Shown here in pieces: positions 1 through 64,000 of a stretch of 64,000 nt of DNA (position 1 is the stretch's first letter; each line of letters opens with the position of its first letter). The notes under the pieces are model-generated. The model saw only the letters and a program-made list of their open reading frames with translations, was not told the DNA's origin and did not search any database. Source of the stretch: Neoconidiobolus thromboides FSU 785 (taxonomy: Eukaryota > Fungi > Entomophthoromycota); contig MU626328.1 in assembly GCA_025603075.1 (NCBI GenBank), positions 33,522 through 97,521 on the forward strand, read 5' to 3'. The translations under genes and the position numbers were made by a program.

Positions 1-1370
1 ACCATCCAGAAACATATATATTATCAATCTAGATAACGTTGTATTAATAAAAAAATATTAGCATACCATTATTGTAGTTTACCTCATTATCTTTATCAAT
101 AACACAACCCTGTTTGTTAGGAATTATAAACTTATCAAAATCAAAAGGTACATTATTTATTGGATTGGATTTGTAACCAATTGAACGGAAAGCCAAGCCA
201 GCATTCTCAACTGTTTCTTCTCCAGTTGGAACTGCCCTTGGTTTTTCACCTTCAAGTTTATTTAAACCAAATTTAATACCTTGTAACTCAATATTTTCAT
301 TATTTGTAATAAATTGTAAAGGGCTACGTAAAAATTGAAATTCACATATCTTGTTTGCTGGGTTAATTGATGAATAGTCACTTTTGCTTTGTTGCACTCC
401 TTTTTCTATTAAACTCATCAATCTTTTAGATGCTCTATTTTTACTTAGATATTTAGCATTATTATTAATTTCATTTTTTAATAAAGTTTCATCAAGGCGT
501 GTTTCTACTCCTTTTAAAGAAATCATCTCTCTAAATTCTTTTGACGTAAATGAAACCTAACTTATTAGTATACTACTAGCTTTCATTTACTAAATACTTA
601 CTTGTAAGGGTCCTCTCCTGCCCACGATTTTAACATGTTTAATTTTAGATCTCTGTAACTCTTCAACTGCATGCTGTGCAATATCTGTTTTTCTCAATTC
701 ATCCAAAGGTGCAAGTAATATCCTAGCAATATCCAACGCAACATTACCTTGTCCTAGCACAATGGCCGTATCTGTTTTATCCAAGTTTGGCTTTAAACTA
801 CTATATTGTGGGTCTCCGTTATACCATCCAACAAAGGAACGAGCAGATAAAACAGAGCTACTTTCTTCTCCTGGTAATCCAAATGTTTTATCATTGTTGG
901 CTCCTGTGGCCAATACAACTACATTGTAGTTCGATTGTAACTGCTCGATTTTAATATCTTTATCAAGTTCAATGTTACCGTATAAATTGACATTTTCTTG
1001 CTGTAAAACTTGTTCGAATTTGTTTTGACATACCTAATTAATTTCATTAAGTGGAAATAAAATAAAGCTACAATAAGTTTACTTTAACTTCTGGATGGTC
1101 TGGAGCTACCCCATACCTCACTAATCCATATGGAGTTGGGTATTTATCATATATATGGATTTTTATACGGGTTGTATCATTGTTGTATAACTTCAATAAT
1201 CGATAGGCGGTATAAAAGCCAGCTGGTCCAGCTCCTACTACAGCTACAGATAATGGAGTTTCAGCTGATGTGGTTGAATAAAACTTTAATAAGTTGCTAT
1301 TTAATTTGTTTATTGACTTGGCATTTAGTTTTGAACCTAAACTTTGGAATTTAATGGCGTTAATAAGCAT
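1..1370 (-). CDS. ARH1: NADPH:adrenodoxin (ferredoxin) oxidoreductase, mitochondrial; multi-exon, 3' end runs off the window
   Basis: N-terminal presequence-like region, then VVGAGPAGFY (FAD binding), PYGLVRYGVAPDHPEVK, GQGNVALDIARIL, GRRGP, AFRSIGYKS. Spliced reading continues ...NE|IDNIYVSGW at the window edge. GT-AG introns at about 1035-1082, 549-601 and 29-78. Confidence 0.92.
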
Positions 1371-1533
1371 CGAATAATGAGATCTAAAAATATTGAAATA
1401 TCTTTTTTAGTTGATTTTATTTTCGAGTTTAGAATTTGAATAAATCATTAGTTGGATTAATAATCAAAAACAAACATACTATATAAAGAAAATAAAAACT
1501 ATTCTTTATCTGTTATTTTTTAAGTTCAAAATC

Positions 1534-1905
1534 ATGATCAAACAAAAATACAGCTGCGAACTTTGCCCTACAGTAAAACTCCTAAGTTTAAAGGCATACA
1601 ACATTCATCTCACATCCAAAAAACATAAACTAAGAAAAAAAAGCAATGAGGTGAACATGAGCTGCACTTTATGTGATAAAAAAATGGATTATTTTCATGA
1701 CTGGGTAAACATTTACTTATTTGATCAAAGGTCATACTTTATAATTAACCGATTCTATCCTTAGATGCTTCACTTCCAAAGCAATCAACATTTAGTGAGA
1801 CTAAAAAAAGAGAGGGAGAAACAGAGAGAGTTTAGGCCTATCTATGGCGATAGAGAATTAGTATTTTTGAACAAATTTAAAGATTTTTCATTTCGGGGGA
1901 TTTAA
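1534..1905 (+). CDS. Small protein with two U1/matrin-type C2H2 zinc fingers (2 exons, about 103 aa)
   Basis: CELC...HLTSKKH finger. Removing intron 1705-1764 (GTAAAC...CCTTAG) completes a second finger CTLC...W|MLHFQSNQH and reads to TAA at 1903-1905. Confidence 0.7.
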
Positions 1906-3248
1906 TAAATCCCGAAGGAAAAATTAAATCTTTGCTGTAGTTTTTAAAACTTAAAAGCGTTAATAATGTCCACTTTGTAGTTATATATGGATACTTTATA
2001 AGTGGTTGTTTAAATAGAATTTATCAATAGTAAATAGCATCCACATATCAATAACTCCGCAAATAGTTTATTGCTCAAAATCCCATAATATGAAAAAATC
2101 CAATATTAAAGTTCAACGTTTTGTAACTCCTATATTAATTATCACTATTATTTATTATAATGCCTTACTAGCCGACTATAAAAATTTAAACATCGAGGTA
2201 TTATTTTTTCTTATAACTATAGATTCAATCTCTATGATGCTTTCAAAAATAAATGTTAGACTACAGAATGAGCCTCAAGAACTCGTATATGTTGTTAAAT
2301 TTTCACTGAGATTTTAGCTATTGATATTTATTATCACAGTATTTTATTATTTTATTAACATATTTTAGTTTAGAGTGGTGGTTTCCAATATAACAGTCTC
2401 TAATTCTAAAACTTAAATTGGAATTTCAAGATTTAGACTCAAGAGCTGCTTCTCTTCTCAGAAATTGATCTTATAAACGTAAGCCTTTTAAAAATAAAAG
2501 GTGAGAGACAGAAAATTAATGAAATAAATTTTGCGTCTGCGATCACGTTTAAATAAGACATCTCTAAATTTGTGCATTTTTGCATGTCATTTGATTTAGC
2601 CTGATTTGTCGTTGTGGGAATTTGCTTAGCAGTTTCCATAAATGGATTTCACTATTAGCAACTTTTTAAGAAAGTGTTTATTTTTATTTGTAAATAAATT
2701 TTATTATTTGTAATAATCTTTTTATGTATTTGAATTTAAATGTATTTATAATAGCCTAACTTTTTTTTGTTAAAGTAAGCTTGTTAGTTATGTTACTTTT
2801 AGCAGCAAAAGATTTTAAATGTAATTATTGTTTAGTACTATTAAAATTAAGTGACTGATAAACATCTAAAATAATAGCAAAAAGTACTCAAATGGTATTA
2901 TGGTTAGCTTCATGGCCTTCTTTTTAAAATACACTTTACAGAAGTGTAGTTTAGTTTTAAAACTAGATCAAGGTTTCAATAAATTAATGATTCAATAAAA
3001 TAATTGTACCACTTGTTGGTAATAGAAACAAGAACTTTTGTAACGCCAAAGAACAGCTTAGGTTACTTTGAAACGGTAAAACAACTAGTACTATTCTATC
3101 TAATGTAATGGGATTTCAAGTATTCTACCTAAATCAATTACCCGATATAATTTATTTCTAGAAAGCATTGGCTATTATTAAGTGGCGAAATGATATAGTA
3201 ACCCTTCTGTGTATTTAATATTATAAAAACATACATCTGGATTCACTA

Positions 3249-3343
3249 TTTGGGGGTGTTTCTTTTGTTTCCCCACTTTTTAAGCGCTATTTGAGCGGAA
3301 AATTTGTTAGTAAAACTCTTAAACACAAAAATACATCCCCATT
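3249..3343 (+). mobile_element. MITE-like family copy (orientation A)
   Basis: TGGGGGTGTTT...AAGCGCTATTTGAGCGGAAAATTTGTTAGTAAAACTCTTAAACACAAAAATACATCCCCA; terminal inverted repeats. Confidence 0.8.
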
Positions 3344-3583
3344 CAATGTATTTTATTCTAGAGAAGTATGACCTTCTCCCGCAGTTTTGGTAGCTTAATG
3401 TAGTTTTATGTCAATTTTGCTTTTAGCTTGATCCTAATAAAATTTATTGGTTCTTTTATATTGCAGCAAACTAATTGCATTTATTTACCTAACAGCATAT
3501 TTGGATTGTAGCTACAAAAATACAACCATAAATATGTAGGAAAAAGAATTAACTCTTTACTCTTTTTTATTGAACTTCTTTAA

Positions 3584-4859
3584 ATGCCATTGAAATTCGA
3601 TCAGTTACCAGATGTCGTATTGATTGAAATATTCAAGTCAGTAAACCCAGCTGAGCTATTTAATTTTCGTTTACTAGATAAATATTTGTCTGAAATAGCC
3701 AACCATGTTATTAAATTTAATTTAGTACATTCAGTTTATAACCAATATGAATTTTCAGAATACTCTTATTATCAAGAAGAGTACATTAAAAGAAATGGAC
3801 CATTTATGAAGTATGTAAGTGTGACAGATCTTACTATTGGAAATTTAAGTTATTGCCCAAACTTGGTATCTATAGAGTATGCCAATTTGCTTAGTAATAG
3901 GAGTAATAATACCAATAGTATTAATAATAATAATAATAATAATAAGCCAAATATCGAATTACTAAAATTAAAGAAAATAAGTACACAATCTCCTAACTGC
4001 ATAGAGTCACTAAATATATTCAGCAAGTATTTAAACCAAATCGAAGTAGTTCATATAATCACTAGTAGGATGGTTATAAAGATGTAATTAAGTGTTTTGA
4101 CCCAGCTAAACTAAGATCTTGTACTTTATTCTCTAATGAATTTTTAAACATTGACGGGCTAAACTTAATTAAGACAAACCTCACTAACTTAAGAAAATTA
4201 TATTTAAGAGCTGGAGAAATTGTTACTGCTCCAGCTAGATTTGATTGTAATCTAAATTTCAATCCTAGTTTAAACTTTAAAATTGTAGGGGATTTAAGCC
4301 TTTTTAATATTAGTTATCTTGGAGATTTAAAAAGATTGAAAAGTATTATAGTAATTGATTATACCGGAAGCATTTACATTATGGATAACGATAATCTCAG
4401 ACTGTTTGAAGGCTCTAATATTATCACTTTAGGCCATTTTAATTTAGGTTGCCCAATTGATAATGACTTTATGAAGCTAGCAGCTTTGAAGGAAATATAT
4501 ATTAAATTAGTATCAGTACGATTATTAAGAATGATCTTGTTAAAAGATATTTACGAAATCGAGTTCGATGTACCATACGAATCTATCGAAACATATAGCT
4601 CATACATTAGTAGTTATTCAATTAATGTAAACATATAAGACAAATTAAGATGAAAGAATTCAATGGTTCTTTTGAGGCATTTATTTACTTTCTGTCTCTT
4701 TTCCCAAACCTTAAGGTAGTTAAACTTACTTCTTGTTTGTTTACAAGCATGAATAATCAATTTGATTACGAGCTTACTACTTTATTACTTATTATTGCTC
4801 CCATTGATCCTAATGAATTGAGTGATAACCCAATGATAGATTGGTTTTTCTCAAAGTAG
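3584..4859 (+). pseudogene. F-box / LRR-like gene disrupted by two frameshifts
   Basis: N-terminal F-box (FDQLPDVVLIEIFKSVNPAELFNFRLLDK). Reading continues in a shifted frame from about 4069 (DVIKCFDPAKLRS...) to TAA at 4638, and again from about 4626 (CKHIRQIKMKEFNG...) to 4859. No splice signals at either shift. Assembly error cannot be excluded. Confidence 0.7.
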
Positions 4860-5089
4860 ATTAACAGCTCCTTTGCCATTTTGTGATTTTTATTACGAAT
4901 AAAATTTATTGTCATTACTATTTGATTTATTAAATCCTAAATACCAAAATAAAGATCAAATAAAATTACTAAATCAAAAATACAACTCCAAATGTTAAAA
5001 AAGATAGTTTATAAAAGTAAATGTCCTTTATTAAATTTAGCCTTAGCAAAGATGAGATATATATGCACAGTTTCAAGAGGGAAATTTTT

Positions 5090-5945
5090 ACTTTGTTGAA
5101 ATACGACCTTAATTGATGAAGAATGCTAAACATTATAAATAAAGATTTAAACTCGAAAGAGATTGGCCAAACTATTTAACAAGTATCACCATGAAGGGTC
5201 CCAGGAATAACTTTTCTATGTTTTAGGCCACTAAATACATAACTTTTTATATATTAAAACTCATGAGGATAATTACTTAAAAACACACATATAAAATAGT
5301 ACATATAATTAGAAATTAGAACAATGTTTCTGATTTTAGGTACTTGCCTTACGTTACCTAGTAAAGATCTTAAATTATTTTCATCGCATTTATCTTGGGG
5401 CTTTAAGGTTTATTTACTATTTCTGTCAAGAATATAGTAAAAAGCCTTAGATTCAGTAAAAGTTTGTCATTGGATTGACTAGAACCTCTTGAATTGTACA
5501 AAATGTAATAATATCCTCCTTTAATTTCAATAGGTGATAGATAATATTCCATGAAACATTAACCCATCTTATTAGATCTATGAATTGGACCCTCAAACTT
5601 ATGATGATTGAATACCCCTATGATATTTATTTATATGATTATGTCTTAAGTTTAAATCTAGTTTTTATCATGACATCTGATATACCCTTAATTCAAAAGT
5701 TGCTTGTTAATTTACATCTTTACCTTAAGCTGTGTTCACTGATAATTACATATTAGTTACAATTATAAAGCGGCTATTAAATACTTGTTCTGTAGTTTTG
5801 TCTAGTGCCAGCTCAATCATGTTAACAACAGTCAATAACCAATTTATAAGCAACCGTATTAGCTCTATAAAAGTAGCTGGACAGCTATGATTTGAAAGAC
5901 AAGACAATAAATGAAACAGTTCCACATATAATAAACAAGTGTACC
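5090..5945. mobile_element. Possible highly decayed Ty3/gypsy fragments
   Basis: Minus strand about 5100-5215 reads LFLGPFMV...QLRSY (GPY/F integrase-like). Plus strand about 5839-5935 reads PIYKQPY*L (start of RT-like). Many stops; pattern match only. Confidence 0.22.
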
Positions 5946-5989
5946 AACAATCTATCTTTATATGTAGGTACATTAATATTTATATTGTT

Positions 5990-6752
5990 TTGACTAAAAG
6001 CTTTGAGCTTTTGAAAATTATTTTTAATATTTAAGATAGATACATTACAAGGTAAAACAAGACTTGAATAATGAAACTATTTACTAATACACTTTTTTCA
6101 TACAACAAAGTACTATAACGGCCAAAATGTAAATAGTTGAACAAAAACATAAAAGGTTGAAAATTTCACAAAATCCATAAACTTCAATTACCCTCAATTT
6201 GATTTAAACAGGTACTGAAAAGATCAAATACCTAAGTTGAATTATTGTTTGTTAAGTTTATTATCAATTTATTTAACTTTGGCAGTTAAATCCCAAACTA
6301 TACTACGTGAGGATTTTTTTGATTTCATCACCTTTTCCATTTTTCAAGCGGTTTGAGTAGAACGATTGTTAGTAAAATTCTTAAACAAAAAAATACATCT
6401 CCATATTGACTATAATCACTACCATAATATAGCTTAATGACGTGATACTTAGGCAGCAAGTCAAATAGTTCAAATTATCTTTGTTCATTTAAATGCTTGA
6501 TTAACAATCCATTTTCTTTAATAAATATTTGCTGGTAATTTTGATATTTGTTAGATCGATCGATGTATTTGCCAAACATACTAAAGTCAATCTGATGATA
6601 AATTGAAAACGTTAGATTGTACTTAATACATTATCTACAATCTTGAATAAGTACTTATTTATAAAACGAAATCCAAACAGTTCTTTTGGATCTACAAATT
6701 TAAATATTTCCTCTAGTAAAATCTCCTGTAAGTAATCAAATTTTAATTTCAT
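5990..6752 (-). pseudogene. Second F-box pseudogene, paralog of 3584-4859, interrupted by a MITE
   Basis: ATG at 6752: MKLKFDYLQEILLEEIFKFVDPKELFGFRFINKYLF. After a frameshift it reads KYNLTFSIYHQ...FIKENG. Beyond the MITE it reads LPKLNKL...*VFDLFSTCLNQIEG, matching LLKLKKI...NIFSKYLNQIEV of the paralog. Not in the supplied ORF track. Confidence 0.75.
6307..6405 (+). mobile_element. MITE-like copy (A) inside F-box pseudogene
   Basis: GAGGATTTTTTTGATTTCATCAC...TTGTTAGTAAAATTCTTAAACAAAAAAATACATCTCCATA. Confidence 0.75.
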
Positions 6753-7159
6753 CTTTATAAAAGGTATCAAGAAGCGAATATTCTACTAAATTCAAAATTT
6801 AAAATTGATTGTTATAAATTGCATTCTATCCAGTTTATCCTTAGAACAGCAAGGATTTTAAAACAACCAATGAAACATAAGATTATTAAGGTTGTAAAAA
6901 AATCAAAAATCAAAATTTTACTTTTAAATCCTTCTGATAAGCATCTTTATTTTTATTTTTACTAAAATAAAACATTTGATGTTGTAAGCTTTTCAAGACA
7001 TTAAAAGGATATAACGTTTAATTTAATACAAAATTAACAGTCAGTCAAAAGAAAAAGCGATAAAATGCTAACAAAATCTAAAACAAATTTTTACTAGTGT
7101 TAAAAAAGCAAATTGAATCAAAACCAATCTAAATTATTTTCAGTCTACCCTATCACTAT

Positions 7160-9213
7160 ATGAATTTATTCAAAACCATCATGCTTATTACATAGTTTTT
7201 CTTTTGAATCATAGTTAAGATTTGATGAGTAACTTATTCGGGTATAAAGTTCAAATTTAATAATTTTCACATAGTATCCAAATTCGATATGGGGATGTAT
7301 TTTTTTGTTTAATAATTCTACTAACAATTTTCCCGCCCAAATAGTGCTTAAAAAATGGAAAGAGTGATGAAAACAAAAAAACATCCCTCATATTTTTTGG
7401 TCAACTTAATATCAAAAATATAGATTCATTTACCAAAGTAGTAAATAAACCAGTGGTTGGCTATAAACATGTGCTTGCCTGTTTTATTAACTTTAAGTTA
7501 GATGACAATGTATACAATGGCACTTCAGATACTTTAAGAAAGATCCTTCCCTTTCACGTCTTTATTAATATTGCCAAAAAATCTCCAAATCCAAAAGTAT
7601 CCACCTATGTTAACACCAAAGTTGAATTGAACAAAGTATTAGCTAGAAAAAGTAACTCTGAATATGAGTTTTATGCTTCTATAGCTAAAAATTTTAACAT
7701 CTTAGCAGATGGCTATACTAGACACGAAGTATATTGTTTTTATATTCATACCTTTAGACAGCCATTTCCTTTATATTCTAAAGAAGCCAAATGGAACATA
7801 TTAAAGCCAAAATACTTGAAAATCTAAAACGCTCCTAAATTCTTATTAATGCTCGGAAAATTTTTGGGATTAATATGTTAAGCTATATTGATGCTGAATC
7901 CTTAGCTATTAATGATAAACAACCTTTAGAGTATGTTTGTATGCTAAGAGATATTAGCTCTCAAGTAAATTATGCCTTAACATGTCTTATTTAAAGTAAT
8001 AATAAGCAGAGCATCATATACGGTCCTTTTGCTCCTATCATAATTCCTCTAATAAGGGAAATATTGACTTTTATAATTCGACCCAATGATGAGGAAAAGT
8101 GGATTATTGTGTTTTATATTGCTACCTTAGATGTACCTCTCCCATTTAATAGTTCTGAGTCTTTTTGTAGAAACGACTATGTTGTACCTGTACCTATTTA
8201 TAAACAAAGTAAAAATGATAATCAACCTCAGTTATTGGAAGTATCAGAAGTTAGGAAAATTACAATTGATATCCGAACTAAAACACCTAGTTCGAGATCA
8301 AATGATCCGCTTTTAACCCTAGCGGTTAATGGCACTTATATTGAAAATTTTATTCTACCATATAACATAAGTGCTCTACATATTTTTGTCTTTTTAACTT
8401 CAGAAAAACCTAAATAGTTTGATGAAATTTATAAAGGATTTGGAATCTTGAGAAATCAAAAAGTAAAAAGATAAATCTTAGATTTAAACAGTAATTGTGG
8501 TGGCGTCATTTTCTGAGGATGTAATGTGTTAACTACCTTTTTACAAGTCTCACCATTAAATCCTTTAATACTGATATGCACCATTCTCTATTACTTACGA
8601 AACTTACTAGATACAAAGACTCCAATTTTTTCCCAAGACACTACAAGCAGCTTGGCGGCAAATCGTTCTTATCAGAAGATGTCTTTACTAAAACTAAGAT
8701 TTACTACTATACCCTTAATAGAAATAGCCGACATGACCCTTAATTACAAGGCAAATAGGACGAAGATATCTTAGAATATTTGTTAGTTGACGAAAAACAA
8801 TCATTCAGAACTGAAAAAATTGCTCTGGTTTCTAATTATATTCATCACTTAACTCGTGATTTATTAAATAATGGCTTTCAAGGATTTCATAATATAAGAT
8901 TTATATATTCGATGGTCTTAAACACAAACAAGTTACTGTTACATCCACTACTAGTAGGGCTCTAAGCTCTCTTATCGATTTCCTTGTAAATTTAAAGCTT
9001 TTTGGATTAGATAAAGACCCAGCTCCTCCACAGCCACTCCTAGTTAAAGATGATGTTTATTTCACCATCAGGAAACCTTACTCAAGTAAATTCAAGGAAT
9101 TTCGCCCCTTAGAGTTCACTTGGAACCTAGCTAAGTATCATAAATAGTATGCTTCTAGAACCGCTTTTAATCCTTATGAGATTTGAAAACAAGTTGCTGA
9201 AGATTTTCATTAG
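7160..9213 (+). pseudogene. Near full-length S41-family peptidase pseudogene, paralog of the gene at 62563-64000
   Basis: Fragments DPLLTLAVNGTYIENFILP, ILDLNSNCGG, LDKDPAPPQPL and RPLEFTWNLAKYHK*YASRTAFNPYEI*KQVAEDF align with DPLLTAVVDGTYIKTYILP, ILDVSNNGGG, LDKDPAAPQSL and RPLEFTWNPAKHHRAYNAETAFNPYKIWEQVAKDL. Many stops and frameshifts. The start at 7160 is tentative. Confidence 0.88.
7288..7392 (-). mobile_element. MITE-like copy (orientation B) in the 5' part of the S41 pseudogene
   Basis: TATGGGGATGTATTTTTTT...CCCGCCCAAATAGTGCTTAAAAAATGGAAAGAGTGATGAAAAC...CATCCCTCATA. Confidence 0.8.
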
Positions 9214-10411
9214 TAACACATTTACGTCATTAATAAAAATTATAATATATTTAATCTTATTACTAGTTTTACATAATTTTGATATCTTAGGTATTACAAT
9301 TGATTTCATTTGAAGCAACTATTACTTTAATTGTCTGATATTTCTATTTTTATATCGTAAAAAAAGTTAACCAGTATTGTAAAATATTTAATAAAGATTA
9401 ATTATAAATTTAATTTAACGTAAAAATTAATATGGGTGGTTGTATTTGATACTATATTCATAAACTAACATGTTTATTTTATGCTTTTATGCTTTAATGC
9501 TAATATTATTTACTAAATGATGCTTTTGTCTGCTTAATTAGCAATACTTTTAGAAAATTATTTTGGCACAAGGTTATCACTTTCCATAATACTAACTTAA
9601 ATGTTTAATACGTTAACACTTAATACATTAACACTTAATATATATCATTTAGTGTATTATCGCTTAATAGCTTGTTGTTTTATATCAGCCTTAAATAGTA
9701 ATAAAAAATAAGGATATTTAAGAAGTTAAGGTTTAATAAAAAAGTAAATATAATAAGGATGGGTACTAATAATAGGGATATAGGAGGGTAGAAATTATTT
9801 CGAGACGTAGATTTGACAAAAATTAAACAAGCTTAATACTTGTTTGCCTACTATTTAATAATTTTTATTTATTTTTGCCCACCAGTTTTAACTTGATCAG
9901 ATTTTTCACTGCTCTTTTTTTTATACACCCTCAGCCATTATCTGCTATTATATTAATTTATAATTATAAATTTAAGGATATGATACGTAAGGGGCGCTGA
10001 AATAAAAATACAATAAAAGGGGTAAAAATAAGTCAAGATAATATTAAAAGCAATAAATAATTGGTATTAAAATTTCGATTGTATGAAATGAAAGTTTCAA
10101 AGAAAAATATAATATACGGATTTTATCGTATATAGTTCATTTTAATATCAGCTTATTATCAATATTTTCGTATATCGAGACTTTAATAGCATCTTTTAAG
10201 ATTAAATTAAAAAATGTAAATCAAAATTTTAATTAAAATGGAGAAAAGTGTATGATACAGAAAAGCTAAAACAAAATAAAAAGATTAAGGGGTAAACGTT
10301 AAAAAATGTGCAAACAACAAAAGCTATATTAAGCACTATATCAAACAGGGTTAAATAAGAGGATATAAAAAGCCAAACTTTCCCTCAAATTCTCTTTCAA
10401 ATTAAATTAAA

Positions 10412-11662
10412 ATGGGTTTAAAATTCAATATTGCGTCTACTTTCTTAGCAATCATCGCTTATTTTTTGTTTGATGTTGTAAGAATTATATACAGAGAATC
10501 TTTATTTAAAGGTTATAATCAATCAGAATTCGATAACTGTGATAGAGTTAAAGGTATAAACTTAATATTTGGATAATATATCATATTGAAGTTAATTAAT
10601 TTTATAGAAATAAAGGGCTGTGCCGATATTACTGTTCATGGGGCATCAGGGTTTGCTTTTGTGGGTTGTCCTGAGGATTATTATTACTATAAAAATTTTA
10701 TTAGCTTTTTGTACAATCCAAGAGATAAAATAGTATTAGGAAAGCGTAGTTTTATTTATGCGTATGACTTGAAAAATAAAGAAGCAAAGAAATTACAATT
10801 AAAAAGTTTCCCAGAAAATGTAGACTTTTTTACTCATGGCTCTGATGTTATTACTGATCCTAAAGACAAAAATAAGATTCACTTTTTAACTGTTAACCAT
10901 AGAGAAGGTGGAAAAGACACTGTTGAGCACTTTGTTCATAAAATTGGTGAGCTCACTTTATTATATTTATTATATTTTATTTATAGTTGTATTTAAGGTA
11001 CTGATTCTATTACTTGGATTGAGTCTTTTGAAGACGACAAATTAAAGTTAGTATCAAATATTGCAGCTGTAACTCCTACCTCCTTTTATTACACTCAAGA
11101 TTTATCCCATGTCAACGGTCTAATGAATTATATGGAATCATTAGGGCTAATTGAAGGTGGTAAAATCATGTTTAAAGATGAAGCCAACAATTATAGTGAA
11201 ATTCAAAATGGTTTCAAGTTAACAAATGGAATTGCATTATCTCCTAATAAAAAGAATCTCTATTTAGCTGAATCCTTTAGAGGAAAGATTCATATATTTG
11301 ATAGAAATCCAAAAACAAATAAGTTGTCTAAAAAGGATAGTGTAGTCGTTAACTTTAGTCCAATCGGATTGAAGTCTGATCCTTTAACTGGTCAAGTCTA
11401 TATCGCCGGAATCCCTATCGATTTGTCTATCATTGATTCTTGGGGCTCATTTGGTGATTACAGATCAAAGTTAACAAAGTCAATCGTTGCTAAATTAAGT
11501 AACGCTACAAGCTCAGGTGATAAATATAAAGTTGATACTGTTATCATTGATGATGGTGGTAATTTATCTTCAACTACCTCTGCTGCCTCTGATGGCACAA
11601 CTGGTTCCTTATTAATGACTGGTATCTTCAACTACAAAGGTTTATTGAACTGCCGCGTCTAA
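10412..11662 (+). CDS. Paraoxonase/arylesterase-like six-bladed beta-propeller with N-terminal signal/anchor (3 exons)
   Basis: Hydrophobic N-terminus, GCADI (GxEDL-like), FFTHG, LTVNH, NGIALSP, VYIAG. Introns 10554-10607 and about 10948-10997 restore one frame. Confidence 0.85.
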
Positions 11663-12355
11663 GATTTTACATATCATACTATCTATATGAATAAAATACA
11701 ATTACTTTAAATTTTTTGTTTCTTAGAATACATGCTTAGGGAAATATTTATAAAAGCGCTGTTTAATACATAAATGGATTCTTCGTTTCAGCATTTAACC
11801 ATTTTTGTCTAATATAAAATTCAGAACAATGACAGCTAAATAATGAAACAAAAAGATGCAATCATGAAATATTAAGTCGGAATACCTTTTTTGTTTCAGC
11901 ATTTTATCCATATTTTATCTAGCATAAAATTGAAAAAGATTATTAATCAAATTTCTTAAATATACCCCCACATTGTTAACAATAAATATATATTTTATTT
12001 TGTCATTATTGCTTTTAGAAAATAGGTGCCTGAGGTAGTGTTTATTAAGCCAATATAGCAGGTAGAATATGATTTGAGAGCGAGGTGTTAATATTAACAG
12101 AAGCGCCTAATCCAAAAAAACCTTCCATGAGAGCTTTTGTTTGTTTGGACTGATTCATTCCAAAGTAGAGGAAGAACTTATAAACAAATATTCTATTAAA
12201 ATGAAAACCTTGTAAATTTTTATCATTTTTTATTATAATATTAGAGAAGGTAGTTATAAATGAAAGAATATTGTTGATAAAATTGCTGTTTTAAATTTCC
12301 TATAGTGTATAAAATTGTTTTTTAAATATAATGACATCAGTTGTGTAGATATTTT

Positions 12356-15300
12356 TTAAATTCTTAACTTTTCATAGATGCTATAAACTTTACTTGCAGT
12401 AACTTGATTGGGCCAAAATGCTGCAACGCTACCCCATAAGGCTTTTTTCCATTGGCGATGATCAGTTGATTTATGTAATCCGCTAAGTATGCCTTCAATG
12501 TGTTTTCCAATTTTAGGCAGGCATGCTTTAATAATTTGGACTTTTTCTTGCCCGTTAGCTAACTTAGCTTCATCTCGAAGTTTACGAAGCTCCCTTTTAA
12601 CTGGCCTTAAGATCTTGATACACTCTTTATCATCAGGTACCTCCTCAGCGTTAGTATCGTTGGAATGAAATCCATTTTGTTCACTAGTTTTAGATTTTTT
12701 GCTTCCTTTATTTACAATATCTGATGATCCTTGATCAGCACCTCTCTTATGTTTAGAGGTCCTCCTTTTAGCCTTTTCCTCTACGTATTTAGCAAACGTC
12801 TTAAGAAGATATTCTCCACGGCGTACTAAATGAGTAGGCCTTGGCACATTAGGAACGTCTGAGTCTGATAAAAATAGCTTCTTGGATAGCTTCAAAGTAG
12901 GATCTTCTTTGATTTTAGCCCAATTACCAAACCCATGTCGATAAATACCTAATAAAAGACGTTCGTCGTCTTCTATTCCCCAATCAACACTCCAGTTGGT
13001 TACTGGACGAATTTCCATTCGAAGATGAATGTTTGATTTACTATGACTGATCATATAATCATGAAGTAAAGGAAAATCATAAACCCTTTGAAGGACTGAT
13101 TGAACGTTAATACCATCTAAACCTTCAAATTCTAAAAGATGAGCTTTTCGTGATTGGAGAGGTCGATTTGCTTCTTCATAATCTTGGCACATAGAAACGA
13201 TAGAGTTCATTTTAGAAATAAAGGTGGCACGATCAATATGTGAAAGATTTCCCTCGGTAACTATACTGTCGAAACGTTCAGGGATGTTTCCAAACTTCAA
13301 CAACCCACGGTAAATAGCTCGGAGATCTTTAGTTGTAAGGGCAACATTTTTGCTTTTACGTGGTTTAGGATTTGTAGTCCCATTGTTTGCTACCACAGTG
13401 CTATTATCTATTTGATAGTTAACCTGCTTACGTTGACGTGATCCCAATAAATTTTCAGCCCCGACACTTTCCTCTTCTTCCTCGACTTTAGTACGCTCGT
13501 GCTCAGGAATAATTTGATCCCATGCCATACCATCATCTTCATAATCAGCCACTTCAAATTGTTTTAGAAAAGCTTCACCACCATTAAGAGACGTTTGACC
13601 CATTGTTGTTTCTGTTTTTTCAGCAGAAGAAAGAATCTCATCTAGAGAAAGTTCAGAGCTTTTATTTTTTGTTTCATCACCATTAAACATACGTGCAGCA
13701 CCAAACTTAAGGATAGCTTGAAGTTCTTCTCTACTAAATGGATTATTTTTATTGGCAGATGGTCCTTTTTGTAACATCTTTTGACCAGAGGTATCCATTT
13801 GATTAATAACGCAAAATTCAAGCACCATCTTGCGTTTAGCCCTTTCCAAAATTTCTTCTTCCATAGTACTTTTAGAAATGAAACGATATACATTGACATG
13901 CTTTTTCTGTCCAATACGATGTGCTCTAGCCATTGCTTGCAAATCGTTTTGTGGATTCCAATCAGAGTCAAAAATAATTACTGTATCAGCAGTTTCTAGA
14001 TTGATACCCAAGCCCCCAGCTCTAGTTGAAAGAAGGAAAATAAAATCTGGAGATCCTGGAGCATTGAAATGTTCAATCGATTTTTTACGTGCTTCAGATC
14101 CGACACTACCATCTAGCCTTTGATAAGGGTATCCTTTTAGTGCTGAATAATCTGCCAAAATGTCAAGTAGACGAACCATTTGAGAGAAAATAAGGACCCT
14201 TGATCCATTTTCTTTTAAGCGATCAAGTAACTTGTCGAGGAGCATCATCTTTCCGCTATTTGCAATTAACCCATGAAGCTGCTCTTTGCGAGAAATTTCA
14301 TGAGGTTCAGCATTAGGAAAAAGATAAGGATGATTGCTTGCTTTTTTTAATTCAGCACAGACGTTTAATAAACTCATTTGATTACCCCCGCTAGAGCCTT
14401 TGTTTAGGGCAGCAAAATTTTTAGCAAGTATATTTTTATAATAATGTACTTGGAGGGGAGTAAGCTCAACACGGAGTGTAAGTTCTGTTTTTTTTGGCAA
14501 AGAATGCTCTACATCCTTTTTAAGTCGACGAAGCATATAACTTTCAAGTTTGTTGTGCAATTCACGGATTTTCTCTTCTTGACCTTCTGACTCCTCAGTG
14601 AAAATGTTATCATAGGCATCACTTATATCAAACTTATCTGGCATTAAGAAATGAACTAATGCACTAAGTTCTTTTATCGAATTCTGTAATGGAGTACCAG
14701 TAATAAGCATACGGTTAGTAGTGTTAAATCCTTTAAGCGCTTCATGCAACTGTGATTCACTATTTTTCAATCGATGGGCTTCATCTACAGCTAAAAAGGC
14801 CCATCTTATTGACCCCAGTTCTAATTTATCTTTAAGTACTAGTTCAAAGGTAGTAAGAAGGACATTGAATTTTAGCTTTTTTGTTTTTGGGACGTAAAAT
14901 TCATGCTCGCGAAGTACATTACGGCTTTCTCCATCTCCTGTATAACAAATAGTATTCATATCTGGTGCCCACCTTCCAAATTCTCTGTGCCATGCACCAA
15001 TAGTAGACAATGGCACTACGACTAAGAAAGGCCCATAAAGCTGCTGAGAATGAAATAAATATGAAAGAAATGATATAGTTTGGATAGTTTTTCCGAGCCC
15101 CATTTCATCTGCCAAGATACCATTCTCATTATTTGACCACTTATGAGCCATCCAATTAACACCAAGAAGCTGATAGTCCCGCAAAGTTCCTCCTGGGAGG
15201 TAATCAGGCTGAGTATCCAATTTTTTAAAAGGGGGTCTATTATTTGCAGTATAACTCTTTCCCCTGGAAGGTATATTACGGTGCTGATTCCTAGTTAAGA

Positions 15301-16832
15301 ATTCTTGGATTTTATCTTGGAACTTTTCCGATATAATCTCAGAAGGCTCCCAGGTGCACCCAGCATAAGGCAAACGTTTCCATTTGCATAGAAACTGAGT
15401 TCCCGATTCGCATTCTTCATAAGGCGTTACTTCTCTTCTAGCAACAATCCTTTCAACTATAGTATAATCAACCAAGACGCTTCTTTCCATTTCAATATTA
15501 ATATTACGTTGTTCAAGGTCTTCTTTCGAGACAGAAGGATCTTCACGGAGAGAGATATCCACAGCAGCGACGTTCTTTACATAATTATCTACTTTCTTAC
15601 TTCCCTTAAATTCTCTTAGGAAGTTGAAATTCTCCCAAGTTCTATGAAGATGACTCCAATTCTTCCACTTGACCAAAAATTCAATGTTCTGTGGGAAGGC
15701 GAGATTGCTTAGTTCTATGAAAAGTTAGGAAGAAAGCATTATCAAGTTAAGCTATTATTACCCTCTGATCCAGCAAAGCGGTAGTCATGGACTGACTCAA
15801 TAACATCCCCTAAAATAAACTTAGATCACTTTAGACTATTAAACTAGATAGTTGCTACCTTCTTCTGCTTCTTGAGCTATAACAGGCCTTTCATCTAAGA
15901 AGTCTACATCAGACAACTCTTCTTCGTTATCATCTTCATTATAGTTTGTAACTTTGCGTGAACGATTTGATGCGCGCACTGGAGAAAAAGATGCTTTTTC
16001 TATACATTCATTAAGTTGACTGAAAAAAGATATAATTAAAATAAATACTTTTGTTTTTACGACCTCCTTTACGCTTAGCGCTACGTCCAGAAGGAGTCCA
16101 ATCATCAGTATCAGTATCAGAAGCTTCATTAGCTACCTCTTCCTCAGAATCACTTTTGACAACTGCTCGTCCTGAAAGACGGATTAAAATTTAAAAAGAA
16201 AAGTTAAATTAGATGTACTTCTAGTATAATTATTCCTCCTTCTTTGAGCAGAAGGTTCAACATATTCTTCATCTGAGTTTTCTGGAGAAGGAGAAGGAGA
16301 AGGGGTAGGAGAATCGTCATCGAATTCAGATTCATTCTATACAGTTATTTTTAGTATAAGGTTTTTTTAATATAGTAGTGTTTTACATTTTTATAAGCAA
16401 CATGTTTAATCTCAGAATTCTTATCAGACATTGTTTCAGATTCTTCAAGTTCTTCCTGCATAGCATCATATGCCTCGTCTGCTAGTCCTTTAATTTCGTT
16501 ATAACTATCAGCGCTGGAATTGTCACTTTTATAAGCTAAATTACTAGCACCGTTATGATTATATGAAACAAGAGGCGATTCATTATCAGAACTATTATCT
16601 AAATTATAAATTAGAACAGAAGAAGTGAAGCTTTATTTTCTATGTGTGTATGTAAGTTCTATATTGGGTTAAGTATTCAAAACGACCAATATTTAAACAA
16701 AAAGAATTTTTGTGTGTAAGTGGCTATTTTGAATAATGCCAATAGCAAAAATGGTTTAATAATAAATTTATGTGACCATTAATGAGAAAGAAGTAAGAAA
16801 AAAAAAATGCCTGGGCTGGCTTTACCTTTCAT
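12356..16832 (-). CDS. CHD1: Chromodomain-helicase-DNA-binding remodeler CHD1
   Basis: Two chromodomains (FLVKWKNWSHLHRTWE; FLCKWKRLPYAGCTWE), SNF2 ATPase (ILADEMGLGKT, DEAH, QAMARAHRIGQ), SANT/SLIDE region (LLLGIYRHGFGNW) and C-terminal helical domain. The proposed first exon ATG AAA G|GTAAAG at 16832-16826 splices in frame to 16598; that start is inferred. Confidence 0.95.
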
Positions 16833-18069
16833 TCTAGGCGTAAATAATGTTTTAAAATGCCAATTTCTAGGAAAATAACCTGAGATTATTACAAATTCTT
16901 TACTTTGTTGTTATGATATTATTTAACCAATCATTCTCCTTGGTCATACTGCTCCTGAATTGTATTTCAAGAGACTTAGCAAATGATTGAATGAATATCT
17001 AGATGAAGCATCTAAGCCATTGGTTTTCGTTTTACCCCAAAACTACTAAAGTTTCCCCAACCCAGCAAGTTAGTCTAGCAATTGCAAAAAATGATCCTAA
17101 AAATAACTTTAGGCGAGTTTAAGTGAAAGAGCCTTAAATGTGAAAATTCAGGCTAATTATTATTCGCCTTGAAAGTAGATTTAGCAGCTATTTTTTGTTA
17201 CATGTCAAAAGCTGATAGTCTGGTTTATCTATAAAAAATTTAAAGGGATGGCTAGGAAATGTGAAAAGCAGAAGAATTGGAACAGAAACTTCAAGGCCCT
17301 TAACAAAATGCTTCTGCTCTGCTTTTATTTACACATCATAAATTCGTTTATAGTTGCTGAAGCTTTGAATGCTTTCGATAATGATAAAACTATATACATA
17401 AAATATCAAAGACATTAAAAACTAATAAACAAACAATTCATTATAATTCGAATAACAAACTCTAAATATTGATTTAATAATGAGTGTTTAACAGCTTTAA
17501 TGCTACAGTCCCATGTTAGAGTGAACCTTATAAAGTCGAAGCTTTGTGAATGATTTACGAACTATAAAAGCTATAAGACCACCTAATAATCTATTACATC
17601 AATATAAAAAGTTATTTTAAATTAAAGTATAAATATTAGATTTGTAAAGCTAGCAGACAATTTATAGTATTATCTTTAAATTCATACTTATAAAGCTTCA
17701 TCATATTATATTGTGTTTTTTTCGTAATTTCAGAATACCTGTTTGTTCTTTTTTTTGCTATAGTTATTTGAGATATATCTTATAATGCAAACAAGTATTG
17801 TTTAATATTAATAGAATTATATACCTATAGATCATAACGTTTTTATCAATCTTTAAAATTTTACTAACAAAATTAAGTTTAGAGTTTGGAAATGTAACTA
17901 TTAATTTTTTATTTATTTTATGGACTTGTATTAAACTATAGTTTATAAAAATATCCTGCATATTATGTATATTATTTATCAACTTTAATAATTGATTGCT
18001 TTTATACAATAAACAGTCTTTTTAATTATTTTTAGATACTTAAGATTTTAATGTTCAAAGATGACAACA

Positions 18070-18168
18070 TATGGGGTGTTTTTTTGGCTTCATTACTTTT
18101 CCATATTTTAAATATAAAAATACATCTAATAAATTTTATGCTCAAATAGCGCTCAAGAATTTTATTAA
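18070..18168. mobile_element. Rearranged, internally deleted MITE-like copy
   Basis: The 5' TIR TATGGGGTGTTTT joins directly to the 3' TIR AAAAATACATCT. Inverted, permuted internal pieces follow (GCTCAAATAGCGCT, AAGAATTTTATTAACA). Confidence 0.6.
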
Positions 18169-18170
18169 CA

Positions 18171-18272
18171 TATGGGGATGTATTTTTTAGTTAATAATTT
18201 TACCAACAATTTTCCTGCTCAAACAGAGCTTAAAAATGGAAAAAGTAACGAAACCGAAAAACATCCCCTCTA
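18171..18272 (-). mobile_element. MITE-like copy (B), just downstream of tRNA-Gln
   Basis: TATGGGGATGTATTTTT...CCTGCTCAAACAGAGCTTAAAAATGG...AAAACATCCCC. Confidence 0.8.
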
Positions 18273-18335
18273 TTCTTTCAAAATATTTAAAGGACTGATT
18301 ATATTAGGTCATGAAAAAAGTTAAATCTACACTGA

Positions 18336-18407
18336 AGGTCCCACCGAGAATCGAACTCGGATTACAAGGATCAAAACCTTGGGTGCTAACCATTACACCA
18401 TGGAACC
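18336..18407 (-). tRNA. tRNA-Gln (TTG)
   Basis: Reverse complement GGTTCCATGGTGTAATGGTTAGCACCCAAGGTTTTGATCCTTGTAATCCGAGTTCGATTCTCGGTGGGACCT: 72 nt cloverleaf, anticodon stem CAAGG/CCTTG, TTCGA T-loop. Confidence 0.95.
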
Positions 18408-18906
18408 ATTTTATATATAGCTATCTTTTCAAGTATATAATTAACATCTAGATTACAGCTTTATATTACTTTAACTTCTGACTTTTCAGCCAACTCAGTT
18501 TAAAAAAAATTTATGTTAAAATTTTTTTATCAACAATCTTTTTAAAATAACTAACAAGAACAGAAATGATTGAAAGTTTTTATTTAAGCTAATTAGTTTT
18601 GATTGTGATATTATATCTTTTATTTATTTTCAAGTTAATTATTACCATCATTTTTTTAGTTTATTAAATAAGTCTGACAACTTAATAAATTAAAGCTATA
18701 TATAGGGATGTATTTAGTAAGCTAAACAAAAATTGCAAGTTTTATTTAATAATTGTGATTATTTTATTAAAAAGGTTTCTGATAACTTTTGTAGTAATAA
18801 TTATAAAATTTCAATTTTTATCTTTAAAAAAATTAGCTTAAGGATTTTTGAATTCTTAAATTTTCAAAAATATTAATTTATTAATTTATTAATTTATTAT
18901 AGTTTA

Positions 18907-18970
18907 TATGGGGCTGTTTTTTTTAGTTTCATCACTTTTTTCATTTTTTAAGCACTATTTGAGCGGAAAG
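18907..18970 (+). mobile_element. 5' half of a MITE-like copy (A), truncated by the adjacent insert
   Basis: TATGGGGCTGTTTT...AAGCACTATTTGAGCGGAAAG, then an abrupt switch to unrelated sequence. Confidence 0.75.
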
Positions 18971-19434
18971 TGTGAAATCTGGTACTCAGGGTTTGGAGTC
19001 AAGAACAGCTATTGCTGGGTTGACTACACTATAAGTCGAAAGGTCTTAGTTTATGTGACTAAGATAGACTTGGATTATGAGGAATAGCACGTAATAGGTT
19101 ACAAGCTATATAAGACAAATAGAATAGACAATACTAATGTAAAATCTATGTAAAATACTATTAAGAAAACTTAGTGGCTTTATTAAATGTTCGAGATATC
19201 AGGGAATAATTCAGTTAAAAAGTCTCAAACTATTATACTCTGTAAACTCTTTTATACTCTGAAAAGTATAAATATCAAAGCGAGAAGATAATACTCTTTG
19301 GGATGAAGTTAGAAATTCTCATAGCAAATCAAAATAAGACCATGGGATTGATTGTCTCCGAACTCGAGAACACAACAACTTAAGTGATTATTATGCTATA
19401 ATCAATTATGGAGCTGATAAAGTGACATTTCACA
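18971..19434. mobile_element. Solo-LTR-like insert (464 bp)
   Basis: Bounded by TG...CA with a perfect 8-bp terminal inverted repeat TGTGAAAT/ATTTCACA. GC is higher than the flanks and there is an internal TATATAAG. No target-site duplication is visible. Confidence 0.5.
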
Positions 19435-19662
19435 ATAAACTTAAACAATTTAATTGAGTTTTTAACTAACATTGAAAAAACTTAATAGCTTTATTAAAAG
19501 TATAATATTAGGAAATAATTTAATAAAAAAGTTTTAGGTTGTTATATTAAAGAATTTTTTTATATTCTAACTAGGTGATTATATATAACACGATAGCAGT
19601 TATTTTTATTATAGTTACCGGATGCAAATATCAAAATAAAAGAGAATGTTTTTTATAATTAA

Positions 19663-19757
19663 ATGGGAGTGTTTTTTTGGCTTCATTGTTTTTTAAGTGC
19701 TATTTAAGCGGAAAATTTGTTAGTAAAATTCTTAAACGCAAAAATACATCTCCAAAT
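19663..19757 (+). mobile_element. MITE-like copy (A)
   Basis: TGGGAGTGTTTTTTTGG...AAGTGCTATTTAAGCGGAAAATTTGTTAGTAAAATTCTTAAACGCAAAAATACATCTCCA. Confidence 0.8.
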
Positions 19758-19954
19758 AGTAAATATTTTATAATAAATTAAAATAAAGAACATTTTGTAA
19801 TAAAGAAATAGAAGCGTAGTCTAAAATCTAGTTATATAATATTTTATTATATCTTAAATAGAAATAACTATTTATGTAGCATTGTAGCCTTAAATAAACT
19901 TGATAGCTATATATTTTAATTTATATAAATAAAATAAACTTTTTATAGGTATAA

Positions 19955-20058
19955 TATGGGGATGTATTTTCGTGTTTAAGAATTTTACTAACAATTTTTC
20001 CACTCAAATAGTACTTAAAAGATGGAAAAGTAATAAAGCCAAAAAAAAGCATCTTCAA
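19955..20058 (-). mobile_element. MITE-like copy (B)
   Basis: TATGGGGATGTATTTTCGTGTTTAAGAATTTTACTAACAA...CACTCAAATAGTACTTAAAA...GCATCTTCA. Confidence 0.8.
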
Positions 20059-20136
20059 ATGCTTTCTTAGCTGATAATGAATTGAAAAGATTCAAAGTGT
20101 ATAATTAAAACAAACTTATTATATGAAAAAATAATA

Positions 20137-20240
20137 TATGGGGGTGTTTTTTGGGTCCACCACTTTTTACATCTTTTAAGGACTATTTAGGTGAGAAAAA
20201 TTGTTAGTAAAATTCTTAAACACGAAAATACATCCCCATA
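20137..20240 (+). mobile_element. MITE-like copy (A)
   Basis: TATGGGGGTGTTTTTT...TTGTTAGTAAAATTCTTAAACACGAAAATACATCCCCATA; best-preserved termini. Confidence 0.85.
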
Positions 20241-21745
20241 TAATAAATAAATAATAAAAAATTGTATAAAAAACTATAAAAAAAGTATTTAAAAATGAAA
20301 ATAAGTTTACCAAAACTAAGTATAATAAAACTTAGAAAAAAGTTATAATAAAAGCCATTAATATTATTTCACATTAAAATGGTATATATAAAAAATGTGT
20401 TATTGGTTGTAATAAAGTGTTATAATTTTTAAACATAAATTTAAAAAAATAAAAATAATGTTTTTCATAATAAATCAATTAATATTTTACAAATATAAAA
20501 CCTGCTTAAAAAAATTAAAAAATCAATATTTACATAAATTAAAAATTTACTTTTTAAACTTTTATAAATTTTTATAAACTTTCATAAACTTTATGTAAGC
20601 TAATATTATACTATTTAAAAATACAAACATTATAGCTAACGATTATATTTTTAACTTTTTTAAGCTGTTATTTTACAATATAAAAATTAATATTTTGTAG
20701 TTATTGTTATATTTTAAATAAGTAAATATATTTAAATCAGTACTTATAACTAAAATTATATTTAATAAATTAAAAGTTATTTAAAGTTATCTATAGCTAA
20801 GTTTAAACATAAAATTAAAAATAAACCTGCTTAAAGATTAAAACAATTAAGCAATATCATGTCTTTATATAGCTGAGTATTAAATTATTAAAGATAAAAA
20901 AATAACATTAAGTTCCATATGGTATTATCAAAATATTATAGTAGGTACTTATATAATATTTTATTTTGGAAAGAAGATATTAGCTATATATGTAAGTTTT
21001 GGAGTTTCTGTTAAATTAAATTAATTGTAGTTAATTATCCAATTAAAAAGCCATTATGTAAATTTTAGCAAATGAGAATAATCGGCTAGAATTCTGGAAT
21101 ATAAAAGGTGGTTTTTTAGATTTTTTTTGATGGAATACTAACCCCTCAAGGGTCTCTAAGTTTTTGTCAAAAGCGACTAAAATTAACTTCTTATACTAAT
21201 AGTATTTTTACACGTTTGATAGCCAATAGATAATATTTAAACGCTAATTGACTTGATTGCTTAAGTTTATGGGTTCACTGGTTAAAAGCTACTTCTGGCC
21301 ATGACATAAATATACGGCATATGCGCTTAATTGTTGGAAATTATATTAAAATATTTTCTAAATTTCGCTAGTATAAACTTCTGTGATATAAGCAATTTCA
21401 ACTAATCAAGTCAGTCCTAAGAAGGCACTGGGTTAATCTGATTAGTTGAAGCTCTCATAGCATGGCTTAAGTTAAATTTGGCAAACAAAAAATTGGTCAC
21501 TCTGTGTTAAATTGATCACAGTAGATAATTGATTTAGATTTATACGTCATCTTCGTTAATGAAAAAAATTGGCTAAATAATAACTGGTTACTATTATTAT
21601 AATTTTATTCAATAAAACTCCGTTTTAAGGATATTTAATTATAAATATTAAATCTAGAATTTAACTGTTAAATTTTAAATTTCAAAAAACTAAAGCATTT
21701 TATTGATAAACGATATTAAGATACTCGAAAAAAGAACATATAAAA

Positions 21746-21909
21746 ATGGCAAGAAAGGCTAACACTGACAACAAAAAGATAGCAAGTAAAGTTAGTACCG
21801 ATAGTAAAAAGATGGGAAGAAAAGTTAATACTAATGATAAAAAGATGGGAAGAAAAGTTAACACTAATGATAAAAAGATGGGAAGAAAAGTTAATACTAA
21901 TGATAAAAA
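21746..21909 (+). repeat. 33-bp coding tandem repeat (KKMGRKVNTND), three near-perfect units plus two degenerate units
   Basis: AAAAAGATGGGAAGAAAAGTTAAYACTAATGAT at 21806, 21839 and 21872. Confidence 0.9.
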
Positions 21910-22948
21910 GGAAGTAAGTGAAAATCTTACGCCAACGAAGAGCGGTAGACCATTGAGATCTAACTCAAGTCTTAAAAAAATTAATATTTTTGAGTTTGCG
22001 GAAATTGATGCTGAAGAAATGATAAAAATCGTTGAGGAATCTTATAATGGTAATTATTTTACTTAATTTTTAAATATTAATTAATTTATAAAAAAAGAAT
22101 CCAGCAATGAAGAAGTTAAATTAGAAATAAAAGAAGAAAGGATTACTGAGAGCATACAAGATGAAAGTGGTATTCAAGAAACAAGGGTAGACAAAAATGA
22201 AGAAAATATTACTAAAGAGATAAAAACAGGTGATAGTACCAAAGAAAAAGCATTAGAAGAAATAGTACAGCAAGAAAATACGGAGGATGTAGAAAAGGAA
22301 AAAAGTAATAATCAAGAGAATGGAAATGGGAAAAATGGGTACCTAGACGCCAATCAAAACGTTGTTGAAGAAAAAATAGCGGAGGGCACAAGAAAAGGAG
22401 AAAGCAGGATCCAAGGAAACATAAATGGGAAGACAGAACATTTTGATACTGAAGAAGAAATAACGGAAGATATAGAAAAAAGAGAAACCAAGATACAAGA
22501 GAGCGTGAGTGTAGAAGATGGGGATACAGAGGACAATCAAAGTAGCACTGAAGAAAAAATAGTAGAGGATACAGGAAAGGTTGAAAGTAAGGTAGAACAT
22601 AATGAAAATGAAGAAAATGGAGATGTAGAGGCTAAGCAAAGTAATGGTGAAGAAAAAATAGCAGAGAAGCTTGAGCAAACTAACTTAAAAAGGTCTCGAG
22701 TAGAAGAAGAAGAAAAAGAAGAAGAAAAAGAAAAAGGAGAAATTATAGCTAAAAGGATACGAGTATTACAGCACGAATGTCCATGTACTAATTCACCTTC
22801 AAAGATACATGTTTACCAGCCATTAGATGAAGGCCATTTCACTTATTATGAACAGTTTATTCGGACTTTAAATCGAATTGCATTTAAAATTCCACCTAGA
22901 TTAAGATGCATTTATTGTGGTCATTCTTATCAAAAAAAATTCTTTTAA
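21746..22948 (+). CDS. Hypothetical protein: basic repeat N-terminus, long acidic linker, Cys/His-rich C-terminal domain
   Basis: Removing intron 22050-22097 (GT...AG) joins the 21746 and 22505 ORFs into one open frame. The C-terminus carries CPC-x40-CIYCGH. Confidence 0.7.
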
Positions 22949-23061
22949 ATCTTTAATCCTTTAAATAAATAATGATATTTTTTTAGTTGAATTTTTTATA
23001 GCTTTTAAAAGTAATATTTAAAGTTACTTAAGTTCTGACAATGAGTCAAATAGAAGTAGAT

Positions 23062-23097
23062 CACTGCTAAATCCACTGCTAAATCCACTGCTAAATC
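23062..23097. repeat. 12-bp minisatellite, three copies
   Basis: CACTGCTAAATC x3. Confidence 0.9.
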
Positions 23098-23436
23098 ACT
23101 TTCAATGTGAATTGATAAAAAGTTGAAATGGTTATTGTATATTGTTAAGCCTTGTTATGTATTTCATAGAGTTTATTTAATCTTTTAAAATTTATTAGAA
23201 AGTAACAAAAGTTGTTAAATAAAGTGAGTGTTGAAAATATTAAAATATCTTCCGTTTTTTATATTTTATAGTGTCTTTAAATACCGCTATTATTAAAGTT
23301 TCTGTGTAGACTATTGATTTAGTATCACTGATCAATAAAAGGAAAAAGCATGAAAAAATTTAATGAAATATCAAAGCGTTTCTTTAATATCCAGCTTTCA
23401 TACAACTTGCCAGTGATTGTACTATTGGAACAATAA

Positions 23437-23540
23437 ATGAGGGTGTTTTTTTTGACTTCATCACTTTTTCCATCTCTTAAGTACTGTTTGAGTGGAAAAA
23501 TTGTCAGTAAAATTCTTAAACACAAAATACATCCTCAATA
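23437..23540 (+). mobile_element. MITE-like copy (A), about 200 bp downstream of tRNA-Val
   Basis: TGAGGGTGTTTTTTTTGACTTCATCAC...TTGTCAGTAAAATTCTTAAACACAAAATACATCCTCA. Confidence 0.8.
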
Positions 23541-23743
23541 TAAAATATGAAGAATAAAATAATTAAAAATAGCTTATTGTACTTTAAATTCTTAACTATT
23601 GAGCTATTTTAATAACAATAATAGAACCACAAACTATAATACAACCAACTAGAAGATCACTTAACTTAGAGAATGATAAAACTTGAATTTTTTTTGTAAC
23701 TTGATATCTTTATCTTCCATAGAAAAAAAACAGATACCGCTTA

Positions 23744-23816
23744 TGTCCCAATCCAGGTTCGAACTGGAGACCTCTTCCGTGTGAAGGAAGCGTGATAACC
23801 ACTACACTATTGAGAC
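23744..23816 (-). tRNA. tRNA-Val (CAC)
   Basis: Reverse complement GTCTCAATAGTGTAGTGGTTATCACGCTTCCTTCACACGGAAGAGGTCTCCAGTTCGAACCTGGATTGGGACA: 73 nt, anticodon stem CTTCC/GGAAG, loop TT-CAC-AC. Confidence 0.95.
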
Positions 23817-24147
23817 TATAGGTTGACGTAACTTGATATTTTAACATATTAAATATCCCAAACAATTTTAATTATCAAATCCTGTATAACATGGTTCCTA
23901 CATTATCAGTATAGGTATCAAAATCAATAAAGATGATTCAAAAACTTATTGAACTACTTTGCTATTAAACATACAAATTTGCTAGTGTTCTTTTTAATTA
24001 ACTTAAGGTACTATAATTTAAAGATTACATCATAGTGACTATAAATATCGATTTTATCAGAACAAAAATTAAACTCCAAAATCAAAAATTCAGAAATCAA
24101 AAATTTATCTTTTCATTTGCAAAAAGCTTCTTTTTTTACTAAAAAGG

Positions 24148-27100
24148 ATGAATAATCAATTACAAAAGAGACGAACCGGTCAAAATACTACTGAGGATCA
24201 CCATACTAGTTTGGAATTGAATTATACTGGCGAAGATAAAGGAGATGTGGATTATGATTATGATAAAGTTAAATCGGAAGTAAAATTTAATGATAAGTTT
24301 TTAAAACCTGAACTTTCACTAAAGGAAGAGGATAACTTTAAATTCAGAAACAACAGAGTAAGCGTTTGTTTTATTGATCACAGAGAAATTTGAGTTCCTA
24401 AATGACAATACTAATATTGTTCTCATTTATTTAGTATGTTCAATTTTACATTAAAAATAAATTAAATATATGGTTAACAATATTGACATTATTATCCATG
24501 TTTACTCGTTATTATCGTATTGGAGCAGCAAATAAACCTATTTGGGATGAAGTAAAACTTTTATGAATTGAACAATTTTATAACATGACTAACAATTTAA
24601 CTTATGCAATCAGGTACATTTTGGCAAAGTAAGTTTATGTATAATATACAAAATAAAACCCATTAACAAATAACTTTAAAGTTTGGTTCTCATTATTTAC
24701 GAGGTACTTTTTACCATGATGTGCACCCGCCATTAGGTAAAATGCTAGTTGGCGTTGGAGGTAAAATTGCAGGTTATGATGGTACATTTAAATTTGAAGG
24801 TGGAAATTATCCAGAAGGTATGAATTATACGTTTATGAGATGGTTTCACGCCAACTTTGGCGTTGCTTTGGTTCCACTAAGTTTTCTTACTGCCAAGAAA
24901 TTGAATATGTCCGATAATGCAGCTCTATTAGCTGCATCGATGGTGTTATTTGGTAATTAAAATGAGAAAAGAGGCTTGCTAAAGATGTATATTAATGGCA
25001 TTTTTTTTAGATAATGGATTGACTGTTATTTCTAGATTTATTTTATTGGATTCTATGTTATTGTGTTTTATTGCTATGTCATTATACTATTTTGTTGCTT
25101 TTCATGCCTGTCAGAAAAAGTGAGTGAAATGGCTTTATTTATTTGGATTTAATGATTTAATAATTGTTCTTTAGTCCATTTACTAGAGACTGGTATTATA
25201 ATTTAATTATGTTGGGTATTTCTTTGGGTTTGGCGTCAAGGTATAGATATATATAAATTTGTATTATTTATAATATTAAGGATTTTATAGTGTTAAATGG
25301 ATTGGATTTTTTGCTGTGGCATTAGTCGGATTAGTAAGAGTTAATTTGAATTTAAATTAATAATGTAATAATTTATATTTAATAGTATACAATTGAAAGT
25401 TTATATCAATTATTAAGTGAACCTAATTTTAGTTGGGTAGGTTGCATTAAAATTGTATTATACTAATAATTATAATATTTAAATTCAATTTAATTATAGT
25501 ATGTTTATGCTAAACATTGGATAACTAGAGCATTTGGACTAATATTTATGCCCGTCTTTGTTTATTTATTATGTTTTAAAATTCACTTTAAAATCTTAAA
25601 TAATTCTGGACCTGGAGATGCTACTATGGATACTTTATTTCAAGCTAGATTAAATCGAAATGAATTATGGAAATCACCACCAGGTAATTAAGTTGTTTTA
25701 TAAATTAATTAAAATATTAAATTCAATATTATTCTATTGTAATTAGAATTAGTATTTATGGGTAATGCTACTATAAGATCAGGGAGTTTAGATGGTGGTT
25801 TATTACATAGTCATCCTCACAATTATCCAGAAGGCAGTAAAGAACAACAAATTACTTGCTATGGCCATAAAGATAGTAATAATGATTGGACAATCAAACA
25901 TGCTTTTGATGATCTATTTAACACAACGGAAAATAATGAAGTTACTGTTGATGCTAATACTATAAAAGTAAGCTATTTTTATATGTATTATATAATATGA
26001 ATACGTATATTAAATAAGTACTTAGGAAATTAATCCAAAGGTAGTCAGAAGTGGCAATTTAATTAAATTATACCATGTTGAAACAAAAAAAAACTTAAGA
26101 GTCCAAAAAGATCATGACGCTATTATAACTGGAAAAAGAGCATATGAAGTAAGTGCTTCAGGGGATGCAAAAACATTCAATAAATATGAGATATGGAAAA
26201 TAGAAATATATGATGATTTATTAGATTCAAATAAACCAGGTGTTATACAAACATTAAGTACTCGATTTCAACTAAGAAATCCAGAATTAGATTGCTTATT
26301 AGCTAAAGATTTTACAACTCTACCTGATTGGGGTTATTCCCAATCCGAAGTTTATTGTGTTAAAGATGGCAAATCTAAAAATGAAGAAACTTTATGGAAT
26401 ATTGAATCATTAAGTTATGAAGGATGTAAGTCAAAATAGCCAGTTTAAAATTTAATTCTAACTTTATTAAATATTATTCTATTTTATAGTACCCCCAGCT
26501 GAAAAAAGGAAATTACCTGAAACTTTTTATAGAGATTTTATAAGATTAAATAGAGCTATGTGGTCTACAAATAATGCCTTGACACCAGATGAAGATAAAT
26601 TCGATCATTTAACATCTCATGCTTTAGATTGGCCATTAATGAGAAGAGGAATCCGAATGTGTGGTTGGGGAGATAATGAAATTAAATTTTATATGTTAGG
26701 TAATCCATTAGTTTGGTGGGGTTCAACCTTTGGACTTTTGTTGTTTGTAGGACTTACTGGATATTATTGTATTAGAATGAAAAGAAATATTAAAGAATGG
26801 GTGAAAGGTAAGTGGAAGTTAGAAATTATTATTATTATTATTATTATAAAAAATATACATTAAATATTAATTTTTTATAGATGATTGGGAAAATTATATA
26901 TTTGCATTTAAAGCTATTGTAGGTGGATGGCTATTACAATATTTACCGTTTTTTTTAATGGGAAGAGTATTATATGTTCATCATTATTTTCCATCACTTT
27001 ATATAGCTTGTTTAGCATTACCATATACATTAGATTTATTAGTTCAAAACAAAACTAACAATTTTAAAAACAAGCTATTTTTTTCAATAATAATAATGAT

Positions 27101-27221
27101 TTGTCTCACTTTTATCTACTTTGCTCCAATGACTTTTGGAATGACATTTCCATCTGAAGAATTTAAATCTAGAAACTGGTTAAAAACTTGGCATCTTTTT
27201 GGAGCTAAAGAAGATGAATAA
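24148..27221 (+). CDS. PMT2: Dolichyl-phosphate-mannose protein O-mannosyltransferase, PMT2 subfamily; many introns
   Basis: WDE|VHFGK|FG...DVHPPLGKML, MIR repeat LHSHPHNYPEGSKEQQITCYGHKDSNNDW, GNPLVWW, GRVLYVHHYFP. Subfamily assignment comes from the MIR1 motif. Confidence 0.88.
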
Positions 27222-27337
27222 ATAAAATTAATGTTTAACATATTAAATATTGTTATAATAAAATAAACAATTTAAAATAAAATCAAAATTTTATAAAAAT
27301 ATACTTTCATTTAATAAAATTTAAAGTAATTTCAAAT

Positions 27338-28402
27338 TCAAGCTTCAATCTTTTCTGTTTCTAAAGCATCCTTATATAACTCAAGTAATTCCTTAATTTC
27401 ACTAGGTGAATAAATTTGATATTTAGGTTTACCATCTACTAATTTTAAAGTAGCAAATTCAACTAGATTCAAAGAAAAATCAAATTAATTTTTAGAACCA
27501 AAAGTAATTTCTAATAAAAAAAACTTACGAGTTTCTTCAGTTAAATTAGCAGTATCCATAGTTTTTGATAACACTTTAATTGTCATTTCTAATGCTTGAT
27601 CAATATTTAATTCTTCTTTGTATTCTTGCTTAAGAACGGACTGAGCAGATGAAAAATTAGCCCCAATACAAGTAGCTTTCCAACCCCCATAATTACCACT
27701 AGGATCACTATGATATAATTGAAATCCATGGGAATCATCATATCCAGCGTACAAAATGGAAACACCATATGGTCTTAAACCTAATTAAAAAATTAATTTA
27801 TTATTATTAATTTATTATTGAAATAAAAAAAGAAACTTAACTTACCACCAAATTGAGTATAAGCTTGTTTAGAATCAGATAACCTTTTTACTAATGATTC
27901 AATAGGTATATCCGTACCATAATTCATTAAATAAGATTGAGCATATTGACGTGCTGAATTTACTAGAATATTAGCATCACTGGTTAATCCAGCAACAGCA
28001 CAAACTATATTACTATACCATTTAAAAAAAATACATTAGTACCAATTAATTAATTATTCTCATTATTTTTTAACATAATATTGAAGAATAAATTTAGTTT
28101 TAAACTTACTCATTAATAATATATAATTTCTCAGTGGATTTATCCGTTTCTAATAAACTAGAAACTACTTTTTTTTCAGCTGCAATAACTACACCATCAC
28201 TAGCTAAAATTCCTAAACAAGTACCAGCATGAGAAATGGCTTCCATAGCATATTCTACTTGAAATAAACGACCTAGATGGGAAATAAAAAGAATTTCAAT
28301 TTTAATTTAATATGATTTTGATAATGACATCTTAATGATATAAAAAAGTAATTTACCTTCTGGCGAAAACATAGTGGTTCGAGAATCATATCGACGTGAC
28401 AT
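27338..28402 (-). CDS. PRE9: 20S proteasome subunit alpha-3 (multi-exon)
   Basis: [32 protein letters not shown]; [13 protein letters not shown]; [17 protein letters not shown]. Confidence 0.95.
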
Positions 28403-28783
28403 TTTGAATAAATTTGTTGTTTATATTGAAATTGAATATGAGTTTTGAGGTTTACTAGAAAAGTAAAAATAATATTAAGAAATTGTATAGTTATTTTAGA
28501 GAAAGCTGAGTAAAGGAATTTGGAATATGACGTTGTCACTCAAGATCAAAATTTAATGATTGACCAATAAGCTGAAGTTAACATTTTTTATTAAAAAATG
28601 TTGGATTGATCCAAAATATCAAGAATATAATGATAATTGATGCTATTTTGAATATTAATATAATAAAATATTTTATTTTTGTTTTTATTTTATTTTATTT
28701 TGATCATTTTAAATAAAAAGCTTGTTTATCTATTTAATTAATTGATTAAAAATCTTCAATAATAAACGTATTTAAATTTCATA

Positions 28784-28886
28784 TATGGAGATGTTTTTTT
28801 AGTTTCATTACTTTTCTATTTTTTAAGGACTATTTGAGTAGAAAGATTGTTAGTAAAATTTTTAAACGAAAAAACATATCCTTATA
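28784..28886 (+). mobile_element. MITE-like copy (A) in a divergent promoter region
   Basis: TATGGAGATGTTTTTTTAGTTTCATTAC...GATTGTTAGTAAAATTTTTAAACG...CCTTATA. Confidence 0.75.
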
Positions 28887-28954
28887 TTTAAAAAAATACA
28901 TAGCTCTTTTTAATTACGATTTTAGCTTGTTTTTATCATTTTTTATACTCTAAA

Positions 28955-30879
28955 ATGGATCTCAATAATCCATTATTATTACAACTTATTGAATTATTAA
29001 ATCAAATTGAATTAAATCAACAAACAAAATTAGATACTGATAAATTAAAGTGTTACAATAGATATCATGAAGATATTAAAAAAGGTTTGAAAGTAATATT
29101 TACGATAAGGCTAATAAATAATATTTAATAATTTAGAATTAATAATAAAAAAACAAAAATCAGTTGAAGAAGAATTAATTTTATTTATATTAAACAATAA
29201 ATTATATGAAACAGAGGAATTGGAGGTTATGCTCATGGTATGTTATGTTACTATTAATAGTATTTGAGATTATTTAAAGTTCATTATTTTTTTAATAGGA
29301 TAATTTATCGTTGATATTAGTTATATTAAAAATGGAATTAAACTTAGTCATTAATCACATAAATTATTGTAATGTATTATATTTACTTTGTTACATTAAA
29401 AATGAAAAGAATGAAAGTAAGTTAAATTACTGATTTATTCTATATTAAATAATAATACATTATTTTTGTTTATTTTATTATAGAAATATTTAAAAAAAAG
29501 ATTATAACATATTTAATTGATTTACTACTTCAAAAAAGTAATAATCCTTATCAACGACAATTTGGAATAATAACATTAATATTTATGTATCAATGTAATT
29601 CTTCATTTTTAAAAGAATATGTAGATAATGAATTTATTATTCAACTTAAAAAAGTAAATTATTAATTTAATAGTTTAATAATTTAATATTAATTAGACTG
29701 TTTTTATATAGATTTACAAACAAGAAGAAGGATTAATAGAATTGAAGCAATTAATTATAGATTTTGGTAGAATGTCAGAATATATTGAGTTTTATACAGA
29801 TTCAACCGGTATGAAAGTAATAGATTATTTAGACGTTTTAAATAAATTAATTATAAATAATAACAATTCATTATTTTTAACAAATGATATTAAAAAGGTA
29901 TAATTAATGATATTTCAAATTCCAATTATTGTTTATGTTTAATTCAATAGTTTATTAAAAAAATAAATGAAGATCAATATAAAAATAGAATATATGAATG
30001 GATAATATTTATGTAATAATCTAACATATTCAAATTATAATATATTAATTATAATATATATATATATTATTAGGATGAAATTAAAATTAATAGAATTTCC
30101 AGGATTGTATGAAAATACTTGGTTTCAATTGAAAACTATGATGAAGTCAACGGAGTTAAAGGTAAGTTATAATTTATTATAAGTTTATTTATGATAGTCA
30201 AATTTATATTTACATTAATTGTAGTCAATTAATATTAATGAAGAATATATTCAACCCTTTCAATCTATTTATAGCCATTTTTTATATTGGTTAGAACAAT
30301 GTGAAGAGTGGAATTTCAATGAAAAACAAAAGTTTATTAATGATAAAGTAAAAACTTATCTCTCAATATCTTATTAATTATTTTGTTAATTATTTTATTA
30401 AAGCTATTGAATTTGAACCAAAAGTCCATTATTATTCCTAAAAATAGATTTTTGAAAGATAAAGATAATATTGAATTAGCTGCTTTTTTGTTACCTGTAG
30501 AGTAAGTTGATTATATAATCTAATTTTTTATTTATTTAAATATTAATTAACATTAGTCTAGGAATAAGATTTTTTCTTTGTTATATTGATGGACTAATAG
30601 AATTATATAATGAAAATGATAAAGAGATTAGAGTAAATTTAGAATTATTATATTATAATTTAGATGTAATGTTTAATAAAAACTAATATTTAGAATTTAT
30701 TACTTGAAAGTATAAAAAAATTAATAATATTGGAAAAAAGATATAATGAATTATTAATACTTTGTATAACAAGTATTAAATCCAAAGACAAATCAAATAA
30801 ATTTTACATTGATTATAATGCAATGAAGAAAAATATTGAAAATAATCAAAAAGAACCAGTTTTTACTATTGAAAAATAA
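28955..30879 (+). CDS. Hypothetical protein, extremely AT-rich and intron-dense; likely alpha-helical
   Basis: Open exon-like blocks (MDLNNPLLLQLIELL..., IYKQEEGLIELKQLIIDFGRMSEYIEFY..., YIQPFQSIYSHFLYWLEQCEEW..., IRFFLCYIDGLIELY...) are separated by GT...AG gaps. The exact exon structure is unresolved. Confidence 0.5.
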
Positions 30880-30952
30880 AATCAGTTCATTTGTATTATT
30901 TAAAATTAGAAACTTAAAATCAATATTTGATTTTATTAATTATTTAATTTTA

Positions 30953-32032
30953 CTACTCTAAGTAATTTTTAATATCTAATATTTTTTGATAAGTATTATT
31001 ATTAGAATCTAATTCTAAAAATGTAATATTAGTTTGATCTACAATTGCAATTAATACAGGTATTGAATTAAATTGTTCATTTAATAATGAAATATTAGAC
31101 AAGTTAAATGTATTGTCTTCTATTCTGTAATTAATAATATATATTATTATTGTTATATATTAGTATCATTATTTAAATAATCAATTAATTTAATTACCTA
31201 ACAATAATTAAATATTTATAACATTCACCTGGATTTTTTGATTTAAATTGATGATTGGGTTGCCATAGTTGATATTGAGGTAAATGATTAAAATTAGTTA
31301 ATTTATAATTAGGAGTTATGTCTATTGTATTATTTAGTTTTAAATTATTATAAATTCTATCTATAAATATTAATATTATTAATCTATTTTTATATATTAT
31401 ATATTATATATTATTATAATTTACCAAATCCGATTAATTTTGATGCTGGTATTAATTGATTTTTGATCACTGTTAATTTCTCTTCTCTATCTATTGAATT
31501 TTTCAATATATTTATTTTATTTGTATGATCTATATCAAATATTAATAAATAAAAACTCAATAATTTATGATATCTATAATCTATTACCACTTCTAATTAA
31601 TATATATCCTAGTCTTTTTAAATGACTATAAACCTAAATAAAATATTAATTTAACTACTTAGCATATACATATTTGATTTCATTTTCAATTTCACTTTAA
31701 ATTCTATTTACCTGATAAATGTGTAACTCTAATCCTTCATTCAAAATAGTAACATAAACATCTTTTAATTCCATTTCCTTTATCTCCTCCTCATTTATTC
31801 TCATAATAATCTCTTTATCTATCAGTCCATCCCATTCCTTAATATTTTTAAAAACAAGCATTGCTCCACGATCACATAAAAATAAGACTTCTTCTGGATA
31901 TAAATAATACTGTTGTTTTTTATAAAAACCCATTCCAGTCATATAATTCCCTTTCTTTTTAATTACCAAAGCTAAATTGAGGGTAGAATTCCAAATACTA
32001 ATACTCTTATTATTGAGATGACATACTGACAT
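30953..32032 (-). CDS. SEN54: tRNA-splicing endonuclease subunit Sen54
   Basis: KKGNYMTGMG...YLYPEEVLFLCDRGAM (Sen54 N-terminal motif), VYSHLKRLGYIL, YGKPNHQFKSKNPGE-like C-terminal block. Confidence 0.75.
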
Positions 32033-32514
32033 TTTTTTATTTTTAAAAAGTGAAATTGAATTTTAAACTTAATTTAGTAATTTTGATAGAAATTTTCAAC
32101 TCATTAGTTCAAAGTCCGGTTACATCCTAAAAATAAGTACTTTATTCTTAATATTTTTAAAATAAGTTGATTTATAAATATATAACATTATTATTCTTAT
32201 TATTCTTTGAGTTATTATCCCTTCAAAACATTATTTGCTACTATAAAATTGTCCATTAAGTACTTATATAGAACATATGGAAAATTGAATTTTATTTCAA
32301 CCATTGAAATTACCCCTAATTTTATTGGCTTATCTTTAATGAAACCCAATAAATTGAGCATTTTAGAAAGTATTAAGATTTGAGATTTCAAACGTAATAG
32401 CAAAAAACTAATAATAAAGTTTTTTTTATTAATATTGAATTTTTTTATCCGTTTTAGTAATTAAATTAACGTAGCATTACAAGCATGTACGCTAATTCAC
32501 TTACTTCCAATTCT

Positions 32515-35500
32515 ATGAATACTCAAGCTTTAGCAGAAGCTTATATAACTTTAGTAAGATATATATTATTATAAATTTAATGTTAAATAGTTTAAATATT
32601 AATATAAATAACATTATAGATCAATAGAATACCAGGTTTTGAAAATGAACTTAATGAGTTTTATGATTTAAGTGATGGTCATATCTTTTCCCGGTTATTA
32701 GTAGAAATGTAAGTTAATCTATTTTATAAATAAATTCGATTTAGAACCTTTCTTTCATAAACTAATTTCCCTTTTAGTGATAAAACCTCATTTAAACGTA
32801 TTGATAAAGTCAAGGATACGTTTTGGATACAAAAAGTGAATAATTTAAAAAAAATTCATTCTTGGTTATCTATTTTTGTAGAAAAACATCAAGAAAGATT
32901 AAAAAATTTCAGTTTGAATCCGATTGATTTACATTCTATTGCTAGAGAAAAACAGATTACAGATTTGGTCCGATTCTGTCAAGCTATTTTTTATGTCCTA
33001 TTCTTTTTTAGTGAAAATTGTCCGGGACTTAAATTGGAGTTTGTAACGAGTAATTTACCCAAGAGTTATCAGGATCTTATTGCTAGAGCTACAAATGAGG
33101 TAAAGAGATAATTGATAGCTATGATTCTATATTGAGTTAATATTTTTAGATTACACATAATAATAATAATAATGCTAACAAGTAAGATTAGTGTAATTTT
33201 TTTTTTTCAAAAAAATTAAATGATTTATCTCTTAGTGTTCAAAATGTGAATCCAAAAAGCCCATTTAATAATGGAGGCTCTAACAAGCAAATTGAAGCTA
33301 TCAAATTAGATTATGAAAAAGAAATTGAAGAATTAAAAAAAGGGTATGATCGATATTTTGAAGAAGTTCAATTTTTAAAAAATACTTTGGTAATTAAAAT
33401 ATTAACTAAAAAGCAATTTAGTTTTTTTGTATTGATTCTATTTTGGTTGAATTTAGGATGAAACTCAAACTGAATGTAAAAGTTTAAAACAAAAATTAAA
33501 TGATTATGAAGCTAGTTTACTAAAAGCGGGTGAAAATTCAAAAACAGAACATATCTTAAAGCAAGAAATTGACGAACTAAGAGCTAGTCTGTAAATATTA
33601 TTATCATTATTTTATATCATATTAATAACTTTAAATAGTACGTTTGCAGAACAAAAACGTCATGAAGCAGAGATGACAATATCACGACAAAATGCGGATA
33701 TGGCCGAACAAAGTCGACAAGTAATTTTTTTTAATTGATTTTTTTTAATTAATTTTTTTTAAAACTAAAAATTCATCAAATTTTAATTAGATCCATACAC
33801 TTAACGAAAAAGCACAATTAGCTGATCAATTAAATGAAGAACGTCGAGAACATCGATTACTCAAAGATAAACTTCAACGTGTTGAAAATACCAATGAAAA
33901 ATATAAAAAAAGTTTTGAAGAATTGGTAGATTATAAAAAAAGATTTAAAGTAAATTTAAAATTAATTTAAATAAGATAAAAATAAAATCACTAACTAAAT
34001 TACTTTTGTTTATATCGTTTAGAGTATTAAAGAAGAAAACCTTATGTTATTAGAAGATAAAACTAAATTACAACGAGATGTTGAAAAATTAACCGAATTC
34101 AAGGTCATGAGTGAAACTTATAAAGAACAAGTATTAAATATGGATTCTAGAATCAATACATTAAATTTAGAAAATGAAAGAAATCAATTCGAAACTCGAA
34201 ATTTAAAGGAAAATATTCGTATTTTAGAAATGGAAAGAGATCGATATCAAGAAGAAGCAATGAATTTTGAATCCAAATTAAAAGATATTGAATTAGGTAA
34301 TTGTAAAACAAAGAGTTTGGATATATAATAGATGTTAATAAATTGAAATTCTTTTCAGGTATTACTAATTCAGGGGATAATTCATTACCTTCTGGCGGCA
34401 TCTCCTTAGACGAAGCTGAAGCTGAAGATTTGTAAGTTTCTTTTTGATAACAAAATTATTGAAATTTAAATTAATTTTCTATTTAAAAAAAAATAGAAAA
34501 TCTAAAGTACTTAAACTTGAACAAGAACTTACCGCTATGCGTAACGGAACTCGAGAATCAGGTTCTACACAAAGAATTATCATATTAGAAAATATGCTTG
34601 AAGATGCTAAAAAAGCTAGAAATAAAGTTGAAGAGGTAAGATTAATCTTATTAATACTAATGTAAAATGATAGATATATTGATCTTTATTTATTTAGGAA
34701 CTCATGGAATCGCATCGTAAAAATTTATTATTAGAAGAAGAATTGAAACGGTTAAATCCTTCTGAAGGTGGAGATAAACTGAGGTAGTTTTTTGAGTTAA
34801 AATAGAAAGTTAAGTATTTTAATCTTTTTTTAGTTATGATCTTTCGTTAAATCTTCGACTTCGATTATCAGAAGCAGAAGAAGAAGCTTCTAAATTAAAA
34901 CGTAAATTAGCAGAAACTGAAATTGCTTTAGAACAGGCAAATAATGAGCTATTAATTGCTAAAACAGATTGTAAGATTTGTACTTTAAATATCAATTTAT
35001 TTATCTAAATTATTCTTCTAGTAAGTATGGTCGGTAAAGACCAACTTGAAGCGATTGAATTAGTAAAACAAGAGACTACAAAATTGAATGAAAAATTTAT
35101 CAGTGAAAAACAAGAAATTAGTGAAAAATGCGAAAAACTTGAAGAAGAAGCAAGGAAACAAATGCAATTTGTTAATCAATTGTTAATGGATAAAGATAGT
35201 TTAAAAACCCAAAGTTTGCAACAAAAAGACATGTTATTAGAAAATGAAAAAACAATTGGCCAATTGAAAGCTACTTTAACTACTTTAGAAAATCAAGGAC
35301 CTACTGGGGCGGATAAAGATGAATTATCTAAAGTTAAAGAAATGTTGGTGGCGGAAACTAATCGTAATATGGAACTTAGGGAGGAAAATGTTAGGTTAAA
35401 GGGATTGGAAGAAAATTTAAATTTAAAGATTTCACTTCTTACAGAAGTATGTTTTTAGCTATTTTTGTTTATTTATTTAAAATTCATGTTTTTTTTAGCA

Positions 35501-35924
35501 AATCAAATCGTCTGAAAGACAAGCTAAAGATACTTCCCATGCTGGACAAGTAACTAATTATATTATCTTTAGTTAAATAATGATGTTAATTTTTAAATTA
35601 GGAAATGTTTGGAGAAGCATTATCTTCCCTTAAATCTGATCTTCGATCCAAAGAAGAAGAATTGGAGAAGTTAAAAGTAAGTGATAGAAATAAGTTTATA
35701 AAAAAAAGAAACTAAAGTTTGATTTTTTTTAGCACCAACTTTTAGAAACTCAAAAACAACATCGATTAGAAGCCACTTTTATGTCCTCTGCATGGCATGA
35801 TCTTGGATTAAGAGTAATTAGGGATCGTAGTACAGTCAATAACAGCTCTAATAATCGACAACCAACGAATTCTTGGTTAGCAGTTCAAAGAAATAATTTA
35901 AATGTTCAATTGAAACGTCGTTAA
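32515..35924 (+). CDS. HOOK-family dynein/early-endosome adaptor (Hok1/HookA-like); many introns
   Basis: N-terminal Hook domain (DLSDG...KVNNLKKI...DLHSIA), long heptad coiled coil, C-terminal FMSSAWHDLG motif typical of Hook proteins. Confidence 0.85.
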
Positions 35925-36410
35925 GAATTTAGCCCACTCTCTCTATTTTTTGTCTGTTTTTTTTTCAATCGCATTATGAGTTTTTAAATACTATGGGTTT
36001 ATATAAAGTATTTTTTTTAATACTTGAACACTTCTTTTTGAAGTTTATGGTTTTTTAAAGTAGAATTTATTTTTGAGATTATTATTAAAAACTTTGCTTT
36101 TGGTTAGTTGAAGATTAAATCTTCTAGATTTAATTGAATACAAGTTATAAAAGTTGATTTTAAATTAACTTCAATACAATCCAACATTTTTATAAAGAAT
36201 CTTATTACACTGAATTTTTAAATATTTTAAATTATCTAATGAAATCATTACAAAGGCCAATAAGTAGCTTGGATTGAACATTATTTATTAATAAAGATAA
36301 TAAATTAAAAGTCAAATGTTTAAATAGCAAATACTGTTATTATATAAGTATAGTATAAATATTAATTAAATTTAAATCTTAATCTCAACCTTAGTGTCAA
36401 CCTTAAGTAT

Positions 36411-36508
36411 AAGGGGATGTATTTTTTTAAAAATTTCACTAGCAATCTTTGCTCGAATAGTACTTAAAAAATGGAAAAAGTGATAAAACCAAAAGAAACA
36501 TCCCCATA
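36411..36508 (-). mobile_element. MITE-like copy (B)
   Basis: GGGGATGTATTTTTTT...GCTCGAATAGTACTTAAAAAATGGAAAAAGTGATAAAACC...CATCCCCATA. Confidence 0.8.
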
Positions 36509-37629
36509 ACTTTAATTTTAATTTTGACTTTCTCTTATAAACTTTATAGTAGTATTGATATTAGCTCTAGTGCAATTTTAATGCGGTTATAACATCAATA
36601 GTAGTATTAACATCAACACCTAATTAATCTTATACAATTTTTTGTTTATAATTTACGATTTTTTTAATAAAACTATTCACAATAAAAGAACAGTGTTATA
36701 AATTCATATCTGAACAGCGATTATTTAAATTTATCACCAAATGTTTATTAAAACAAATTAAAAATCTGAGATTTTTTCTATATGTATTAAGGTTTTTATA
36801 TCTCAATAATAGCTTATAATTTAATAATAATAATAGGGTTTTTATTAAAATTCTAATATTTGTACTTTTCAAATTCTACTTATCAATTTTATTGAATGCC
36901 TATTAATTCTGCATTCATTGTTATAAAAAAATGAATTCTAGAAATTTATTTTGAACAATTATGAGAAAAATGATTAGAATAATTTTAAATAGAAATGATC
37001 CAGATTTCTAGTTTAATTAGAAATGTTATGTTTTATATTTAACCTTTTAGCCTACTTTGAAATTTTAATATTAGGATTGAAACTTTTTATTGTTTTATTT
37101 TATTCGCATTATTTTCTGTAAATCCCAACAAAATTTGTAAGCTTATTAAATATCCGAACTATTTTTCCCGCCACCACACTTTTTTAAAAGCCAAACAACA
37201 TTAGTTTAATGATATGAATTATAAGAAATAGGTATACTTTTGATAATATTAGTATATTTCATTATTTCATTATTAACTTGCTAAAATCCTAAAATACATA
37301 AAATTTACGTAGCTAATTATAATTTTTTCATTATTACTTTACTGTAAAGACAATTTGCGTAACTAATTGTAATATAATCATTATCAAAAATACTTAGATA
37401 AAACATCAAAAACGTTCAAAACTATAAAAAAAAGGCAGCCCTAATTTATTAAAATAATGATAAAGATGCATGGATAAACTTTTTAAAAAAATGCTACAAA
37501 ATCCTACTCCTATATACTAAAACCCAAAATGTTCATAATAACCCATATCACCCTTATAAAATAATAAGCATCAAGCAAATAAAAATACCACATAAAAAAA
37601 TTTCTTATAACTTATTCTCAATCAATCAT

Positions 37630-39651
37630 TTAAGGGTCCGGTGTCTTAGCCTTTTTCTTACTTGGCCCACTGCTTTTACTCGCTCCAGTCCCACGATTAC
37701 GTTTACGTATCACATCTGTTTTCATACTCAATGGTCTTTCCTTACCATGCAATTTAGAAAACAGACCACATGCGTTACATAAGGGTACACCAGAAGCTCC
37801 ACGACGCCAAAGTGAAGTTTTATCTACTCCACAGTTATTACATACTACTGCACCTCCTCCATTAGATGTGGTATTTAAACCTCTTGGTTTACCATCTGGT
37901 TTGACATTTGATACTGAAGCCGGTGCAGATGGCACAGGTGCAGATGGTTTGGAAATGTTATTGGTAACTTCTGGTACCTTAGGCTTTGATTTAATACTAT
38001 TTTGAGAAGAAGTATGTCTTGGCATGGGACGTGGGTCTTGAATAGCAGTATTAGGTTTATATTGTGGTAATTGATTTGGAAGCGATGGAGTTCTAAATAC
38101 GGATTTCTGTTCATTGATAGTATTTTCTTGAGTTGTACCTTTGTTATCTTTCATCAGTCTAGAAGAAATTTGTTGCTTATGAGAATCCTCTTGTTGAAGA
38201 ATTGTTGAATTATATTTTGCCATATCCTGGTTTGATGAACCTGCAATAAAACTAGTTTGTGGATATAACATATTATTACTGTTCGTATATTGTCCATAGG
38301 AATTGTTAACTTGTTTTGGATTCAATCGATTGATGGGAGTAGAGGATTGATTATAATGAAGTAGTGTTGTTGCATTATTCTTAGTTGATGTTGCCAATTT
38401 ATCATTGATCATTGTGGCTTCATTAATATTATTTACACTATTTAATGGAACATTATTATAACTTCGAGTATTTGATGATGGTGTATAACCAGTGGTATCT
38501 CTACTTGCTAACAGCATCGTAACCTGTTCTTCTAACTGGCGTATACGATTAGCTTGGGCAGTTTGAATATTATCTTGACCATACTGAGATGTAGTGTTGA
38601 CTGATGGATTAATAGTATTTCCATTTAAATCAAGTCTAGATCTTCTAAGTAATGGAGTGTTTAAAGTAACATAATCTTGAAAAGCAGTTTGAGTGAAGGA
38701 AGGGAAGGTAGTATTTACACTTGGATCATCAAAATTATTCCAGTTACGATTGAGGATTGAACTAAAGTTGGCAAATGTTGGATCATACCAGCTTTGATTT
38801 GAGTTCATTGTTAATTGATTCATCACATTCATATCGATATTCCTTAACATATCAGTGTTGTTCGTATTGAGCGCATCGTAGTTGTATTGAGTTGGATTAG
38901 TGTATCCATTTTGGAAATAAGACTGTGCTTGGGCTTGTAAAAAACCATCCGGCGTGACTGTTCTTGAGTCCATTAATGGGTATTCCGTACCTGGCGATAT
39001 GCCTAAATTATACGTCTGATTGACACTGGGGTACATAGGATACTGTTGTTGTACTGATACATTTTGTGTAGATTCATTACGAATAGAAGTTGACTGTAAC
39101 GGAGCTGAAATTTGATTTGCTTGATTTTCCGGCTTAACTGCTGGATGATTAGAATAATTTGTATTAAGCTGGGCCGCTTTTGATTTTGATTTTGATTTAA
39201 CTTTAGATGGATTAGTAATGGGTCTACTTAAAGGTTTAGAAACAGGCGGATGAGGCAAAATGCTAACAAATTTTGACTTATTACTTGATTCACCAACTTC
39301 TTTCTGTACACCAGGAGAAGGGGTAGAGGTAGAAGCAGCTGATGATGGTGGTTGGTTCTTTTTGGCACGAACTAGCTTGATTGCCATCCTACGCCACATT
39401 AAATTTTCAAACCTTTTAGCTTGAGGAATACTATGCTGTGCTTTAGTACATAATTTCCATAGATCTGTAGCTAAAGGATCACCCGTTACCTTACGTGTAT
39501 GATAAGCAGTCTGTACTAAAGAAGTGATTAAAGTCAAGTTATCACTTAAACTATTATTGCTAGTCGTAGTTTCTGGATTCTGCTTGGAGTTAGAATCAGA
39601 CTTGAGAGAGTCTCCCAACAATAGGGATAAGTCTGTAAAAGGCGAGGCCAT
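37630..39651 (-). CDS. AreA/NIT2/Gat1-like GATA transcription factor, intronless
   Basis: N-terminal [10 protein letters not shown]...[10 protein letters not shown] (AreA/Gat1 DUF1752-like); type IV finger CNNC-x17-CNAC followed by [20 protein letters not shown]. Confidence 0.88.
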
Positions 39652-41861
39652 TTATGATAAATAAACACTTAAATAAGTTTTAAGAGAAGGAATAAATTAT
39701 ATCAAAGTATATCCTGTTATTATAGTTAATGCAAAACTATAGATGAGTATAGTTGAAGATTATTTAGCTAAAATACAAAATGTAAATAAAGAGAGTTCAA
39801 ATAGTAAAATGGAATCAAAAACAGGTATCGTTTATTTACTAAGACTGACTTTAGAAATAATGCTTGTCTTTTTATTATAAGATGAAATGAAATAAATAAA
39901 ACTACCTTGAATAAATAACAAAGATAGGATATAAAAAAAGTTTACAATTACTACAAGAATAATTTTTATTCCATACCCCTTCAAGAATCAGATGTCAAGT
40001 CAATCCTTTGATAAAATAATAGCCAATCAAAATAAATTTAGTTATGGTTTAACCAATCCTTTTTATTTCCAGTTAAAGTTTGAATCAATAGGTTATGAGC
40101 TATATTTTACTGATAAGCCTATTACATAGAAGGATAGAGCCCTTACTGTTTGCTTGATTTAATAAGCTTTATTCTTTAATAAATTTAAACTTGGCATTAA
40201 ATCTGGAAAAGATGTAGGAAAATTTGAAATATATTCTAATAACATAATCATTCTATATTTTATGTTTAGATATTTTGATAGTACAATATCAACTTATTAT
40301 TACCACACCACATAATGAAGAAGAGATAAGGTTCGAATAAAATCATATAGCAATTTTTGCTTATTAAGGATCAAACGCAATATTACCCATTATAGGTATT
40401 TTGTACAATTTTGGGGTTTAAAAGTTATCAGATGATTATATTTAATGACCGGAAATCAAGTACTTTGAGCATCATTTGAGAATGTTATGGCTTTGGATTA
40501 GCATATTACTATAAGTGACCTATTATAACATCCAGCGTTGTTATATTAGAAAGTATTGTGATCTATTTTATTGTTTTAAAAAAGAATGAGAGTTTGATGG
40601 TATCTTTTTTAATTTTTTGTATAAGGCTAATTAATTTACAAATTTAAAATCCCGAGTTTTTATCGCTCTTTTATTAAAATAAAATACTACTTTATTAAAA
40701 ATCATCTATAAATCACTATTCTATAAACTATTGTTTATCGCCTATAAGAAGAGCTCAATTAATGTAAAGCCAATGTAATTTCTATAAATAAAAAACCATC
40801 CATCTATTTTTAAAACTCATCTTATCCCTTAATCAATAAAGAGAATAAAAAAATGTTTTTTATTTTAAATTTAAAATCGAGAGCTCAAGTTCGCAAATGA
40901 GAAGACCATGTGGAAATACATTTATCCTTGCGTAATTTATGGAAATATTGAACTTTATAGTTGTTTTTTATTGTGGTAGCTAGGCTTCTAACAGTAAATT
41001 CATAACAAAATTAAAATTAGTCTACTTAGTGAAATAAATAGTTTTCCAATTCTATATTAAATAAGAATATGAGCTATATGACTTCACAGATTGACTATTC
41101 AAATCCTGATCTATTTTCATGTAACTGTTTAACATGTAAAATGATACGGTTCTCTAAACATTTAAAATAAAATAATTCTATTCTAAATAAACAAAACAAC
41201 TCCTATTTAGAATCATTTCAACCCAACATTGAATGCTTTAAATTAAAAAGTAAAGAGTTTGCTATGAATATTTCATATCCGCTTTAAACATATAAACTAT
41301 TACTTTATATCATTAAAAGTTTAATATCAACTGTTTGAAATCAAGTGCTTTTCTTCCTCTATTGATTGTTTTAGCTTTAATCATAAAGACTCCAGAAGCC
41401 CCATTAAATGATCTAATTCTAATTTAAAATGTTTTTTAATTTAAACATTCTTATCAAAAGGGCCCAAGAACTTAAAAAAATTCATATTATTTTATTTTAA
41501 AGTTCATATATTAAGTCTTTATAGTACTACTCGTATATTGAAAATAAAATGTTCTGTAGATATACTATATGATGTAACTGTATCTTAAATAGTTACCTAA
41601 CATTATAATTATATTATATTAGTATAAATGTAAATAAAATGATTTTATAAAATTCTACTAAGATTGAAATAGTTAATAGCACTAACAAACTCTCAATAAG
41701 CTTATATTTTCTTTTATTAATATTAAAGCAACTAATTCACATTATAACCATTAATTAAATGATGTTTCATTATTATACATATACTTTTGATTTTACTTAA
41801 AGAGATACTCTAAATAATTTAACTAATAAACATACTCCTTTCATAGTCCCAAGCTTACAAC

Positions 41862-42634
41862 TTATTCAATAGGTTTATACGAGGGGCTTCTCTTCAAATC
41901 CTGTTTTTTCATCTCACTATTAAAATGATTTATAGTTTCCTTTTTATAACAATAGTATCCTACTCCAATTGTTAACACAACTTCAAGAACATAGGGTACA
42001 AAGATACATACATGACCATATGGATTTGATGGCAACTTCAAGTTTCCAGTAATAAAACGGAAGCTACCTTCTAGCAAAAAGCTAATGCCTTTAGCTACCA
42101 AAAAAGCTCCAATGGCTGAATAGGCGATAGCTTCCACTGGGGCACCTCCTCGTTTGATTTGGATAGCAAACAAAATACTAATAAAACTGCCAATGATAAA
42201 GTCCACAATGATACCATTTATAAATTGGCCAATAAGAAACCAAGTCATAAAACCAGCTGTTATAGCAAGACAGACACGACCTATTGGCTTGTAATAAATT
42301 GTGGCTATAATAGCAAGTAGGCCTAATATAATTGCACTCATAATTAACATGTAAAGGTGTAGATTATTCGTCCCTTTATACATGATATTGGGCTCGATTA
42401 AAAATCCTAAGGATAAAACTCCCTGGCCTATCACTATAAAAGAACACATTCGTGGAACAATTGCTTTTAAGCGTAAGTTAAATAGTAATAGCATTAGTCC
42501 AGCGATAAATAGTATGATACCAACAGCTATTTCTAAACTACATAAAATAACTAAATATAATAGAATTGGATTAGTATGTGTATAGTAGTTTTATCGTTGT
42601 AAATATTACCCTCATTGTTCCTTAATCCAGCCAT
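41862..42634 (-). CDS. Multi-pass membrane protein (DUF4203/TM7S3-like, tentative)
   Basis: About six or seven hydrophobic Gly-rich segments. A short first exon from ATG 42634 splices (G|GTAATA...TTTAG|) in frame into the 41862-42494 ORF. Confidence 0.6.
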
Positions 42635-43526
42635 TGGGAGTTGATGTTATTTAAAAAAAATAAAAAATAAAAGATAAAAATTATAAAAATTATAATAATT
42701 AAGTTTAATTTTTTAATTTCTTTTTGGAAGTTTAAAGTAGCTTTCGAGTGAGCGAATTAAACAGACGGAAACTTTAATTCCGAGCCAGTTAGAATTTGAT
42801 TATTCTACTTTTAGTTTGGTTATTAAAATTTGTACTAATAAAATAAACAGTTTTAAAATAGATAAGTTTTTGACTGAATTAGGTGACATTAGTTCATCTC
42901 CAATCTATTGCAATTTGTTATAAGAAGATTTTCGTCATTTATGACTCTATAAAATAATGACAATAAATTAATAAAGTATAAACTTTACATATTGTTAGTT
43001 GTAGTTTTGTTTAGTTCTTTTTTATTTATACGAAATACATGAAATTTGAAAAGCTTCTTTGTGATAGGTTTATAAGAATACAAGTTATTTATAAGCCTAA
43101 TTGACCCTTGTATGAAGTATTAGTGAACAAGAAAAGAACAATTGATGGAAACTCAAATCATAAACTCTGGTTAAAAATTCCTTAGAAATTCTAACCACTT
43201 AATATTGATAAACAGTTAAGGCTTTGTAGTAGTAATTAACCAAATCTCGATACATTTCAGTTTTCAGTTAACTTCTTCCAACATCAGAAAAGTTAAAAAC
43301 TTTAAAAGTGGCTAAGGCTTTTTTATAGTAAATTACGATTGTTTGTGAATCTAACAGATTAATCTTTTCAAATTTGGGCAAAAATTCAATCAACAAAATT
43401 CCTGGGCAAAAATAAAAACTGCTTACATCACTAAAAAAGGATAGTCAACAACATTGAAACAAGTAAAATATCAAAATAAAATAAAATAAAATAAAAATAT
43501 GGGGATAATTCTTTTGTGTTTTAATT

Positions 43527-44359
43527 ATGACTGAAAAGAAAGAAGAGGAAATCAAACAAGTTCCAAAAGAAGGAGGCAAAGGCAGCTTACTATGGATAGT
43601 ATTAAGTATGATTATCCTGCTGATAGCTTATTTTTACTATGATCAATCAAAGGGTAATGACGATATTCAAAGACCAGACCTTTATAAGTTTAGAATACCA
43701 GATATCGAAAATAATATAATAGATTTTAAGCAATATAAGGATAAAGTAAACAAATTTCTAACAATGATAAACATTAACTAATAATAATCTAGGCCTTACT
43801 AATTGTGAACGTAGCTTCTGACTGTGGATTTACAAACCAATATCAAGGGTTACAAACTTTATTTGAAAAATACGAAAAGGATGGTTTAGTGGTTCTAGCT
43901 TTTCCTTCTGACCAGTTCAATCAGGAGAGAGAGACTCAGGAAGGTAACTAGTGTTTATATAAATGTAGTTTAGATTAACCTTTATTTATAGAAATTTTGG
44001 ATTTTGTCAAAACAACTTACAAAGTTACTTTTCCAATAATGACTAAGGTGTAAGTTTCATTAAATTAGAAATGATTATTTAAGGTTTGACAATAAATTCT
44101 AGTGCTGTAAATGGAGATGAGGCACATCCGCTTTTTAAGTACTTGACTGAAAAAAAGAGCGGTATCATGGGAGTGAAAAAGATCAAATGGAACTTTGAAG
44201 TAAATAATTAAAATAAAATAAAAAATTAATTTATTAATAATCGTATAGAAATTCCTAATAGATCGAGAAGGTGAAATAATTGCGCGTTATTCATCAATTA
44301 CAACACCCAAAAAAATAGAATCCGATATCATAAGCGTATTAGGTGTTTCTAAAATTTAA
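43527..44359 (+). CDS. Cys-type glutathione peroxidase with N-terminal transmembrane anchor (5 exons)
   Basis: [18 protein letters not shown] anchor; [35 protein letters not shown]. Confidence 0.9.
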
Positions 44360-45665
44360 TTCTAATGCTGGTTTGTTCTTTAATATATTATCAATATCAT
44401 TCAATATTTCTGGACTCAGCTTGTTAAGTATCGATAAACACTTTACATTTTCAATTATCTGTTCTTTGCATGTAGCGCCCGTTAATACTGTGCCCACTTG
44501 GCTATTATGTAAACACCATGCTAATGCTAATTGACTGTTTGTACAATGTAACTTTTTTGATATACGCTAAATAAATTAAATTAAAACTATTTTGACATAT
44601 TTTCGAAAAATTATTACCTCTAACTCCCTAACCTTTAGTAACTTAAGTCTACCTTCATCGGTATCCAACCAATCTCTCATCCTCTTAGTTACCAAGTTAT
44701 TCTTTAAATTTAGCCTTGAGTTCTCTGGCACATATTCGTTATATTTTCCAGTTAATATCCCACTACCTAATGGGGACCATACCATTAATCCCAGTTTAAA
44801 CTTCTCATATAACCCATTATATTCCTTTTCTACCCTTTCTCGGTGAAACATATTATATTGGGGTTGTTCAGTGATAGGTGCGATCAAGTTTAGGGTTTTA
44901 CTTATCATTACCGCTTCTTGAATTTGACTGACATTCCATTCGCTGGTGCCTTAAATCGTTTGTTAATTCTATATAATTACTAGCTATTTATCAAATTACC
45001 CCAATACATTGCCTTTCCTTGGTTAATCAAGTGCGTAAAAGCCCTTACTGTTTCTTCCATTGGAGTATCTGGATCTGGTCGATGAGCTAAAACAATGTCT
45101 ACGTAATCAAGTTGTAATCTTTCTAAAGAGGCTTCTAAACCTTCTAAGATATGTTTTCGAGATAATCCGCGTTCATTGGGGCCTTTGAAGTTAATTTAAT
45201 ATGATTTAAGACCAAAGTAATGTTATAAACTTACCCCTTCCGCCCCAAAAAAGCTTAGTACTAATTGTGAATTCGGATCTTCGCCAACATAGTTTTTGGA
45301 TAATATTCCCAATCTCGATCTCGCTTTGGCCGTCTGACATTTGTTAAATAAATATAGTTTTTTTTATTGAAAAGCATCTTACTTGCATATACTTCAGCAG
45401 TATCAAAATGAGTTATCCCTAACTCAAAGGCTGTTTTCATACATTCTAGAGTTATTTCTAATAACGATAATAGTGACATTAATAAAATAACATTCAAACG
45501 GTCAGAGTTTCTTACCACTATCTACTTGATCTCCATAAGTTAGCCTTAACAAAATTGATATAATTAATAATTGGAGTATTTTAATATATAAACTACAAGT
45601 TACCAACTCCCAAGTGATAGCACCGATACTTTTAAACCCGAGTTACCAAGATATCTGTACTCCAT
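44339..45665 (-). CDS. Aldo-keto reductase, Kv-beta/AKR6-like (multi-exon)
   Basis: [75 protein letters not shown]. Confidence 0.92.
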
Positions 45666-46047
45666 AATTCTTTTTACTTTGGATAAAAATGAACTGATTA
45701 TAATATGTTGAGAGTAATTTATAGTGTTTTAAGATGAAACATAAATCCGAAAAAATAGTAACAGCTTTTTGTAACCGTTATATTATAAAACAAAGTATTA
45801 AATTTATTGTTTCATTTCATTTTATTTTGGTTGTTTTACGAATAATATTTTCTAATTGTCTAAAAAAACTTGTTTTTTAATCTTATCAAAAGCTTATTTA
45901 ATTATGCAGAAACTCAAAATTTGATCCTATCAAAAAAGAAAGGGTTCTTTCTTAAGTTTAATTTTAAAAAAAGCACTACAAAAATTTTAACATACTAAAA
46001 TAAAAACACCAGCTAACCTAAACTTTTAATTATTTTTATTAATATTA

Positions 46048-47823
46048 TTATAAAAGACTACTCTTTTGACTTAAGTAGTACTCAAGTTTCTTTAAAAACT
46101 TAGCTGCTATATCCTGTGTGACTACTCTTTGGTCGGATGCTAAGGTAATATTAAGAACTTTTCTGGTTTTTAATCCTGAATTTTCACTACTAGTTTTGAT
46201 TTTTATATCATCTATAAGTTGATCTAAAATATCTCTCTTTACATTTGGCGTAGCTGTAGCTTGAGGCTTAATTTCATTTACTTTCTTAGGGGTAGGATGG
46301 ATCAAATCATCTAATACTAAGTTTGAATTGGTGATTTCTTCACCATACACAACAACCTCCTTGAGATTGATAGTTAAATTGGCAGCTGGTGGAGGAGTGA
46401 CAAGTCCACTAAAGTTGTTAACCCCAAATACTCCAAGGTTAGATATGCTGTTAAAAATATAAATATTTTACCAAAATAAATGAGATAATTTTTTTACCCA
46501 AAACTGGCACCTTGATTTTCGTTTGCTTTTTTATTGGATACCTAATAAATTTAATTTAAACTACTATAATTAATTTTCTATTGATACTTACCTTCAATTC
46601 TTTACTAATAGCCTCTAATTCTTTTTTATTAGCATCACTCACAACAGAGGCGATCAAACCATTAGGAGTAGATGTGGCAACTGCGATATCAATACTTTTT
46701 AAATACTCGACATTATCTTTAGCGCTATCATTAAATCGCACATTGATTTGGGGGGTATCAATTAAAGCTAAAGAGGCAGCCTTTACGATCACATCATTTA
46801 AGGATACTTTGATGCCTTTTGATTTTAACAAAGATTGTCTTAAACTTTCAATTTGTTCTATTTCAACCTGTTTTCTGGTATAATTGTGTGGCACTTGGTT
46901 TCCTGTTGAACCTTGCTGATTTGCTTGTAACTTTAAATTTTTGCTTGAGTTATCAAATTAATAATTGAAGTAGATATTTTACCTTAATAGGTCTCGATTC
47001 AACTTGTTCTACTTTCCTCTTTGGAATATTGTTTTTATTTATATAATTCAATACGTCGCCTTTAGATAGCCTGCCTTTAGGTCCAGTAGCAGTTATAACC
47101 TTAATGTCATCAATTTGATAGTTAGAAATGAGGTGACCAACAGCTGGGGAAAGATGGGTTGATTTTTGAGTAGTGTCTAATTGGGATAAATATATTTTTA
47201 TTTGATTCTTTTTGAAATTTACCTTGTTTCATGGTAACATCCGCTTTAGTTTCTATCTTTTTCTCAACTTTATTTTCTTTAACAGGTTCTTTTGCTTTTG
47301 CTTCTTCTTTGGGTGCCTCAATATTACTAATATCGTCTCCTTCTTCTGCGATAATAGCAATAGCTTGTCCAACTGGCACCTTTTCTCCATTAGCCTGAAC
47401 CTAATATTATTTAATAACTTAATAATTTAAACTTAACAAAATCACTATAAATCTTACCAAAATTTTAGCTAATATACCGTCTTCTGGGGCTTCAACTTCG
47501 ATTTGGGCTTTATCTGTTTCAATCTCTAGTAATACATCTCCAGCTGAGAAACTTGTGCCTGAAAGTAAGTATTAAATTGATATTTAATTAATGTGTCTTA
47601 ATCTACCTTCTTTTATGTTCCATCTTGAAACGGAACCTTCAGTCATAGTGGGTGACATTGATGGCATATTAAAGTTTGATATTGCTTTTAAGTAGCCATT
47701 GGAATGGAATGCTGTTGTTGCAAGTAAATCTTGAGTTGAGCAAAAATAATGGTATATTTAATTACCTCTTTTTAAAATAGCATTGTTTGATTTTATGATA
47801 CGATTTAAATGAAATGGTTTCAT
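46048..47823 (-). CDS. PDX1: Pyruvate dehydrogenase protein X (E3-binding protein)
   Basis: Lipoyl domain ([11 protein letters not shown]...EIETDKA), E3-binding domain (SPAVGHLI...[12 protein letters not shown]), and an E2-like C-terminal domain whose DHRxxDG catalytic motif reads DQRVVTQ. Confidence 0.85.
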
Positions 47824-47963
47824 TTTCTACTTATAAAAACTAAATTAAAATTAATTTTTTATTGAATTTTTTTTATTGAATTTACCCTTTTTTTTCTCGT
47901 GTTATCTTTTAAGATATTGGGGATGACTTTATTTAATTGATTTTATCTCGAAAACTTCGCCCA

Positions 47964-48013
47964 CCAATCAAACACTCAGACACTATCTCACGCTAATTTT
48001 GTCCTTTGATTGG
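47964..48013. promoter_or_regulatory. Pair of oppositely oriented CCAAT boxes upstream of PDX1
   Basis: CCAAT at 47964 and ATTGG at 48009, 140-190 bp upstream of the ATG; another CCAAT at 57310 upstream of ATP11. Short motifs, so chance is not excluded. Confidence 0.3.
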
Positions 48014-48579
48014 CTCTACAATTTTTATAATTTTCAGCTTGATTACAATGGAATATTAGATAAAACAAATTGTCTGTAGTAAAAATGTAATATTACCATT
48101 AAATTATAATATCATTCAAATCAATTTACTATTTAAATCAAGTTTAATGTTCTTATGTTCTTATTTAAACTGTTCATAAATATTTAAAAATAGTATAGGC
48201 TATCATAGTAACTGACTAATGTTTAAGCTAATTATACATTAAAAACAATAAAATTATTAAAATAATATAAACAAATATATACACAATATATAATAATCTC
48301 AAAGCCATAAAATTTAAAAATTACCAATTTTTTATTAAGTGTAAAATGAACAATTTAAAAAAATAAATTAAGAATCTTTTCTTTAAGACTGACTGAATAA
48401 ATTTCAATTTTAAAGATTAAACCCACACATTAAAAAAAGAGACAAAGTAAATATCTTCTCTTTAAAAAAATTATAAATCACTACTTAACTTGAAGATTAC
48501 TTTAACAATATAAAAATCATAGATTAAATTAAGTATATATCGTATTACATATATAAACATTTCAGCTACCAAATTTGGC

Positions 48580-51500
48580 TTATTGTGGACGATTCATACC
48601 ATTATGAAAATTCATATGCTGTTGTTGTTGTAAGTTAACTTGAGCTAAATTACGTTGTTGTGCATTTAACATTTGTTGTTGATTGATAAGTTGTTGGGCC
48701 ATACCAGGATGATTAATAAATGGCTGATTCATCTGTTGTTGAGCTAAATTAGCTTGAAATAAATTAGGTTGTCCCATTTGTTGTTGTGCAAGTTGTTGAG
48801 CATAATGTTGTTGAGCTTGATAAGCTTGAAAATTCAAAACTTGCTGTTGTTGCTGTGGGTTGAAGTTTTGTACCCGTTGTTGTGCCATTGCTGGTTTCGC
48901 TCCAATCGCTATCTGCTTTTTAACTTGTTGTTGTAAAATGTTTTGTCCTGGGTTGATACGCCCCAACTGTGAATTAAATGCCTGCGCATTAGAAAATTGC
49001 ATCTGCTGTGGTACAGTATACCCTTGCTGGCTCATGTGTGCCATTTGTGCTCTTAATGCTGCTGCATTATCCATACTCATACCATTATTCTGGCCACTAG
49101 AAATAGCACCTTGATTATTAAGATAACTCGTTGCTACTTGCTTCTGTAAAGGGACAGCTGCTTCCTGATTATTATTAATGACCCTTGCTTGTTGCTGTTG
49201 TTGCTGTTGTTGCTGTTGTTGCTGTTGATTTCTGATATTTTGGTTTATGGCTTGAACATTTTGAACATTTTGCTTAATAGCATTAGCATCCATTTTTTGA
49301 TTTGTTGCTTCACCAAACAAGCCTACGTTAGGAATAGGCGAATTGATAAAGGACAATCCCATCAATCTTGCACCATTTTTGAAAAAAATAAAGCCATAGC
49401 TACCAGGTGGTTTACCTTCTGGGTTATTCATAAGTGAAAGTGCAACTGAATTATCTTGTTCCATTTTTTTAAGTACATTTAAAAATACTTGGTGGCTGGG
49501 ATCTTCGGCACTAGGAATTAAAAAGAAAGACGGACGCATATGTTGTTTACAATAACTAATAAGACCTTCAAGGTTACATGGTCTAAATGAGTTGATAAAG
49601 ATTGCTGAAGGCCATTCATTGGCATGAAATAATGCAGTGATTTCTTCAGGTTGTGGAATGGACCCTGCTGACACCATACATGATTGTTCAATAAACTGCC
49701 CATTTTGAGCAAATCTATATCCAAATCTACCCGTCCACAATTTAACTGCCCCATTTCCAGCCTTTTGCATACCTGCTATATTATTGACTTGAGTTTGAGT
49801 AGCTCCATTGATTGCATTTTGTGGTGTAGAATGTTGAATTTGATTTTGTACCGCATCCATATTTGGTGGTCTTTGCATATACTGCATATTATTTTGAGTT
49901 TGTGTCACTGCGTTCGTATTATAGGCCTCATTTTGATACATTTGATTAGGTACTTGTTGGACTTGTTGAGGAAGATTATTTGCCTGCATATTTTGTTGCA
50001 TGGCTTGTGTATGAACTTGTTGGGGAAGGTTATTCACCTGCATATTTTGCTGAACTTGTTGGGGACGATTGTTTACTTGGATGTTTTGTTGCATAGTTTG
50101 AGGATGACTATTTACCTGCATGTTTTGTTGCATAGCTTGGGTATGAACTTGCTGATGATTACTCATTTGCATATTTTGTTGCATAGCTTGAGCCTGGACC
50201 TGTTGAGGAGTATTTTTCACCTGTATATTCTGCTGTATAGCTTGGGAATGAGCTTCTTGTTTAGCCGATGGCGAATTAGCCATAAAATACTGTGCTTGCA
50301 TTTGATTAAAATTTGGATTCCCTTGAAACATTGGATTCATTGGTCTACCTCCCGTCATACTCATATTTCCACCCACCTGTGAGTAACCATTTGGTTGGGA
50401 GTTCTGATTAAATTGATTAAAAGATTGTGGTGCACTAACTTGGTTTTGATTTGTTTGTTGGATAACTCCATTATTTTGCATCATAGCTTGGTGTCCACTG
50501 ACCATCATACTCGAGTATTCCGTAGCCAAAGGTGAGATATTTGGGTTAGGGGCATTATAGTTGCCATTTCCTGCTGGTTGAGCTTTATTTATAGTTGATA
50601 CATTATTTTGATTTTGATTTTGATTTTGATTTTGATTTTGACTTGAAGGAGTCATATTTGCTGGAGTTACTGCATCTTTTTGCACTAAGTTTTGATTATT
50701 AGTTTGGGTGGGATCATTAGATGCAGATGGGGTAGGTGCTTGACCATTATACTGATCAAATATAAGATTTTGTTGTGGAGTTGGTACTGTGGTTTCTGGT
50801 TTAACGTTAACACTTGTCTTTTCTTTTTTAATTGTAGTATTAATATTAACTTTAGAATTCTTCCTAGATCCCATACTTTTCCTAGTTCTGGCTCCCTTAG
50901 ATGATACCGTACGTTTCATATTTGTGCTAACGATCGGCTCGGCAGGGGTAGGTGGTTGCGTCAAATTAGTTGCTTTATTTAATTCAATTGGTGCTGGACT
51001 ATCTACATATAATGGCGTATTTGTTAGATCAATAGTTGCACTTGATAGTTTCCTTCTGTTTTTACTATTATTGGGCTTATTTGTTACTTGAGATAAAGGT
51101 TGGTTATTTATTTCGGTTGGAACTGAAGTTGGAACTGAAGTTGGAACTGAATTTGGAATTTGATTTTGAGCTGAATTTAGAGCTTGGCTTGAAATTTGAC
51201 TTGTTTCTGGAATAGGAACTAAAGGATTAGGTTTATTGGGGGATTGCTTTGTTGAATTATGTTTATTAGGAGATGGGTGTGGTAAGTTAGAGTTATTAGG
51301 AGATTGTTTATGTTCATTAGATAATTTACTTACATCTTCAACGTTAGTATTTGATGCAATAGTTTGTATCGATTCTTGTTTGATTTGAGAAGGAGTAGTC
51401 TCTTCGGGCTTAGAAACCGTTGCTTCTATTTTTTTAGCTTTTATTGGTAAGGTTTGTAAGTTAGGAGAAGTTAATTCATGTTTTTTTGCTTTATAAGGAA

Positions 51501-52221
51501 GAATAATTAAATGTTCTGGTAATTTATAATCCTCAGGGATGGATATACCTGATATACGAGAAAAATAATGAGTATTACCTTTGACTGTGTATTTCGTAAC
51601 TTTAGTTTCGGGGTTATTTATTTTATCAATTAAGACATGAACTTCATCCAATAAATGATGTGTTGTTATTGTCGACATAAATACGTTATATTCTTTAAGG
51701 CACAAACATAATCGATCTAAGTTAAAGCCCTCATATTTTTGATCGAAATTATATTGAATCCTTTTATTATAAGGTATAGTTCGACTTACGGCAATGACAT
51801 GACGTATAGGTTCTTGATTACTTTGAGGATTTCTTTCCCTTTTTTCTTTATCAAATAGCTCCAAACATGCACCTACAGCTTCGTCAAGTACTGAATATCT
51901 AGGCCCACCATAATTGAATTTAGTTTTTTCAAGCCTAGCTAAGAACTCTTGTTTATTTGTTGTAAATGTACTCTTTTCTAAAGGAGCTGGACACTTTGAT
52001 AAAACATCACGATAAACGATACTTGAAAATTTTATACAAGGTAACGCTTTTCTAGAGTCCCCATTTTTGGATGCTATTGTTACAGGAAGTGAAAGTTGGT
52101 TGACAAAAGGGGTTATAAGGTTGTCAAACATATACTTAAAATGATTTTTCATACCCTGGGTACCATCAATTAAGAATACACACAGTATGTCGTTTGGTGT
52201 TGAAGGTATTTGATTAGTCAT
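48580..52221 (-). CDS. MED25: Mediator subunit MED25-like protein (VWA + ACID/PTOV-like + Q/N-rich), intronless
   Basis: VWA motifs CVFLIDGT, EFLARLEKTKFNYGG, VLDEAVGACLELFD, HVIAVSRTIPY. Middle domain KLWTGRFGY...NEWPSAIFI...RLMGL. Gln-rich C-terminus. Confidence 0.75.
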   Translation of the reverse strand: MTNQIPSTPNDILCVFLIDGTQGMKNHFKYMFDNLITPFVNQLSLPVTIASKNGDSRKALPCIKFSSIVYRDVLSKCPAPLEKSTFTTNKQEFLARLEKTKFNYGGPRYSVLDEAVGACLELFDKEKRERNPQSNQEPIRHVIAVSRTIPYNKRIQYNFDQKYEGFNLDRLCLCLKEYNVFMSTITTHHLLDEVHVLIDKINNPETKVTKYTVKGNTHYFSRISGISIPEDYKLPEHLIILPYKAKKHELTSPNLQTLPIKAKKIEATVSKPEETTPSQIKQESIQTIASNTNVEDVSKLSNEHKQSPNNSNLPHPSPNKHNSTKQSPNKPNPLVPIPETSQISSQALNSAQNQIPNSVPTSVPTSVPTEINNQPLSQVTNKPNNSKNRRKLSSATIDLTNTPLYVDSPAPIELNKATNLTQPPTPAEPIVSTNMKRTVSSKGARTRKSMGSRKNSKVNINTTIKKEKTSVNVKPETTVPTPQQNLIFDQYNGQAPTPSASNDPTQTNNQNLVQKDAVTPANMTPSSQNQNQNQNQNQNNVSTINKAQPAGNGNYNAPNPNISPLATEYSSMMVSGHQAMMQNNGVIQQTNQNQVSAPQSFNQFNQNSQPNGYSQVGGNMSMTGGRPMNPMFQGNPNFNQMQAQYFMANSPSAKQEAHSQAIQQNIQVKNTPQQVQAQAMQQNMQMSNHQQVHTQAMQQNMQVNSHPQTMQQNIQVNNRPQQVQQNMQVNNLPQQVHTQAMQQNMQANNLPQQVQQVPNQMYQNEAYNTNAVTQTQNNMQYMQRPPNMDAVQNQIQHSTPQNAINGATQTQVNNIAGMQKAGNGAVKLWTGRFGYRFAQNGQFIEQSCMVSAGSIPQPEEITALFHANEWPSAIFINSFRPCNLEGLISYCKQHMRPSFFLIPSAEDPSHQVFLNVLKKMEQDNSVALSLMNNPEGKPPGSYGFIFFKNGARLMGLSFINSPIPNVGLFGEATNQKMDANAIKQNVQNVQAINQNIRNQQQQQQQQQQQQQARVINNNQEAAVPLQKQVATSYLNNQGAISSGQNNGMSMDNAAALRAQMAHMSQQGYTVPQQMQFSNAQAFNSQLGRINPGQNILQQQVKKQIAIGAKPAMAQQRVQNFNPQQQQQVLNFQAYQAQQHYAQQLAQQQMGQPNLFQANLAQQQMNQPFINHPGMAQQLINQQQMLNAQQRNLAQVNLQQQQHMNFHNGMNRPQ
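49950..50245 (-). repeat. Imperfect coding tandem repeat (QAMQQNMQVNNxPQQV-like), about six units
   Basis: Recurrent CATATTTTGTTGCAT / TGCATGTTTTGTTGCATAGCTTG units; also (TTTTGA)n at about 50607-50640 and a poly-Gln tract at about 49190-49228. Confidence 0.8.
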
Positions 52222-53772
52222 TTTTTCCTAAAGATTAAAGAAAAAAAATGGGTTCTTTAAATTTAGGACCCATTTGTTTTAAAGCCACCTTATCTGAAGT
52301 AAGTTCAGTTTTATTGGCCGAGTTAATTATAGAATCCAGTTAAATTGATTTTATGTTTTTTTTCGCTTTATTTTTGATTAAATGAAAATTCATTCATGTT
52401 GGCATGCTAAAATTGAGTAATTAAAAGAACTCAAAGTTAAATCATATATTAGAAATAAGAATTAGCTTAAAAAGGGTTTATTGTTTAAGACCGCAATAAC
52501 AATAGTACGTTATATATTTGTATTATTTTAATTTTATAAACATATATACTGAAGAAATACAACTATTATTTGATTAATAATATTTGTTTCTGTCAAAAAC
52601 ATCTAATATGTATTCTTATAAAGGATTGAGGAACAGTATCAGTCTACAAAAATAGCAATTTGCTTATCAGAAATTTCTAGTTAACTAACTCCTATAGTGT
52701 TATTTAGATTGATTAAAAATGAAAAAGATAAAATAACTTCATATAACTAAAATCTATTTATATATGGTTAATGTTACAAATAGTGGATATATTATGAATT
52801 CTTTCTTTTAGCATACTAATAAATATAATAGAATCATTTATTTGACTTTCTTTTAATCGGGATAAAATTTGATATCAAATTTTTAACTGTTATTATAAGT
52901 TACAGCTTTGTACCACCACTATTGAAATAAAGTTTTTTCTTTCAACTCCAAATTTTAATTTCAGAACATTCTAGATCGGGGAGTGATTTTTGACAAGCCA
53001 ATTTATTAGTAAAATGACCAAATTTTTAAAATAATAGTAATTTGATTTGTGATTTTAGACAGATCATTATAGTCACTTGTTGACATATTACTAACATGAT
53101 TAAAAAATAAATTATAAAAAGATGAGACTCAAACTATTTTTATTATTAAAACTAAATGTTGGCATATCATATATGTAATATCATTGATTGATATACTCTT
53201 TAATATTGAATAAGTACCAAAACAATAAATATCAGCTTAATCAATTTAACATTAAGCGGATATTAAAATAGATTAAAATTCATAAGTTGAATTATAGAAT
53301 TTAAAGAATTTAGCTTAAAAACTGATAAAATGATTTCCTAACAAAATAAACAACATAATTTAAAATCTAGAAACTAGTTAAGTTTCAAATAACATCAAAT
53401 TTCATGTTTTTTTGGATTAGTAATCAATATCCGTCATTGATATTGAAAATGTATTTGCTGCAGTATCAATTGTTTTGGAATTATTTTTGTTATTTCACGT
53501 ATTTTATAAAAACATATGAATTAGAACAGTACTTTCGTTGTATAATAATATAAGATGTTTTATAAAAAAACTATAAGTTTATGAAAGCCAAAAACTAAAA
53601 TACTTTTATCAAAAAGTTAATTTAAATAATAATTTAGTTAACTGCAGTTTATAACGTAGATTTCAACTTGATTTTCAATCATCAAAAATAAAAAGAGTGA
53701 ACATCATTTGTTTTAAAATAACACCCACTATAAAATAACAATAAATCAAAAGCTCTACACTTTTTTAAAAAA

Positions 53773-55263
53773 ATGGTCCAAAGTTTACTCTTGACGTTAA
53801 GTATATTAGCCCCCATTGTTTATCTAGCTTATCGAATTTTCCATTGTCGAAAAGAACTACTCCCATTACCAGGTATAAGTTTATATCAAAGTTTAGAAGC
53901 TTTTTTTATTGGAAAACCGTATGATATCACGATCGAAGACTATTATGATCCGGTATTAAAAGAGAAAAAAATTGTACGTACCTGGATGCAAGGGGAATGG
54001 GCCGTAATAGTATCTAGTCCTAAAATAGCAAAAGAAATCTTTATGTATCCCAATAAATATCCCAAAAACATACCTCAAGATATCTTCCCAGAAGCTTTAT
54101 TTTCTAAATTTATGGGAGTAAATGTTATCTTTTCCAATTATACGACTTGGAAAAGACATCGTTCCGTGGTTAATCCGCCCTTCCATAAACAATTTGAGCC
54201 AAAGATTTTTGGTCAAATTACTAATCAATTTTCCAAAATATTATTAGATAAGAAAGGAAAAGACATTGATGTATTTTCCTATATGCAATCCATTACGATT
54301 GATGCCTTAGGTAAAGCTGTTTTAGATGTAGAATTTGATGCAATCCATGATCCAAATGCTCCCTTTTTAAATGCTTATAATAATATTTTGTCCAATTCTT
54401 TTGTGCCCATTTATTTGTTTTTTCCTTTCTTAGATAAACCCTGGAATCCCTTTAGAGCTAAAGTGTTCGATGACCTTAAGTGGCTTCAATCTTATTTTGA
54501 TCAAATATTAGATGAAAGAAGAGAAGAAATTAGACAAAAGAAAGATTCAAATGATTTACATAACGCCCATGATGATTTATTAACATTAATGATACAATCT
54601 CAAGAAAAGGATGGGTTAAATAATAAAGAATTAATGGATAATATATTAGGATTTTTTTTAGCAGGTCATGAAACAACAGCATGTGTGTTAGGAGTAACAT
54701 TATTTTTTTTGGCCAAATATCCTGAAATTCAAGAGAAATTATATCAAGAAGTTCGATTTTTATTAAAAAAACCAGATACTATTCCTACTATTGAGCAAAC
54801 AAAACAAATGACTTATTTATTTGCTATTATGGAAGAAAGTTTAAGATTATATCCACCAGTATCTAGATTACCAGATAGAGTTTGTAAAGAAGAATTACAT
54901 TTTGATAATTATATTATACCGAAAGGTACTAGATTAGCATTAAGTATTTATTCTTTACATCGAGATCCAGAAATTTGGGGGGAAGATAGTAATGAATTTA
55001 AACCAGAAAGATTTTTAGATGAAAATATGAATGAAAAGGAATTGAAAACTAAATTTATTACTAATGGATTTGGCGGGGGTTCAAGAATCTGTTTAGGACT
55101 TAATTTTTCAAGATTAGAACAAAAGGTTGTGTTGTCTATGCTGGTTAATAAGTTTAAAATTAAGTTTTCTGAAAAGAATTGTAACAGAGATAGGATTAAA
55201 CTGACTCCTCACCCTATCTTATATCCTAAAGAATTATATTTGGATTTTGAATTAAGGGAATAA
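53773..55263 (+). CDS. Cytochrome P450, intronless
   Basis: N-terminal anchor, AGHETT I-helix, EESLR (ExxR), PERF, FGGGSRICLG heme motif. Confidence 0.96.
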   Translation: MVQSLLLTLSILAPIVYLAYRIFHCRKELLPLPGISLYQSLEAFFIGKPYDITIEDYYDPVLKEKKIVRTWMQGEWAVIVSSPKIAKEIFMYPNKYPKNIPQDIFPEALFSKFMGVNVIFSNYTTWKRHRSVVNPPFHKQFEPKIFGQITNQFSKILLDKKGKDIDVFSYMQSITIDALGKAVLDVEFDAIHDPNAPFLNAYNNILSNSFVPIYLFFPFLDKPWNPFRAKVFDDLKWLQSYFDQILDERREEIRQKKDSNDLHNAHDDLLTLMIQSQEKDGLNNKELMDNILGFFLAGHETTACVLGVTLFFLAKYPEIQEKLYQEVRFLLKKPDTIPTIEQTKQMTYLFAIMEESLRLYPPVSRLPDRVCKEELHFDNYIIPKGTRLALSIYSLHRDPEIWGEDSNEFKPERFLDENMNEKELKTKFITNGFGGGSRICLGLNFSRLEQKVVLSMLVNKFKIKFSEKNCNRDRIKLTPHPILYPKELYLDFELRE

Positions 55264-55347
55264 ATTATTAGATTTATATTATATTTAACATTTTTAATTG
55301 ATTTATTGATTTAATTATTTTTGTATTAAAAAATAATAAAATAGATA

Positions 55348-55450
55348 TACGAGGAAGTTTTTTTTGGTTTCATTGCTTTTTCCATTTTTTAAGTGCTATT
55401 TAAGCGGAAAGATTGTTAGTAGTTCTTGAACAAAAAAATAAGCCCTTATA
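55348..55450 (+). mobile_element. MITE-like copy (A)
   Basis: GAGGAAGTTTTTTTTGGTTTCATTGC...AAGTGCTATTTAAGCGGAAAGATTGTTAGT...CCCTTATA. Confidence 0.75.
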
Positions 55451-55671
55451 TATTAATATTAGGCTATATAAATATTTAGAATTTTTTTATCATTTCTTTA
55501 TAATTTATAAATATGAGTCGAGTTAAAGATTCAAAATTATTGTGAGATTAATTAAAAACTTCATTATACTAAACCAGGTTTGTATTTAATTATTGAATTA
55601 TAGACTTTAATAATAAGATATAAAAGTTTATTAAACCATTAGTATTGATGAAATATCTTTAAGTTTAAATA

Positions 55672-55776
55672 TATAGGGATATATTTTTCTGTTTAAGAAT
55701 TTTACTAACAATTCTCCCGCTTAAATAGCGCTTAAAAGGTAGAAAAAGTGATGAAACTAAAAAAAACACCCTCATA
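55672..55776 (-). mobile_element. MITE-like copy (B)
   Basis: TATAGGGATATATTTTTCTGTTTAAGAATTTTACTAACAA...CCCGCTTAAATAGCGCTTAAAA...CACCCTCATA. Confidence 0.8.
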
Positions 55777-55843
55777 TATTTCTAAATTGTTATTTTCATA
55801 TTTAACTTAATGATCTTGACTTTGGTGCTTATCAAAATAAACA

Positions 55844-55943
55844 ATTGAGGGCGTTTTTTTATTTCATCACTTTTTCTACTCTTTAGACGTTATTCATAAG
55901 TGGAAAGGCTATCAATAAAATTCTTAAAAATACATCCTCAATT
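55844..55943 (+). mobile_element. MITE-like copy (A), diverged
   Basis: TGAGGGCGTTTTTTTATTTCATCAC...TAAAATTCTTAAAAATACATCCTCA. Confidence 0.7.
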
Positions 55944-56088
55944 ATAGTTTAATTGTTATTATTAAAACCATCAATGTTAAATAAATGAACTTTTAATAAA
56001 CAATTAATTTCCTTAATAATATAATATAGCTTATAATTGAATTAAATAATAAACTTGACTCAATTCTACTTTTAATTTTTATTTAACT

Positions 56089-57239
56089 TTATAACTTCCC
56101 AGCCTCTAATACTAATTGATTATGATCAAATTCTTCCGGTTGTTTATTAAATTTTTTAACCAACTCAAATTTCTTTTCATCCCCAACTAAATAAAATTGT
56201 TGTACTAGTAATATAAGTAATTTACTATCTTCTAAACTCAAAGGAACTTTTTCATTATCATTATTACCTAATTCGCCTTTCATTAATACAATCTCCTTCT
56301 CTTTACTTAACTCAGGGTAATGGGTAATGATAAGATGTGGCCTTGCTTGTGAACCGTGAGTTTTGTATTCAATTAAAGAAGTGAAATAAATTTGGTGATA
56401 ATGAGTTTGCATGAAATAAAATTCATGACCTCCAGATTCACGGGGCAATGGTAATAAGAACTATATTAGATGTAAAAAAATGTATCAGTTGAATTCATTT
56501 TTAATTATTACTAATAATTTCTAACTTACACAGGGATATTCTTTAAATAAATTTAAAAATTTATTATAAGTATTAATCGGCATTACTGCTGATATACATT
56601 CTTTTTTTAAATGATAGGCATTCCATAGCTTTGAAATAGACTCTGCATCTAAATCTTTCAATTTTTCTAAATCCATGATTTTATCTAATGAAGCCTAAAT
56701 TTAATCATCAATTAATCTTAAAATAAAAATAGAGTCAGTTATTCTTTACTTGAGTAGCATCGTTTGTGGTCTTTTTTTCTCTTTCAATTTTTTTTTCTCT
56801 TTTTATATCATTGACTTCTTTTATCTGACTTTCTTTAGTTATACTTTCTTTCTTTTTCTCAGCTTCGAAATGCTCATTTAATAAATCATCGACGGTAGAT
56901 ACTCCTTTGCTAACCATTTTATTAACGAAAAAACAAAGCATGAAATTTAGTATAGTACCTTCTAGCTTTTTTCTGTAGTTTTTCTTGATATCTTTTTAAT
57001 ACATCTTCATCTAATCTATTTGTTTGACTAGTTGAAAACAATTGTTTAGTTCCACTATTAATTTCTACAGAATTCAGAATTAGTCAAAATTCCATTCAAT
57101 TATAGGAGATGCACTTACTGTTTAATCTATTTAAGTTTGAACTTTCATTTAGCACTGTAGCATATTGGCGAACTCTATTTAAGGAGATCAAACTGGGTTC
57201 TAATTTAGCTAATCGAGTTGTTAAGCGTTGAAAAAACAT
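56089..57239 (-). CDS. ATP11: Mitochondrial F1-ATPase assembly factor Atp11 (multi-exon)
   Basis: Presequence-like MFFQRLTTRLAKL; IMDLEKLK...ISKLWNAYH, FLLPLPR, YFTSLIEYKTHG...PHLIITHYPEL...IVLMKGE, FNKQPEEFD. Confidence 0.9.
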
Positions 57240-57849
57240 TTGAATTTGGGAAATAAAAAGTTTGCTATTTTTTTAAATTTTTTGATTAATTTTTCGAAAT
57301 GAAAAATAGCCAATGAAAATTCAAGCTAATTTCTGACAATTATTTTCAAAAATCAGAATCTTAAAGCACAAGGACCTAAATAGGAGTTTATCAATGAATA
57401 GAAAAAGAAAATAGCCTGAAAAAGATGTAAAACTATTTTTTAATTTAAAAATTTGACAACCTTGTTTCATTATATAATAAACGGTAAAGACTAAAAATAG
57501 CAATATTATATAGAGCAATTGCATCTTTTTATAGTTATACATTTTATTTGAAACCAACGTTTGTGGTCAAAGGAAATAAAGTATTAGGCTTAAAATAGAT
57601 CCACAAGTAAAACTAATTTCTTTTAACTCTTAGAAAAATTCACTTCAATATCAAGCGTATAATAAATAAAGCTAATATATTAGATGTTACGCTAAATTCC
57701 AAAACTCTTTTCAACTGTCGTTTTCTAATCATAAAAAGTCTCTTAACCTACCCCTTCTCATTAGTTTCAATCACTAAATCACGCTCGAGTCATTAGATGA
57801 CCGGTTATATATTACATAATAGCTTATATATTCTACTTAATCAGTTGTT

Positions 57850-58450
57850 GATGGGGTCTATAAAACTGCCAACTGGGAAAAACGCTTCCAGAATTCACTC
57901 TCTAACTGCCTTGTTTGTGATTTGTTTATGAAGGTCACCTTCACCATTTCTACAATTCTCATCTCTCTAAAGATCCTTGAATTAAACCTCAGGACCAGTT
58001 ATTCTTGATATTCCTCTTCCCATTATTCATGTCATGAACAACCCATCCGATTTCGGTCTCATTACACCCTCAATTCCTCCTCACATCTTCTACATGGTTG
58101 TTGTATCAATATTTCTCTCAATAACGGGTTTTTGTATCAACAAAAGCTCTGGATTTTCTTTCCCTACCCCATTATCACTTGTACCAGGTTTTGAATATTT
58201 AATAATTGAGAAGCTCTCTTTACTCGTCCACTGGAAAAGTTCCAGAGTCAAAAAGTTTCCCTCTAAGTCTATAAGCTTATTAGATTGCCCTTATCTTTCT
58301 CTATCTATCTTTTCATTTTCTATGTTATTGAGGGCTTTAGATTTTTTCCTTACACACTACCATGGTCCCTTTAATATTCTTTTGGAAATGGAAACAGCAC
58401 AGATTTGTCCTGAATTTATAGAGAAAAAATATTATGCTGAATTTATGTAC
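57850..58450 (-). mobile_element. Possible decayed non-LTR retrotransposon 3' fragment
   Basis: Purine-rich minus strand with stop-riddled reads such as FLYKFRTNLCCFH...VCKEKI*SPQ*H and IFKTWYK, loosely like RT-associated zinc-knuckle regions. Pattern match only. Confidence 0.25.
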
Positions 58451-58512
58451 CAATTTTATTTTAAGAAACTATAGTTTCTTTAAAGTTAAAATAAATCTCA
58501 GATCTATGTAAA

Positions 58513-59466
58513 TCAACAGCTGAGATTACCTAGTGGAATGCCCCAAATTTCAAGGTGCGCATCTGGACTAGGGCGATACCACTCTTTATAAGAGCACTCA
58601 GGATCTTCTAAAAAAGAAGTGCTGCATAATTTAGTACTCATACCGTTTACCCAAAGTTCTTGCTGATGGTGGGTAAAGTTAATTATTTCAGCTGTGAGAT
58701 GAGGTACTACATCGTTTGCATTAACAAATCTTCCAATAGTAAAACGATTTTGGTTGACAAACCTTGCAAAATTAGCATCTCCAATCCTCGGGGCACCATA
58801 GGTATACAGTCGAAGCTGGTTATCATTTAAATTTAATTCGCCTTTAAGCCTCAACGCCATCAAACTAGCAATTGCAGCTCCAAAGCTATGTCCAGTTACA
58901 ACTACTTTATATTGAGGATAAGAAGATAACATTAATCCTAGATTAGATGAAACAACAGGGAATAGAGCATCTGCCGCTTTTTTAAACCCAGCATGGACAT
59001 TGTAAGATTTACCATCAAATGTCATTAGTGTTTTGCCAATTTGAACACTTAGTAACCAATTTTGCAAGTTAGAGTTGCCGCGAAACGAGATAATAATTTC
59101 CTTACGCTTATTATTTATTGCAATATATCCTCTAGTTTCAGTAGCTCTATCTTCCAGTATTTTGATATCCTCAATTAAATCTTGGATTTTCATACAATGA
59201 GTACACTTCCAGTTTAGTACACTTTTATTAGAACAATAAGATGCACCCGCAAATCGGGCATAGATTTTCCCATCAGCTTCGTTTCCTGATTGGATTAATG
59301 ACTTCTCACTTATCCTCCTCCCTTGGCATCTGGGAGGTTGTATATTTTTGACCAACATTTCAAGACTTTGTTTAAACCGAATGAAATAATCCTGCTCAGT
59401 AACATTTGCTGTTAATATATGGTTGGATGCTAATAGAGTGGTAAATATTGTCAAGATAAGTTTCAT
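58513..59466 (-). CDS. Secreted class 3 (Rhizomucor-type) lipase, intronless
   Basis: Signal peptide, ISFRG, VTGHSFGAA nucleophile elbow, YTYGAPRIGD, DVVPHL, catalytic His in DAHL. Confidence 0.93.
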   Translation of the reverse strand: MKLILTIFTTLLASNHILTANVTEQDYFIRFKQSLEMLVKNIQPPRCQGRRISEKSLIQSGNEADGKIYARFAGASYCSNKSVLNWKCTHCMKIQDLIEDIKILEDRATETRGYIAINNKRKEIIISFRGNSNLQNWLLSVQIGKTLMTFDGKSYNVHAGFKKAADALFPVVSSNLGLMLSSYPQYKVVVTGHSFGAAIASLMALRLKGELNLNDNQLRLYTYGAPRIGDANFARFVNQNRFTIGRFVNANDVVPHLTAEIINFTHHQQELWVNGMSTKLCSTSFLEDPECSYKEWYRPSPDAHLEIWGIPLGNLSC

Positions 59467-59850
59467 ATCTTAAATTAATAAATCTTTTTGAATATATTAA
59501 TTTTATTTTATTTATAAGTTTCATTTTTATATCTATCTTGGATGTATAACTACCATTATTAGTAATTTTTAGCAAGTATTGGCCGTTTTTTCAATATGAT
59601 AGTTTAATAGAAGAAGCTTTTTATAATATTTGATATATATGTTAATTTAATAATTAATAATCTGTTATTTAAAATTCATTCATGTTATTATTAAGCTTCT
59701 TCTTAAGGATACGGAGAAGATTTTTTGGTATTATACATATAAGTCTGCCAAGATGGATACCATACTAGTGTAGAAGAATCAGAACTTGAAGAAGTCTTGG
59801 TATTTGAAAAGTGGAAATTCATAATGGGGGAAATTTGTAATTTTTACAAA

Positions 59851-59955
59851 ATGAGAGCGTTTTTTTCGGCCTCATCACTTTTTCCAGTTTTTAAACGCTA
59901 TTTATTTGAGGGAAAAAATTATTAGTAAATTGGTAGATAAAAAATATATCCATAT
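59851..59955 (+). mobile_element. MITE-like copy (A), diverged
   Basis: TGAGAGCGTTTTTTTCGGCCTCATCAC...AACGCTATTTATTTGAGGG...TATCCATA. Confidence 0.7.
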
Positions 59956-60499
59956 ATATTAATTTGAAATAAATTGCGATATGTTTTTATATTAGTATTA
60001 AATCCTTATTTTTTTTTGCTCTTTAATGATCCTTTTGGTTATTTTTATCGAAATTTGAAGATGCTACTTCCTGTTATGACCGCCCTGTATACTCTTGAAG
60101 CAGACGAGCTATCAATATACTTTATTTGAAATAAAGGAATTTAAATTGAATATAACTTTCCCAAATTGAAAGCTAATCTAAGCGAGCTGGAATTCTCCCC
60201 TATTCTCACAATCCATGAAGCTGTTTGCTATTGCTACACTATCACTCCTACCTTTTAAAATTACCACTTTAATTCTGATTTCTTCTGTCTTGATAATAAA
60301 GCACTCAGGAGCTTTATTCCTTAAATGGATCTTAAAAAAAGGAAAAGATAAAAAATAAACCCAATTTAAAATGGCTAAGGATTGAGTAAATATATAGTAT
60401 AGTACTTGAAAACTACAAAATTATTACAGAAGTCTGAACTTCAAATGTGCTGACTTTAGATTTTAGCAATTTAAACTTCATCACCCAAAGTTACGATTT

Positions 60500-60670
60500 A
60501 TATAAAGATATTTGACTATTAAGTACATTACTTGCAGTTTTAGAAAGTTATAAAACAATTGTACAAGAGCTATATATATATGGATTCTACCTTCCAAGCC
60601 TCATAGCTACGATAAAAGCCTAGGTAAAAAGCATAGAGAATACAAAAGCTTTTAGAAGTGACGCATATCT
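60500..60670 (+). mobile_element. Decayed gypsy-type integrase HHCC remnant
   Basis: YKTIVQELYIYGFYLPSLIATIKA*VKS resembles the T...L...GFYWP...IK.YVK.C..C integrase zinc-binding segment. It is degraded and surrounded by stop-interrupted frames (60060-60740). Confidence 0.33.
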
Positions 60671-61317
60671 AGCAGGAGATATAGCAAAAGCGTCATTAGA
60701 ACGATTGAAGTAGCTTAGCACCAAATCACAAACAAAAAAATAAAATTGTACTTTACTTTCTAATGTTGATTATTTTATTGATTATTTAATGACTTTACTG
60801 TTGATAATACAAATGTATTTTACTAGTTGTTTATAAACTTTCATTTTAACTTTTATTTGCAATTATAAAATGCTAAATTGACTTTATAATAAACTTTTTG
60901 TAATATTTATTCTAACAAAGTTAAGCTGTTTCAGTGCTACATATATAACTTTAAAAGGCGTTTATTTAATGATATCACAATAAACTTTAGCTGACTTATA
61001 ATATCTAGAATTTTATTAAGAGTTTTGTTCAGTTGTTTTATCTTTATATATATTGTATTATATAAAAATATAAAAAGGATAGCGTAAAAGTTTAACAAGT
61101 ATTGTAACTATAGATACACTTGGTGTAATTATGTCTAACAAAATCAATATAAAATTTTATATTTAATCATTTTTATCTACCATAACATTTTTGTTATGTG
61201 GCATAAAGAGATATTCAGGGAATTTTGTCTTACTAAAATATACAATTAAGTATAAACACAAGCTCAAAATGCCCAAGGTCAAGGTATACGCGAATTTGCT
61301 GTTTATAAGATATAGAA

Positions 61318-62091
61318 ATGAAATCCAAGCTTGTTTTAACTCTCCTTGGTATTGCCTTTGCTAGTAGAATATCATTTATAAATCCAGCTGTTCCTATCGT
61401 AGGTGGTAATGAAGTATCACCTAAATTTAAATATCTGTGGATGGTACCCATTACTGTTATGGATTTTCATACTCGAGGTGGTATTTTATACAATAGAAAC
61501 ACGGTGGTTACAAATGCTCAGTTTTCTCTTGACGAAGGCATACAGTTGACTGCTCACGTACATCGTCATAATCTAGAGATATATGAGTCTTCTGAAAAGG
61601 GAAAGACTTATAATGTTTTAAAACATATTGTTCATTTGAAATATAAAAAAGACACTTATTCTTACGATGTTGCTATTTGGAAACTTGATGCACAATCAGA
61701 ACCATCTACCGGTATAAAATTAAATGATGATAAATATTCAAATGCTGACAATACTCTTCTCAAAGTCATTGGTCGGGGTACTGATACATCCGAAACAAGT
61801 GAGACCTCATCAGCCCTTAATGAGGTTAAAGTCCCAGTATATAATATTACCAAATGCAAGCAAGCGTATCCTAAATTAGATGCTGAATCTCAATTTTGTG
61901 CTGGATACCCAAAAGGAGGTAAATATGCATGGATAGGCGATTCTGGAGGCCCAATATTTATACAAGGAGGCTCAGATACAGTATTGGTTAGTACTATATC
62001 ATGTGGCTATGATTGTGGTCGTGAAGGTTTTCTGGGTATCTATACTCGTGCCTCTGCTATTACTGACTTTATTAAGAAGAACTCAAGTTGA
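61318..62091 (+). CDS. Secreted trypsin-like (S1) protein, catalytic His substituted
   Basis: Signal peptide, IVGG, YDVAIWKL, FCAGY, GDSGGP, GIYTR; TAAHC reads TNAQF. Confidence 0.85.
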   Translation: MKSKLVLTLLGIAFASRISFINPAVPIVGGNEVSPKFKYLWMVPITVMDFHTRGGILYNRNTVVTNAQFSLDEGIQLTAHVHRHNLEIYESSEKGKTYNVLKHIVHLKYKKDTYSYDVAIWKLDAQSEPSTGIKLNDDKYSNADNTLLKVIGRGTDTSETSETSSALNEVKVPVYNITKCKQAYPKLDAESQFCAGYPKGGKYAWIGDSGGPIFIQGGSDTVLVSTISCGYDCGREGFLGIYTRASAITDFIKKNSS

Positions 62092-62562
62092 TTTTACTAT
62101 TAAATCCTAAATACGCCTTTATACAATATGTTTAAAAAAAAAACTTTCTTTATAAAAATATATCTATTTAAAAAATAAAGCATTTTTGTTTTTTAAGTTT
62201 AAAAATTAAAATAGAGTATTAAGGAGTTTACACCCTTTTACTGATGTGAAAGTTAAAGTGCTCAGTTAAAATCACGAAGTTTTCTAGTTTATCGTAAGTT
62301 GAAATCTGAATATTAATATGACCAACTTCAAATCAAAGAAAAAACAATTGGGTAGCAGTATACCCTCTCAGTATTTTAAACCTAAAAAACATAGCCATCA
62401 TTCTCGTCTTGTTTATGTTTATGTTTATTTAGTACATTTTTAATAAATAAGAGCGAAAAAAAGTTAAACCTTGGGTTTGTTTAACTCATTAATTTTTAAA
62501 TATTGCAAATAATAACGGATAAAAAAGGGACTCTTTTTATTGATTATATTATTCATATGCTT

Positions 62563-64000
62563 TTATAAATCTTTAGCAACCTGCTCCCAAATCTTGTATG
62601 GGTTAAAAGCAGTTTCTGCGTTATAAGCTCTGTGATGTTTAGCTGGATTCCAAGTGAATTCCAATGGACGAGGCTCCTTAAATCTAGAAGAATAAGCCTC
62701 TCTAACAGTGAGACTGAGAGCACCATTAATTGGAAGTGATTGTGGAGCAGCTGGATCTTTATCTAGTCCTGAAGATGCTAAACTACCTAAAAGCCTATCG
62801 AGGGAGTAAACGGTGCCGCCAGCAAGGGAACCAATAGTAGCATCTTTATTTTTAAGGCCGCCAAAAGCATAACTCTTGACATTATGAAATTCTTGCATAC
62901 CGTTACTTAAAAGGGTACAAGTAGAATAACAGATAGAGTTCGAAACTAAAGCAATATTTTTAGTTTTAAATGGTTGAGTATTATTAACTAATAGAGAGCG
63001 TAATTGATTGGTACCACATTTTTCTTGGAATTGTGGAGTGTATTGGCTATTTCTATTAGTACCACGATAGTATGTCTTGATATTAGTAAAGGCATTTTGG
63101 GAAGGAAATGGTTTACCATCAGGTTGATTATAATCAGTTGGATTAAAGAAGCCATACGTATTATTTTGGGTGAGTTTAGAAAGTAATGGAGAATAATGCA
63201 TATCGGTATTAAAAAACTTAGTAGTTGCATTTGGGAAGAGATAATCTAGCACACTATAACCCCAGCAGATATAACCACCACCATTGTTACTTACATCTAA
63301 GATCAATTTTTCTACTTTCTCATCCTGAAGTGCTTTAAAACCATCATAAAGTTCTTTTGACCATATATCTCCTTCGTTTGCTGAAAAGGTAGAAATGTGA
63401 ACAACACCTACATTATCAGGTAAAATATAAGTTTTAATATAGGTACCATCAACTACAGCAGTTAAAAGAGGATCAATCAATCTAGAGTCTTTAGATTCAA
63501 GTGGTGCTTCGATTGGAATTTTTTTGACTTTGGGTACTTCTAATAATTGAAGCCTACTATTACTCCCAAAAATATCTTTTATGAGAGCATCGTAATCAAC
63601 CACAGCACAATTGTTATCATAAAATGACTTGGCATCAGTAAATGGACTTTCTACATTTGGAGTAGCAATATAAGGTACAACTACTTCTTTTTCATCATTA
63701 CCAACACGAATTCTAAAAGTTAAAGTTTCTTTAACTGGTGGAATAGTAGTAGAACCAAAGCTACCATAACTAATACCCCACTGACCATTACTTTGAATGG
63801 AACGTGCAAGCGCATAATTCATACGAGAGTTAACATCTCTTGATGTACCAACATAATGTTTGGCGTACTCTTCGACAAATTCGAGTGGTTGTTTACCATC
63901 AATCGATAATACTTCAGCACCAGCATAGCTTAACACATCTACACCAGCGGCTTTCCAAGCATCAAGAAGAGATTGACTATATTGCAAACCTTGAGGGATC
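62563..64000 (-). CDS. S41-family (tail-specific-protease-like) peptidase; 5' end beyond the window
   Basis: LILDVSNNGGGY, CYSTC nucleophile region, GGTVY. The frame stays open to the window edge (IPQGLQYS...). Confidence 0.85.
   Translation of the reverse strand, partial: IPQGLQYSQSLLDAWKAAGVDVLSYAGAEVLSIDGKQPLEFVEEYAKHYVGTSRDVNSRMNYALARSIQSNGQWGISYGSFGSTTIPPVKETLTFRIRVGNDEKEVVVPYIATPNVESPFTDAKSFYDNNCAVVDYDALIKDIFGSNSRLQLLEVPKVKKIPIEAPLESKDSRLIDPLLTAVVDGTYIKTYILPDNVGVVHISTFSANEGDIWSKELYDGFKALQDEKVEKLILDVSNNGGGYICWGYSVLDYLFPNATTKFFNTDMHYSPLLSKLTQNNTYGFFNPTDYNQPDGKPFPSQNAFTNIKTYYRGTNRNSQYTPQFQEKCGTNQLRSLLVNNTQPFKTKNIALVSNSICYSTCTLLSNGMQEFHNVKSYAFGGLKNKDATIGSLAGGTVYSLDRLLGSLASSGLDKDPAAPQSLPINGALSLTVREAYSSRFKEPRPLEFTWNPAKHHRAYNAETAFNPYKIWEQVAKDL

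What the first reader, a model, noticed from the sequence alone, without database searches (positions are those of the whole stretch)
48580..52221. Full-architecture MED25 in a fungus
Seen: a 1213-aa intronless ORF. Its N-terminal ~230 aa align block by block, from memory, with the human MED25 VWA domain (CVFLIDGT vs VVFVIEGT; EFLARLEKTKF vs EFVTWLDGIKF; LDEAVGACLELFD vs IAEGLSTALQLFD; SRTIPY vs CNSPPY; ISGISIP vs VRGLVLP). A second folded island at about 49340-49760 resembles the ACID/PTOV activator-binding barrel (KLWTGRFGY vs LAWSGVLEW; NEWPSAIFI vs EQWPQKLIM; RLMGL vs IFMGL). Established: MED25 is the Mediator tail subunit bound by VP16, ETV/PEA3 and ATF6 in animals and is the jasmonate hub PFT1 in plants; it is absent from budding- and fission-yeast Mediator. 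Inference: this lineage retains an animal/plant-like Mediator tail, with a repeat-expanded Q/N-rich region that may drive condensates.
Basis: partly seen in the sequence, partly recalled or inferred. Interest (0 to 1): 0.72.

Follow-up and report, generated by a model that had tools for sequence, protein, structure and literature searches.

The report
Fungal MED25 with VWA and ACID domains
This intact, apparently transcribed gene of an AT-rich, insect-pathogen-type fungus encodes the Mediator subunit MED25, with both its docking (VWA) and activator-binding (ACID) domains. MED25 has been reported in non-yeast fungi since 2008, so this is a correct but ordinary annotation.

Summary
The 1213-aa ORF at 48580-52221 (minus strand) is real. 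Contigs of one run, probably RNA, cover it without joints. Differences in related strains are mostly synonymous (31 of 39).

- **VWA domain.** Residues 15-190 match Pfam Med25_VWA above the curated cutoff (E 8.5e-13, 48.9 vs 21 bits). Human and mouse MED25 are the only PDB sequence hits.
- **Second island (about residues 824-969).** It has no direct Pfam or PDB sequence match. It is significantly similar to the same region of fungal proteins that carry Med25_VWA (Massospora cicadina, E 1.3e-8; Diversispora eburnea, E 4.6e-6). In a 16-sequence family alignment, PF11232 (MED25 ACID/PTOV) is the only Pfam family hit, in 12 members, 3 above cutoff.
- **Fold.** AlphaFold2 with that alignment gives pLDDT 81.9. 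Foldseek's top four PDB hits, and five of its top six, are human MED25 ACID, followed by SPOC and Ku barrels. Fold alone does not separate ACID from SPOC (Z 11.2 vs 12.5).

The vertebrate SD1/SD2 and LxxLL parts were not found.

Novelty is low. Bourbon (2008) reported Med25 in zygomycetes and basidiomycetes. UniRef already names the Glomeromycota proteins MED25, and one of them carries both Pfam domains. Mediator membership, activator binding and condensate formation are untested.

The parts
48580..52221 (-). Complete MED25 gene: single 1213-codon ORF plus stop, with no intron detected
   Evidence: ORF list. Contigs of run X2 cover 48588-52189 at depth about 540-720, with about 0 in both flanks and no joints. 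Of 39 listed differences in relatives, 31 are synonymous and 30 fall at third codon positions.
51508..52197 (-). N-terminal Med25-type VWA domain (residues about 9-238; Pfam match 15-190). The MIDAS position reads D-G-T-Q-G, not D-x-S-x-S.
   Evidence: PF11265 E 8.5e-13, 48.9 bits against a cutoff of 21; generic VWA only 13.8 bits. PDB hits are MED25 6w1s_T (E 0.006), 7emf_Y and 8t1i_T. Local phmmer gives 139 bits to P0005 and 110.8 bits to Massospora P0001 over residues 9-238.
50827..50919 (-). Conserved basic Ser/Lys/Arg motif inside the disordered linker (residues 435-465). Probably a nuclear localisation signal (inferred).
   Evidence: This is the only block of the linker with invariant columns (M435, R437, S440, K454, K457, K465) in the full-length alignment with P0001, P0005 and P0007.
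49783..50724 (-). Q/N-rich low-complexity linker (residues about 500-813). It holds six copies of a roughly 13-residue 'QQN[IM]Q' unit and an (NQ)6 run, and is expanded relative to its relatives.
   Evidence: Q+N fraction is 0.32-0.52 per 50 aa. TRF finds a 39-nt period x3.3 at 50019-50146 and a 6-nt period x6.2 at 50605-50641. Motif positions are 662-741. Relatives have gaps here.
49315..49752 (-). ACID/PTOV-type beta-barrel domain (residues about 824-969)
   Evidence: phmmer against 1.84 billion representatives: P0001 1.3e-8, P0003 1.9e-6, P0004 4.6e-6, P0005 3.8e-5; the full-length hits (P0001, P0004, P0005) carry PF11265. PF11232 is the only family hit among the 16 aligned islands (12/16; 3 above cutoff). 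AF2 pLDDT 81.9, pTM 0.79. Foldseek top hits are human MED25 ACID 2xnf (8.7e-5), 9ccv_B, 2l23 and 2l6u. The Atlas top fold match is a plant MED25 cluster, TM 0.60.
48583..49314 (-). Q-rich C-terminal tail (residues 970-1213) with a Q12 run. The terminal N-x-P-Q end is shared with relatives.
   Evidence: Composition. 9-nt period x4.3 at 49189-49227. Invariant N1210 and P1212 at the end of the alignment.
51116..51178 (-). 12-nt tandem repeat (about 5 copies, the PTSV run in the protein) that varies in copy number between strains
   Evidence: TRF. A 12-nt insertion of one repeat unit behind 51140 in runs X4 and X6 (table 4).

Best explanation
The ORF encodes the MED25 orthologue of an early-diverging, entomophthoralean-type fungus. 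By analogy with animal and plant MED25, the N-terminal VWA domain would dock the protein onto the Mediator tail. The ACID beta-barrel, separated from it by a roughly 580-residue disordered linker, would bind transcription-factor activation domains and so recruit Mediator and RNA polymerase II to target genes. A basic motif in the linker probably acts as a nuclear localisation signal. The Q/N-rich linker and tail are flexible low-complexity spacers that change length quickly. Shown here: the intact and conserved ORF, the VWA family membership, the homology and fold of the second domain, and the domain order. Inferred: Mediator association, activator binding, the NLS, and any role for the Q/N-rich regions.
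For: PF11265 Med25_VWA scores E 8.5e-13, above cutoff, and the only PDB sequence hits are MED25. The island matches the same region of Med25_VWA-bearing proteins of Massospora cicadina and Diversispora eburnea at library-wide E 1e-8 to 4e-5. PF11232 is the only Pfam family hit in the island family: 12 of 16 members, with P0015 30.6, P0011 26.3 and P0009 26.2 bits against a cutoff of 25. Family profiles place human MED25 ACID chains among the top PDB hits, but only at E 0.19-0.4. The AF2 model is confident (pLDDT 81.9). Its best Foldseek matches are human MED25 ACID and its best Atlas match is a plant MED25 cluster. Language-model neighbours include PF11232 clusters, which is a lead only at score 0.83. 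Purifying selection shows as 31 synonymous against 8 non-synonymous differences, with 1 non-synonymous of 14 in the island. Coverage is transcript-like and unspliced.
Against: The window's own island has no direct Pfam or PDB sequence match, so ACID homology is transitive plus structural. VIA-align scores SPOC domains (Z 12.5) as high as MED25 ACID (Z 11.1-11.2), so the fold alone does not discriminate. The island core is nearly neutral (net +1, pI 7.9) whereas the Glomeromycota cores are basic (pI 9.4-10). By my own knowledge, not tested here, human ACID uses basic surfaces to bind acidic activators. The whole-protein Pfam scan returns nothing. No biochemical evidence links any fungal MED25 to Mediator. 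The run called RNA is only a guess by the tool.
Confidence: 0.9

Rival explanations
1. The second island is a SPOC-type domain (a phospho-CTD or phosphopeptide reader, as in SHARP or PHF3) rather than an ACID domain. The protein would then be a VWA-SPOC factor that is only distantly related to MED25.
For: VIA-align ranks the SPOC domains of SHARP, PHF3 and SPOCD1 at Z 11.4-12.5, level with or slightly above MED25 ACID at Z 11.1-11.2. Foldseek lists SPOC domains directly after ACID.
Against: No member of the island family hits Pfam SPOC, and PF11232 is the only family matched. Foldseek's four best hits, and the best PDB sequence-profile hits, are MED25 ACID. The N-terminus is specifically Med25_VWA. 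ACID, SPOC and Ku barrels are known to share one fold (my own knowledge).
Confidence: 0.04
2. It is another VWA-plus-barrel protein of the Ku or INTS13/INTS14 type (DNA-end binding or Integrator), mislabelled as MED25 because of the shared VWA + barrel layout.
For: Ku70/80, bacterial Ku and INTS13-INTS14 barrels align at Z about 10. These proteins also combine a VWA domain with this barrel.
Against: No Ku or Integrator Pfam family is hit in any piece of the protein. The VWA scores 48.9 bits for Med25_VWA against 13.8 for generic VWA. The long disordered linker between the domains and the Q-rich tail are MED25 features. The closest relatives are named MED25 in UniRef.
Confidence: 0.02
3. It is a decaying or functionless remnant: a MED25-derived gene that no longer joins Mediator, on its way to the loss seen in ascomycete yeasts.
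For: Both domains are very divergent (about 11% structure-based identity to human ACID; no direct Pfam hit on ACID). Low-complexity expansions are large. The ACID core is nearly neutral in charge.
Against: The 3.6-kb ORF is intact in an AT-rich genome. Listed differences in relatives are 31 synonymous against 8 non-synonymous, and nearly all non-synonymous ones lie outside the two domains. Coverage is transcript-like. Both domains, a linker motif and the C-terminal end are conserved in relatives.
Confidence: 0.04

Closest known systems
Human/mouse MED25 (ARC92/ACID1; PDB 7emf_Y, 6w1s_T for the VWA; 2xnf, 2ky6, 2l23, 2l6u, 9ccv_B for ACID)
   Same: An N-terminal Med25-type VWA without a DxSxS MIDAS motif, a disordered linker, and then an ACID beta-barrel with flanking helices.
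   Different: Sequence identity is very low (about 10-12% in ACID by structure alignment). No SD1/SD2 or NR-box Pfam domains and no LxxLL motif were found. The linker is much longer and Q/N-rich, there is a Q-rich tail, and the ACID core is nearly neutral.
Plant MED25 / PFT1
   Same: The order VWA, middle region, ACID, glutamine-rich C-terminal region. The best Atlas fold match is a Streptophyta MED25 cluster (TM 0.60, 127 residues).
   Different: No direct sequence match was obtained here. The jasmonate/MYC2 partners are plant-specific.
Fungal MED25 orthologues already in databases and literature: Rhizopus oryzae, Phycomyces and basidiomycetes (Bourbon 2008, PMC2475620); Glomeromycota proteins named MED25 in UniRef (Diversispora, Acaulospora, Gigaspora); Massospora cicadina KAI0226512 (listed as 'hypothetical protein')
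   Same: The same two-domain layout. The island and the VWA are directly homologous. Gigaspora rosea P0015 carries both PF11265 and PF11232 in precomputed Pfam.
   Different: The window protein is the longest of the set (1213 aa against 721-966). It shares only 19-26% identity in the island, and its ACID escapes the Pfam model.
SPOC domains (SHARP, PHF3, SPOCD1) and Ku / INTS13-14 barrels
   Same: The same beta-barrel fold (Z about 10-12.5).
   Different: There is no sequence-family match, and the partner domain is Med25_VWA.

Membership tests
MED25 (Mediator subunit 25) | N-terminal Med25-type VWA domain (Pfam PF11265) | tested here: met
   E 8.5e-13, 48.9 bits against a cutoff of 21, residues 15-190. 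The PDB sequence hits for this region are MED25 chains only.
MED25 (Mediator subunit 25) | Direct match of the window's own sequence to the ACID/PTOV model (Pfam PF11232) | tested here: not met
   No Pfam hit for residues 814-980 at E up to 10. No PDB phmmer hit to ACID.
MED25 (Mediator subunit 25) | ACID domain shown by family-level homology and fold | tested here: met
   The island is homologous to the islands of Med25_VWA proteins. 12 of 16 family members hit PF11232 and no other family, 3 above cutoff. The AF2 model (pLDDT 81.9) has human MED25 ACID as its top Foldseek hits, E 8.7e-5 to 1e-3. SPOC scores equally by Z.
MED25 (Mediator subunit 25) | Domain order: VWA, disordered linker, ACID, disordered C-terminus | tested here: met
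   Residues 15-238, 240-813, 824-969 and 970-1213.
MED25 (Mediator subunit 25) | Vertebrate-type SD1/SD2 regions and the LxxLL nuclear-receptor box (lineage-specific, not universal) | tested here: not met
   No Pfam hits outside the VWA. No L-x-x-L-L motif in the protein.
MED25 (Mediator subunit 25) | Physical membership of the Mediator complex (docking on the tail through the VWA) | not testable with these tools
   Needs purification and mass spectrometry, or a complex structure.
MED25 (Mediator subunit 25) | Binding of activation domains by ACID | not testable with these tools
   Only the net charge was computed: +1, pI 7.9, less basic than the Glomeromycota cores.
SPOC domain proteins | Match to a SPOC sequence family | tested here: not met
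   No SPOC Pfam hit in any of the 16 islands. Only the fold is similar (Z 11.4-12.5).
Ku / INTS13-INTS14 type VWA-barrel proteins | Match to the Ku or Integrator sequence families | tested here: not met
   No such Pfam hit. Only the fold is similar (Z about 10).

The most novel reading that the evidence does not exclude
Entomophthoralean fungi may keep a working metazoan/plant-type activator-docking subunit (MED25, perhaps with MED23). Its ACID surface has drifted to near-neutral charge, and its Q/N-rich linker has expanded and varies between strains. That would imply a set of activator partners unlike the acidic activation domains bound in animals and plants, in a microbial system where MED25 function and linker-driven clustering could be studied.
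Probability: 0.1. Interest if true: 0.4.

Novelty: new member of a known kind. Interest (0 to 1): 0.2.

Why it matters
The result gives a firm name and domain map to a gene whose closest named relative (Massospora) is still listed as 'hypothetical protein'. It shows that the ACID domain, and not only the VWA, survives in Zoopagomycota-type fungi even though Pfam's model misses it. This supports the view, already published, that MED25 predates the animal-fungal split and was lost in ascomycete yeasts. It also corrects statements such as the one in MedProDB (2021) that Med25 has not been reported in fungi. It does not open a new question, because function in any fungus remains untested.

Tried and rejected
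- **Whole-protein Pfam scan:** no hits. The domains had to be scanned separately, probably because of low-complexity bias.
- **Word-index searches with the window's island and VWA regions:** nothing found. The tool's length limits and the high divergence may explain this.
- **Single-sequence AF2 of the island:** unusable, pLDDT 38.6.
- **Family profiles against PDB sequences:** MED25 ACID is among the top hits, but only at E 0.19-0.4. With alignment A2 an isochorismatase ranked first at E 0.067. This is suggestive, not significant.
- **Glomeromycota-only profile against the whole window protein:** a meaningless negative score, due to Q-rich bias.
- **P0002 and P0006 from the big search:** repeat proteins and spurious hits.
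- **Naming the organism independently:** failed. Exact look-ups of the MED25 and P450 products found nothing, and the P450's Atlas neighbours were uninformative. The lineage rests on the nearest MED25 relatives and on unchecked notes of other agents.
- **Bourbon 2008 supplementary data:** not held.
- **Profile-profile comparison with a canonical ACID alignment:** not possible.
Full report
**Observation**

The window holds a single 1213-codon ORF on the minus strand at 48580..52221. The two plus-strand ORFs inside it (49684..50382 and 50789..51091) are low-complexity mirror images of the Q/N-rich coding strand. GC is 31-39% in the ORF and 19-23% in both flanks.

Contigs of run X2 cover 48588-52189 at depth about 540-720. 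Depth is about zero in the flanks and there are no joints. The only breaks are at two simple repeats. The tool only guesses that X2 is RNA, but gene-limited coverage is what a transcriptome gives.

Related strains or species (runs X4, X6, X10) differ mainly by transitions. Of the 39 best-supported differences inside the ORF, 30 fall at third codon positions and 31 are synonymous. Only one of the 14 in the second island changes an amino acid, at its edge. The gene is intact and under purifying selection.

**N-terminal domain**

Scanned whole, the protein hits nothing in Pfam. Scanned alone, residues 1-240 match PF11265 Med25_VWA at E 8.5e-13 (48.9 bits against a cutoff of 21, residues 15-190). 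Generic VWA reaches only 13.8 bits.

The only PDB sequences matched are mouse and human MED25: 6w1s_T at E 0.006, then 7emf_Y and 8t1i_T. The MIDAS position reads D-G-T-Q-G, against E-G-T-A-N in human, so no DxSxS motif is present.

**Second island**

Residues 814-980 have no direct Pfam or PDB sequence hit, and the word-index search found nothing. An exhaustive phmmer search of 1.84 billion representatives returned six hits.

- Two (P0002, P0006) are repeat proteins and spurious.
- Four align over almost the whole island: P0001 (E 1.3e-8), P0003 (1.9e-6), P0004 (4.6e-6) and P0005 (3.8e-5).
- P0001, P0004 and P0005 carry an N-terminal Med25_VWA (E 1.9e-14 to 1.9e-26). P0003 is a C-terminal fragment.
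- P0001 is a 'hypothetical protein' of Massospora cicadina. P0004 is Diversispora eburnea, named MED25 in UniRef.

A search from P0004's island added eleven more Glomeromycota-type proteins, about half of them named MED25 in UniRef. One of them, Gigaspora rosea P0015, has both PF11232 and PF11265 precomputed.

In the 16-sequence island alignment A2, PF11232, the MED25 ACID/PTOV family, is the only Pfam family matched. Twelve members hit it, with a best E of 3.6e-7, and three score above the 25-bit cutoff. Family profiles put human ACID chains among the top PDB hits, but only at E 0.19-0.4.

**Fold**

AlphaFold2 on the single sequence failed (pLDDT 38.6). With alignment A2 it gave pLDDT 81.9 and pTM 0.79: a beta-barrel with three main flanking helices and a short C-terminal one, spanning model residues 12-156.

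Foldseek against the PDB ranks human MED25 ACID first (2xnf at E 8.7e-5, then 9ccv_B, 2l23 and 2l6u; 2ky6 is sixth). SPOC domains and Ku barrels follow. VIA-align gives Z 12.5 for the SHARP SPOC domain and 11.1-11.2 for MED25 ACID. These are tied, so fold alone cannot separate ACID from SPOC.

The best ESM Atlas fold match is a plant MED25 cluster (TM 0.60 over 127 residues). Language-model neighbours include two PF11232 clusters at score 0.82-0.83, which is a lead only. Sequence family, fold and the Med25_VWA partner domain together identify the island as an ACID domain.

**Other parts of the protein**

- The full-length alignment with P0001, P0005 and P0007 shows one conserved block in the linker. 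It is a basic Ser/Lys/Arg motif at residues 435-465, probably a nuclear localisation signal (inferred). The C-terminal N-x-P-Q end is also conserved.
- The linker (residues about 500-813) and the tail (970-1213) are 30-50% Q+N.
- They contain six copies of a roughly 13-residue unit (39-nt period), an (NQ)6 run, a Q12 run and a 12-nt repeat.
- The 12-nt repeat differs by one unit in runs X4 and X6. A 3-nt deletion occurs at 48851.
- The window protein is longer than its relatives mainly through these regions.
- No LxxLL motif and no SD1, SD2 or NR-box Pfam families are present.
- The ACID core is nearly neutral (net +1, pI 7.9), against pI 9.4-10 in most Glomeromycota cores.

**Organism**

I could not name the organism independently. 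The VWA is closest to P0005/P0008, which are unnamed transcript-like Logan contigs (139 bits), and then to Massospora cicadina (110.8 bits). Glomeromycota proteins score 41-66 bits and human only 15-20 bits. That fits an entomophthoralean-type fungus. Other agents' notes on this genome name Neoconidiobolus thromboides or a Conidiobolus. I did not check those notes.

**What is already known**

- Bourbon (2008, PMC2475620) reported Med25 and Med23 in Rhizopus oryzae and Phycomyces, and Med25 in four basidiomycetes. He found none in ascomycetes and inferred an origin before the animal-fungal split followed by losses.
- Nagulapalli et al. (2016, PMC4770211) include fungal Med25 in their disorder statistics.
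- MedProDB (2021, PMC8342855) nevertheless states that Med25 has not been reported in fungi.
- Public databases already name the Glomeromycota proteins MED25.

**Verdict**

This is a MED25 orthologue with VWA and ACID domains, a new and very divergent member of a known kind. Mediator association, activator binding, the NLS and any condensate role are inferences. Interest is low.

Noticed in passing
P0016 (Dentiscutata erythropus, 750 aa), residues 262-438: This protein has an ACID-like domain but no Med25_VWA, together with precomputed Zn2Cys6 (PF00172) and GATA (PF00320) DNA-binding domains. Its ACID core is acidic (net -2, pI 6.0), unlike its relatives. It is either a real ACID/transcription-factor fusion or paralogue, or a merged gene model.
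   Followed up: no
P0012 (958 aa), labelled Anthurium amnicola in UniRef: A 'plant' MED25 that is 54% identical in the ACID region to the Glomeromycota proteins. It is probably an arbuscular-mycorrhizal fungal transcript in a plant transcriptome.
   Followed up: no
window 50827-50919 and 48583-48600 (minus strand): A conserved basic motif (residues 435-465) inside the otherwise unalignable linker, and a conserved C-terminal N-x-P-Q end. Both are shared with P0005, P0007 and Massospora P0001. The gene model of P0001 seems to run on past this end.
   Followed up: partly
window 51140 and 48851: In-frame length differences between strains or species inside low-complexity parts of the gene: a 12-nt repeat unit inserted at 51140 and 3 nt deleted at 48851 (table 4).
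   Followed up: no
window 53773-55263 (+): An intronless 496-aa cytochrome P450. Its nearest language-model clusters are CYP3-like 'unspecific monooxygenases' of rotifers and chordates (score 0.99). The exact sequence is not in the protein collections queried.
   Followed up: no
ESM Atlas neighbours of residues 814-980: The nearest feature-space cluster is an unnamed 339-aa family, mostly from Basidiomycota, ranked level with PTOV1/PF11232 clusters (score 0.83). It may represent short ACID-only proteins in basidiomycetes.
   Followed up: no
Literature: [quoted passage not shown] This contradicts Bourbon 2008 (PMC2475620).
   Followed up: yes
window 49684-50382 (+) and 50789-51091 (+): Antisense ORFs of 232 and 100 aa inside the gene. 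They are Leu/Ile/His-rich mirror images of the Q/N-rich coding strand and are not genes.
   Followed up: partly
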